In this document: positions 1 through 64,000 of the stretch, in pieces | Layout: the number at the start of each line of letters is the position of its first letter | How positions within the stretch are numbered: the stretch's first letter is position 1 | From: Octopus sinensis | Taxonomy: Eukaryota | DNA length: 64,000 bases | Direction of reading: 5' to 3' | Assembly: GCF_006345805.1 (NCBI RefSeq) | Contig: NC_043000.1 | Span: 162,874,001-162,938,000, forward strand | Position numbers and translations under genes: made by a program | The notes under the pieces: generated by a model | Told to the model about the DNA's origin: nothing | The model's database searches: none | What the model saw: the letters and a program-made list of their open reading frames with translations, nothing else

Positions 1-30
1 TAAAGAGTAATATATATATATATATATATA

Positions 31-418
31 GGCGCAGGAGTGGCTGTGTGGTAAGTAGCTTGTCTACCAACCACATGGTTTCGGGTTCAGTCCCACTTGG
101 GCAAGTGTCTTCTACTATAGCCTCGGGCCGACCAAAGCCTTGTGATTGGATTTGGTAGACGGAAACTGAAAAGAAGCCCGTCGTATATATGTGTATATAT
201 ATATATGCGTGTGTGTGTTTGTGTGTCTGTGTTTGTCCCCTAGCATTGCTTGACAACCGATGCTGATGTGTTTATGTTTCCGTTACTTAGCGGTTCGGCA
301 AAAGAGACCGATAGAATAAGTACTGGGCTTACAAAAGAATAAGTCCCGGGGTCGAGTTGCTCGACTAAAGGCGGTGGTCCAGCATGGCCGCAGTCAAATG
401 ATTGAAACAAGTAAAGAG

Positions 419-420
<2 letters not shown>
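31..420 (+). mobile_element. SINE family A (Octopus-type tRNA-derived SINE), full bipartite copy with internal (TA)n/(TG)n tract
   Basis: Head ggcgcaggagtggctgtgtggtaag...gggttcagtccc and core gggcaagtgtcttctactatagcc. After the microsatellite comes a 3' module acaaccgatgctg...ggccgcagtcaaatg...gaaacaagtaaagagta. The same sequence recurs more than 10 times in the window. Confidence 0.85.
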
Positions 421-470
<50 letters not shown>

Positions 471-480
471 GGAGAGACAT

Positions 481-690
481 CGCTATCCACTAGCCATGAT
501 AGATCGCTAGCCACTACACATTCTTTATTTTCTCTCCCTGTTTATTTCTATGTTCCTCTCTGTCGAAGAGCGTAGGCTCGAAACGTTAAAGACTTTATCA
601 CTTCCCGAGCGTTATACTAATACTAATACATCTGTTTGTTGTCTACACCACCTGTCTTCGTCTTTTGTTTCTTTGTGAAATCTCCTTGTA
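481..690 (+). repeat. Dispersed repeat, probable Penelope-like terminal segment
   Basis: gaagagcgtaggctcgaaacg...cttcccgagcgtta...taatac recurs reverse-complemented at about 44940-45045 inside another Penelope-like end. Confidence 0.5.
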
Positions 691-789
691 TATATATAAA
701 ATTATATGGGTGGGTGTGTATGCATATATGTATATATGCTTGTATGCATGTACGTATATGTGTGTATGTATTTGTATTTGTCACTCCCA

Positions 790-972
790 CACCGCAGGAA
801 ACAACCTGTGTTAGATTGTTTACATCCTCGTAACGTAGTGGGCCGGCAAAAGAGACATATGAAATAAGTAGCAGATTTTAAAACAGACACGTGTTGAGTT
901 AGTTCTGTTCGAATCAATCTGTCAATGCGGTGCCCCAGAATGGCCGCAGACCGATACTTGAAACGAGTAAAA
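790..972 (+). mobile_element. Degenerate SINE family A 3' module
   Basis: ggcaaaagagac...aataagta...ccagaatggccgcag...gaaacgagtaaaa resembles the family A tail. Confidence 0.5.
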
Positions 973-1029
973 AATTAGATGAAAGATACACCACAGCATA
1001 AGTTTTTTTCTTTCGCTATTTACCTCAGT

Positions 1030-1330
1030 GCGATTTTTCCTTTACTGTTTTAGTAACAACGTATCATAACGTCCGTATTCCGGATGGTATTTTGAAGCAG
1101 CTTGAGTCACTATAAACATCTTACTGTCATTTGTGGCATAACCGACATTTTTGGTTGTCTCTCGGTGATTTTATGAATTTTCTAAGCATTCGTTTATTTT
1201 TTAACAAGCAATTCTGTCATGATGTTGGATTGGTTGGTAAATCAAAATATGAAAGTGGTTTACGGTCAGAGATATTACACTTCCTCTCAACGTTGCTACC
1301 ATTCTCACTCTCAAATAAACATAGTCATGC
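1030..1330 (-). pseudogene. Highly degraded Dong/R4-type LINE remnant
   Basis: Minus-strand fragments DNQKCRLCHK and EYGRYDTL resemble the DPKCRFC and EYKLRHD motifs of the element at 57-61 kb. Many stops. Confidence 0.3.
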
Positions 1331-2128
1331 ATAACCTTTCGTTGGTATGCAAAACATTTCGCGCTGTATGTGTATTCTTGAGGGTCAGGGCAGTTCCAGG
1401 CATTTGTAAATATAGCAGGGAATTTGAATGTGTGTGTCAGTATATATCCATATGTACGTGAGTGTGTGTGTGTGTGTGTGTGCCGCGCATGTGTATGTAC
1501 TTGCAATCAGAAATTGCTGTTACATATCTCTTTTAGCACAAGAGATTTTGTGATTTCTTTATTTCTTATAAGCCTTTATGAATGTATGCTTGTATTCGCC
1601 AATGCATGCGTAAATTTCTGTGCGTGCCAGATAAACTTATATTAATGATGGTATATGCTAATTTTATGCACTTTAAAATGAGACTTTTTAAAACGTTTTA
1701 CACATATTAGTTGGTTTGTTTTTTTCTTTCGAAAACATGGATATTTTATTTAGTTTTTAATTATCTGACTTATTCCTTTAAGAAAGAAGCTAGATGCCAA
1801 CAAAGAAGCAAAACTCTTTCGATAGAATTCCAATAACAACCATGATAAGAGTCGCATGTAACATGTAAGCCTTATCGCCCAAGAACTCCTACATCATTTA
1901 TACCATTCTGTTTACAGCTTGTATTTGTAGACTGCGTGATAGAATATCCTTTGCTTTTCTAAAATGCCAAAGTTTTCGTGATTGCCAGTTAATCATTTAG
2001 TTAATCAGTTAGAACCAAGTGCATCACTAAGCACAGGAATAAACGTGAAGGCACAATCTGAGTGCAGAAGCTGTACGTTTTGAAGCGGTTTTCCATAGGT
2101 ATTCTCTTTTTCGCAGATTTTAAGTGCT

Positions 2129-2130
<2 letters not shown>

Positions 2131-2160
<30 letters not shown>

Positions 2161-2210
2161 TGTATGTATGTATGTATGTATGTATGTATGTATGTATGTA
2201 TGTATGTATG
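2131..2210. repeat. (TATG)n microsatellite
   Basis: Direct reading. Confidence 0.95.
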
Positions 2211-2339
2211 GATATATAAACATTTAATGCATCGCTACGCGCGTTTCCACAAATCACGTGTCTCTTAAGATCACAGTCATATTCCCGGAATGATTACAGT
2301 GTAGTCCGCAGTATCCATGGGCATTGGGTTGATCATCTT

Positions 2340-2720
2340 CATGGATTCATTTCTTCAGGTAATAAAGCATTAATGGATGTTCAGCGGAGGGACGCTTATC
2401 CCTTTTGACCACTATGAAGGTGAGCTTTGTGGGTATTTCTGTGAGTATTTGGTGGAGAAGAGGGTGAGTAATGGAAAGTATGGTAATTATATGGGAATGT
2501 GGTAGTGTTGGACTTATTTTGTTATTCATTCAGCAGATGTCATGGTTGGGTAGCACATTCTTTGGCTTGATCTCATTTAAGGCACGACTATCTTCAATAA
2601 ATTCTGAAGTTAACAGGTAATCCACTACTGCCATTATAGCCATCAACTCTTTGGGTTTATTGACTGAATGATACTTTCTTAGGGTGACCTTTTCATTGTT
2701 TCTGGTGGTATAACATCCTG
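2340..2720 (-). pseudogene. Possible degraded Penelope-like RT thumb/linker remnant
   Basis: Minus-strand HPKKVSFSQ and NKISPTLPHSHI...LHQIL loosely match the Penelope HP..SIPYSQ and linker motifs. Weak. Confidence 0.25.
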
Positions 2721-2918
2721 AATATTGGTTGGTATACCAAGTTATTTTTTTTAAATTTCAATTTAAACTGAAGGAGTACTCATTAACTTTTAGTAAAGTA
2801 CATGTTTATAAAGCATGTACTTTACGAAGTCTGCACATTTATCTGTGTATACAGAAAAAATTGATACAAGCCTCCCTCTTAGCACATAACTCCGAATATA
2901 GTCAATGAATATAATGTA

Positions 2919-3147
2919 TACTCTTTACTCTTTTACTCTTTTACTTGTTTCAGTCATTTGACTGCGGCCATGCTGGAGCACCGCCTTTAGTCGATCAACT
3001 CGACCCCGGGACTTATTCTTTGTAAGCCCAGTACTTATTCTATCGGTCTCTTTTGCCGAACCGCCAAGTGACGGGGACGTAAACACACCAGCATCGGTTG
3101 TCAAGCAATGCTATGGGGACAAACAGAGACACACAAACCCCCCCACC

Positions 3148-3208
<61 letters not shown>

Positions 3209-3368
3209 GACAGGCTTCTTTCAGTTTCCGTCTACCAAATCCACTCACAAGGCATTGGTCGGCCCGGGGCTATAGCAGAAGACACTTGCCCAAGATGCCA
3301 CGCAGTGGGACTGAACCCAGAACCATGTGGTTGGTTAGCAAGCTACTTACCACACAGCCATTCCTGCG
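2919..3368 (-). mobile_element. SINE family A, full copy
   Basis: Reverse complement of 31-420, with a tandem (AGAGTAAA)-like tail and an internal (CA)/(TA) tract. Confidence 0.85.
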
Positions 3369-4164
3369 TGTATGTGTTCGATATGTTCTGTATTCGTAGC
3401 TAAGATTTGAACCTATGTACTACATAAGTATTCCACCGAGTACAGTTGCTTGTTTTTGTTCCTACTTCATTTCTATTACTTTTGTAAAAGCTCATAAACT
3501 CCATATAACATCATCCACTCTCCTGCAATAAAACATTCTTTAATCATTTCTCGATCTTAAAAAACATTGAATTTTTTAAAAAGAATTTCTCATACAACGC
3601 GAGTATAGATTAGTGGCTAAATATCTATTCGTATGCGACTTTATGTTAGTGTCTGTGTATGCATCTTTGCGCGTCAGACACATGAAATATTATTTAATAG
3701 GTCATGCACGCCGTTGTTCTGCAAGGTATGGATAAAAATTTGGGGCATGAGTTTCGCGTGAAGGTACCACGTAGGATGGAAGAAGCTTATATAAGTATAT
3801 TTGGTAGGATTTGAATTGAGATGGCGCAGTGAAAACGAGAGTTACTGTAGATAGAAGCGATTGTTTTTGTTTAGACGAAGTTCATCTGTATTTGATCAAA
3901 ATTATCATGAAGGGTTTTCACACATGACCATAGGAATATATAGGTCTATATTGTCTAATATATCCTTCATTTATTTCAGTAAGAGGGTTTGATACGCTTT
4001 GTGAGTGAATTGGCTGGTATTTGTAGCAGATTGAACGACTTCGCAGCGTACAGCTGGTGAAGAACATTGTTGCTGTAGTTTATTGACGAAACGAAGTTTG
4101 TCAGCCACTCAAATGGCTGAATGTTTTGGCTGATAAGACATAAATATATTATATTATATATACT

Positions 4165-4375
4165 GCGGCGAGTTGGCAGAATGGTTAGCACTCGGGACAA
4201 AATGGTTGGCGGCATTTCGTCAGTCTTCACATTCCATTCTGAATTCAAATTCAGGCGTGGTCAGACGTGATCCCTTTCGGGGAACGATAAGAAACATACT
4301 AGTTGAGGACAGGGTTGGTGTAATCGACTTCCCCCCTTTCCCGAACTTGCTGGTCTTGTGACAAAATTTGAAACC
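4165..4375 (+). mobile_element. SINE family C (tRNA-derived head), diverged
   Basis: ggcgagttggcagaatggttagca (A-box-like) and gaattcaaattc (B-box-like). A related head lies near 29455. Confidence 0.55.
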
Positions 4376-4448
<73 letters not shown>

Positions 4449-4464
4449 CATACATACATACACA

Positions 4465-4499
<35 letters not shown>

Positions 4500-4998
4500 G
4501 CACGCACATTTACACACGTACACGCTCATACAGAAATGTAGTATTTAGCCAGTATGTTTTGCTACAACATAGTTTCGCATGACCATATATCTGTACCTGA
4601 AAATGGTTCTGTTTTTGTTTCTGTATTGATGAAAAGCAAAGGAAACTGCGATGTAGCTAAGACCTAACTGAAAATTTAATGTTGTTGATTGACGTTGAAA
4701 TAAACGTCTCCCTCTCCAGATTGTTCATCAAGCAGGTAATGGTTTATATACCTGTATTTCTGGAAATTCGTACAAAGATGGTTGATGTTATTATACTTCC
4801 CGTTAACCGGACTCAATTCTCATACCACAATTTGCATAAATGTATTTATGTGCTGCCTGCTTCTGAAAGTTAGGCATGTGGCTGCAGCATCAATTGTTCT
4901 GTATTTTGTAAATTACATTCAGTGATATTTGGATCGAGATATTTTGATTTTTACTTGATTGCATCCATTATTGTTTGTATATACATACATACAAACAT

Positions 4999-5055
<57 letters not shown>

Positions 5056-5146
5056 TGTATGTATGTATACATTTGAAGGAATGTATGCATACACATATAT
5101 ATCTATGAATATGTGTGTATCTATGTATATGTGTGTGTCTGTATAT

Positions 5147-5226
<80 letters not shown>

Positions 5227-5728
5227 GTATATATATATGCACGTATATAGATTGCATAATCATATATATATTAAATATACATATATATTTAATATACGTA
5301 CATACATATATACATGCACACTTGCATGTATATATATGTACATACATTATATATTGTATTATATTACACGCACACACGCAGATTAAATAAGATATCGACG
5401 TTACCCATGCTGCTATCACCAAACATCATTAACGTTGATCGCATATCCTCCCCGTCATCATCATCATCATCAGCAGCAGCAGCAACAGCAGCAGCGACAA
5501 CCACTTCGAGTCTGCATTTATCCTAATAAACTTGCTCGCGCTAAGGAAAATGTAAACCGAATTATTTGATGTAATTTTCAAAGAGATATCTACCCGGAAG
5601 TCAACTTCTTTTGTAACGACTGCCAAAATACTAATAATGAAGTATTCGCTTCCAGAATGAGAGAAAACAGTTCTGTTTCCTGTTTTTCAACAGCAATGAT
5701 ATTATTGCTTCATTAATGGGTTAGATGA

Positions 5729-6354
5729 ATTAAATGGACGAGGTGAGTGACTTTTAGAGAGTGGAATATTTGATGTTGCTCTGATTCTATGGTTTTTATT
5801 TATATGCATTTAACGCATACGCTCGTGACAATAGCATACACACACACACAAACACGGACAGGCACACAGACACGCACACAGACACGCACACATACATACA
5901 TACATACACACATACACACATATATACATACATACATACACATACATACATACATACACACATACACACATACATACATACACACATACACACATATATA
6001 CATACATACATACATACATACATACATACATACATACATACACACATACACTCATACACACATACATACATACATACATACATACATACATACATACATA
6101 CATACATACGTACGTACGGACGTACATATATATGTACATAAATCTATACATAAACATATATACATATATAAATACATATATATATGTGTGTGTGGTGTGT
6201 GTGTGTGTGTGTGTGTCTGTGTGCGTGCCTGTGTGCGTGTGTGTGTATGCTATTGTCACGAGCGTATGCATTGGATGCATATAAATAAAAACAATAGAAT
6301 CAGTGCAACATCAAATATTCCAATCTCGAAAAGTCACTCACCTCGTCTATTTAA
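5729..6354. repeat. Foldback unit: ~150-bp inverted arms around a (CATA)n/(CA)n core
   Basis: attaaatggacgaggtgagtgactttt...catacgctcgtgacaatagcatacacac (5729-5885) is the reverse complement of gtgtgtatgctattgtcacgagcgtatg...aaaagtcactcacctcgtctatttaat (about 6215-6354). Confidence 0.85.
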
Positions 6355-6381
6355 TATATTTATATATATATATTAGGAGAA

Positions 6382-6729
6382 TTGTTCTCTGTGAACGAAA
6401 ATTTCAGTGTCCATAAGGTCGCTCGGCTAGGAAGATTCCAAGCGAACCCAACCTCAGATACTAGACCACGCCCAATAAGGGTAATCTTTTCTTCGGATCG
6501 GGAGGCTTCAGTCTTTCTAAACAGAGCTCAGACGCATGCCTGGGAGGACCCCAATATGGGTTTTCGCGAGGAATACTCACTAAGAGAGAGAATTCGCCGG
6601 AGAAACCTAATATCCGAACTAAAGATGAGGAAACAAATGGGAGAGAAGGGTTTACGAATCCAAGATGGACAGATAATCAAGTCCTACCTCTGGTACCATG
6701 CTGTAGTGCTGACAGGGAAAGTGATGTGA
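6382..6729 (+). pseudogene. LINE ORF1 C-terminal fragment
   Basis: RPRPIRVIF...FREEYSLRERIRRRNLISELKMRKQMGEKGLRIQDGQI is typical of CR1/L2-type ORF1 C-termini. No true N-terminus (track start is TTG). Confidence 0.7.
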
Positions 6730-9615
6730 GGGCAAATCGAAGTGAAGTTGATACCCGCGTCAACGATGCTATCTCTGATACCCCTTATTCTGCTTGTTCC
6801 CCAACTCCCGCCCCTCAGACTTCACAGCTCAGCATCGTCTACACCAACTCGTGCTCCTTATTCCCAAAGTTCAGTGAACTATTTACACTGGCCATACGTG
6901 ACTCCCCTGATGTGATAGCTATCACCGAGACTTGGCTGACTCCAGCAGTAAAGGACTCAGAAATCCACCTGCAGGGCTACGTCCTTTTCAGATGTGACAG
7001 AGGAAAAAGGCGAGGTGGAGGTGTTGCTGTGTATGTTAAGTCTGAGCACAAACCGTCCAGCGGTATTCTACCCACTAATGCTCAACCTACAACAAAATTC
7101 GATGCCGTCTATTGCAAGCTGAGCCTATCTGAGTTTTGCCTGCCCGTGTTGGCTGTCTACAGGCCGCCTCTTGCCGACCCCCAGGACGATGCTCATTTAC
7201 TCGAAGCGATAAGATTCGTTTCAGCTTCGCATGACTGTTTGGTACTAGGAGACTTCAACGCTCCCACGATCGATTGGCCCGCATCAATTTGTACAACATC
7301 TTCCCGGTTCGGCCAGGCCCTTCTTGACGTGGCGGAAGATTGTTTTCTATCGCAACATGTTGAATATCCGACAAGGCATCGGTCTGGGCAGCAGCCATCT
7401 ATGCTAGATCTGGTATTCTCCCGCTATCCAAGATCAGTGTCAGACGTATCTGTGTGCGCCCCTCTTGCCAAGAGTGATCATGCGGTCCTGAAGTTCGTCA
7501 TGCACACAACTTTTTCTACGCCCACGACTACGTCGCTGCCACGTAGAGTCTTCTCTGCAATTAATCTTGAAATTCTAACCGAGGCTTCCGCGCTTCTGGA
7601 CTGGCGATCCCTGATGACGTTGTCCTCAGTTGACGAACTATGGTCATCCTTCAAAGCATATGTAATCTGTTTGACTGACCAGGCAGTTCCCGTTGGGCTT
7701 CCCAAGAAGAAGAGACACAAGCCCTGGGTGACGAAGAAGGTTAAACGAGAACGTCGACTCAGAGATATTGCTTGGGCTGAATTCAAAAATCTGGATTCGA
7801 CTGCAGCTTTTGAGGTGTACAAAACTCAACGAGACCGAGCCGTGAAAATTGAAAAGAAAGAACGCTTCAGTTATGAATACAAAATCGCGGCAAATGCCAG
7901 TAGCAATCCAAAAACCTTCTTTGCCCATGTCCAGCGGAATTCCCGCTTGAACAACCAGATTGCAACGTTGGTAGACTCAACAGGCGTATCGATTGAGGAC
8001 CCTTATCAACAGAGTCAATTATTTGCCGAGGCTTTTTCAACTATTTTCAAACAAGATGATGGTCGTGAACCCCCTCCATTTGATAGATCGGTACCTCCAA
8101 TGCTTCGATTGGTCATCATGCGGGACGAAGTCAAACGTGTTATTCAAGGCCTCGATGTCAACAAGGGTCACGGCCCTGACGGCATACACCCACGGGTTAT
8201 CAAAGCGTTGGCTCCGGTCATCTGCGAGCCCTTAACACGACTATTCAATATGTCATTGGCGACGGGTGTTATACCTGCAGACTGGAAAACAGCGATAATC
8301 TGCCCAATTTTCAAGAAAGGGAGCCGCGAAGACCCGCTTAACTACCGACCGGTTTCCCTTACATCAATAATCAGCAAGATGTTCGAAACCATCCTTAAGA
8401 AAAGTATGATGCTCCACCTCCTAAACACAGCCTCTATCTCTGATTCCCAACACGGCTTCGTGCCGAAGAGATCATGCTTGACTAACTTACTAGTAATGGA
8501 AGAATTGGTGACGCGCATCCTCGATGATAGTGACGCTGTTGACATCGTTTTATTGGACTTTGCCAAAGCTTTTGACTCGGTAAACCACCGCCTATTACTT
8601 GTCAAGCTTCAAGCATATAGTTTCCATCCGGATATTATACGATGGGTTGGTGCTTTCCTCTCAGATCGCTCCTTCCAAGTCCAAGTTAATGGTTCGCGGT
8701 CCGACGTCTCCAGTGCGAGCAGTGGCGTGCCTCAAGGTTCAGTGCTTGGGCCCTTGTTGTTCTTAGTCTTCATAAATGACTTGCCCAACGACCTCACGCA
8801 ACACACCCTTCTATTTGCCGACGATATCAAACTGGTCGCTCCTCGCGGTAATATAGAGGATCTTCGCCGATGCCTCCACCAAATTTGGAAGTGGTCTAAC
8901 GATTGGGACCCTGTGTCTGAACGTGTCAAAGTGCTGTCATCTGCCTGTCGGCTCTACTCCTGCAACTCAACTTGATTTCGAGCCGGGTCGTCTGCTGCTG
9001 GAGAGGACCGATCAGGTAAAGGACCTGGGTATCTTGGTGGATTCCTCCTTTTCGCCTTCGGCCCAGTGCGTCCATGCTGCCAACAAAGCACGCGGAATTC
9101 TGTTCTTGATTCGACGGTCATTCGGAATGCTCACAGCAGCCATATTCCTACCACTCTATGTCACGCTGGTGAGACCCATATTGGAGTATGGGATTCAAGC
9201 CTCTTCTCCTTATCTCCTCAAAGACATACAGCATCTCGAAAGAGTCCAGAGGCTGGCTACCCTCATGGTTCATGGTCTCAAAAATTTGTCCTACGAAGAA
9301 AGGCTGAGGACGCTCGGCCTTTATTCTCTGGAAAAACGCCGCCGCCGTGGTGATCTCATTCTCGCCCACAACATCATAAGCGGAAAGTGTAACCTCTCGA
9401 AAGAGCTGTTCTTCACTCCTGCTCCGGAGCGTCGGCTGCGGGGTCATTCCGAAAAGCTCTACCTGCGACGATTTCATCTCAATCGAAGGAGAGGAGCTTT
9501 CTCCGTCCGGGTTGCGGATCCGTGGAACAAGCTGCCAGACGAGATGGTGAAGATGCCGACGACCGCTTTGTTCAAAGCCTCCCTGGACCTCAAGTGGCCT
9601 GAACTCTTTACATGA
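6726..9615 (+). pseudogene. LINE ORF2 (AP endonuclease plus reverse transcriptase), split by one extra C at 8909-8911
   Basis: APE motifs YTN, ITETW, GGGVAVYVK, LGDFN, LDL, SDH. RT motifs NYRPVSLTS, LDFAKAFDSV, GVPQGSVLGPLLF, FADD. Removing one C from gaccctg joins 6726..8975 to 8923..9615 as DWDLCLNVSKC. Confidence 0.92.
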
Positions 9616-9744
9616 ACACCACCCTGTACTTAACTCCATGTCCCCCTACATGGCCATGCTATTTGCTTTTGAGCCAAATTAACTAACTAACTAACATATA
9701 TACACACACATATAATCTGTGTGTGTATTTGTGTATTTGTGCGT

Positions 9745-9890
9745 CTGTTTTTACCCCCACCATAACAGCCGCCACAAACGCATAACAACCGATGCTGGTG
9801 TGTTTACGTCCCCCGTAACTTAGCGGTTCGGCAAAGCAGACAGGAACTCCACCATGGCCGCAGTCAAATGACTGAAACAAATATAAGAAT
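9745..9890 (+). mobile_element. SINE family A 3' module, internally deleted
   Basis: acaaccgatgctggtgtgtttacgtccccg...catggccgcagtcaaatgactgaaacaa. Confidence 0.75.
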
Positions 9891-10432
9891 GAAAGAATAT
9901 AAATATAAATAAATTAGTTTAGATACGGATATATATTAAACGTATCTATGTGTGCTTTTTTATATATAAAGAAGTGTGTGTTTGTGTAAGAGAGTGTGTG
10001 TGTGTATGTTTGAATGTACGTGTATGTGTGTTTGTATGTGTGTGTGTGTGTGTGTGTGTGTTTGTGCGTCTGTGTGTGAGTGCATGAGAACGTAAGCATT
10101 TTGCTAATGATGTCAAATGTGGTACACATAATACTTCTCATTGGTTTGATGTTTGTCATTTGGAGAGTGAAACAAAAAAATTAGACAAATGAATAAGTAA
10201 AAAAAGCCAGAAGCAAGCATCGTGCGAAGAGTCAATGACACTCAAAGAAAAGAAAACATCATTCAGGCAATTACGACTGAATTTTTCGGAAAGTTTGTTT
10301 TCATACTTACGAAATATCTTTGTTGGTAGGCGCTGTGACAACTACGGGCAGACTTGGTTTTTATTCTGCTCAGCCCATATTTAGCTTCTTTCATCTTCCA
10401 CTCGTGTACCGCTTCTAATTTACTTCATGTAC

Positions 10433-10480
<48 letters not shown>

Positions 10481-10494
10481 ATATTTATAGCTTT

Positions 10495-10651
10495 AGTGGC
10501 TGTGTGGTAAGTAGCTTCCTTACGAACCACATGGTTCCAGGTTCTGTCCCACTGCGTGGCACCTTCGACAAGTGTCTTCTATTATAGCCTCGGGCCGACC
10601 AAAGCGTTGTGAGTGGATTTGGTAGGCGGAAACTGAAAGAATCCCGTCGTA
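10495..10651 (+). mobile_element. SINE family A 5' module
   Basis: agtggctgtgtggtaagtagc...gaaactgaaagaatcccgtcgtat. Confidence 0.8.
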
Positions 10652-10858
10652 TGTGTGTGTGTGTGTCTGTGTGTGTGTATACATAAATATGTGTTTGATA
10701 AGTTGTAGATAATTACAGGAATAAAATTAGAATACCTGAGAGTACTTACTACGTTTATTAGTAATACACAGTTGACAAAACGTTTCATACTTCTATAAAA
10801 TGCAATCATCAGACAAGCAAGTTTCTAAAATATGTGCGTGTGCGCGCGCACGTGTGTG

Positions 10859-10900
<42 letters not shown>

Positions 10901-10929
10901 TATATGAGTACACACACACACACAAACAC

Positions 10930-10962
<33 letters not shown>

Positions 10963-10987
10963 CATACATACATGCATATATATATAT

Positions 10988-11072
10988 ATCACGGTGATCA
11001 CCGTGACAGACCAGGCTATCAGATGTTGCTACACATCGCTGGTCACAATGCGCTTCGCATTGTTTTAGCCTT
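10988..11072 (-). mobile_element. SINE family B 3' tail fragment
   Basis: Reverse complement of 15570-15654. Confidence 0.75.
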
Positions 11073-11324
11073 CAAACAGTACTTATACTGTTATCGTATA
11101 GAATGGAAGCCCCATAAGAAGTTTTGAACTCATCATCTTGTTGGTAGAAATCAATTACCTTAAACTTGAACCCAATAAGTCTTTAAACATTACTTTACTG
11201 GGTTTAGTCTTACGACTGTCGCCATCATGGGGTATCACCTTCATAAATTTAATTGATCTTACGGACATCAATACGTATTTCAATCTGGCATTTATTTTAT
11301 AGATCTCTGCTTGATGAACTGCTA

Positions 11325-11677
11325 ACTTTTGAGACATGGTGGAACACAATATTCTATTTAACAACAAATGTAAACACACGCGTGCGCGCATTTGGTGCAA
11401 CAATAACTCTGTGGTTGAGACTTTTGCTTCCCAACCACATGGTTACAGGTTCAGTCCCTCTGCAAGTGTTTTCCACTATAACCCTAGATTTGTGACTGAA
11501 TTAGGTAGAAGGAAACTAAAGCGTTGTTCATCAAAAAATGACCGAAAAAATGTATATAAAGAAGAGGTGTTTACTTCACGTTCCTCGTGTGCTGATTCTG
11601 CTCATCAGAAAGGAACAAATAATACAATGTGTTGCAGGTCATAATATCTAGGCAACGTCGAAATGTATTGCTAGTAC

Positions 11678-11710
<33 letters not shown>

Positions 11711-11726
11711 TGTATATATGAATGTA

Positions 11727-11770
<44 letters not shown>

Positions 11771-11903
11771 ATATATTGTTATATTTCAGAATGGTCATAT
11801 TGCCAGTTTAGCTAAACTGGCAATATGACCATTCCGAAATATAACAATATCTGTTTCAACACACGACTTCACATAAAAAATCTTGCACAACAAATATTTA
11901 AAC

Positions 11904-11971
<68 letters not shown>

Positions 11972-12104
11972 TTGAGACATGGTGGAACACAATATTCTAT
12001 TTAACAACAAATGTAAACACACGCGTGCGCGCATTTGGTGCAACAATAACTCTGTGGTTGAAACTTTTGCTTCCCAACCACATGGTTACAGGTTCAGTCC
12101 CTCT
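11325..12104. repeat. ~137-bp direct duplication (11325-11461 and 11968-12104)
   Basis: acttttgagacatggtggaacacaatattc...ggttcagtccctct occurs twice, nearly identical. Confidence 0.9.
11773..11850. repeat. 78-bp spacerless palindrome with one mismatch
   Basis: atattgttatatttcagaatggtcatattgccagtttag|ctaaactggcaatatgaccattccgaaatataacaatat. Confidence 0.95.
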
Positions 12105-12110
12105 TAAGAC

Positions 12111-12257
12111 TCATGCGCTAAAGACTTAAACCCCAAATTCTATATATTCCCCTTCTACCAATGTAAAGACGGCATCACCACACAGGAGAGAATTAACAAG
12201 GAGAATCTCTTTATTGAAAAATTCCAAACACAACTTAACATACAAACTCCTCGTTGA
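12111..12257 (+). pseudogene. Penelope-like GIY-YIG endonuclease C-terminal fragment
   Basis: Translates SCAKDLNPKFYIFPFYQCKDGITTQERINKENLFIEKFQTQLNIQTPR*, matching the R..KE..FI.KF...LN terminal motif. Confidence 0.6.
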
Positions 12258-13023
12258 TCAAACTTCCCTTTTCTACCTCATTCTTCATGGATAGACTCAC
12301 ACAAATATATAAGGATACCATAGATTCATCACTTCAAGCAAAAACTTATACTCTTTAAATATCATTTTTACTATCTGAAATGCAATTGTCTATGCAAATT
12401 TATATAATTAGAAAATAATATAAATAAAGTGTTAAAATCTGAAAGTTAAATTAACAAACAATTATATAAAAAAGATAATGCAAATGAAGCTAAAATGACA
12501 ATTTTATAATTTGGGGTTTATCAGCAGCTTTTATTTAAGAACTCAAAAGAGTTGTCTCCCCTTATTCACAACACAGGAACTGAAGAACCACAATTACTAC
12601 TACTTCCTGTTTTGCCAACATCCTAAATTAAACCAAACAACACATGGCCTTAATCCCATTGGATCCTAATACCTCAAGGTAATTTTTTCATGAATAATCA
12701 TTAAACTCAAGATAGACAACGAACTCACAATGTATCGGAGTACTTATTTTTTAATTTTTATACATATTTACTACTATTATTCTTTTGCAAAAAACAATGC
12801 AACTTTTTTTCCCCTTTCTCATTTTTAAAAAAACCTTTTCACCTAACTATTCTTGATAAGTCAGACTATGACGAAAACCGGTTTGAATAAATATATATTT
12901 CTATATTTTTTCATTTTCTCAATTCATTAGAATTTTCTTTCAATCGAGCATTCTGCATTTATACAATTTTTCATTGCTTATCATTTCTCCACGTGCGGTC
13001 AACACAACCTCACCATTTATTGA

Positions 13024-13062
<39 letters not shown>

Positions 13063-13101
13063 GTGCATACATACAAACATATGCATACATACAAACATAT
13101 A

Positions 13102-13976
13102 TGTAGGTACGTACATATATGTTTGTATGTATGCATATATTTTATTTATTACACTATTGTACGACTGAGCGCCTTCGCGTCGATTCGATTCGATTCGTTT
13201 GGTTTCGTTTAGTTTCTTCTTCTTCTCTAAGCTGGTTTTTATATATAATTATGACGCGAAACCCTATAACTCCTTCTTCTCTCTTTCTTTCACCCTCTTT
13301 TGCTTCCTTCCTCTCTATCTCTTTCTCTCTCTCACTCCTCCTCATCTCTCTCACAGCCGGGTCTACGAACTTCCCTTCGCCGGCGGCCTTGTTCAAGTAA
13401 ACATGTTTCTTCCTGCGCTCGTGAAAAAATTTTTTTTTCCTCGTCTAGGCTTATAGGCCCTCTTTATTTGTTTTCCTGTCCTGTTTCTATTCCTTCTTGT
13501 ACTGTATTTTTTGTAATTGTATTTTATTTTGTATTTGTTTTTAATTGTATTGTTTTTACGTCCTGTTTTTGTCACATTTTTTTTCCTTGTTTTTACCCCT
13601 CTGCAAAGGAATTTTATTTAATTCTTTCGCAGGAAGGACTAGTTCGACGAGACGTGTTCTGTCCTCACCTTCGAAACACGCTGGAGTTGAACTAGGGACA
13701 GCTGTACTCTGTTCTTTCGTTGTTAAAAAATGGTCCGTTCCATGCTATTTTTACGTTTTCGTTTCTCGTTGAGTGCTACGTCTATTTGTGGTATCCTGTG
13801 CACACGTATATATATTTATATATGCATGTATATATACATGTAGATGTAGGTACGTACATATATGTTTGTATGTATGCATATATTTTATTTATTACACTAT
13901 TGTATGACTGAGCGCCTTCGAGTCGATTCGATTCGTTTGGCTTTGTTTCGTTTCTTCTTCTTCTCTAAGCTGGTTT
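13102..13976. repeat. ~135-bp direct repeats (13102-13240 and 13845-13976) around a ~600-bp non-repetitive core
   Basis: tgtaggtacgtacatatatgtttg...gactgagcgccttcg...cttctctaagctggttt occurs twice. Confidence 0.85.
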
Positions 13977-14014
13977 ATATATATATATATATATATATAT
14001 CTACGCATACATAC

Positions 14015-14060
<46 letters not shown>

Positions 14061-14084
14061 TATATATGCATGTGGTTTTCAATC

Positions 14085-14280
14085 TGTGTTTGTTCCCCAC
14101 CACGCTTGACAAAAAGTGGTGGTGTGTTTAAATACCCGTGACTTAGCAGCTCAGCGAAAGAGACCGATAGAATAAGTACCTGGTTTTAGATAATGTGTTG
14201 GAGTCGATTCATTCGACTATAAATTCTTCCAGATGGTGCTCCAGCATGGTCGCATTCTAATAACTGAAACAAGTAAATGA
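14085..14280 (+). mobile_element. Degenerate SINE family A 3' module
   Basis: gagaccgatagaataagtacc...gtgctccagcatggtcgca...ctgaaacaagtaa. Confidence 0.65.
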
Positions 14281-14310
14281 TGCAAGGTATATGAGTATTT
14301 ATATATATAT

Positions 14311-15269
14311 ACTAGCACTATGACCCGTCGTTGCCGGGTCATAGTGCTAGTGCATGTTTATATGTGTATATATATGTGTACATATTACATGTACTTCTAA
14401 TTATATACATCTACACATAAAATACAAAATACAAAGTTATATCTTGATATCGCTAGTGATAACAATACTCAAAATATATAACAGACTGGAATTGTTATCC
14501 CGTCTCTTGTAATTTCGATCAATTGTATCCTTTCCTCCCTCTTGATAGAAGCATGCCTACCTCAACTTCTGGGGGGGGGGCCTTTTAGTTTTTTTCCGGG
14601 GCGTCCTACGTCCCAGATATAAAGGTAAAAGTAAAATATTTCCCCTTTGCAAGTTCGAGTCGAGTACTCCCTTGCACGTTCCGTTGACTCGAACCTTGCT
14701 TCTATTGTGGCGAATTTACCGCCTCTGATTAGATACCTTTCATAGTCGCACCAAGACACTTTTTGAAGGTGCTTTCCTCCATCTGTTCAAATCTTCTTTT
14801 TTCTCTACATTGTATACTTTATAGACAATAGTCTTTTCTTTAATTAATTTTTTTATTATCCATCTGGACTATTCCATTTCTGCACGCTAATTTTTAATTT
14901 ATTCCCATTCATGTGAAACCACGATTATATTATACTTTAGCTTGATTTTAATTACTACTTACTACATATAATTCAATTGTTATTATTATTTTTATTGTTA
15001 AAGTGAAAGTATCTGACATAAAATAGAGAAACGTTTTTGTTTCACTTTTAACACGTAATACTGAAATAGTGGAGAAGATATGATATTGCTATGGGCTCGC
15101 TCTAGGCAAGAAGTTGAACATTTTTTGCCCATGAAACTACATGGACCCTAAGTAAGGCATGTGTAAAATTTGAATGAAATTGGTTGTGTAGTTCTCAAGT
15201 TTTAGGGAAACACACAGACAGTCAGACAGACAGACACACATTCTCAGTTTTATATATATATATAAAGAT
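14311..15269 (+). mobile_element. Non-autonomous Helitron-like element (Lep1/HINE-type architecture)
   Basis: 5' ACTAG followed by a subterminal hairpin (gacccg-tcgttgc-cgggtc). 3' end aaaatttgaatgaaattgg...(acag)n...ttttatatata...agat. Same architecture as 23759-24149. Confidence 0.6.
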
Positions 15270-15360
15270 ACATGTGCGTGCGTGTGTGTGTATATGTATC
15301 TATATATATATACATATATATATATATATGTGTGTGTGTGTGAGTGTGTGTGTGAGTGGA

Positions 15361-15654
15361 GGCGCAATGGCCCAGTGGTTAGGGCAGCGGACTCGCAGTC
15401 GTAGGATCGCGGTTTCGATTTCCAGACCGGGCGTTGTGTGTGTTTATTGAGCGAAAACACCTTAAAGCTCCACGAGGCTCCGGCAGGGGGTGGTGATCCC
15501 TGCTGTACTCTTTCACCACTCTTTCTCTCACTCTTTCTTCTATTGGCCTGCTCGCTTAGCCAGCGGGGTAAGGCTAAAACAATGCGAAGTGCATTGTGAC
15601 CAGCGATGTGTAGCAACATCTGATAGCCCTGGCGGTCATGGTGATCACGGTGAT
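15361..15654 (+). mobile_element. SINE family B (tRNA-derived), full copy
   Basis: A box tggcccagtgg and B box ggtttcgatt. Head shared with 47992 and 51370; tail shared with 10988-11072. Confidence 0.8.
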
Positions 15655-15713
<59 letters not shown>

Positions 15714-15814
15714 CAAAATGATCACTTCCCACCGCCTCTCCAGATATATATATATATATATATATAATATATATATATATACCGAACGAGAGAAAACGAG
15801 AGAAAGGGAGTGTG

Positions 15815-15866
<52 letters not shown>

Positions 15867-17159
15867 AAGATGTGTGGATGTAATTAAGTATACATGTAAT
15901 TATGTATCTACGTATATATGCAATCAACGAACCGGAACAATAAAGTTAGTAATTATTCATCATTCGCTCTATTGAAATACTAGTTCCATAAAATTGCATT
16001 AATCTGTTTCTAGGATTTCATTCAGCGGTCGTGAATTTTATAACTCGCATTTTTGTATGGAGTTTTGCGTGAATATCAAATAGATATTGCAAACGAGAGA
16101 TGTTAACATCTCACTTACCAAATTGGTTTTACATTAATAAAAAAATGAAGACTTTGAAAATTACATTAGTTAACAACATTTACGCATATTTATGCCAATA
16201 AATTTCAGACTTATGTTCATATTATAGTAAGTGATATAGAATTTAAAGTTTTAAGTAATAATATAATTTTTTTATTAATTTAATGCAAATGCATTTTTAT
16301 ATTAAATCTGGCTAATCCCGATTGGGCTAATGTGTTCGCCGGCGGCAGTAAAATCTAAAGAGATTCTAAATATATATTCTGTACCTAAAAATTGATATAA
16401 CGGGAAGATATGTTGTTTAGTTTATATACAATCAAAGATAAAGAAATAGATAGAATGTGAAAGCTGAAATTAATTTGCTTCTGAAATTAAAAAGGAAAAG
16501 ATATTATGTAGCAAAACGCTATGTCTTGAAGAAAAGCTTTGAGTAAACAGGTATGTCAGCTTCAAAAGTCTTGTGTTCATGAAGTGGAGGCACATTCACA
16601 AAGGCACACATTGACATATATATATAGGGTGGTGGGGCGAGCTTGTGTGTGTATACATGCTTGTATTTATGTGAAGAATGGAGTATCCAACGTTTCGAAC
16701 AATGTTCTTCAAGGAAAAGTTAACAGAAGGTAAATAAAATATCCTCTACATATTTGAATACAGGAGCAACCGATGGGGAGCCAGAGAACGTGAGCTTCAT
16801 ACGTAGAAAGGAAGTAGCAGGAGTGAGAGAGAGAGATAGAGAGAGAGTGAGAAAGAGAGAGAGGAAGCAGGTGAGAGTGTGGAAGAATGAAAGAAACGAT
16901 AGGCGTGTGGGAGAAGAAAAAGTGTTTACTTTAAACTTGCCAATACCATGGTGCCGAGTTCGAATACCAAGCGTTGCCCCCGTTTCCTTGAGTTTACAGA
17001 ACCGGTGTGGAGATGCTTCACACTGATAAGTGGATACTGGAATGGTCCATTGCGTTCGAGTGGGTGGTGATAGTGGGTGGTCTGGCATGTGTAGTAATAG
17101 GATTCGAATGTGCTCCTGAAAACAATAGCAAGATAATGATTGTATCCAGCCATATCCAT

Positions 17160-18020
17160 TTATTTTCTCGATATTTTCGTCACAATCAGCAATCTCCACT
17201 CGTCCACCTCCGTCTATTACAAGCTTACTAACTCCCAGTCCTACCTGCACTACTCTTTCTCTCACCTTAAACATTAAATTTGTTGTACCATTCTCTGAAT
17301 TCATTCGGCTTCGCTTCTTCTACAGCTTTGATTTAAATTTCGATCTAATGCGAGAGCATGTGACATTACATCTTAAAACGAGGATACATTTGAACAGTTT
17401 AGGGCCTTGTACTGTATTGGAGCCAGGCTAGCGACCCCTCACCGCTCTCCTACACTCCTGTTTACGCATATTTCCAAACCAAATTCCACTCTCTCCCTCT
17501 CTCTCTCTCTCTCTCCCTCTCTCTCTCTCTCCCTCTCTCTTCCTCTGTCTCTCTTCCTCTCTCTCCCTCTTTCACTCTCTCTCTCTCCTACATGCAAGCA
17601 CACACACATACACACAATTGCCAGTCCTTCCTTATCTCATCTTCACTTTCTGAACTTACAACCGCTTTGATCTTTCTAGCACCACAATTCCTCGTCTTCA
17701 AAAAAGACAGTTGTCATGGCAATCTCCTACTAGTAACTCCATAACATCAAGTCACACACAACCGGCACCTTATGTGAGCTCGCCGACGGTGCAACACCCC
17801 CTGCTACATTCAAAACCATCACCAGGACTTAGTCACAATATTACATTACCAAAACGTCTTCCAACCTCTTACACTGAATCATCTACAAGTTTAGCGACGC
17901 ATTATATATTGGGGAAAAGGCCATCGCCTTGCCGATCGTTTTCGGGATCACACCCACGGCATACTACTGCGGATGCCGGGCCAACTTATCACTACCCTCT
18001 TCAATATAACAGGTTATTCC
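17160..18020 (+). pseudogene. Penelope-like element remnant: RT C-terminus and GIY-YIG endonuclease
   Basis: FLDIFVTISNLHSSTSVYYKLTNSQSYLHYSFSH and VPFSEFIRLR match the RT motifs FLD, T.VY.KPT, YLH and IP.SQF.RLR. RRCNTPCYI and ALYIGEK/GHRLADRFRDH match the GIY-YIG region. Frameshifted. Confidence 0.65.
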
Positions 18021-18079
18021 TTTAACCATTTATAATTATAACCCTATTATATGTTATGTTAGTTAACAGGGATGTTCTC

Positions 18080-18300
18080 TTCGGGTTTGGCGACAAATTT
18101 CTCCAAATCTCAGACATCTTCCAACGGGTATCTTGCAGAATACATGATTGCACTTTTCTGCAGATCGGCAATGCGTGTCTCAATCCCAGAACCTTTCAGT
18201 CTCTTTGGTAATAGCTTGAGTGTTGTGTCAAAAGAACTGGTGTTAACTTTGTCTTCTACAATTTCTTCATCTCACCGTAGATCCTGATGTTTCTCAATTT
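18080..18300 (-). pseudogene. Degraded Dong/R4-type LINE 3' end
   Basis: Minus-strand LPKRLKGSGIETRIADLQKSAIMYSAR resembles the LQK..L.G.ARILR terminus. Confidence 0.4.
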
Positions 18301-18639
18301 TCTCAATTTGGTATCCACTCTATTAGATATGATTTTCCTAAGTCTGTGATAACTCATACACTGCTTTTGTTATTTTTTATCCTTTACAATTATATTTGCC
18401 TCTTTACTTCAATAGAATGGTCAGTCTTTTAGTAAAAATCCCGTAAAACTCTAATTAATTTTCAATATTACAGCACCAATCTTATGTTTATAGTAATTTT
18501 ATAACTTTTTGAGTCAACATACTCGGATAGCAATCCAATGCACGCTTTTATCGACACAGTCAAGCTTGCACTTTTATGCTAGCCCACTGCATTCACTTAA
18601 TGGATGGGTTATACTTTCGTTTCCATTTCCACAGATTCT

Positions 18640-18640
<1 letters not shown>

Positions 18641-18680
<40 letters not shown>

Positions 18681-21600
18681 GTTATTATTATTAGAGACGT
18701 CGCACAGTATAAAATATCTTGAGGTTGTTGATTGAAGATGTTGTGTCTACCGGGAATTTCTACTGTCTATCAAGTCACAACAAAACCTCAGACAGACAGG
18801 ACTTTACACAATATGCGTGCAGTTCCAAACAGTGCCGACTTTTGCAATACATCTAGATTGTAAGGTATCTCTAAGGTTTTCAGATGTCTTTTCAGATTGG
18901 GTGGTATTGAATCCAATGCTCTGATGAGAATAGGGATAACCTTTATGTTTGACTCTCGTAACTTCCACACCTTAGGGATCTCAATTATCAGGTTTCCATA
19001 TTTATCAACTTTTTCTCTTTCGTTCATGATGATATGTCGATCTCCTAGCACTGTTACGTCGATTATTAGGCACTCTTGTTTGTACCTCCTAAAAGTTACT
19101 ATACTCGGCGTTCGGTGCTCTAACACTTTGTCTGTCTAGAAATCAAAGTCCCTGAGAATTTTTGCCTTCCATTTTTCGTCCATTGCCATTTCCGACACTC
19201 GCAACTTCATATTCATACTTACGGCATAGTACCCAGTGGAGGTTATGGGCTACTTTGTAGTGTTACGCTTTTACTCTTTCTGCGCAAGACTTTCACGAGC
19301 ACTAACAATGTGAGTCACACTTTCGACCCTCTTCCCACAAATTCTGCAGATGTCCGATGCACCTGTGTGGTATATATTCTTTTTTACTGAGTTGTTATTC
19401 AATGCCTGATCCTGAGCCGCGATGATTAGGCTTTCAGCATTCTTTTCTAGGTCAACCTTCGGTTAATATAGGGCGTTACGATTATCATAAAATCAACAAA
19501 AAAATGTGTGTAATAGGTGTAAAACAACTTCCTATGAACGAATATGAAAAAAAAAATTCGCGCACGCGAAAGGGGGGTGGGGGAGAGGCCTCGGAAAATT
19601 CACATCGGGAAGTTCCGAAAGCGTCTGAGGAGCTGACCCGGGCACCAAAACAAATAAAAATTGTGGTAATATGTGTAAAACAACTTGCTCTAAACGAATA
19701 TGACAAAAAAAATGCGCTCTCGCGAAAGAGAGGGTGGGGGAGAGGCCTCGGAAAATTTATATCGGGAATTTCCGAAAGCGTCTGAACCGGGCACAAAAAC
19801 AAAAACAAAACAGCGTAATAGGTGTAAAACAACTTGCTCTAAACGACTATCATGAAAAAATGCGCGCTCGCGAAAGGGGGGTGGGGGAGAGGCTTCGGAA
19901 ATTTCACATCTTCAGTCCACGGCCTTTAACTAAGAAAAAATAGTGTAATTGGTGTAAAACTACTTGTTCTAAACGAGTATCAAGAACACACACTCACACA
20001 TGAATCATAAAATCATATTTCGCAAAAAAAAATATAAAGAGAAGAAATTCTGGAAAAAGTGAAGAAATGTTGGATCTCCGCCATGTGAATCAAAATACGT
20101 GTCAGAAACATCTTGAAATACTACAGAAATTATGTTACGAAAATGATAATGTATACATACCTCTTTGAGTGGTCCATCGATAATGATAATAAAGAAATGA
20201 GTTGGATTTGAACTCAGAATATTGACTAACACAACTACATACTACAAGACTCAAAATATTCAGCCAAGTCACCACCCTATAACTAGCAATAATAATAACA
20301 TCAATAACATAACAGCCAAAAGATTTATTTGTTCTGAAAATAACAATCATAGTAAATAAATATGTTCTTTAATATTCACATTCATGTGCACAGTTAAACA
20401 CACTTACATGCAAACAGTCACGCATGCATAATACAGAACGGAACACATAAATGAAGGATGCATTACTTAGTATATATTACATCTAGAGAATTTTGATTAA
20501 TAAGTCAAATATGCAAATTATAAAGATAATTAATTGCTTTACTAAACAGTGTTGTAAAGGTGAAAAAATAAATTTGGGAAAAAAATACACGCCAAAACTA
20601 AATAATAAAGGATAATTAGGGAAGGATTGACACAAAATAATAATTTTTTCTGTCTCTTTTTTTCTGATAAATGCATCTTAATAAGTGAGAAGAATTGCAT
20701 ATATCTGAACTATTTCAAAGAAAAGCATAAATTTAATGTTTAAAATAGCTTTAACCAAGGAATGAGATCCAACATTTCTTCACTTTTTCCAGAATTTCTT
20801 CTCTTTATTTTTTTTTTTTGCGAAATATGATTTTATGATTCATGTGTGAGTGTGTGTTCTTGATACTCGTTTAGAACAAGTAGTTTTACACCAATTACAC
20901 TATTTTTTCTTAGTTTAAAGGCCGTGGACTGAAGATGTGAAATTTCCGAAGCCTCTCCCCCACCCCCCTTTCGCGAGCGCGCATTTTTTTCATGATAGTC
21001 GTTTAGAGCAAGTTGTTTTACACCTATTACGCTGTTTTTGTTTTTGTTTTTGTGCCCGGTTCAGACGCTTTCGGAAATTCCCGATATAAATTTTCCGAGG
21101 CCTCTCCCCCACCCCTCTTTCGCGAGAGCGCATTTTTTTTGTCATATTCGTTTAGAGCAAGTTGTTTTACACATATTACACAATTTTTTATTTGTTTTGG
21201 TGCCCGGGTCAGCTCCTCAGACGCTTTCGGAACTTCCCGATGTGAATTTTCCGAGGCCTCTCCCCCACCCCCCTTTCGCGTGCGCGAATTTTTTTTTCAT
21301 ATTCGTTCATAGGAAGTTGTTTTACACCTATTACACACATTTTTTTGTTGATTTTATGATAATCGTAACGCCCTATATTAACCCAACCTTCTGGAGCCAC
21401 CTCAATGATGCTCCCTGGTCTTTTAATTCGTTGGTTTCACGGTGGAAATGACCATGTAATTCCATGCGGAGTAGGGTTTCTTCTCTCTTGTTGGCTGTTC
21501 ATGACTAGAATTCATGAGTATTCTCAAGTACCTTTTTGTTAACTCCTTCTGCACCAGCAGCATGCTGTAACAGGTTGACTATGGAGTAGATTTCCTATAC

Positions 21601-22050
21601 AGACCAATCAAGTGTCCCAGATGCTGGAATTAGCACTGCTGCCTCAAATGCATTGTGGAACATTATCTTGTTGTAAGTGGGGAGTTCCGACTGCCATATT
21701 TTTTTAAGTCTGATATAATATTCTCGGGTCATTGTATCATTATTCACAGCTCTTTCATCTGATATGTTTACATCAATGCCTGGGTATTTATAGCATTCTT
21801 TGTGTGGAACACTACAGATAGTAAGACCGCTGGTACACATACCTTGGGTATGGGGTATTGATGCCTTTCCTATGTCAGCTGAATATGTTGTCTTTAATTC
21901 CAGCTGCTTTTTTGTTGTTCGCCATACCATTCTTCCCATCGGCCTGTTCATCATTCACTCTGTCGTTGCACTTACAATGTTTCTGGAAGAATTGGTTGGG
22001 GCAGTTTGTACACAGTTTGTACGTAATGGGCTTATAGCTTTCTGCCAAAT
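18641..22050 (-). mobile_element. 5'-truncated Dong/R4-type LINE with (TAA)n tail, split by the foldback insertion (parts 18641-19460 and 21384-22050)
   Basis: CYKYPGI...EYYIRLKKIWQSEL, then WLQK|VDLEKNAESLIIAAQDQAL across the insertion, then CRICGKRVESVTHIVS, RLE-type CLIIDVTV and LQKSALFGTARIL. Confidence 0.8.
19461..21383. mobile_element. Non-autonomous foldback DNA transposon: ~620-bp TIRs containing ~150-bp tandem subrepeats, 8-bp TSD CAACCTTC
   Basis: Arms 19461-20078 and 20764-21383 are near-identical inverted copies starting GGTTAATATAGGGCG. caaccttc occurs at 19453-19460 and 21384-21391. Confidence 0.92.
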
Positions 22051-23155
22051 TGCTGACTTCATTCTTGTATGTATGTATGTATGTATGTATGTATGTATGT
22101 ATGTATGTATGTATGTATGTATGTATTATGTAAGCATGTATATATAACGTTATTATTTCATTTTTTTTTTAATAATTCTAGTACAGTGTAAGAAGTTAAA
22201 AAACAAAGAGGAACCTAGTTCATAGTGTAAAGGTATAAGGGTATACTTACTATAATACTACTTTTCCTGGCAGCACTCGTAGAATTTGATTTCTGAAAAT
22301 GCGTTTCCAACATTACACTGTCTGCATTGATTGCCGATAGAATATTAAATTTGATTAACAGAAAGCACTTACTCTTTGGCTCAATATCTGACAACGCACG
22401 TTGAATGATTCTCTAAGGAGTGCATCTATATTGGTGTAGAGTCTAGACACTTTAAATTTAAATGTATGCTTCAACAAAAGGTCACATATACTTTTATTTT
22501 TTCACTGATGTCTGTCATTGAAATATGATCATGTTGGATGTATTTTCTTTATGTGGATAATCCATAGTGTCGCGTTTAGTACTCAATTATCGACTAAGGA
22601 AGAATAAAATGAAAGCACACTGGTTGGGATTTAAATTGGAATGCAAATCAATGTAAGAAACGATTTTAAGGTATCTATGCCGATTCTGCGAATCACCACT
22701 CTAATGAATGAATATTTTATTGAATTTATATCAATTATTAATGCTAGCATTCATTAATATAACGCTGAAAGAATGAACGATAAAGTTGATCCGCACCGCT
22801 GAAAACCGGGAAGATACGAAACAGTTTAAGTTATTCAATTTAGTCTGATGGTTATATTTCGTTCCGACGGACTGTATCATTAACCTGAGCCGCTAAGCTC
22901 AAATCGCTCTACAGATTTAAATATCTAAAGAAAGCGGCGTCGCTACGTTTACTTATCTTCTATACAGAATATTAAAGGTGAAGTTTCGATTGATGATTCT
23001 ACAATTTGTATGTGTTACCTCATTCATTCTTATATATCAATCTATAGACAGTGAACAAAGCTTCCCCTATTGTGCTCACTTAGCAAGCTTTTTCTGGGAT
23101 AGTGCTGTGAAAATAGGACTGGTATGTTAAGTAAAGTCATTTTAGCCATACTTAA

Positions 23156-23757
23156 TGCAGTTGAGAATTCCTTATCCGAAAGGGATTCGGATTTTTCGGA
23201 TTTGCGTCTGTAAATTGAGACAGGATATAGAATCAAAGTCTAAAGTCGATTTACATTTCATAATATAGCTTATACATAGACCCTGAATGTAATTTTATAC
23301 AAATATCTTAAGGTATCAATTTCCACCTACAATGTTATATTTTTATTTAAAAGGTTACAGTACACGTTGATCATTTGTACTATAATTTTTACAATAACCA
23401 GGTTTTAGGCTCTATGTAAGGTATTGAAAGAAAGCATTGAACATGATTACTGGTAAAATGAAACCTTAAGAAGTCAGCATTTTACTTTTAAGGTAAAGTA
23501 CAATTGTTGATGTTGGTCTCATTCATGGTGATAAAATTGGGATGTTAATGTACAAAAAACCCTAAAAACGTGATCACTTACAAAGTTGAAGATAAATGTA
23601 ACCCAAAATATTAAAACTACGTCAGGTCAAAGAATCGACACAGCACTTTGTAGAATTTTCCATTTGTGACGGGTCACGTCAGCATTAACAAGTCTTTTGG
23701 AGTTTGGATGTTTTCGGATTTTGGAGATTTAGATAAAGGATAATCACTTATATTGTA
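23156..23757. mobile_element. Degenerate Tc1/mariner-pogo-type MITE
   Basis: Ends gcagttgagaattccttatccgaaa and ttcggattttggagatttagataaaggataatcac...tgta resemble TA-CAGGTTGAGTATCCCTTATCCG-type TIRs. Heavily diverged. Confidence 0.4.
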
Positions 23758-23758
23758 T

Positions 23759-24149
23759 ACTAGCAGTATCGCCCGGCGTTGCTCAGGTTTGTAAGGGAAA
23801 TAACTATAAAGCATTTTTAGAGAGTTATAGCCAAAAAATAGCAAAAAAATGGAAAAAAAATGATGGTAAATTTTTTTTTAAGATTTAAAAAAGGTGGAGT
23901 TGCGTCCCCTAGACAGTTTGTGGTTTGTGTTTCTCATTGTCGACCCCATGTCGAATTTATCGATTTTTTTCAGAACTGGGGGAACTTTTTCAAAATTTTC
24001 GCTGCGTTAGTTTTGAATTATGACATTGGGCTATGTGTGTGTCAAGTTTCATCAGAATCGGTTGAAAGCCGTGGTCAGGGTGAGGGTACAAGCAAACAGA
24101 CACACAGAAACACGCACAGACAAACTGCCGTTTATATATAGAGAGAGAT
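23759..24149 (+). mobile_element. Non-autonomous Helitron-like element
   Basis: ACTAGcagtatcgcccggcgttgctcagg at the 5' end; caagtttcatcagaatcgg...acagacacacag...tttatatatagagagagat at the 3' end. Confidence 0.65.
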
Positions 24150-24615
24150 TATTGTAAAGTACCTTATATCAGTGCATATCTTTAAAAAAAGGATACATGG
24201 AGAGCTGCTGCTTTTCTAGAGTTTATTGCCAGAAGACATCAGCCGTCTGCCAATAAACTCTGGGGGTGTAGGGAGTTCTTTGAAAAATGGGTCCTACCTG
24301 AAACGTTACACTTCACTTCTTCTCACTCCCTACGCTCAAACTCATTCAATTGTAACATACTATCAAGAAATGCAAATAACATGTAAAAGGGCCGGTTAGA
24401 ACTATAAGTCTACAGTTTCTAAAACCTAACATCATTTATTATCACTATGTTGCTTATATTACCAGGCGGATACCTATATTGTGACACTCTACTCAAACCG
24501 GATTGAGAAAACAGCAGCAATACACAATAAGCTTTTCGTTCCTTTCTTTTTCCTTCTTCACTTTCTTTCTTCTTTTGCTTTCCCCCCCCCTCCTCCTCCA
24601 TCTTCTTCATCTAAT

Positions 24616-24616
24616 T

Positions 24617-24686
<70 letters not shown>

Positions 24687-24822
24687 TATTATTATTATTA
24701 TTATGATATTCTTACTTTTTATTATTATCATTATTATTATTATTATTATTGATATTCTTACTTTTTATTATTATCATTATTATTATTATTATTATTATTG
24801 ATATTCTTACTTTTTATTATTA

Positions 24823-24869
<47 letters not shown>

Positions 24870-24895
24870 GATGTTCTTACTTTTTATTATTATTA
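24616..24895. repeat. Compound (TCA)n/(TTA)n tract with a higher-order unit containing gatattcttacttttt
   Basis: Direct reading; the unit repeats about 4 times. Confidence 0.9.
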
Positions 24896-26032
24896 TCGTT
24901 TCTTCTCTTTCTGCCCCTACAACATCCCCCACCTTCACAGCCTCTGTTCTTATCTTCTCACTTATCTTCCTATTCCGCACCACCCCGTTCACATACCCTC
25001 CATCACATCCTTAGATTCAGTACTGTAAACACCAGCTGCGGTAGCAATCATGTTGTCGCAGTCTTTCAACATCATTACCATCACTTTCATCATCGTCATC
25101 GTTGCCATCATCAATGTCATCGTCGTCATTATCATCATCATCATCATCATAAACACTTCCATCGCGATTACCATCGTCATCACTCTCATTATTACCAGCA
25201 ATTTCATAAACACGATCGTAAATAAATAAATAAATAAATAAATGAAAAGATCAACAAATAAATAGCTAAATGAATAAATAAACTAAATATGGTCCGTTTT
25301 CGCAATGCAGTCTCATAAATACGTGGATCGACTTATCAGCGGAGCGAAACCTGACTATAAAGCCCTCTGGTGGTAATCAATTAGACTTCAAAGACTACTT
25401 TTCATTCTACTTTATCACCGATGAATTCTGGGTGTGATTCCAATTTCATAGACAAAACCATAATCAGTGAGTATTAGGACTGAAATAACATTGTGAGGTG
25501 GGTTTGAAATTATATTGCAGACAAATGTGAAATCTGACTAAATTATAGAAATTGGTTTAATAATTTACTAATATATTCGAAACGCCATTTTACAAAATAT
25601 AAAGAATACTTCTGAATTAAGCTTTGAAAATTAAAATAATAATGAAAATACAATTAAAAGAAGAAGAAAAAGCGAACCGAAAACGATGGCGTGAAGAATC
25701 TACACAGGTAAAGATTAACAAAATGAAATGTAGAGCCAAAGTGTGCAAAAGTGAAACCGTGCCATCTGTGAGCTGTGTAGACCGAAAATCAAATGTGGTT
25801 TTATGGCGGGGGAATAGACAGATACATACATGAATTTCTGTGCATTTGTACATATAGATAAATAGATGCATATGTATATATACGTGTGTGTGTATGCATA
25901 CATACATAAACATATATGCATGCATACATACATATATACATCTATAAGAAAAATGGAGAGTTTGAACACAGAAAATATCTATTTATTTGTATAATATTCA
26001 ATTTCATATCGCCTACGTACGTTTTAATTTCT

Positions 26033-26734
26033 TACCTTTATACATATTTTCCAATTAAGATTACTTTATGCATTTATAAGGTAAAAATCTCTTCAGGGGA
26101 AAAGTTGACAAATATTCGTTCACATCCTAATGGATGAAGACATCTATAACGACAACTGGAATTTCAAAAATCTTAACACTAATATTAAGACAAATTAATG
26201 AAATCCAAAGTATATTAATCGATATGGAGCCAAACTGGTGTACCCTTGGATGAAATACATTCCTGTGAGAGAGCACCTCTTTCCATTCAAAACTTCGTAA
26301 ACACTCGTTATATACGCAGTTTAAATAAGTGCTACCACCAGTAAAATGGAGAGAATTGACACAGACACATCAATAAAAAAACATTCCCATACCACCTAAA
26401 AAGGAATACATGAAGGACCTAATAGAAAGGACTACATAATTCATTCACTGACTAAGATGGGTGGGGGACTACTACAATGATAAGAAAAGGAAATCACCAA
26501 AGGATACCACTAAGGAGGAGACATCGCTATTACAGAAGATTTTTAGAAAGGAATCCAAAAGACACACAAATGCTGGCAAACACAAACTTAGTGTTAAGTA
26601 TGCTGCTATTTTCAGTCTGCAAGCAACTCTGCATCCATTAGGATGTGAACGAATATTTGTCAGTTTTTCCCTGAAGAGATTTTTACCTTATAAATGCATA
26701 ATGCAATCTTAATTGCAAAATATGAATGAAGGTA
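26033..26734. repeat. ~104-bp diverged inverted repeat with ~495-bp spacer
   Basis: tacctttatacatattttccaattaag...cacatcctaatggatg (26033-26136) versus catccattaggatgtg...caaaatatgaatgaaggta (26632-26734). Confidence 0.85.
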
Positions 26735-28129
26735 GTAAATCTTGTGATTCAGTAGAATAGTGATAAAGACATTTTTATTTTTCTTGCGATGCGTTGAATG
26801 TGCTTTTATTTGTTCTACCAGACCATGTCCCGGACGCTTTTCATTAATGGAATGAAACTTTGTCAAATGGTGCTAACTATTATTAAAATATCCTTAAAAA
26901 ATGTGTCGTGAACAATATCGCTGAGAGCTATTCAAACCGCTTGCGTGGAATATGTCCAGCATGCCCATCCCGGTGGAGGATCAATAATGATTTCGAAACA
27001 CGGCATTGGTTCTTTCGTCAGATCACATTCAAATGTTTGTTCTATGTTAGACATTATATCATACAGTCAGTTATTCCATAGTGTTCCCGTTTTACGTAAG
27101 AGCTTTGAAGGTGATATTTCCTCGAAGACAGTTCCACGGAATTGGTGTTAGACAATACAAATAGAAACATTCGGGATTACCTCCGTACTCTTGACTATAC
27201 TCTTGGATATTGTAAATATTTCTTATAATTATATTTGCTCTCATTTTAGAAATATATAATCAACATTAAATATCAAAGTGTTTGTGTTTGTGTGTGTGTC
27301 TTTTTTTTTTCTGGTAGTATGACTTTCGACCATTTTCTCTTTCGGTCACTATGATTTCAACAAATGTCTTTTCAATGAGTTTCCCGTTCCACTTTTACAT
27401 TGGTACGTATTGTTTTTCTGTCCATTGAAACTTGACTACTTGTGACTAGGTTCTTCCCTGCAGTCAGCTGGAAATGTAATCTTCACACGAGTTGAGTGAT
27501 AAGCCTTAAAGAATTTCAACAAGAGTTTAAAACTTGTCAGCTACTTTCAACCTACTTTAACAGGAACTTCCTGTTGCGATGCTCGGGAGATAACACCTTG
27601 TTGCGTGAGAATTCGTGTAACCTCAGGCGAGAGCTGGTTAACAAATGGTACCAATAGCAGCCGAGTTGCTTCGAAAAGGAACTGGCAGAATTTCTGTTAA
27701 ATCTATGTTCATCCTGATATCCACACTTCCTACATGTGGTTATTTGTGCGTTCGCATATTATATATGTATAGTGGGAGGGATGGAAGGAGAGAGAGAATG
27801 AAAGAGATAAAGAGAGAAGCAAAGTCAGAGAGATTCTCTCTCAACAATACAAAGAATCAATTATTACACATCAGAGGAGCAATCTTGAATTTCGCCTTAT
27901 CAAGTCATAAATAACGCAACAGTGAGAAAATCAAATATGTGCATATTAAAGTTTATCACGTTACTTCTGCCACTTGATACCCTTCCGCCATCTAATAACT
28001 GACATCTCTCACCTTAAACTTACATTTGCTGATAATCCAGTTATAGCCGTTTCCATATGTTTACGCTACTAATCACTTGGGGAAACAAGGTATGAACCTT
28101 TCAACGTACGACCTTCCTCTCTTTCTTCT

Positions 28130-28174
<45 letters not shown>

Positions 28175-29653
28175 TTCCCTCTTTTAAACCCTGTAAAGAA
28201 TTTTTCTTAAGAAATACTTAATATGGTAATTTTCTGATAGAATATCAGATAAGATCGATGTTAAGCGTTAATAGGATTCTGCATGAAGAATCAACACATT
28301 ATCAACAGAATGAGTTAACGAAAGTAGAAGGTAAAATGCTAAATATATTGAAAGAGAGAGACGACGAAAACTAAACAAACTGTGTGTAAGTGAATTACTA
28401 TGATCTTACAGAAAAAGCAGAAGAGCCGGTCGAATTGAAGTATCGAGTATAAGTTTGTTATCACTTCTCTTCAATTGTCTTTGTCCAAGTTACTTAACTC
28501 TTTCTGCTTTAATGGTTGCTGCGCTGGTGTGCGGCCGAGTCAAATACAGAGCAGCACTGTTTAAGTCTCACCAATGTCGACTTTCCTGTTCATCCGTGTG
28601 GGACCTATAAAACAGATTTATACAAACCTCGAATGTTGCATAGATGTGTGAAAGAAATCAAAGACACACAAACAGAAGGAAGGAGGGATTCGATAGAATC
28701 TTTACAGCGTCAGGAAAATAGGTTTGCGGTGTTAATTCCAACTTTTTTATATTGTAAGTTCAAATCCTGTCGAGGCTCATCGTTCTGGACTCGATAAAAA
28801 AAAGACTTATACAAATCTACAAAAGTTGTGGCAGAAACATTACTAAAGAAATAATGAAGTGCGTCGTACAAAATGCTCTGCTGTGCAAAGAAAAGAAAAA
28901 CAGTTGAACGATGAGTAAAAATATTTACATTCTATAAACTGTTCAAATCTGGGATTGATCGATTATACCTTTTGCCTTTCTGTAAAGAAAAAGCTTCTAT
29001 GATCGGTTTAGTGACTTTGTATCATCATCATTATCATCATCACAATCAGGTTCCATACATTTTGCTAGACCCTTGGTAACATATTCTTTCTCTGCGATAG
29101 AGAGGAAATGACTGTCCTGGAAGAAAAGGATTCTGTGAGTTAACCCCACATCCTTCCCACAGCGCAACTGATGTGGAAAGAGAGAGAGAGAGAGAGTGGG
29201 ACAAAGAGGGAGAGGAAGGACGGAGAGAAATAGAGGGAGAGAAGGGACAGAGAGAGCGGGGGATGGAGAGGGCGTGAGAGAGAGGAGGGGGAGAGGAACA
29301 GAGAGGCAGAGAGATAGAAACAAAGAGAAAGCGAGTTATGTACTACAGTGGATTGAAGCAAACCTACGCCAAGCCAAAAGATTTGTGCGCTTGTGCAATT
29401 GGAAGGATTCTGTGTCAGACTTATAATGGTGATGACAAGAAAAATCAATGCGGCAGATGGCAGAATTGTTAGAGCGATAAAAAATATTTACGGCATTTCG
29501 TTATATCGCTTTGCGTAATGAGCTCTAATCACGTGGAGATCTCCAGTCAACGCTTATTTAGCCTTTCAGCATTCCAGAGTCGATAGACGCACATCTGCGT
29601 TTATGAAACTGAGTACTGTGGAGCTATATATATATATATATTATATATACACA

Positions 29654-30715
29654 TACGGGATGCGATGAGTAATTTGTCGCTATTTTCTATTTTTAATTTC
29701 ACGCATGTGCATGGTTTGTTTTTGAATTTGTCGACTACACAGTATAACAAAGTCAGTTGAGTATTGTCTGTGAGAAAAACAGCACCATGATGGAATTCAT
29801 TCTGTCAGAAATTTGGAAACGACATGCTGTGTTTGGGTGTGAATCTGAGGACAGTGCAGAAGATTTAGAAAGAGTTGGATGAGTCAAATGGTAATTACGA
29901 AGATACAGAAGCTGTGGTAACTCACTCTGATCGTTCTGATAAGAAAAGAACTCCTGAATTTGTTGGTCAGATCCAGACCGACCATGATTGACAACGATCC
30001 ATCCAAGTCAATCAGATCCATCATCAAACCATGGGAGTGTCTGAGTTTCTTATCGGTCAGGTAGTACATGAAGACATTCTGTATTCCTCGTGAGAAAAGG
30101 CCAATTTTTATCCCAAGCCATCAAGAACAAGAGGAAAGATCATGCTACGAAGCTTCTGAACAAACTCAAGCATCCTCTCCCACCGAACGTGCTTTGGTTG
30201 TTCTCAGACGAGAAAATTTCTGCCGGATCAGACGGTGAACACACGGAACAACCGTTGGTTTGCCGTGTCCCTAAAACATTTACCGAGAGTGATAAAAATC
30301 AAACATCCAATCAACACCATGGAGTTTGGAGTGATCACTAGTGATGGTGACGTTATACCTCCATTCACAGACTCAAAACGGAGGTTTACATAAAGTGCCT
30401 GGAAGAGGTAGTACTGTCCTGGGTCAAGAGGGTGTCTGCTGGAAGACCTAATGTCTGACAACAGGACGCTGCACCATGCCACACAAGCGGGAGAACCCAG
30501 TCATGGCAATCTCTGCGGCCACATCACCCCTAACATCTGGCCACCTAACTCCCCAGACTGAAACCAGCTTGATTATGCGTGGGGCACGGTTGAACGACAG
30601 ACCAACAAAACTCCTTGTAACACCAAAAATGAACTGAAGGCAAGGATTATTGCAGCATTCACCCACTTAGACAAGGAGACCGTCAAGGAGAGTTCCAGGA
30701 AATTCCAAAGATATT
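29654..30715 (+). mobile_element. Decayed Tc1/mariner-superfamily transposon (maT/DD37D-like transposase fragments)
   Basis: WLFSDEK, FGVITSDGDVIPPF, YIKCLEEVVL.WVKRV, QQDAAPCHTS, NIWPPNSPD and CNTKNELKARI occur in shifting frames. Starts TA-CGGG. Confidence 0.8.
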
Positions 30716-31011
30716 GGTAAACCCAACAAAGTTTCAATATAGAGCGGTCGAACCCGGAACCACTTTATGACGAACAGACAGACATTCCCACTCCTGCGTA
30801 TAAATTGTCTTTGCTATATCCATTTAATTAATTCTAAATTTTTATATCCATATTTTTATCTCCTTGCCCATTTGTTTGTCTTTCTGTCTATGTCTGTCTG
30901 TGTCTCTGTTTATATTCTTTTCTATATTTCTGTTTATCTATCTGCTCATCTACGTATTTATCCCAGTAAGTTATTATTATCATTATATTGTCGATCTATT
31001 CTTGTGTTTGT

Positions 31012-31094
<83 letters not shown>

Positions 31095-31622
31095 CTATTC
31101 ATGTTCTAGACTGCAAAACGAGAAAAACAGAAATAAACTGTTGCCTAGATTTTTTTAATAAATGCTGTTATTATCACACACACACCGCACATGCACACGT
31201 CGCACATGCACACACGCATACACATATGCATGCACACACACACACATTTTCATGAACCTAAGCACACATATTTCAATCTCCTTTCACTCACATATTGATA
31301 AATACAGACATGTAGTTGTGCCTCTACATATATGTCTCAGCATGGCTGAAACCAACTAAAGACTATCGTACGTGCAGACATACACGCATACATACACACG
31401 CGTGCACGCACACATACACATACACACACACATATATATAATTTCCTCAAAGCATCCTGAAAATAATTCGGCTTCCTACAGTGTATTACTTTTTTTTCCT
31501 ATCCGACTAGGTTTATTAGTTTTCGTTTGCCGAAAAACAAAGAGGCCGAGGAGGAGGATGATGATGACGATGGCATCAACAGTACCGCAAACAACAACCT
31601 CAGCAACAGAAGCAAGCAGCTG

Positions 31623-31623
31623 C

Positions 31624-31703
<80 letters not shown>

Positions 31704-31791
31704 GAGGAGGAGGAGGAGGAGGAGGAGGAGGAGCAACTGTAGTAGTAGTAGTAGTAGTAGTAGAAGCAGGAGTAACTGTAGTAGTAGTAGC

Positions 31792-31826
<35 letters not shown>
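31623..31826. repeat. (AGT)n/(AGG)n trinucleotide tract
   Basis: Direct reading. Confidence 0.95.
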
Positions 31827-31827
<1 letters not shown>

Positions 31828-32249
31828 TCCTTTATTGATCCCCGAGGAAGATGGCCGCTGAAGCATAAGAAAGAGAAAGACTGATTACAGTGAGTGAGGG
31901 AGTAAGCATAAAGTCGAGTGTGATTTAAAAGCATGAGAAAAAAATAACAGCATGAAAAGAAGTAAACTGAAATGAACCCAGTTGGGAGAGGGACAGACAC
32001 CGAAGACCAATTTGGAAAAGGGCTGCACGACCACTTTCAATTACAAATGCAAGTGGCCCCTCTCGGCTATGTTCTACGACCTATGGCTGAATGTTAAATG
32101 TAGGCCCTTTAACTTTAGCGATACTCACCACTCTCACTAACTTTTACAGTAAATATAGATGGACGGGAGAAGCGCTTTTGTCACAGTCCCTCTTTCGCTC
32201 TTATTGGAGCTTGAAATGTCAGAGATTAAATGACGACTAAGGAAAATGT

Positions 32250-32900
32250 TTATTTGCAGTGAGTTCTCTCTTGTGCGCCTTAAAACCTCTTTCACCATAG
32301 CATCCAGACACAGAAAACTTCTTGTCTATCCTGGCCAAAGGAAAGTAGTGAAACGATCCTCGCATTATACGCATCTAATAACTAGATCCGGTTCATGTTT
32401 GGCAACTACTGCTCGACATCATTTCAGACGTCCGACACTGAAAATGCGCGTGCCAAACGTTTTCGTCACTCTGGACGCATCTTGGACAGATATATCCGAT
32501 AGACGTTGCCAGTTTGTAGTTTCTCCGCAATGCTCGGGCTGGAAGCTTTCCAACTACACGTATAAGTTGATTTTAGTCGATGCCAAGAGCCGAGAATGAT
32601 ATCACTGTATCCCTCAATTAATTCTCTACAAGAATAGACGTCCGACCAACCGTATTGCATTACTAGAAGAGAAAGAACCTTTAGTACTTAACAATCTTCT
32701 AGATGCCATGAGCTCAATCTTGGCCTCCAATTGATTAAATACTGTAGTCCCCCACAAAAACAAGTTGATGGAAAACATGCTTGTCAAAAGGAGTCCGGAC
32801 CTGCTCAATCTCCAGAAATCTCTGCAGATACTGCATCCACAACGTATGCCAGCACTTCATAGGTCACAGCATACCGAACCCCACTAGCAAATGTTTTTGG
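32250..32900 (-). pseudogene. Possible degraded LINE RT remnant
   Basis: Minus-strand HQLVFVGDY followed by sequence loosely like LFADD...GL.IN..KT. Many stops. Confidence 0.25.
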
Positions 32901-35156
32901 TAGCAAATAGTTTCTAATCTAGTAGCACACGTTCGTTCAACAAAACGTGAACGAGAAGATGCTCCAATATAGAATATATTAAATTATATAGTACAGCTAT
33001 TTTCCCAAACTATTCACATACCCGAACTGACCGTTGGAGCCTCCTAGGTATTTTCACTCAGAAACAATCTTTAAATTCCCCTACATACATACATACATAC
33101 ATACATACATACATACATACATACATACATACATACATACATACAAAGTATACGTATGCATATATGTTTACACTCTAACTGAAATAACATAAACATACTC
33201 CACTCAGTATGATTTTATAGTTATATATGTATACATATGTATTATATGTATTACGATATATATACATATATGTGTGTGTGTGGGGGTGTATTTTGTCTAT
33301 GTGTGTGCGTGTATATATGTATATACATGTATAAATATATGCAGTTGTCTGTATGTAGATGTATGTGCATCAACATCGATATATCCGTATGAGTATGTGA
33401 GTTCAGATCTGTGCAAGTATCTGTATTTGTAAAAAATGCTGTCTTTCGAGTTGCGTCCCTTTACATCAAAGCTTAAGTTACATATTGCATGAATCTCTAT
33501 CTAACAAACAGGAGGTCGATATTGGTGAATGAAATCTTTAAAGGCGATACCCCAGCACGTTTTAGTATTGGAATGGTTTCAGCCCACTCACAGAAAGCAT
33601 TCAAATATTTAAAGAATAAAAGAATATATTTAATCCAGTTCTCTAAAACATATTAGTGAAGAAATGGAAAGAAAGGTCTCTTTCTCGATATCATGCAAAA
33701 CTGGACAAAGGCGGTGGGAATAAATCAATATGAAAACCAACAGGCTAAGAATTCTGGATAAAGAAAAAAATGGAAGGTTTGATTTTAACAACCGAAGATC
33801 AGTATCAAATAGAGATAACAGAAGCTAATGTCAACTTCAAAGAAGAATTCAGCATAAACGAACAATTGAACAGCTTATGTTTGAATGCCCAATCTTTGCC
33901 AAGACAGGCTATATCCAATAACTTCACCAGTTATTCAAGATAATCAATATGTTTATACTTCCAGATGAAATCTTAAGATACATAAAATAAATGAAAATGA
34001 ATGGCAGCAACTCGTTCTAAATCTATGTAATAATGAAATGATTACTTTAATCTAGAACATGGTTCGACAGAATAATAAAGATATCGGATCGCACCACTTA
34101 CATATCATAATCACAAAGAGAAGATTTTACTTATCCTCTCGGTTAAATATAATGAATTTTTTGATCTAATAAAGCATCACCCAGAACAAAGCAAAGTCGT
34201 TTTGTTTTTGTTTTTCTTTTCAATATACAATCCTATCCAAATGAAAAGATGTGAACTATGGTGTATGAGAATAAGTGAGCATCAATAATAATTGATATAG
34301 GATACGATCAAAAATATAAGCACAACCACAAATACGATAACAAGACTCAAGTAAACAGAATCTAAAATAGTACAATACATATTCTGAACAACACACTTTG
34401 AGTATTCGAAGTGATATAAAAAAAAAGGGGCCCGGACTAGTTATATTTAATAAGAAAAAATAACTCTAAAAATAATAATAAAAAGTCCGGGAGCTTTTTT
34501 ATACCATTTCGTTTTATGCAGCACATATTCTACTCCATCAAACTCAGAACACTGCAAAAAAGAGCCATCAGTGGTATTAAGTTGGGGGATGGAAATTGAG
34601 AGCAGTTACAGTCCGACATCTCTGATAAGTCCGACATGTCCAGATATTTCTGCAGTTTCGTCTCCAATGCTTTGATCATCGAGAAGTTATAGGACAAGAC
34701 CACGATAACGTATAATGAGCTTATAGTTGTGGAGTGGCTTTAGCTACACAGGTATTTGTGCACATGAGGGACAATAGAGGAAAATCCTTTCATCGAATTC
34801 AGAATTGTTGAAATTGTAGCATGCTTCTTAATAGTTTACAGTCAACCATTGCCGTGTTGTTTTATGCGTGCCTGTGTTTGGTTGTGGGTGAGAGGGTGCG
34901 CACGCTTCTCTGTGTGTGTGTGTGTGTGTGTGCGTGTGCGTGTGTGAGTGTGTGTGTGTGCATAAATTCAAGTTCCTTTTAACAAAAAAGTCGCTATATA
35001 ATAATCAAAAGCAATGAAAAACACATCAGACTTCAGAAATATCCCTTACCAGTAAGCATAATGATTGAGTAACTGCTGTGTAGCGTACATGTGTGTGCGT
35101 GCACGCGCCAGTCTGAATACTTATATATATAATATATATTATATATATAGATCTAT

Positions 35157-35195
<39 letters not shown>

Positions 35196-35632
35196 TGTAT
35201 GGGTATATGTATATATGTATGTAATATAATGCATATATATCTATATCAATCTATCTATATACTATATATATATATATAATATATATATATATATAGTTAG
35301 GGGAGAGAGAGATAACTACAAATATATATACATGAATACATACTTTATATATATATAATATATATATTATATAATATATGCATACATGTATATATAATGT
35401 ATACTTTAAATATATACATTTACATACACACACTCACGCACACGGACACGCACACACACAGACACACACACACACGCACACACACGCGCATATATATTGC
35501 TTTTTATGGCAAATTAAATCTTTAGCTTCCTGTTCCGCAAATATCTTCAGCAATTGAAAAGATAATGATGATACCATGTTGCTTTTAACTTCCATTTGTA
35601 TTACTTGTAAAATTTCACTTATTATTATTATC

Positions 35633-35690
<58 letters not shown>

Positions 35691-35964
35691 TAGTAGTAGT
35701 AGTTTATTATCCTAAATATTTCAGTCGGCAACATTTCATGATACAAATAAATTGGTCGACATTTTGAAAAGCAGAAAAGCGATGGAACAGGTAGAAAAAA
35801 ACTGATTGGCGAACTAGAAATTCAAAGAGAAGCGGGAGAAATGAAAAGAATCCCATGATGTACTATAGTAGAACGCAGGTCTTGCAGAAACACACACACA
35901 CACATTCACGCCTCTATAGGTGATGGTATACATATATATCTATGCGTATGTATATACACATGCA

Positions 35965-36128
35965 TACACATACATACATACATACATACATACATACATA
36001 CATACATACATACATACATACGTGCATACATACATACATACATACATACATGCATGCATACATACATACATACATACATACATACATACATACATACATA
36101 CATGCATACATACATACATACATACATA
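35965..36128. repeat. (CATA)n microsatellite
   Basis: Direct reading. Confidence 0.95.
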
Positions 36129-37034
36129 AGTGTTTGTGCGTGGGGATATACATATATTCATATATATGTATTTCGTTTTTGTATTTGGTTTGCAAGATTC
36201 TTAATGTGAGTTCGTGCTTTGAAGCATGTTCTGGTGTGTCAGGGGAGAGTCATTCTCTTTTACTGCCTTATAATTTAACACACGCACCGGTGAAATTTCC
36301 ACTCATTTACTTATTTATTTTTCTAAAATGTTCGTTGCGTCTTGCAACCTTTACAATAGTTGTTGACTCTGTCCGTTATTTACACTGCGTTCCCTTTTGT
36401 TTGTTTGTGCGCATGCGAGTGCGTCAGTGTGTGTTTTGCATACACATGTATGTATGTATGTATGCATGTAAGTGTGTGTACGCATGTATATATATATGTG
36501 TACGTTTGTTTGTATGTATTCCACATATTCATGTGTTTGTGTATTTTTTTATGTGTGTATGTGTGTTTGAATATGTATGTGTACCTCTGTCTCCTTGTGT
36601 GTGCCTCTCTGAGTGTGTTTGTGTGTGTATGGGTTTTTGTGACTATGTACTGTGTCTGTATGTATGGATGTGTGTCACCATATGTGTTCTTGTGTGAAGT
36701 GAAGTGTATGTGTGTATATGGTCATGTGTTTCAGTCTTCATTTGTGTATGTGTGTGTGCTTGTCTGTTCATATTACCCAGGTACCTATCCGTCAATATGT
36801 CTATCTGTTTACTTTCATATCCATGCACCTACATACATGTGTGTATACATATACGTATACACATACACGCACATGCATACATCTACATAACAGCCTACTA
36901 GATATTCTACCTGTATATAAATATAAACTGTAGGTATGGGGGTATGATTATCTACTACGTATATTTCCTATTTAGTGCTGGGGATGTTTCATTTATGAGG
37001 ACGTACTCCTGTATTTTTCTGAGTATTCTAAGTC

Positions 37035-37305
37035 TAGTACTTATTCAATCGGTCTATTTTACCGAACCGCTAAGTACGGGACGTAAACACACCAACATCG
37101 GTTGTCAAGCGATGGTGTGGTGGGGAGGAACAGACACAAATGACAAACGTACATACATATATACGACGGGCTTCTTTCAGTTTCCGTCTACCAAATCCAC
37201 TCACAAGGCTTTGAAAACACTTGCCCCAGATGCCACTCAGTGGGACTGAACTCAGAACCATGTGGTTGGGAAGCAAGCTTCTTACCACTCAGCCATTCCT
37301 GCGCC
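37035..37305 (-). mobile_element. SINE family A, internally deleted
   Basis: Reverse-complement match to both modules. Confidence 0.8.
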
Positions 37306-37435
37306 TGTATACAAATATGTATGTTGGAAGTTGCGTGCGTGTGTATGTATGTGTGTGTTTGTGTGTGCGTCTGTGTGTGTAGGTGCGTGTGCTTACGTGT
37401 GTGTGTGTCTCTCTCTATATATATGTGTGTGTGTC

Positions 37436-37491
<56 letters not shown>

Positions 37492-38159
37492 TGAAACACA
37501 CAGATTCCCCTACCTTCTTCAGCTCTCCTTTTCAACGAAGCACGTTTGAGTAAAGCGCTGAAGATATCAAGAGCACATACTACACGCGTGTCTAAAAGCA
37601 CCAAGTGGTTGATCGGGTCGATAAAATAGGCCGTAAAAAAGTACTATAAATCAACTGTATTGACTGAATGCGAGCCTGATTTAAAAAAAAAATGCGCAAA
37701 GAAATAGAAAGTATAACCCAGAAAGTAACAATCTGTATTATACATGGTCAAAAGCAGTCATTATGTAAATAAATAAACCGTGATTTGCGCTTCGGGGTAA
37801 TGATGGCGACGTCCTTCTTGTGAATAGGATAGCATCTATATAAATAAACAGTGTTCTTTGTTTTTGTATACAAATAAAATGCGTGGTTTGCTCTCAGATA
37901 GATGTTTTCTGTTGCGCCATAACGCGTCGGTAAGTCGCTTGAATTTATTTATCTATATAGGACAACATCAAACTATCTATCTCCCTTCACGCTCTCTATC
38001 ACTCTCTCTCTCTCTCTCTCTCCTCTCTAGCTTCCTCTCTCTTTCTCTGTCGCACCCTTTCTCTCTCTCCCTCTCTCTCTTTGCATGTATATGTGTGTGT
38101 TCCCGCACGTGTGAGTGTATGTGTGTATGTATGCATTTATATCTGTATACACACGCATT

Positions 38160-38260
<101 letters not shown>

Positions 38261-38330
38261 CCCGGGTTGATTCGGGGTTAACCACAGTAAATAAAGTACT
38301 CAATACTAGCAGAGTAAAATAAAAATAATT

Positions 38331-39399
38331 ATTATATAGAAGGAGCTTCTACAGGACTAGAACTGTTTCATTCAAGAGAATCTTCAGGAAGCTAGTTAAC
38401 AAGAATTGTATTGGCATTTATACATTTAGGCAGGTTTAAAGGGGTGGTGGTTCGGGACTTTTTGGGGGTAGGCATAGCGCAAAATATCATACTTGGGGGA
38501 GTGGTCAAGGAGTCAGTGGTAAATTAGATAAAAGAATAAATAAAAGAATAAAAAAATATATAAAAGAATCGAGTTTTAGGTAAATAAGGAGATTCTCACT
38601 TATACCTATACACATATGTATAAATATACACACACACACACACACATATACATACACACATACATACACACACACATATATATATATACATACACATACA
38701 TACATATATCTACACATATATATACATATATATATATATATACCTATATATACACACATACATACACATACATATATATACACACACACACACACATATG
38801 CATACACATATACACACACACATTTATATATACACACACGACCACACATACATATACACAAATAAAAATATATACATACACACACATACACATACACGCG
38901 TACACACACATATCCACATACACACATGCACACACAACACACAAGTCCCTATATACACATATATACACATACACACATATACATATATATACATATATAT
39001 ATATATATATACATATGTGTACCTATACATACCTACACATACACACATTTTTACATACAAATACAGACCCATTCCCTAATTTTAATTTTATTATCTTCAT
39101 TTATTACTTTTGTTATCTTTGACCGCTGGTCACAAGCATCTTGGCTATGACAGCAAGTCCATTTATCTTTCTACTTGAAAACAAGCACTCATTCACGCAC
39201 GCACACTCACTCATTCGTACACTCATACGCATACACGCAATCACGCGTTATATTCATACATACGTACATCTACATACATTCACGTATATACACATACGTA
39301 CGCGTACCTACAGATTCATGTCTACACTCTTAGAAGGCTAGTCTTATACATATACACCAATAAATATATATACACACATACATATACACCTACATACAA

Positions 39400-39448
<49 letters not shown>

Positions 39449-39561
39449 ACATATATATACATATATAACATATACATACATATATACACGCATACATACA
39501 TACATACATACATACATCCATACATACATACATATATACACATACACACACCCACACGTAT
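38331..39561 (-). repeat. Left arm of ~1.25-kb inverted repeat (probable Penelope-like 3' terminal region)
   Basis: Colinear reverse complement of 42728-43980, including unique blocks 38331-38610 and 39061-39360 and the intervening microsatellite pattern. Confidence 0.9.
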
Positions 39562-39739
39562 ACATATACATACATATATACGCGCATGCATACACATACA
39601 AATACATACACATACACATATACATGTACATACATACATATATATATATATATATACATATACACATACTCTTTTACTCTTTTACTCTTTTACTTGTTTC
39701 AGCCATCCGGCTGAAGCCATGCTGGGGCACCGCCCTTGT

Positions 39740-41640
39740 TGCTACCCTCTCTAAGTCCAGTTTGCCGTGGCTGGCCACTGATCTAAGAGAGAGTTTGTAG
39801 CTGCTGCCCTTAGGTTACCTTCCTACCTTGCAGTGGGTTCATCTGGGATCCCGGAAAGCAGCTTGTCTAGATCGCATCATGTAGATCTCTTAGTTTTCTT
39901 GGCAGTTGTTGAACAGCTGAGGGCCCTGAACCCCAGGCTATTACAGTATCTGCTCCTTACCCTGGATGTGGAAGACGGGACCTTTGGGCACACACACAGT
40001 GACGTCCTGTACGGGGATTGGAACAGCTCTCAATTCCAAAATTTGGTGCTAGTCCCTCCAGGATTTTCCATATGTATATCACTGCATATCTCTCTCGTCT
40101 TCGTTCCAAGGAGTACAAATTGAGTTCCCTAAGCCTCTCCCAATAGTTCTTTCTTTCATGGTGGAAATCCTCTTGGTGAAATGTCTTTGGATTGTCTCAA
40201 GCTCTGTGATTAGTTTGACACTATGCGGTGACCACAAGTTGGGAGCAGTAGCCAGGCGGCTTAGGACAAATGTCCTCCATAGTGTCAACATGGTCTCGCA
40301 GTCTCTTGTCCGGAATGTCCTCAGGATCCAGCCAGTGAGTCGTCTGCACATTGTCGCCACCTTCGCGATGTGTGAAGAAAAAGATGCATCGTCACTCTGT
40401 CTATCCCCAGGTCCCGTATTGATTTCGATACTGGGATTTCGATCCCTCCTGGACCAGTATAGTTGTGTTGTATGTATATGTGTTTACAGCTTGATATTGT
40501 AAGGCTTGAAATTACCAGCATTAAATTGCATTGTTGTTGTCTTCAGCATTTGTATATGGCATCCAGATCTTGTTGTAAAAGGTCCAGCATCAGCTGGGTT
40601 TTTGATTGCCTGTGCTACCTTGTGTCTCAGCATAGCTAGTGAGGGATGTTGTTTGTGCTACCAAGGGCATGTCAGAGAGCGCCACCAAAAAAGCAAGGGT
40701 CCCAAGACTGTGCCCTGTGGCACCCCGCTTGCTATTGGTGTCTTTCCCGAGAGGGCTCCATTGGCTGCAACCATCTGGCTTCTGTCCTTCAGGAAGTCAT
40801 GTATCCACTCACCTACTTTTCCTGTTATGCCGATTCTGAGTAATTTGTGACATATCACTCCGTGGTCGACTTGTCAAAGGCCTTCGCAAAGTCGAGATAT
40901 ACCACATCCACCTGTGAGCGATCCAGTAGTTGTTTCAGTACCCATCGTAGTGTTGTTAAACAGCTGCGTAAGGCAGCTTCTTCCTGGGCGAAAGCCATGC
41001 TGTGTGTCAGTGAGACGGTAGTTTCTTCGAGGAACGTGATCAGTTTTTTTCTGATGATTCGTTCCATGACCTTACTTATGTGTGACGTCAGGGAGACTGG
41101 CCTGTAGTTTTTGGCCTCTGCTCTACTCCTCCTTTGTGGATATAGGGCATATGGTGCCTTCTTTTAGCGCCCTGGGCAGTTTACCGTTAGCCAAGGAACC
41201 ACTGAAGAGCTTCTTCAGTGGTCCCGCTAGGGCATGCCTGCATGTTTTTTAGGAGGACCGCTGGGGAATCCATCTGTCCAGCAGCTGAGTTTATTCTCAT
41301 TTCTTCTATGGCAGATATTACATCCCTCTCTGTTATGTCTATGTGGTCGATGGTTGTTGTTTGGTTTTGGGGGGTGTTGTGGCATCAAAGAAAACTTCTG
41401 GGTTTATGATTTGCATGTGCCCCAGAGGGGATGTGAACACACTTTTATACTGTTCCTTTAGTATTTCACTTATCCCTTGGGGGTCCTCAGTTAGAGAGCC
41501 CTTTTTATCAAAGAGTGGGCCAATCTTGCAGTGTACCGAGGTGGTTTCTTTCGCAAATTTAAAGAAGGCTTTAGGGTTGGTTTTAATATTCTCTATGGCC
41601 CTGGCTTCTCTCTCTGCCCTCTCCTTCTCATAGGAAAGTT
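39740..41640 (-). pseudogene. CR1-group LINE fragment (RT region to 3' end), many frameshifts
   Basis: PVSLTSHISKVMERII, VDVVYLDFAKAF, SGVPQGTVLGPLLF, LWRTFVLSRL, NSFRVQGPQLFN. Confidence 0.8.
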
Positions 41641-41735
41641 TGAGTGCAGTTTCCGTTTCAAAGGCTTACACATACATATATATGTATGTGTAAGGCTTAC
41701 ACATACATATATATGCAGTTTCCGTTTCAAAGGCT

Positions 41736-42720
41736 CACGGTTGAAGGGGGGGGTGTACCAGCTAATGTGTCTTCGTCTATTTTTCCTGGGTTGGCGTGGG
41801 GCTATACTAGTATAGGTAATCTTTTCTTTAAAGCCACTGCGGGCCAGGGCCTCTGTAATAGGGGGCTGCGGCCTTAAAGATATCTTCCGTGGCGGACAGG
41901 CTAGAAATTCTAATTGAGACACTTTTTACTAGGTTATCTAATATATTTTTGGGGTGGTTGGAATTAATATCTATATATCTAAGGGATTCATTTGGTTTGT
42001 GGTACGGGTAATAAAGTGAGTTTTTAAGTCGAGGGTGAAGTCGAGGAAGTTAGCTTTGGTTAAGTTGGATTCTAAGGTAATCCTAATGCCTAAGTTTTTA
42101 AAGAAGGTGTAAAGATTTTTCCGGAACCCATCCGTGGTCCTGGGGTTTATTTTGTGGAGGGCGAAAAGGCCGTCATCGCCGCGGTAAAAGACCCGGAGAG
42201 GCCTGTGAATAGGGTTTTCAGCCTATGGAGGTATGAAAAGGCCCACTAGGTCACTTATTTCAGCCGAGTCGTTAGCACCCATGCTGACGTCGAAAGGGGG
42301 TCACAGATTTTTTGTTGATCCAGTGGGATCCGTCATGGAAAAGAAAAGTCTTACGTGCGTGGGGGATCACATCTTGCTCGGCCTCGGTGATGGTGGAGGA
42401 CCTCCTGGCGAAGTTAATCGCGTCGATCAGCAAGCTCTCCGATATGGAGGCGTAGTAATCCTCGATATCCAGTTGTAGGAATCGGGTGTTGCTTTTGTCA
42501 GGTAAATCCCGGAACCAGGTTATTACCTCGGAGGTCCTATTCCAGATTGGAAGGGGTGAAGCTTCACGCATTTTTGGTAAAATCCTGTCCAGGATCTTCT
42601 TGCTGACGGATCCGATGTCAGACTTGGTTGGGTTAATCAAACGGACCGACGGTTTATTTTCGAAATGGTCTTTGTGGTCTTTCAGGGTGAAGTGTGGGGA
42701 CTTCACCCTCAGGGGTTCAG
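41736..42720 (-). pseudogene. Penelope-like reverse transcriptase fragment with linker
   Basis: FTLKDHKDHFENKPSVRLINPTKSDIG...FLQLDIEDYYASI and RRHISWYTPPFN are Penelope RT and linker motifs. The GIY-YIG domain is absent. Confidence 0.85.
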
Positions 42721-42727
42721 TTCGGTC

Positions 42728-42836
42728 ATACGTGTGGGTGTGTGTATGTGTATATATGTATGTATGTATGGATGGATGTATGTATGTATGTATGCGTGTA
42801 TATGTATGTTGTATATGATATATATGTATATATATG

Positions 42837-42870
<34 letters not shown>

Positions 42871-43980
42871 ATATATATTATAATATATATATATATGTAT
42901 GTATGTGTATGTAGGTGTATATGTATGTGTGTATATATATTTATTGGTGTATATGTATAGACTAGCCTTCTAAGAGTGTAGACATGAATCTGTAGGTACG
43001 CGTACGTATGTGTATATACGTGAATGTATGTAGATGTATGTATGAATATAACGCGTGCGTGCGTGTATGCGTATGAGTGTACGAATGAGTGAGTGTGCGT
43101 GCTAATGAGTGTGCGTGCGTGAATGAGTGCTTGTTTTCAAGTAGAAAGAGATAATGGACTTGCTGTCATAGCCAAGATGCTTGTGACCAGCGGTCAAAGA
43201 TAACAAAAGTAACAAATGAGATAAAATTAAAATTAGGGAATGGTCTGGATTTGTATGTAAATGTGTGTATGTGTAGGTATGTATAGGTACACATATGTAT
43301 ATATATATATATGTATATATCTGTATATGTGTGTATGTGTATATATGTGTATATAGGGACTTGAATGTTGTGTGTGCATGTGTGTATGTGGATATGTGTG
43401 TGTACGCGTGTATGTGTATGTGTGTGTATGTATATATTTTTATGTGTGTATATGTATGTGTGGTCGTGTGTGTATATATAAATGTGTGTGTGTATATGTG
43501 TATGCATATGTGTGTGTGTGTGTATATATATATGTATGTGTATGTATGTGTGTATATATAGGTATATATATATATATGTATATATATGTGTAGATATATG
43601 TATGTATGTGTATGTGTATGTATATATATATATGTGTGTGTGTGTATGTATGTGTGTATGTATATGTGTGTGTGTGTGTGTGTATATGTATACATAAGTG
43701 TATAGGTATAAGTGAGAATCTCCTTATTTACCTAAAACTCGATTCTTTATATATTTTTTTCTCTTTTATTTATTTTTTGATCTAATTACCACTGACTCCT
43801 TGACCACTCCCCCAAGTATGATATTTTTGCGCTATGGCCTACCCCCAAAAAGTCCCGCATCACCACCCCTTTTAAACCTGCCTAAATGTATAAATGCCAA
43901 TACAATTCTTGTTAACTAGCTTCCTGAGATTTCTCTTGAATGAAACAGTTCTAGTCCTGTAGAAGCTCCCTCTATATAAT
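42728..43980 (+). repeat. Right arm of ~1.25-kb inverted repeat
   Basis: Matches 38331-39561 and begins within about 10 bp of the truncated 5' end of the Penelope RT. Confidence 0.9.
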
Positions 43981-44093
43981 ATATATATATATATATATAA
44001 TATATATATAATGTATATATATGATGTATGTATGTATATATATAGATATATATAGTATGTATATAGATATATATTATATAATATATATTATAG

Positions 44094-44132
<39 letters not shown>

Positions 44133-44201
44133 GTGTATATATATAGATATTATATATATCTGTATATATAGATATATATAATATATGTATTAATCTTATG
44201 T

Positions 44202-44352
<151 letters not shown>

Positions 44353-44365
44353 AATATATATAATA

Positions 44366-45200
44366 CAAAATGGGACAAGAACGCAAAATATCCGGACAGC
44401 TAGGTGATACAAAAAGGGGCAACAAAACATCATATATATATATATGCATATATGGGTACAGGACGTCGCCAACAGTAAACAAATGAGTTCAATACGCAAA
44501 TAGCGAGAGAAACAGATGGAAAACAGGACAAGTAACACAAAGAACGACACTTCATCAGCTGTCGGCTGTCTATCTGCTCATTTCGAGCATTGAACCGCAA
44601 TATGAGTCTTCGAAGGCAGTTGCTCCCATAAGTGCAAAAATAAAATTTGGGGTTTATAGGGGATCAAAGCTGGAAACAAAAACAGGACAGAGGAGACAAA
44701 GAAGGTACTTATGGGAGCAACTGTCTTCGAAGACTCATATTGTGGTTCAATGCTCATGGCGGCTGGCTGGACAGAGGTGGTTAGACAGGAGAGCTAGGAA
44801 GAAGGTGGAATGCTGGTGTTTAGATGACGAGAGTTGCAGAAATTCCAGGTAGAAGTCCGAAGTGTAGGAGGCTAAAGTAGGATAAAACTGGTGCGACCAC
44901 ATGAGCGTGCAATATAGTTGAAATTTACAGAAAATAACCAAAGACGAAAACAGTTGTATAAACAACAAACAGGTGTATTAGTTTAACGCTCGGGAAGGTG
45001 AGAAAGTTTTTTACGTTTTGAGCCTACGCTCTTCAACAGAAACGAACACGAGGAAATAGGGAGAGAATAAAATATTTTTTTAATTCTTTAAACTTTTGGA
45101 GCTAGCGGTCAATCATGGCGGCTGGGTGGACAGAGGTAGTTAGACAGGAGAGCTAGGAAGAAGGGGAGATAATAAAGTATTGGTGATCCCAAAATGAAGG
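44366..45200 (-). mobile_element. Probable Penelope-like 3' terminal region with internal inverted and direct repeats
   Basis: Shares the block at 555-670. Contains a 49-bp inverted repeat (44585-44633 / 44707-44755) and a ~50-bp direct repeat (about 44754 / 45114). Confidence 0.5.
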
Positions 45201-45404
45201 TGCACGTGCGTGTGTATGTGAGAGCGCGTGAGCGTGTGCGTGTGGATAGGGGCTGGTGACTTTGACGGGTGGATGTGTGCGTGGGTGTGTGTGTGTCTGT
45301 AATGTGTGGGTGTGTGGATGACGGCGTGGATGCTGGGAAGCGGTCAGTACTAGTGTGTGCGAGGTGGTGTGAAGTGGTGTGTGTGGTGTGGCAAGATGTG
45401 GTGT

Positions 45405-45503
45405 GGGGATGTGAGGGTTGGGTGTGGGTTTAGGGTGAGGATGTGGGTAGGGGTGGGGTAAGGTGGGTACGTGGGAGTGGGATGTGGGGTGGGATGTGTG
45501 GGT
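45405..45503 (+). other. G-tract cluster, potential G-quadruplex
   Basis: More than 10 GGG/GGGG runs with short spacers. Confidence 0.7.
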
Positions 45504-45959
45504 GTCTAAATTTCAACTATGTGTAATTATATGGCTTTGTCTGTATGTGTATGTAAGTACCATTATATGACTGGTGATTCGTTAAAACTACTCAGCGACA
45601 CAAATATACAAGTACACTATTATATATTTCGGTTTGGAAGTAATTTCTATTCGATGATATTAGTCACTTCAAATGCCAGACTCATGTCTACTTACATTAA
45701 TGGCTGTTACATAATTGTAAGTACATATAAGTTCGGACATGCATTCATACATAGAAACACACATGGTTGCTCACATATAATAAGCTATACATAGTCAACC
45801 TGTCATGAATGCGTATATGAAAGGAACATTTTTTGTATACATGTAGATAGCAAAATCATCTACATAAGCATACGTACATTTATATATATATACGTGTACA
45901 CACACACTTTTATACATACACACAATTATATTGAAGTAATGTTTATTGCTACATCAAAA

Positions 45960-46330
45960 TGGCTATTCGACTTTTGTATCGTTTTCGACTCCAGGAAAAG
46001 CCTCCTCCAGCTGGTTATTGATGCAGTCTGCACCCGGTATATATTAGGCACAAATAGCCTGAAACCGTTAGGTCTGGTGATCTTATCGTCTGTTAGAAGA
46101 CGGTAGAAGTTCAATACCACGTTGAGCCATAAGCTCTTTTGCATCTTTCTAAAAGCACCACTGTGTTTGTTGATTCTTTTGAGATTTTATTGTAGAAATT
46201 GAGTGGCGTATTAAATTTTGACTTCAACACTTAAAGATCTCTACATGTAGAGAATGCATACCGGAAGACTTGCAGTTGTTCAGTTTCCTTTAAAGTGTAT
46301 CGTGTCTGCATATTATCGAGTCAATGGCAT
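45960..46330 (-). pseudogene. Degraded CR1/L2-like RT C-terminal remnant
   Basis: SLWLNVVLNFY and IYRVQTASITSWRR loosely match LVRPVLEY and LSY.ERL...SLE.RR. Confidence 0.3.
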
Positions 46331-46798
46331 GCAAGAAATAGTTGATAGTTACGCTAAAAATTCATGGGATGTGATAAATAGTTACTAAATCATATTATTG
46401 TAGCAGAATATCATCAGCCTGAAATCGAACCAAAGCTGGTGAGCAGATAGAATGATAAACGAGACACCAATAGCGTCCATGCCATGAGGGTCTATATAAT
46501 CCAATGCATTCTTCTTTATATAAGAGAGTGGGTGGGAAAGTTATTCGAAAGAGATTTAGCTGCTATGTCTAGCAAGTCAAGTGGTGCACAGAGCGTTGCG
46601 CACAGGTTTACGCGTCGACGTGCACTTTTCCTCGTTAATTGGAATTTTAGTTACAAATAAGGTGTGGCTTTGTGGTAAGAAGCGGCACAAAGAGCAAGGG
46701 TCTTCCATCATAGATCCGGCCCAATCAAAACATTTGAGTAAATTTAGTAAGAGCAAAATGAAAGACGGCAGGCCACTGTTTGTCTGTCTGTCTGTCTG

Positions 46799-46837
<39 letters not shown>

Positions 46838-47097
46838 ATCTATCTATCTATCTATCTATCTTTCTATCTTTCTATACCGTATATATGTGTGCGTGTGTAT
46901 ACATATCGTAAAAGAAAATTGTAGTCAACTAAACCTGACTAAGGGTGTGAATGACACCTAAATTGCTAGAAATAGGAGCTAAAATGCTCCAGTATCCTGG
47001 CCGTGGCCCCTGTGTCTCTCCATTATGTTTACTGTGGGTTTATCTTGTGGACCAGGGATGTAGCTCCAGATTTCTGGCTATTGTGTATATGTACACG

Positions 47098-47145
<48 letters not shown>

Positions 47146-47153
<8 letters not shown>

Positions 47154-47243
47154 TAAATGAAAGAATGGAGTCGAACGAAGATGTTAACAAAAGGAATTTT
47201 GTTAACATCTTCGTTCGACTCCATTCTTTCATTTATTCATATA
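47146..47243. repeat. Perfect hairpin: 47-bp arms, 4-nt GGAA loop
   Basis: tatatgaataaatgaaagaatggagtcgaacgaagatgttaacaaaa-ggaa-ttttgttaacatcttcgttcgactccattctttcatttattcatata. Confidence 0.97.
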
Positions 47244-47471
47244 CAACACACAAATTTCTGCACATGAACCCGGAGTTTCTATCCTTGGACAGGTCGCTTC
47301 AACCGTATTTCTGACGTGAATTTGCTACCCAGGTTTCGTTAAACGAATTTTCCATGCTGACGATAACATAGGATAATTCATCACCTACTTATATATATAT
47401 AATATATATATATATATATAATACATACATATATAATTATATATATATATATTATATATATATATAATATA

Positions 47472-47532
<61 letters not shown>

Positions 47533-47812
47533 TATAATATACATATATTCATACATATATATTTATGTATGCTTACACACACACACATGTGTATGTGTGT
47601 GTATGTGTGTGCACGCATACACAATCTATATATATGTATATAGGCTACCATTCCGTTAAGATAAGATCAACAAAATCCTACTCCAACCAGTGTGAGGTAA
47701 ATATCATATAATGGTCACAGTATAAAGATACGAGCTACTAATAGTTCCCACAGCAAGAAACTATTAGTAATTCTTATCTTTATACTGTTTACATTATTGA
47801 TATATATATATA

Positions 47813-47847
<35 letters not shown>

Positions 47848-47850
47848 GTA

Positions 47851-47893
<43 letters not shown>

Positions 47894-47925
47894 ATATATA
47901 TATATATATTATATATATATATATA

Positions 47926-47970
<45 letters not shown>

Positions 47971-47991
47971 ATACTTGCACACGCTTATATA

Positions 47992-48170
47992 GGCGCAATG
48001 GCCCGGTGGTTAGGAAAGCGAACTCGCGGTTGTAGGATCACGGTTTCGATTCCCAGACCGGGCGTTGTTGGTGTTTATTGAACCCTGCTGCACTCTTTCA
48101 CCACAACTTTCTCTTAGTCTTTCTTCCTATTTTCAGAGGGCCAACCTTGTCATACCCTGTGTCACGTTGA
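47992..48170 (+). mobile_element. SINE family B head, internally deleted, different 3' part
   Basis: ggcgcaatggcccggtggttagg...ggtttcgattcccagaccgggcgttg. Confidence 0.75.
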
Positions 48171-48203
48171 ATCTTCCGGGGAAGATATAAATATATATAT
48201 ATA

Positions 48204-48613
48204 GGCGCAGGAGTGGCTGTGTGGTAAGTAGCTTGTTTACGAACCACATTGTTCCGGGTTCAGTCCTACTGCGTGGCACCTCGGGTAAGTGTCTTCTACT
48301 ATAGCCTCGGGCTGACCAAAGCCTTGTGAGTGGATTTGGTAGACGGAAACTGAAAAGAAGCCCGTCGTATATATCTATATATATATATATGTGTGTGTGT
48401 GTTTGTGTGTCTGTGTTTGTCCGCTTAGCATTGCTTGACAACCGATGCTGGTGTGTTTACGTCTCCGTAACTTAGCGGTTCGGCAAAAGAGACCGATAGA
48501 ATAAGTACTGTGCTTACAAAAGAATAAGTCCCGGGGTCGAGTTGCTCGATTAAAGGCGGTGCTCCAGCATGGCCGCAGTCAAATGACTGAAGCAAGTAAG
48601 AGAGTAAAGAGTA
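48204..48613 (+). mobile_element. SINE family A, full copy
   Basis: Close match to 31-420. A degenerate second 3' module follows at about 48660-48845. Confidence 0.85.
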
Positions 48614-49462
48614 TATATATATATATATATATACATATGCGTACATATTCTTGTGTGCGTTTGTGTTTGTTGGCTACCGGTATGATTTCTTTACGTTTCC
48701 GTAAAATAGCGGTTCGGCAAAAGACTCCGATAGAGTAAGAACCTGACTTTAAAATAAGTATTAAGGTTGATTTATTCGACTAAACACTCCAAATTGTTGC
48801 CCCAACATGGCCGCAGTTAAAACACTGAAACAAGCAAAAGATAAAAAATAAAAGAGATCACTTTGAGATACTCATCACGTTCTCTTGTAGTAACTATGGC
48901 AATGATATCAGAAGTGGTTTCGGTGAGTGAACATCTCTACTTTAAACTTTTCACCTTTCTGTCAAGTCATCTGTTTTTAACATCTCGACTTTATATTCCA
49001 TCTTCGTCGTTTTTGCCTTCATAACTGTTTGCTTCAGTGTTTATATTCATGCAATGACATCACTGAATGAACACATCGCCTTTTGACAAAGAGAAAATGA
49101 CAAAGCGAGAATGAAAGAGAGAGAGAGGGGGAGTTAAAGAGAAAGACAGATTGGGGAAGGCAGACTGACGGATCCAGAGAGAAAGAGGCGAAGAGAACAG
49201 GAAGGACGAAGGAACAGATGTGACAGCAGGGCAGTAAAAACAATATTTCAATATTGAGTTCTATAACAATCATCAGTCACCTCTTGCTACTATGACACGC
49301 ACACATACAAACACTTATACATATATATGTGTGTATATATGCATGTTTATATGACACAGTCTTGTTTCTCTTTACTTACACTTTGATGCTTACATGAATA
49401 TATACATACAAGACGATCCAAATGATATCTAAATGTTTAAACAATATATAGAGCCTGTTTCT

Positions 49463-49928
49463 GAGTCCAGAAGCTGGCTACCCGCATGGTTCATGGTCTC
49501 AAAAATTTGTCCTACGAAGAAAGGCTGAGGACGCTCGACCTTTATTCTCTTGAAAAACGCCGCCGCCGTGGTGATCTCATTCTCGCCCACAACATCATAA
49601 GCGGAAAGTGTAACCTCTCGAAAGAGCTGTTCTTCACTCCTGCTCCAGAGCGTCGGCTGCGGGGTCATTCCGAAAAGCTCTACCTGCGACGATTTCATCT
49701 CAATCGAAGGAGAGGAGCTTTCTCCGTCCGGGTTGCAGATCCGTGGAACAAGCTGCCAGACGAGATGGGAAGATGCCGACGACCGCTTTGTTCAAAGCCT
49801 CCCTTGACTCAAGTCGCCTGAACTCTTTACATGACACCACCCTGTACTTAACTCCATGTCCCCCTACATGGCCTTGCTATTTGCTTTTGAGCCAAATTAA
49901 CTAACTAACTAACTAACTAACAAACTAA
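49463..49928 (+). mobile_element. 3' fragment of the same CR1-group family as 6375-9695
   Basis: Near-identical to 9243-9695, including the (AACT)n tail. Confidence 0.92.
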
Positions 49929-50012
49929 AATCCAGCTCCAACTCTGTTGGTGAGAAAACCGAAAACACACAGACGTGCGTACACGTATGTATGTGTGTAT
50001 GCATATGAGGAG

Positions 50013-50339
50013 ACTCCTTTCTGTCATGAATGACCATAGGATTGCGCCTAGAAAGTTACCCTCCGAGGCACAAGTGCGGGCAAGGTTGTTTATGGAAGGC
50101 CAGCAGTCCCCCATGTATACCAGCCTCACCTCTCCACACCACTGATGTTATCCAAGGGAAAGGCAAAGGGGCCGATACAGCTTAGCACCAGTGATGTCGC
50201 AACTCATTTCTACAGCTGAGTTAACTGGAGCAACGTGAAATAAAGTGTCTTACTCAAGAACACAACACGCAGCCCAGTCCACGAATCGAACTCACGACCT
50301 CACGATCGTAAGCTCGACGCTCTAACCACTAAGCCATAC
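50013..50339 (-). mobile_element. SINE family D (tRNA-derived)
   Basis: Minus strand: tggcttagtggttagagcg (A box), gagttcgattc (B box), then gtgttgtgttcttgagtaagacacttta, a typical SINE central domain. Confidence 0.7.
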
Positions 50340-51318
50340 ATACATGTGCATATATTTACACACACACAAATGTATGATCGATTCAGTTTGACTGCCAATT
50401 TTCGAAAATTCGAAGTTTATTGAAAATTTGAAAATTTCGTACATTGATATAGTTTTCTAAGTTGAATCTCAGAAGATATTTCACTTTTTCCAGAAAAGTT
50501 TTTTTTACAAAGATATAGAGATTTAAAGTTTGATAATTTTCACACAGTTAGAAAACAGGATTTGGAAGCTGTCATTTGGTACGTGACAGCACGTCTTGTC
50601 AACTGTGAACAAATGAAATTTTGGTGGAATCTAGATTTATGCACCTCGTATAATCTCTCATAAATTTTTTATATTTTGGAATTTTCTGGAATTTATACGA
50701 TTATACAAAAACCAAAACAAAAAATTGGGGGATACGTGATTTAAGGCCTACTTAGCTGTTACTTTTGGCACACGTCACCACCACCTCAGTGAATAGAATA
50801 TATTTGTCAACGCGTGCTTTCCTCCAAACGGAAGAGTTATGTTTGGCTTGTTACTATGGAAACAAGCATGAATGTGTCTGTGGCTTGCGGTTGGCTAAAA
50901 TTACTCAAATTTTGTTTACTCTTTGTTTATTGATATATGGTGAAAATGAATTTCAAGGCATCAATTAGCATATAAAACTATATCATTACACAGAATATGA
51001 AATCAATTCCAACAGAAATTGAAGAGGTTGAAAATTGGCGGCTAAACAGAAGAGATCGCAAAAGTGTGGGGGGGGGTGCGCGCGTGTATCTTTCTTGTGG
51101 TTTCTCATGCACCACAAATAGAACTGACCGTGTGCTCAGGCCTGAAGATTCCTTGAAGACACAAAGCGCGTTATAAAAAGCTGCCTAGCCACATGTCTTC
51201 ATAGCAAGACATCAAATAAATGGAGTACTTTTTTACTTAACGGAACAGACTGGGTGTATGTGTATGTGTGCACGTGCTTGTATAAATATATATATATATA
51301 TTATATATATGAATATAG

Positions 51319-51349
<31 letters not shown>

Positions 51350-51369
51350 TGTATGTATGTATGTGTGGA

Positions 51370-51655
51370 GGCGCAATGGCCCAGTGGTTTGGGCAGTGGA
51401 CTCGCGGCCGGAGGATCGCGGTTTCGATTCCCAGACCGGGCGTTGTGTGTGTTTATTGAGCAAAAACACCTAAAAGCTCCACGAGGCTCCGGCAGGGTGG
51501 GGGGGGCGACTCTGTTGTACTCTTTCGCCCAACTTTCTCTCACTCTTTCTTCCTGTTTCTAGTAACGCTGCGATGGACTGGCGTCCCGGGGTGAACACAT
51601 ACACCATAGAAACCGGGAAACCGGCCCACGAGCTTGGCTAGGCTTGAAAAGGGCG
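51370..51655 (+). mobile_element. SINE family B head and body with a V-domain-like 3' part
   Basis: Family B head, then ctgcgatggactggcg and gaaaccgggaaaccggcc. The tail recurs reverse-complemented at about 53080-53152. Confidence 0.75.
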
Positions 51656-51822
51656 CATAAATAACAAAGATGTATGTATGTATGTATTTATAAATATATA
51701 TGCGTTCGTGTTTGTGCGTGTGCATGTGTGTGTATTCGTTCTCGCGTCTATATGTGCACGTGAGTGGTGTGGAAAGATGTGTGAAGACGCTTAAACTTTC
51801 GATTGCCTAGTCTTGCAAGCAA

Positions 51823-52125
51823 TCTGTGCACACATCTTTCTGTGAATACGCATTGCGCAGACTACTGTTTTAAACATGCACTGTGCAGAGGTCTTGGTTT
51901 AAATATGCACTGTGCAGACAGCTGTCTTAAATATGCAGTTTGCAGACATGCTGCTGTAAATATGTATTATGTACAAGTGCAGCTGCAATTATATTCTGTG
52001 CAGGCTGCCGACATGTAACTGTGCGTACTGAGAGGACATGTAAACCGTGCACAGGGATTAATGTAGAAGCGATGATGCATCTAAGTATTGTGCACACATG
52101 CTTGTAAAACATCTGCTGTGCATTC
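51823..52125. repeat. Degenerate ~30-bp minisatellite built on tgcactgtgcaga
   Basis: aaacatgcactgtgcaga, aaatatgcactgtgcaga, aaatatgcagtttgcaga and further decayed units. Confidence 0.6.
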
Positions 52126-52345
52126 GAAATGCAGTTGCTTCCCTTTTTGTTGATGTTTAGCCCTTGGTCAGAGATACTCGTACAGACTTATAAACATACG
52201 AACATATTTTCACTTGTTTTTTGGTCGGACTACAATAAGAATCTGATTAGCTCCTGGCACATTCTTCTCTAAGGTAGCTGGCGATGACATACCTGATATC
52301 ACTAACAAGTCAAGCGTAAATGCTCATTCGTTGGCTTCTTGTTAC

Positions 52346-52435
<90 letters not shown>

Positions 52436-52697
52436 CGCACGCACGCACACACTACAGAACAGAGGAATCAGCTAACAGCATCTTTTCTCTTAAGACTTCC
52501 TGATATCTTTTGTCTCTTTTATCTTTTACTTGTTTCAGTCATCAGAATGTGGCCATGCTGGAGCACCCCCCTTGACATAGTGAAATAACAGATAAAAGGG
52601 ATAACGAGTGGTCTGTATTGTGATCTTTTTATAATTTAGATTCATTTGAATTTAGAAAATAACCACAGCCACACAGGCACACACACGCACACACTCA

Positions 52698-52735
<38 letters not shown>

Positions 52736-52908
52736 ATCCACAGATGAAAATCCTACAATAAAGGTAATTTGCTTTCATTATTTACAATTTAACTGTGCAA
52801 ATATATGTATGTATGTGTGTGTGTGAGTGTGTGTGGATAAATAGAAAGATTGATAGATAGAAAGATAGAAAGTTTGATAGATACAGACAGCCAGATGGAT
52901 AGACACAC

Positions 52909-52910
<2 letters not shown>

Positions 52911-53006
<96 letters not shown>

Positions 53007-53007
53007 G

Positions 53008-53056
<49 letters not shown>
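52911..53056. repeat. (TAGA)n microsatellite
   Basis: Direct reading. Confidence 0.95.
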
Positions 53057-53057
<1 letters not shown>

Positions 53058-53503
53058 TGTGCGCATTAAAGGATAAACGCCACCCTTTTCAAGCCTACCC
53101 AGGTTCATGGGCCCGGTTTCCCGGTTTCTGTGGCATATATGTTCCCCCCAGCTGGTTTTGACACTATTTTACTTACAGTCACGGACAAGCTATTCAATTT
53201 TGCTCCGGTTCGAACAGGCATGTGATGTTGATGAAACACTGAAATGGCGAAACACCGATGTCAATCAATCCTGGATTGGACCTGGGATGAGTTGTCACAC
53301 CGGTCTATGACTACGACTAGGACTTTCAGGTGTTTAAACACCCTGTACTTTGAGGGGGTCACTTCCACCGCTTCGATTCAGAGCAGCCGACCGGTAAAAA
53401 CTAACAAGTCACAAACATTGTGTATGCGTGTTCGATAATGTTTACAAAACATGCATTGCTTCTAAATTCATATTTGAATTTATGCATGTATATATATCTA
53501 TAT

Positions 53504-53556
<53 letters not shown>

Positions 53557-53589
53557 GTATGTATGTATAATATAATATAATATGATATA

Positions 53590-55085
53590 ATGAAATTATT
53601 GCATACAATGCGTATAAATTACATACAGTAATGTACAAATGTCTAGAAAGCGAACAATGTACGAGTCAGATACATGCTTGTGTGTGTATGGAGGGGAGAA
53701 AATCAGGTGTAGTGTTGGCGAATCTCAGAAAGCATGGAAGTTTTGAAGGATGCAGTGCTCCGACAACTAACAACTGATGCCGGCAGTTTGTTCCATGCTT
53801 CAGCAACTCTCAGCGTGAAAAAATGTTTCCTAAAGTCATGGGAGCTGTGCTGTTTTCTGACTTTGTAAATATGTCTACAGGTGTTAGATGGGTGGAGTTT
53901 GAAAAGGTGCTCAGAGTTATTGTTTGTGAGATGGTTGTTAATTTTATGGGTGTCTGCAAAGTCACCTGCCAGACGTCGGAGTTTCAATGTGTCCATGCCC
54001 AGGGAAGTAAGGCATTCAGAATATGGCAAATGCCTGATGGAGGGTATTCTTTTGGTTGCACGTCGCTGAACGGCTTCCAGACGATTGATATCCTGGGCAA
54101 GATAGGGGTTCCAGACCGGTGATGCAAATTCCAGGTGAGGTCTTACCGTAGCTATATAAAGCCTCAGATAGATAGCCGGAGAGCAGCTCACAAAGGACTT
54201 GGTGAGTGATGCCAAGACATCCTCAGCCTTCTTGACAATTTTAGCGATATGTTTTGTCCAACGCAAATCACTGTCGACAATAACACCCAGGTCACGTTCA
54301 CACGAAGACTTTTTGAGATTAGTGTTGTGGAGGAAGTAGGTGGACGCTGGGTTTCTCCTCCCAAAATGCATGGTGGTACATTTGTCCACAGCCAGCTTGA
54401 GTTGCCAGCCCATGATCCACTGCTGCATTGTGTCCAGGTCTGCTTGCAATAGAGATCTATAGTGTACAGGATCTGACCTCTTTATTTCGAGGTACAGCTT
54501 GATGTCATCTGCATATTTCAGCACTGTGGCATTCTTTAAGTTGGCATCTATGTCATTAACATATGCAACAAATAAAAGGGGGCCAAGAACAGATCCCTGT
54601 GGTACACCAGATGTCATTTCATAGGGTGAAGAGTGCTGTCCTAGAACTGTGACAACCTCTTTTCGGCCGAAAATAAAGGACTTCAACCAGTTATAGAGTT
54701 TTTCTCTTACGCCCAACGCAGAGAGCTTCACCATAAGTCTTTTGTGTGGCACAGAATTAAAAGCCTTAGCAAAGTCCAGGTAAACCACACCCACCCAGGA
54801 TCCGCGATCAGTGATTTGGGTAACGTCCTCAAGAAACTCGTTGAGTTGATTACAGCAGCTGGAGTTTGGAATAAATCCAATTGTGACGGCTGGATGAGGC
54901 TGTGAGACTTCCAGAAGTTCCAGAGGGTTTCCCTGATACAGGATTCCATCAGTTTGGCGATGCAGCTAGTAAGACTAACTAGTCTACAGGCGATGTGCGG
55001 TCACCTTTTTTGAACAAAGGGATAACACTGGCAGTTTTCCACTGCTCTAGAGTAACACCATTGTCAAGATAGAATTGGAAGAATA
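53590..55085 (-). pseudogene. 5'-truncated CR1-group LINE (RT region)
   Basis: ORF 53703..54794 contains YLDFAKAF, SGVPQGSVLGPLLF, KYADD and VRPHLEFASPVWNP. Frameshifted WKTASVIPLFKKGDR lies upstream. Confidence 0.88.
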
Positions 55086-55149
55086 GAGAAAGTATTTATG
55101 TGTGTGTGTGTATTTGTTTGTGTGGCTCTGTTTATCCCCTCCTCCAGCA

Positions 55150-55325
55150 TCCCTTGCCAACCGATGCTGGTGTGTTTACGTCCCCGTAACCTAGCGGTTC
55201 GGCAAAGCGACCGATAAAATAAATACTAGGCTTACAAAGAAAAAGTTCTGGGGTCGATTTGCTCGACTAAAGGCGTTGCTCCAGCATGGCCGCAGTCAAA
55301 ATGACTGAAACAAGTAAAAGATAAG
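55150..55325 (+). mobile_element. SINE family A 3' module
   Basis: caaccgatgctggtgtgtttacgtcccc...gaaacaagtaaaag. Confidence 0.8.
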
Positions 55326-55755
55326 ATATATATATATATTCTGAAGATTACACAGGTCAGACAAAGCTTACTCTAAGAAAAAGATTGACCATTCACTGAC
55401 AGATTCCACCTACTAGACATATGTGCAAAAAATAAGTCCCCCAAACTCCAGGTCTTCTTACACCGCCTATGTTCAGTGAATACCAAGGATGACTATCCTC
55501 TACCAATCAAACCCTATTCAAAACATACTAATTTGAGCCATGGACTCCCTATTTTTAACGCTAATCAGAAGCAAAGCAGCTGCGATGTAAGCTACGTCTT
55601 TCTATTTCAAATTTTTTAAACTCACTGTAAATTGTGAAACCGGCTAAATCTTTAATTATAATAATAAATAAAAATCTTTATTATTCTCAGTGCATTTTCA
55701 ACTACTACTTTTCCTATAAGCTTACCAATCTTCATTCAACTTCAATATATATATA

Positions 55756-56136
55756 TACTCTTTTACTTGGTTCAGTCATTTGACTGCGGCCAGCACCGCC
55801 TTTAGTCGAGCAAATCGACCTGGGACTTATTCTTTGTAAGTCCAGTACTTATTCTATCGGTCTGTTTTGCCGAACCGCTAAGTGACGGGGACGTAAACAC
55901 ACCAGCATCGGTTGTCAAGCAATGCTAGGGGGACAATCACACAAACACATACAGACACATATATATACATATATACGACAGGCTTCTTTCAGTTTCCGTC
56001 TACCAAATCCACTCACAAAGCATTGGTCGGCCCGGGGCTATAGCAGAAGACATTTGCCCAAGATGCCACGCAGTGGGACTGAACCCGGAACTATGTGGTT
56101 GGTTAGCAAGCTACTTACTACACAGCCACTCCTGCG

Positions 56137-56138
<2 letters not shown>
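55756..56138 (-). mobile_element. SINE family A, full copy
   Basis: Reverse complement of the family consensus. Confidence 0.85.
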
Positions 56139-56172
<34 letters not shown>

Positions 56173-56562
56173 TATATATATATATAGATATATATATATA
56201 TATATATATATATCTTGAAGTTGAATGAAAATTGGTAAACTTAGATGTGAAGTCATATTTGATGCATCTTCATCTTTATTTTGTTTTTGTTTTGTTTTTT
56301 TGTATTTGTTGTTTAGCTCCGAGTCAATCCCGAATGAGATTTGAATGAGATTTGGCTGCTCTTAGAAGCAGATTAAAGAGGCAACCTCTTAGATTTTGGC
56401 TTATTAATTCATATACTTAATTGTAAGCCATCAGGGTGTAGCTATTTTTTTTTTCAATAAGCTTTAAGTAAAATTAAAAGAAACTATTTGCTGTAAGATA
56501 ACAATTCCAGGCTGCGTCTGCGTGGGTCGTGGTGTATTATATAATACTAACAATCACCCTGT

Positions 56563-56605
<43 letters not shown>

Positions 56606-56792
56606 ATATTATTATATATATAATTACTATTTGCTTAGTTTGTTTAGTGTTTCTATTGTTTATTTTCCTTCATTCCTGACACCTGTCTCCAGCGCTTATC
56701 ACAGCAGAGACAACTGTACGAATTTCATAACATGATTTAGGTTTTCTTTTTAATACTTTTTGTTTTTCTTTATAAAGCACTTAAGTAAAAGT

Positions 56793-56841
<49 letters not shown>

Positions 56842-57106
56842 GGGACGTCGTGGTGGTGGTGGTGCTGGTGCTGGTGGCTTCCTTATTTTTTCCACATGGG
56901 CAAAAAAACACAAAAAATATATTAAATCTTTTAAGGAAGCGGTGAAGACAAAACAACTTGAGGTGTACATTATAGTTGTGATAAAATTAAATCAGATAAA
57001 TCTATCAAAAAACAAAAAAAACCTCTGAGGGAGACTCTATAAACGTTCTTCCCATGAGAACAGACACAAATGTAGATTTAATAAAACAATAATAATAATA
57101 ATAATC

Positions 57107-57139
<33 letters not shown>

Positions 57140-57250
57140 TAATAATATAATAATAATGATGATGATGATGATGATAATAATAATAATAATGATAATGATA
57201 ATAATAATAATGATTATTATTATATTATTATTATTATTATTATTATTATT

Positions 57251-60200
57251 ACTTTTTTTTTTCTTCTTTCAAATTTTCTTCCATTTCTTGCCGAGTGTCT
57301 TCCCGACTCCTAGGGCAAAGAAACTCATAGTGTATATTGGTAGGCCATTAAACAAACTCAGTAGTTCGTTCATTTTTTTTTTTTTTAAGTTAAATTAAAA
57401 TACATGAGCAGCAACAGTTCTCACATCGACAATGCTCTTCTCAATACGTGTGATATACCAGTTAAGACAATCTTTTGCACTTCTTGCAGGGATGGTAAGC
57501 CAGGGATCATTCTCATATAATTTTCGGTTCCCTTCTTGATCATTCCTAGTGCTCCTACGATCACTGGTATTGTAACCGCCTTGAGATGCCACATTTTCTC
57601 AATTTCAATGAGTAGGTCTTTATATTTTCTGAGCTTGTCAAACTCTTTCGCTGAGATATTATGATCACAGGGATGCTCATGTCGATCAATAAGCAAACTT
57701 TATTGTTTTGGTCTTTCACAACAATATCTGGTTTATTGGCCTTGATGGTTCGGTCTGTATGTACTGGAAAGTCCCACAGAATGGTTACATTTTCTCCTTC
57801 AGTTACAGCCTCAGGGTGGTGATTATACCACTTGTCGGCAGTTTTGATATTGTAATGCCGACTTATTAGCCAGTGGAGATATTGGCCAACTCTGTCATGT
57901 CTTAATTTATACTCCACTGGTGCTAAGACTTTACATCCAGAGATTAGGTGGTCCACTGTTTCAATCATGTCGTTGCAGAATCGGCATTTTGGGTCTGCTC
58001 CATTTTTCATCACATTGGCCTGGTAGTTCCGGGTTAATAGGCTTTGGTCTTGAGCAGCCAGGATGAAACCTTCGCTCTCTGCTTTTAGCCCTGAGCTCCG
58101 CAGCCACTGATGGGTTTGCTTCTGGTCAACATCAGCTTGTTTGCTGCGGGTCACATATTTGCCGTGCAGAGGTTTCTCCTCCCACCTATCAGCCAATTGC
58201 TCGTGCGCTTTTTTCATTGCCATCATTTTCACCTTCTTTGCAACAATAGTTGCCGTACTTCCCTCGGGTTGTTCAGTTTGGGTATCCTGCACGAGAGCAA
58301 TAGCAATTTTTTTGCTTTCCTTTATGATAGAATGAAGCTTCTTTCGTCTCTCGTGATTTTCCACGAGCTTTAGCATCCAGTCATTCGATATTTCGAGATA
58401 TTTGGCCAGTCCAATTGTGGTTGTTTTGTAAGCTAGTTCAAATTGGATCAGGCCTCGACCCCTTGGGCTCTGGAAAGGTAAAGGCGATCTACGTCTGCCT
58501 TTGGGTGGTGCATCCTATTACAACTCAGCAGCTTGCGTATTTTTCTATCTATATTCTTTACTTCACTCATATTCCAGTTCAACACATTGTAGCTATAAGT
58601 AACAACTGGAACTGCTAAGGAATTTATAGCTAACACCTTGTTACGTGCATTTAGTTCAGATTTCAGGACTGCACGAACTCTCCTATAACATTCCTTCCTG
58701 ATTTTCTCTTTCATGCTTGCATGCTGAATACCAGAGCCTTCATTTATCCCTAAATATTTGTATGTCTGTTCTTGCTCAAGCTCTCTTATGACTGTGTCAA
58801 CATCTAGCACGACTGAATTTGTGGTCTTCACTTTCCCTTTCTGGAAAGTGGCCTTGGCACACTTCTCAAGTCCAAACTCCATCCCGATGTCATCGCTGAA
58901 TGCTTTCACGGTGCGCAATAGGCCTTCAAGTTCATTATTGTCTTTACCATAAAGTTTTAAGTCATCCATATAAAATAGATGGCTTATTTTTTTATTGGCA
59001 ATTTTATACCCTACCCTGTTCTGTTTAATTCACTTGTAAGGGGTATTAGGGCTATGCAGAATATTAAAGGTGAAAGTGAGTCACCTTGAAAACTTCCACA
59101 GTTGATGTTTATATTTTCTGAGGCAAGTACTCCATTAGAGTGGTATAATTGGAGATTCGTATTCCACAACGACATATTGTGCTTCAGGAAGTTTGAAATC
59201 ACAGGGGAAATTTTAAAGATGTCCAGCGATCTCAAGATCCATGGATGCGGTATACTGTCGAAGGCCTTTTTATAGTCAATCCATGCGGTGCTGAGATTTC
59301 TGCGCTTGTTGTGACAGTTCTCAAGGATCATACAATTGATTAGCAGTTGATCTTTGCATCCGTAAGAGCCTCGGCGGCACCCTTTTTGTTCAATGGGGAA
59401 AATATCGTTCTTCTCCATGAATGCATATGTTTTCTCCGCCAGGATAGATGTTAGGATTTTATACGTGGTGGATAGACAGGTTATAGGCCGATAGTTTTTT
59501 TGAAGGTTGGTTTCGTTATTCTTTGGGAGTAGGTAAGTAATGCCACTTGCTACCATTCAGGTGTTTTCTTTGGGTCTCTCAAAATTCCATTGAGCAGCTG
59601 AACTAGCTTACCGTGTGCGCACGGGAGCGATGCGAGCCAGAAATTCGGCACCCTATCTTTACCGGGGGATTTCCATTATGAGCCTTCGTGAGTGCCTTCT
59701 TAGGTCTTCTATTGTGATGTCTTCCCATGCTTGTTGTTGTAAATTTTGGTACGATCCTTCAGTTTGTATAATCCAGTCTGCATTTATGTTGTACGTCTTC
59801 TTGTCACTCCAAATCCTTTCCCAAAAGTTTTGAACTTCTTCCATGGGAGGGGGGTCTTTAACGGTTACTTTCTCCTTCCCTATTTCTCTGTAGAATTTTT
59901 TGGCATTGGATGTGAACAGCTTATTTTGCTTGTAAAACTTGTTTCTTTTCTCAAATCTTCGTATTCTTTGGGCTTTTGCTTGGACTTTTTGTTTCAGGCG
60001 TTCTTTTATTGATATCAGTTCTTCTCTTGGTGAGGATCCAAATTTTCTCTCATCTTTCTTCCTGTTCTGGATCTTACATCATTTCCACATATTAGTTCAT
60101 TTAATATTGATATTTCCCCTCTCATAAATTCAATCTCTTTTTCAATTTTACTTCTCCAGGTTTGATTTCTTCCCAGGTTTTGCTTTCTTTGTTTTTCGGG

Positions 60201-61120
60201 GGCATACAGCTGGTTTCAATTGCCCTAGCAGAAGCGTAAATAATTTCATTTAACTCAGTAAAATCAGGTTTTAATTCTCGTATTATTTCATTTGTTACAT
60301 AGTTGCCAATTTGGATTTGTTTTTTATTTTGGTTTGTATTTGAGAGTTTATGAAGTGGTTCTCTATCATTCATACTTGTATGTCTTACAACTTCAAGCGT
60401 ATTCAGGATTTTCTGCCTCATTTCTGCCATAGACTCTCTGTGTTCTTCAGCAAATGCGAGATCTTCAGTTACTGTTGTTTTTTGTTTTCCTGGCTATCTT
60501 TAACAGGTACAATAGAATTTCTTGTATCTTCAGGCCTTTGCGTACTTTGGTCAGATGGCAGTCTTTCAATTAAGCCTCGTGGCGGGCTATACTGTTCATC
60601 TGATTCTTCATTTCCTTTGTGTCTTATATTTATGTCATTTCCGTTGCGTGCTTGATCGCACTTATTTCACTGTCTGTGAGTCTGTTATTTCTAAAGATAT
60701 CCCTCCTCACATTTGCTAATTTGTTCTCGTCCAAATAGGGCCTACTGTCTTGATTCCGTGTTCTCCATATACTGTAAGAGTTTGCGGTGTGTCTCTCTTG
60801 AGATGGCCTACCTAATGCATAGTAATAAGCGTATATTACTTCTTTATACTCTTCTCGGGTCCATTTGTTCCGCTTACATTTTTCTTTCTGTGGTGGTTGT
60901 GGTGGTGAACTTGGAGGGCTCGAGTTGGGGGATTTCCCGTTCAAGTGACCATCCATGTCCGTATTCGGAGAAGAGTTTGTGCCAGTTGATGACTTTTCGA
61001 TCCCAGGCTGGCTCTTCCCTGGGCGACGCGCTTCCAGATTAACCATAGGACAAGCGATTTGGTATACTGATTTAGTTTTCCTTTTAGTTTCCAAAAACAT
61101 TTTGGTGCTACGATAATGTT
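57251..61120 (-). mobile_element. Near full-length Dong/R4-clade non-LTR retrotransposon (RT, zinc knuckle, restriction-like endonuclease), frameshifted, flanked by TAA/TTA-type repeats
   Basis: N-terminal KWTREEYKEVIYAYY. RT motifs RPITCLSTTYK, AWIDYKKAFDSIPH, FQGDSLSPL, YMDDLKLY. Then AAQDQ, CRFC...ETVDHLISGC and RLE KPDIVV...LIDMS. About 3.7 kb of coding potential in several pieces. Confidence 0.9.
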
Positions 61121-61635
61121 ATCATTTTTTAGCTTTGATTGGCTCGTGGGGAGACGCCATCATTGCCGTTACAATTATAATCGTACCATTATAGCAGCCG
61201 TAGTCGGCTTATTATTGTTATTATCTTCACCATTACCATCACTATCATCATTATCACCACCATTACCATCATCATTATCATCATCACCCTCACCATCACC
61301 ACCATCATCATCAATATTGTTTTATGTGTAGTCACAGCAGTATCTTATTATTGTTATTTTTGTTTTTTTATCATTATCACCATCACAGTAGTGTCTGTCT
61401 GTCTCGTTGGCTGGCTTGGTGGTTGGCTGGCTGACTGTCTTCAATGCCAGAGTTCTTGCCTGTCAAATAATACTTTCATATTTGGTTAACAATAGAGCCG
61501 AGGTGAGGTTTGTGTGTGTGTGTGTGGGTAGATAGATAGATAGAATATAAGCACTATTACTATCTTTTTTTTTTTTTTTTTTTTTGGGTGGGGTCAAAAA
61601 ATTCAGATGTTTACTACTATTAGCCTTAAGAAAAT

Positions 61636-62567
61636 TAAGGAAGGGGTGTCCTGTATTGTTGTGAATAGAGAATTGTGTTCGACCAGAGAGAATCTTAGCA
61701 TCATCATTTTTTTCCATGTGCGTTTGTGTTATTGCAATAAAAAGTGTTTGTATATTTCGTGTAAGGTAATATTGTAGAGGTTGAAGTTGACTTTTCTAGA
61801 GATGTTTGTATGTCCAGTTAGAAGACAGGTGTGTTTTTGCAATAAAAAGTATATGTTTACATTTATATTTGAATATCAGGGAGGAAGCAAAGAAAAGTCA
61901 GATTTTCATAGAAAGTTTTACGGTTTTGAAAGTCCACAAAAAGAAAAGCGTGATGTTTTTAGAGAGAAGAAAAAAAAAGGATGTTTACAGAGGCAATTGT
62001 GGGTATCAAAGTTTTTAAAGCTGGTCGAATGTATGATTGAAAACTGTAGATATGTAAATTTGTAAATTTCTTAACTTATTTTGAAGGGCTGTTCTGTATT
62101 ATTTGTGAATAGAGAAGCTGTGTTCGACCAGAGAGAATCTTAGCATCATTATTTTTTCCATGTGCGTTTGTGTTATTGCAATAAAAAGTGTTTGTATATT
62201 TCGTGCAAGGTAATATTGTGGAGGTTGAAGTTGACCCCTCTAGAGATATTTGTATGTCCAGTTAGAAAACAGGTGTTTTTTTGCAATAAAAAGTATGTTT
62301 ACATTTATATTTGAATATTCTGGGAGGAAGCAAAGAAAAGTCAGATATTCATAGAAAGTTTTAGGTTTTGCAAGTCTACAAAAAAAAAAAAAAGAAAAAA
62401 AAAAAAAAAAAAAGCGTGATGTTTTTAGAGAGAAGAAAAAAAAGAAAGAAAGAAAAAAGGGTGCTTACAGAGGCAGTTGTGGGTATTAAAGTTTTTAAAG
62501 CCGATCGGATGTATGTTTGAAAGCTGTAGATACGTAAATTTGTAAATTTCTTAACCCACTTTGAAGA
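61636..62567. repeat. Diverged tandem duplication, two units of about 450-480 bp
   Basis: ctgtatt..tgtgaatagagaa..tgtgttcgaccagagagaatcttagcatcat...gtaaatttgtaaatttcttaac occurs at about 61650 and 62094. Confidence 0.88.
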
Positions 62568-62720
62568 GAATTTCAAATACTCACGAGTATTGAAGATGTT
62601 CCAGTCTTTGAGAGTTATTTTCCCCGTTGCTAAACTGGCCCATATTAAGTGTTCTATGGCTTTCGGCCACGAACTGTCAGAGCAGTGAGGAACACGTCCA
62701 GCCGCTGTCAAGGCTGGTGC

Positions 62721-62767
<47 letters not shown>

Positions 62768-62774
62768 TTATTAT

Positions 62775-64000
62775 TACTTTTTTTTCTTCTTTCAAATTTG
62801 CTTCCATTTCTTGCCGAGTGTCTTCCCGACTCCTAGGGCAAAGAAACTCATAGTATACATTGGTAGGCCATTAAACCAAACTCAGTAGTTCGTTCATTTT
62901 TTTTTTTTTAAGTTAAATTAAAATACAGGAGCAGCAACAGTTCTCACATCGACAATGCTCTTCTCAATACGTGTGATGTACCAGTTAAGACAATCTTTTG
63001 CACTTCTTGCAGGGATGGTAAGCCAGGGATCATTCTCATATAATTTTCGGTTCCCTTCTTGATCATTCCTAGTGCTCCTACGATCACTGGTATTGTAACC
63101 GCCTTGAGATGCCACATTTTCTCAATTTCAATGAGTAGGTCTTTATATTTTCTGAGCTTGTCAAACTCTTTCGCTGAGATATTATGATCACAGGGGATGC
63201 TCATGTCGATCAATAAGCAAACTTTATTGTTTTGGTCTTTCACAACAATATCTGGTTTATTGGCCTTGATGGTTCGGTCTGTATGTACTGGAATGTCCCA
63301 CAGAATGGTTACATTTTCTCCTTCAGTTACAGCCTCAGGGTGGTGATTATACCACTTGTCGGCAGTTTTGATATTGTAATGCCGACTTATTAGCCAGTGG
63401 AGATATTGGCCAACTCTGTCATGTCTTAATTTATACTCCACTGGTGCTAAGACTTTACATCCAGAGATTAGGTGGTCCACTGTTTCAATCATGTCGTTGC
63501 AGAATCGGCATTTTGGGTCTGCTCCATTTTTCATCACATTGGCCTGGTAGTTCCGGGTTAATAGGCTTTGGTCTTGAGCAGCCAGGATGAAACCTTCGCT
63601 CTCTGCTTTTAGCCTGAGCTCCGCAGCCACTGATGGGTTTGCTTCTGGTCAACATCAGCTTGTTTGCTGCGGGTCACATATTTGCCGTGCAGAGGTTTCT
63701 CCTCCCCTATCAGCCAATTGCTCGTGCGCTTTTTTCATTGCCATCATTTTCACCTTCTTTGCAACAATAGTTGCCGTACTTCCCTCGGGTTGTTCAGTTT
63801 GGGTATCCTGCACGAGAGCAATAGCAATTTTTTTGCTTTCCTTTATGATAGAATGAAGCTTCTTTCGTCTCTCGTGATTTTCCACGAGCTTTAGCATCCA
63901 GTCATTCGATATTTCGAGATATTTGGCCAGTCCAATTGTGGTTGTTTTGTAAGCTAGTTCAAATTGGATCAGGCCTCGACCTCCTTGGGCTCTGGAAGGT
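62775..64000 (-). mobile_element. Second near-identical Dong/R4 copy (3' part; continues beyond the window)
   Basis: Matches 57251-58480 almost base for base. (TTA)n at 62722-62775. Confidence 0.92.

What the first reader, a model, noticed from the sequence alone, without database searches (positions are those of the whole stretch)
19453..21391. Young 1.92-kb foldback transposon with ~620-bp tandem-repeat TIRs, GG termini and an 8-bp TSD
Seen: arms 19461-20078 and 20764-21383 are inverted copies that differ mainly in homopolymer lengths. Each arm holds about 3.3 copies of a ~150-bp unit (taataggtgtaaaacaactt...cgcgaaagggggtgggggagaggcctcggaaa...). The 685-bp core is AT-rich and non-coding. 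CAACCTTC is duplicated exactly at both ends, and removing the element plus one TSD restores the Dong/R4 frame WLQKVDLEKNAESLIIAAQDQAL. Known: 8-bp TSDs occur in hAT, P and Merlin; hAT and P ends usually start C/TAG or CA, while Merlin/IS1016 ends start GG; MULE foldbacks usually give 9 bp. Inference: a recently mobile, possibly unclassified Merlin-like foldback family, with the subrepeats acting as arrayed transposase-binding sites.
Basis: partly seen in the sequence, partly recalled or inferred. Interest (0 to 1): 0.7.

Follow-up and report, generated by a model that had tools for sequence, protein, structure and literature searches.

The report
Non-coding foldback transposon inside a retrotransposon
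A 1.9-kb non-coding mobile DNA element, built of two nearly identical 620-bp inverted arms, has inserted into an old retrotransposon copy and duplicated 8 bp of target; it is a real but ordinary foldback transposon, and this single copy cannot show which transposase family moves it.

Summary
Arms 19461-20078 and 20764-21383 are inverted copies: 614 of 623 aligned columns are identical, with 1 substitution and 8 one-base indels, mostly in A-runs. Each arm has a unique 28-nt terminus starting GG, an array of ~150-bp units (TRF 2.7-2.8 copies), and a unique inner domain. The 685-bp core is 28% GC and has no protein domain. CAACCTTC flanks both ends exactly. Removing the element and one CAACCTTC restores a 98-aa reading frame that aligns without a gap to paralogous and foreign retrotransposon proteins. 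It is therefore a genuine insertion of a non-autonomous cut-and-paste foldback element.

The "Merlin-like" assignment is not established. GG termini plus an 8-bp duplication fit Merlin. They fit animal Mutator-like foldbacks equally well: Muta1 has terminus GGGTCTACCC, 8- or 9-bp duplications and subterminal repeats, and Tetris has 8-9-bp duplications and ~220-bp repeats in its arms. hAT is disfavoured because the YARNG terminus and the NT....AN target are both absent.

No second copy, no autonomous partner and no described match was found in any collection I could reach. The source genome is not in those collections. Verdict: new member of a known kind, low to moderate interest.

The parts
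19453..19460 (.). Left copy of the 8-bp target-site duplication CAACCTTC
   Evidence: Exact match to 21384-21391 and not extendable in either direction.
19461..19488 (+). Left terminal unique domain of the arm, GGTTAATATAGGGCGTTACGATTATCAT. This is the presumed cleavage and primary recognition end.
   Evidence: The 30-mer starting at 19461 occurs only here and, inverted, at 21354-21383. It has no significant similarity to the subrepeat: 96% of shuffles score at least as high.
19489..19986 (+). Left subrepeat array: two full ~150-bp units, one truncated unit and one stub that retains only the 32-nt module
   Evidence: TRF period 157, 2.8 copies, 82%. Modules counted. Unit alignment A2.
19987..20078 (+). 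Left inner unique domain of the arm. It contains ATCATAAAATCA, which also occurs at 19484.
   Evidence: Still part of the inverted repeat (I12). The 12-mer repeat is shown.
20079..20763 (.). Non-coding AT-rich middle domain (loop), 685 bp
   Evidence: GC 27.7% and CpG o/e 0.53. ORFs are 75 aa or shorter. No Pfam hit.
20764..21383 (-). Right arm, a mirror image of 19461-20078: inner domain, subrepeat array, then terminal domain ending ...CGCCCTATATTAACC
   Evidence: Global alignment 614/623. TRF period 149, 2.7 copies.
21384..21391 (.). Right copy of the 8-bp target-site duplication CAACCTTC
19274..19460 (-). Downstream half of the interrupted host reading frame (…KVDLEKNAESLIIAAQDQAL…CRICGKRVESVTHIVSA…), the post-RT CCHC region of a degraded retrotransposon
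   Evidence: Aligns to paralogues and to P0001-P0003. The paralogues carry RVT_1 and zf-RVT.
21392..21498 (-). Upstream half of the interrupted host reading frame (TANKREETLL…GASLRWLQ)

Best explanation
This is one copy of a non-autonomous class II (cut-and-paste) transposon of foldback architecture. It consists of two 618/620-bp terminal inverted repeats around a 685-bp non-coding middle. It inserted into the post-RT region of an already decaying retrotransposon.

Shown: the inverted arms, their internal ~150-bp tandem units, the absence of coding capacity, the exact 8-bp duplication, and restoration of the host frame when the element plus one duplication is removed.

Inferred: it encodes nothing, so a transposase made elsewhere in the genome must move it. 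That enzyme would recognise the unique GG-initiated terminus, cut at the arm ends, and join them to target DNA cut with an 8-bp stagger. Repair of the stagger gives CAACCTTC on both sides. The 32-nt module, repeated four times per arm, is the best-conserved part of the units. It is the most likely accessory binding site that loads several transposase molecules and raises excision frequency, as measured for Muta1 and proposed for Galileo and Tetris.

The superfamily is unresolved. My estimates are Mutator-like/foldback about 0.4, Merlin about 0.3, and others (P, hAT, Zisupton, Novosib, unknown) about 0.3.
For: Arms 614/623 identical, and base 1 pairs with base 1923 in the DNA fold. Exact 8-bp duplication at the precise arm ends, with chance about 2.5e-5. 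The empty site restores a 98-aa frame that is collinear with five homologues. No ORF longer than 75 aa in the core and no Pfam domain in six frames. Subrepeat modules occur 4 and 3 times per arm and nowhere else in 64 kb. Units within an arm are only 82-85% alike, while matching units of the two arms are nearly identical, so the array is an inherited feature of the family rather than a recent local expansion. Precedents for the architecture and for the role of the subrepeats: Muta1, Tetris and Galileo.
Against: Only one copy is available. No second copy, family consensus or autonomous partner was found. Mobility in trans, the family's copy number and the binding role of the subrepeats are therefore inference. 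The terminal 28 nt show no similarity to the subrepeat, unlike Tetris, where the repeat derives from the terminal domain. High arm identity could reflect gene conversion between the arms rather than youth.
Confidence: 0.85

Rival explanations
1. Mutator-like (MULE/Foldback) non-autonomous element, mobilised by a MULE transposase as Muta1 derivatives and Tetris are thought to be.
For: Aedes Muta1-14 all give 8-9-bp duplications, and 12 of 14 have TIRs over 100 bp, mostly with subterminal tandem repeats. Muta1 starts GGGTCTACCC, is called a type 2 foldback, and its repeats increase binding, cleavage and excision. [quoted passage not shown]
Against: Muta subterminal repeats are 9-15 bp, not ~150 bp. 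No MULE transposase domain occurs among the 150 longest ORFs of the window. One 8-bp duplication cannot show the 8/9/10-bp spread typical of MULEs.
Confidence: 0.4
2. Merlin-superfamily non-autonomous element, mobilised by a DDE_Tnp_IS1595-type transposase.
For: Merlin is defined by 8- or 9-bp duplications and TIRs that always start 5'-GG, and some families carry tandem repeats of 52-163 bp (PMC8101967). The element starts GG and has an 8-bp duplication.
Against: Reported Merlin TIRs span 24-462 bp, and no foldback-type Merlin is described in the papers read. GG plus 8 bp is shared with Muta1-type MULEs. No IS1595-type domain is present in the window.
Confidence: 0.3
3. hAT, P (Galileo-like), Zisupton, Novosib or a still undescribed superfamily.
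For: hAT gives 8-bp duplications. Galileo (P superfamily) has 0.9-1.26-kb TIRs with ~210-bp internal tandem repeats that hold secondary transposase-binding sites. Zisupton and Novosib are listed with 8-bp duplications (my own knowledge of the Repbase classification, not checked here).
Against: hAT ends are YARNG and its targets are NTNNNNAN or NTCTAGAN. Here the end is GGTTA, and the target is CAACCTTC (GAAGGTTG on the other strand), which has A at position 2 and T at position 7 either way. Galileo makes 7-bp duplications.
Confidence: 0.25
4. Not a transposon: a local palindromic duplication, or a foldback chimera created by long-read sequencing or assembly.
For: The arms differ almost only by homopolymer length, the typical error of long-read assemblies. 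Another large inverted repeat exists in the window (38160-39561 / 42728-44149).
Against: A chimera or local inversion-duplication would not bring in 1.9 kb of sequence unrelated to the host. It would not place it between exact 8-bp direct repeats at the precise arm ends, or leave a host frame that closes perfectly on removal.
Confidence: 0.03

Closest known systems
Tetris / DAIBAM foldback elements of Drosophila virilis (PMC4079207)
   Same: Non-coding. Long TIRs built of a terminal unique domain, a block of long tandem repeats (~220 bp there, ~150 bp here) and an inner domain, around a variable non-coding middle. 8-9-bp target duplications. No autonomous partner known.
   Different: No sequence similarity was tested or expected. 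In Tetris the repeat shares 37 bp with the terminal domain, and here no such similarity exists. Tetris TSDs range 8-10 bp over several copies, while only one copy is seen here.
Muta1 and other Aedes aegypti MULEs, 'type 2 foldback' (PMC5225508, PMC5499845)
   Same: G-initiated terminus (GGGTCTACCC there, GGTTAATATA here). 8- or 9-bp duplication. TIR made of a terminal motif plus subterminal tandem repeats, shown experimentally to enhance transposase binding and excision. Many non-autonomous derivatives.
   Different: Muta1 TIRs are 145 bp with 12-bp repeats, against 620-bp TIRs with ~150-bp units here. Muta1's terminal motif is an imperfect palindrome, and none is evident here. The transposase is known for Muta1 and unknown here.
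Merlin superfamily (Feschotte 2004, as summarised in PMC8101967)
   Same: 5'-GG termini and 8-9-bp duplications.
   Different: Described TIRs are 24-462 bp, and elements are defined by a DDE_Tnp_IS1595 transposase. No transposase is linked to this element, and its foldback architecture is not a described Merlin trait.
Galileo (P superfamily) of Drosophila (PMC3573991, PMC3688188)
   Same: Foldback-like, with TIRs up to 1.26 kb containing ~210-bp direct tandem repeats proposed or shown to hold secondary transposase-binding sites. Abundant two-TIR non-coding derivatives.
   Different: 7-bp duplications, against 8 bp here.

Membership tests
Foldback-type non-autonomous TIR element (structural class) | Long terminal inverted repeats that make up most of the element | tested here: met
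   The 618/620-nt arms account for 64% of the 1923 bp and are 614/623 identical. The hairpin fold is shown.
Foldback-type non-autonomous TIR element (structural class) | TIRs internally made of tandem subrepeats | tested here: met
   TRF period 149-157, 2.7-2.8 copies. Modules occur 4 and 3 times per arm.
Foldback-type non-autonomous TIR element (structural class) | Flanking target-site duplication and a restorable empty site | tested here: met
   CAACCTTC occurs twice. The frame is restored and is collinear with homologues.
Foldback-type non-autonomous TIR element (structural class) | Multiple dispersed copies sharing the same ends (a family) | not testable with these tools
   The window holds a single copy. 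The source genome is absent from the searchable collections.
Merlin superfamily | 8- or 9-bp target-site duplication | tested here: met
   8 bp. Criterion from PMC8101967.
Merlin superfamily | TIR begins 5'-GG | tested here: met
   GGTTAATATAGGG at both ends. Criterion.
Merlin superfamily | Autonomous relative with the same ends encoding a DDE_Tnp_IS1595 transposase | not testable with these tools
   No coding capacity in the element. No such domain among the 150 longest ORFs of the window. No other copy was retrievable.
Merlin superfamily | TIR length within the described range (24-462 bp) | tested here: not met
   618-620 bp, against the range quoted. This range is descriptive rather than strictly defining.
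Mutator-like elements (MULE / Foldback) | 8-10-bp target-site duplication | tested here: met
   8 bp. Animal MULEs give 8-9 bp and Tetris 8-10 bp.
Mutator-like elements (MULE / Foldback) | Long TIRs (over 100 bp), often with subterminal tandem repeats | tested here: met
   However, the unit length of ~150 bp is far above the 9-15 bp of Muta families.
Mutator-like elements (MULE / Foldback) | Autonomous relative encoding a MULE (MuDR-type) DDE transposase | not testable with these tools
   No other copy was retrievable.
hAT superfamily | 8-bp target-site duplication | tested here: met
hAT superfamily | Terminal motif YARNG | tested here: not met
   The terminus is GGTTA. Criterion from PMC3014272.
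hAT superfamily | Target consensus NTNNNNAN / NTCTAGAN | tested here: not met
   CAACCTTC (GAAGGTTG on the other strand) has A at position 2 and T at position 7. Criterion. This is a single site, so the evidence is weak.
P superfamily (Galileo-like foldback) | 7-bp (Galileo) or 8-bp (P) duplication; THAP-domain transposase partner | tested here: inconclusive
   8 bp here, against 7 bp in Galileo. The partner is not testable.

The most novel reading that the evidence does not exclude
The element is the first seen copy of an undescribed foldback family that is mobilised by a Merlin (IS1595-like) transposase. That would extend the foldback architecture, so far tied to the Mutator and P superfamilies, to a third superfamily. 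It would have nucleosome-length (~150-bp) subrepeats that could also seed satellite DNA, as Tetris did.
Probability: 0.15. Interest if true: 0.45.

Novelty: new member of a known kind. Interest (0 to 1): 0.25.

Why it matters
If the family proves recently active, it offers an invertebrate-type genome a further example of a foldback element. Such elements promote inversions and hairpin-mediated breaks, and ~150-220-bp TIR repeats are known seeds of satellite DNA. Finding its transposase would say whether foldback architecture has evolved convergently in yet another superfamily. As it stands, it is one well-delimited insertion. It is useful for repeat annotation and as a dated marker inside an older retrotransposon, and it does not change what is known about transposition.

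Tried and rejected
(1) Other copies in the window. The 30-nt terminus matches only the two ends. blastn of the whole element against the window gave only low-complexity hits of 26 nt or less.

(2) Public DNA collections. A degenerate subrepeat pattern in metagenome contigs gave one hit, and blastn showed it to be a 25-nt chance match. The G-rich module and the 20-nt terminus gave 0 hits in genome contigs and 0 in viral contigs.

(3) Using spurious arm ORFs as bait for other copies. The word-index search gave 0. Full phmmer against 1.84 billion representatives gave 0. Exact look-ups of three element ORFs gave 0.

(4) Identifying the organism. Exact look-ups of three retrotransposon ORFs gave nothing. 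The best homologue of the intact 749-aa EN-RT ORF is only 50% identical and comes from an unnamed assembly. The host-frame homologues are ~50-56% identical and the best one lies on a Tara ocean metagenome scaffold. The window has no tRNA and no Rfam family. The organism stays unknown; the SSR-rich, ~37% GC sequence suggests an animal.

(5) Literature by sequence string: 0 papers.

(6) Transposase remnants. No Pfam family in six frames of the element. Only RT and endonuclease families appear among the 150 longest ORFs of the window.

(7) The idea that the subrepeat contains a copy of the terminal motif, as in Tetris: rejected, because the local alignment scores no better than shuffles.

(8) Reading GAAGTTCCGAA in the unit as a heat-shock-type element: rejected by eye because the spacing is wrong. 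It was not pursued.

Full report
**Observation.**
The region was read directly and analysed with the repeat tools.
- A global alignment of 19461-20078 with the reverse complement of 20764-21383 gives 614 identical columns of 623.
- The differences are one substitution (T/A at 20033) and eight single-base indels. Six of the indels lie in A/T runs.
- Folded as single-stranded DNA, base 1 pairs with base 1923, and 614 of 618 left-arm bases pair with the right arm. The free energy is -819 kcal/mol, against about -170 for shuffles.
- The octamer CAACCTTC abuts both arm ends (19453-19460 and 21384-21391). It cannot be lengthened in either direction.
- The composition-corrected chance of such a match at fixed boundaries is about 2.5e-5.

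**Anatomy of an arm**.
- A unique 28-nt terminus, GGTTAATATAGGGCGTTACGATTATCAT.
- An array of ~150-bp units. TRF gives period 157 on the left and 149 on the right, 2.8 and 2.7 copies, 82-85% matches.
- The array is two full units, one truncated unit and a stub that keeps only the 32-nt module GTAATAGGTGTAAAACAACTTGCTCTAAACGA. That module is therefore present four times per arm.
- The G-rich module GGGTGGGGGAGAGGCCTCGGAAAAT is present three times per arm.
- A unique ~90-nt inner domain.
- Units within an arm are 82-85% alike, while matching units of the two arms are virtually identical. The array is therefore older than the last common ancestor of the two arms.
- The terminal 28 nt show no significant similarity to the unit.

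**Core.**
- The 685-bp core is 27.7% GC, with CpG o/e 0.53 against 1.3 in the arms.
- Its ORFs are 75 aa or shorter.
- The whole element has no Pfam match in any of six frames at E<=1.

**It is an insertion.**
- Joining 19460 to 21392 yields a 98-aa stop-free frame on the minus strand, made of 21498-21392 plus 19460-19274.
- The frame reads through WLQKVDLEKNAESLIIAAQDQAL to a CCHC knuckle (CRICGKRVESVTHIVSA).
- This frame aligns without any gap at the junction to two paralogous copies in the same window (57.5-58.5 kb and 62.9-63.6 kb). It also aligns to three database proteins at 48-56% identity.
- The in-window paralogues carry RVT_1 followed by zf-RVT. The best database protein sits downstream of an RVT_1 gene on a Tara ocean scaffold.
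- The host copy is otherwise broken by stops and frameshifts. The foldback element therefore landed in an old retrotransposon.
- The 'Dong/R4' clade label could not be tested. By eye, a KPDIV…LID pattern in the paralogues is consistent with a restriction-like endonuclease of that group. This is my reading, not a tool result.

**Search for relatives.**
- Nothing related occurs elsewhere in the 64 kb.
- Scans of metagenome, prokaryotic-genome and viral contig collections gave either nothing or one chance match.
- Spurious arm ORFs used as bait found nothing in the 5.8-billion-protein index or in a full HMMER pass over 1.84 billion representatives. Exact look-ups also failed.
- The source genome itself is evidently absent. 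An intact 749-aa EN-RT ORF of the window has a best hit of only 50% identity, and exact look-ups of window ORFs fail.
- No paper in the library prints any of four diagnostic strings.
- Among the 150 longest non-low-complexity ORFs of the window, only reverse-transcriptase and endonuclease families appear, and no transposase.
- Copy number, TSD distribution, the autonomous partner and identity with a Dfam/Repbase family therefore remain untested.

**Mechanism (inferred).**
- The element encodes nothing, so it must be moved in trans by a DDE-type transposase.
- That enzyme would cut at the GG-initiated ends and integrate into a target opened with an 8-bp stagger.
- The 32-nt module, repeated four times per arm, is the best-conserved portion of the units (A2). 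It is the best candidate for an accessory transposase-binding site.
- There is an experimental precedent. In Muta1, more subterminal repeats give more transposase binding. Cleavage requires at least one repeat, and excision in yeast rises with repeat number (PMC5499845).
- Secondary binding sites in tandem repeats are also reported for Galileo (PMC3573991) and proposed for Tetris (PMC4079207).

**Which superfamily?**
TIRs are 24-462 bp and always start GG, and TSDs are 8 or 9 bp (PMC8101967).
- Mutator-like elements: the same two features occur in animal MULEs.
  - All 14 Aedes Muta families have 8-9-bp TSDs.
  - Muta1 starts GGGTCTACCC and reinserts with 8 or 9 bp.
  - Muta1 is classed as a type 2 foldback (PMC5225508, PMC5499845).
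- Tetris is the closest architectural match. It is non-coding, has ~220-bp repeats inside the TIR and 8-9-bp TSDs, and is tentatively placed in Mutator. [quoted passage not shown]
- hAT is disfavoured. Its ends are YARNG and its targets NTNNNNAN. Here the end is GGTTA, and the target has A at position 2 and T at position 7 on either strand.
- Galileo-type P elements make 7-bp TSDs.
- With one copy and no transposase, I put MULE at about 0.4, Merlin at about 0.3 and everything else at about 0.3.

**Age.**
- One substitution in ~615 aligned bases and an intact TSD fit a recent insertion.
- However, arms of a foldback can be homogenised by gene conversion.
- The homopolymer indels may also be assembly errors.
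- 'Young' is therefore plausible but not demonstrated.

**Verdict.**
- The structure is real and well delimited.
- It is a non-autonomous foldback DNA transposon, a known kind. The family is not identifiable with the tools at hand.
- The Merlin-like label is one of two roughly equal candidates, not a finding.
- Interest is low to moderate. It would rise if a Merlin-type partner or polymorphic empty sites were found.

Noticed in passing
window 38160-39561 and 42728-44149: A second large inverted repeat with 1.4-kb arms that are 90% identical. The arms are built of degenerate (ACAT)n/(AT)n/(AC)n sequence. They lie 3.2 kb apart around GC-richer DNA that holds reverse-transcriptase-like fragments (about 40.0-41.9 kb). 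The arm ends lie in microsatellite, so no target duplication can be defined.
   Followed up: partly
window 6465-9615 (+): An apparently intact non-LTR retrotransposon ORF. The 749 aa from the first start at 6726-8975 carry Exo_endo_phos, Exo_endo_phos_2 and RVT_1. A 230-aa continuation lies in another frame (8923-9615). The best database homologue is only 50% identical, so this is possibly a young, lineage-specific CR1/L2-like family.
   Followed up: partly
window 57424-61118 (-) and 62947-63999 (-): Two copies of another retrotransposon, one partial at the window end, with near-identical C-terminal ORFs. They carry RVT_1, a zf-RVT CCHC knuckle, and a KPDIV…LID pattern that resembles a restriction-like endonuclease. 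They are paralogous at 29-37% identity to the host of the foldback insertion.
   Followed up: partly
window 2-271 (-), 3083-3400 (+), 48136-48456 (-), 55886-56215 (+); also 10497-10697: A short interspersed repeat family, whose spurious translation begins THQHRLSSNA…, is present at least four times. Each copy abuts an (AT)n run. Pairs show 83-91% identity. It may be a SINE-like or microsatellite-associated element.
   Followed up: no
whole window: Perfect microsatellites cover 7.2% of the 64 kb, dominated by (AT)n, (ACAT)n and (AC)n. There is no tRNA gene and no Rfam family. No cellular protein-coding gene was recognised among the 150 longest ORFs.
   Followed up: partly
window 19461-20078 versus 20079-20763: The arms are not CpG-depleted (o/e 1.3), while the core (0.53) and the window (0.78) are. 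This is consistent with a young or unmethylated repeat, but the sample is small.
   Followed up: no
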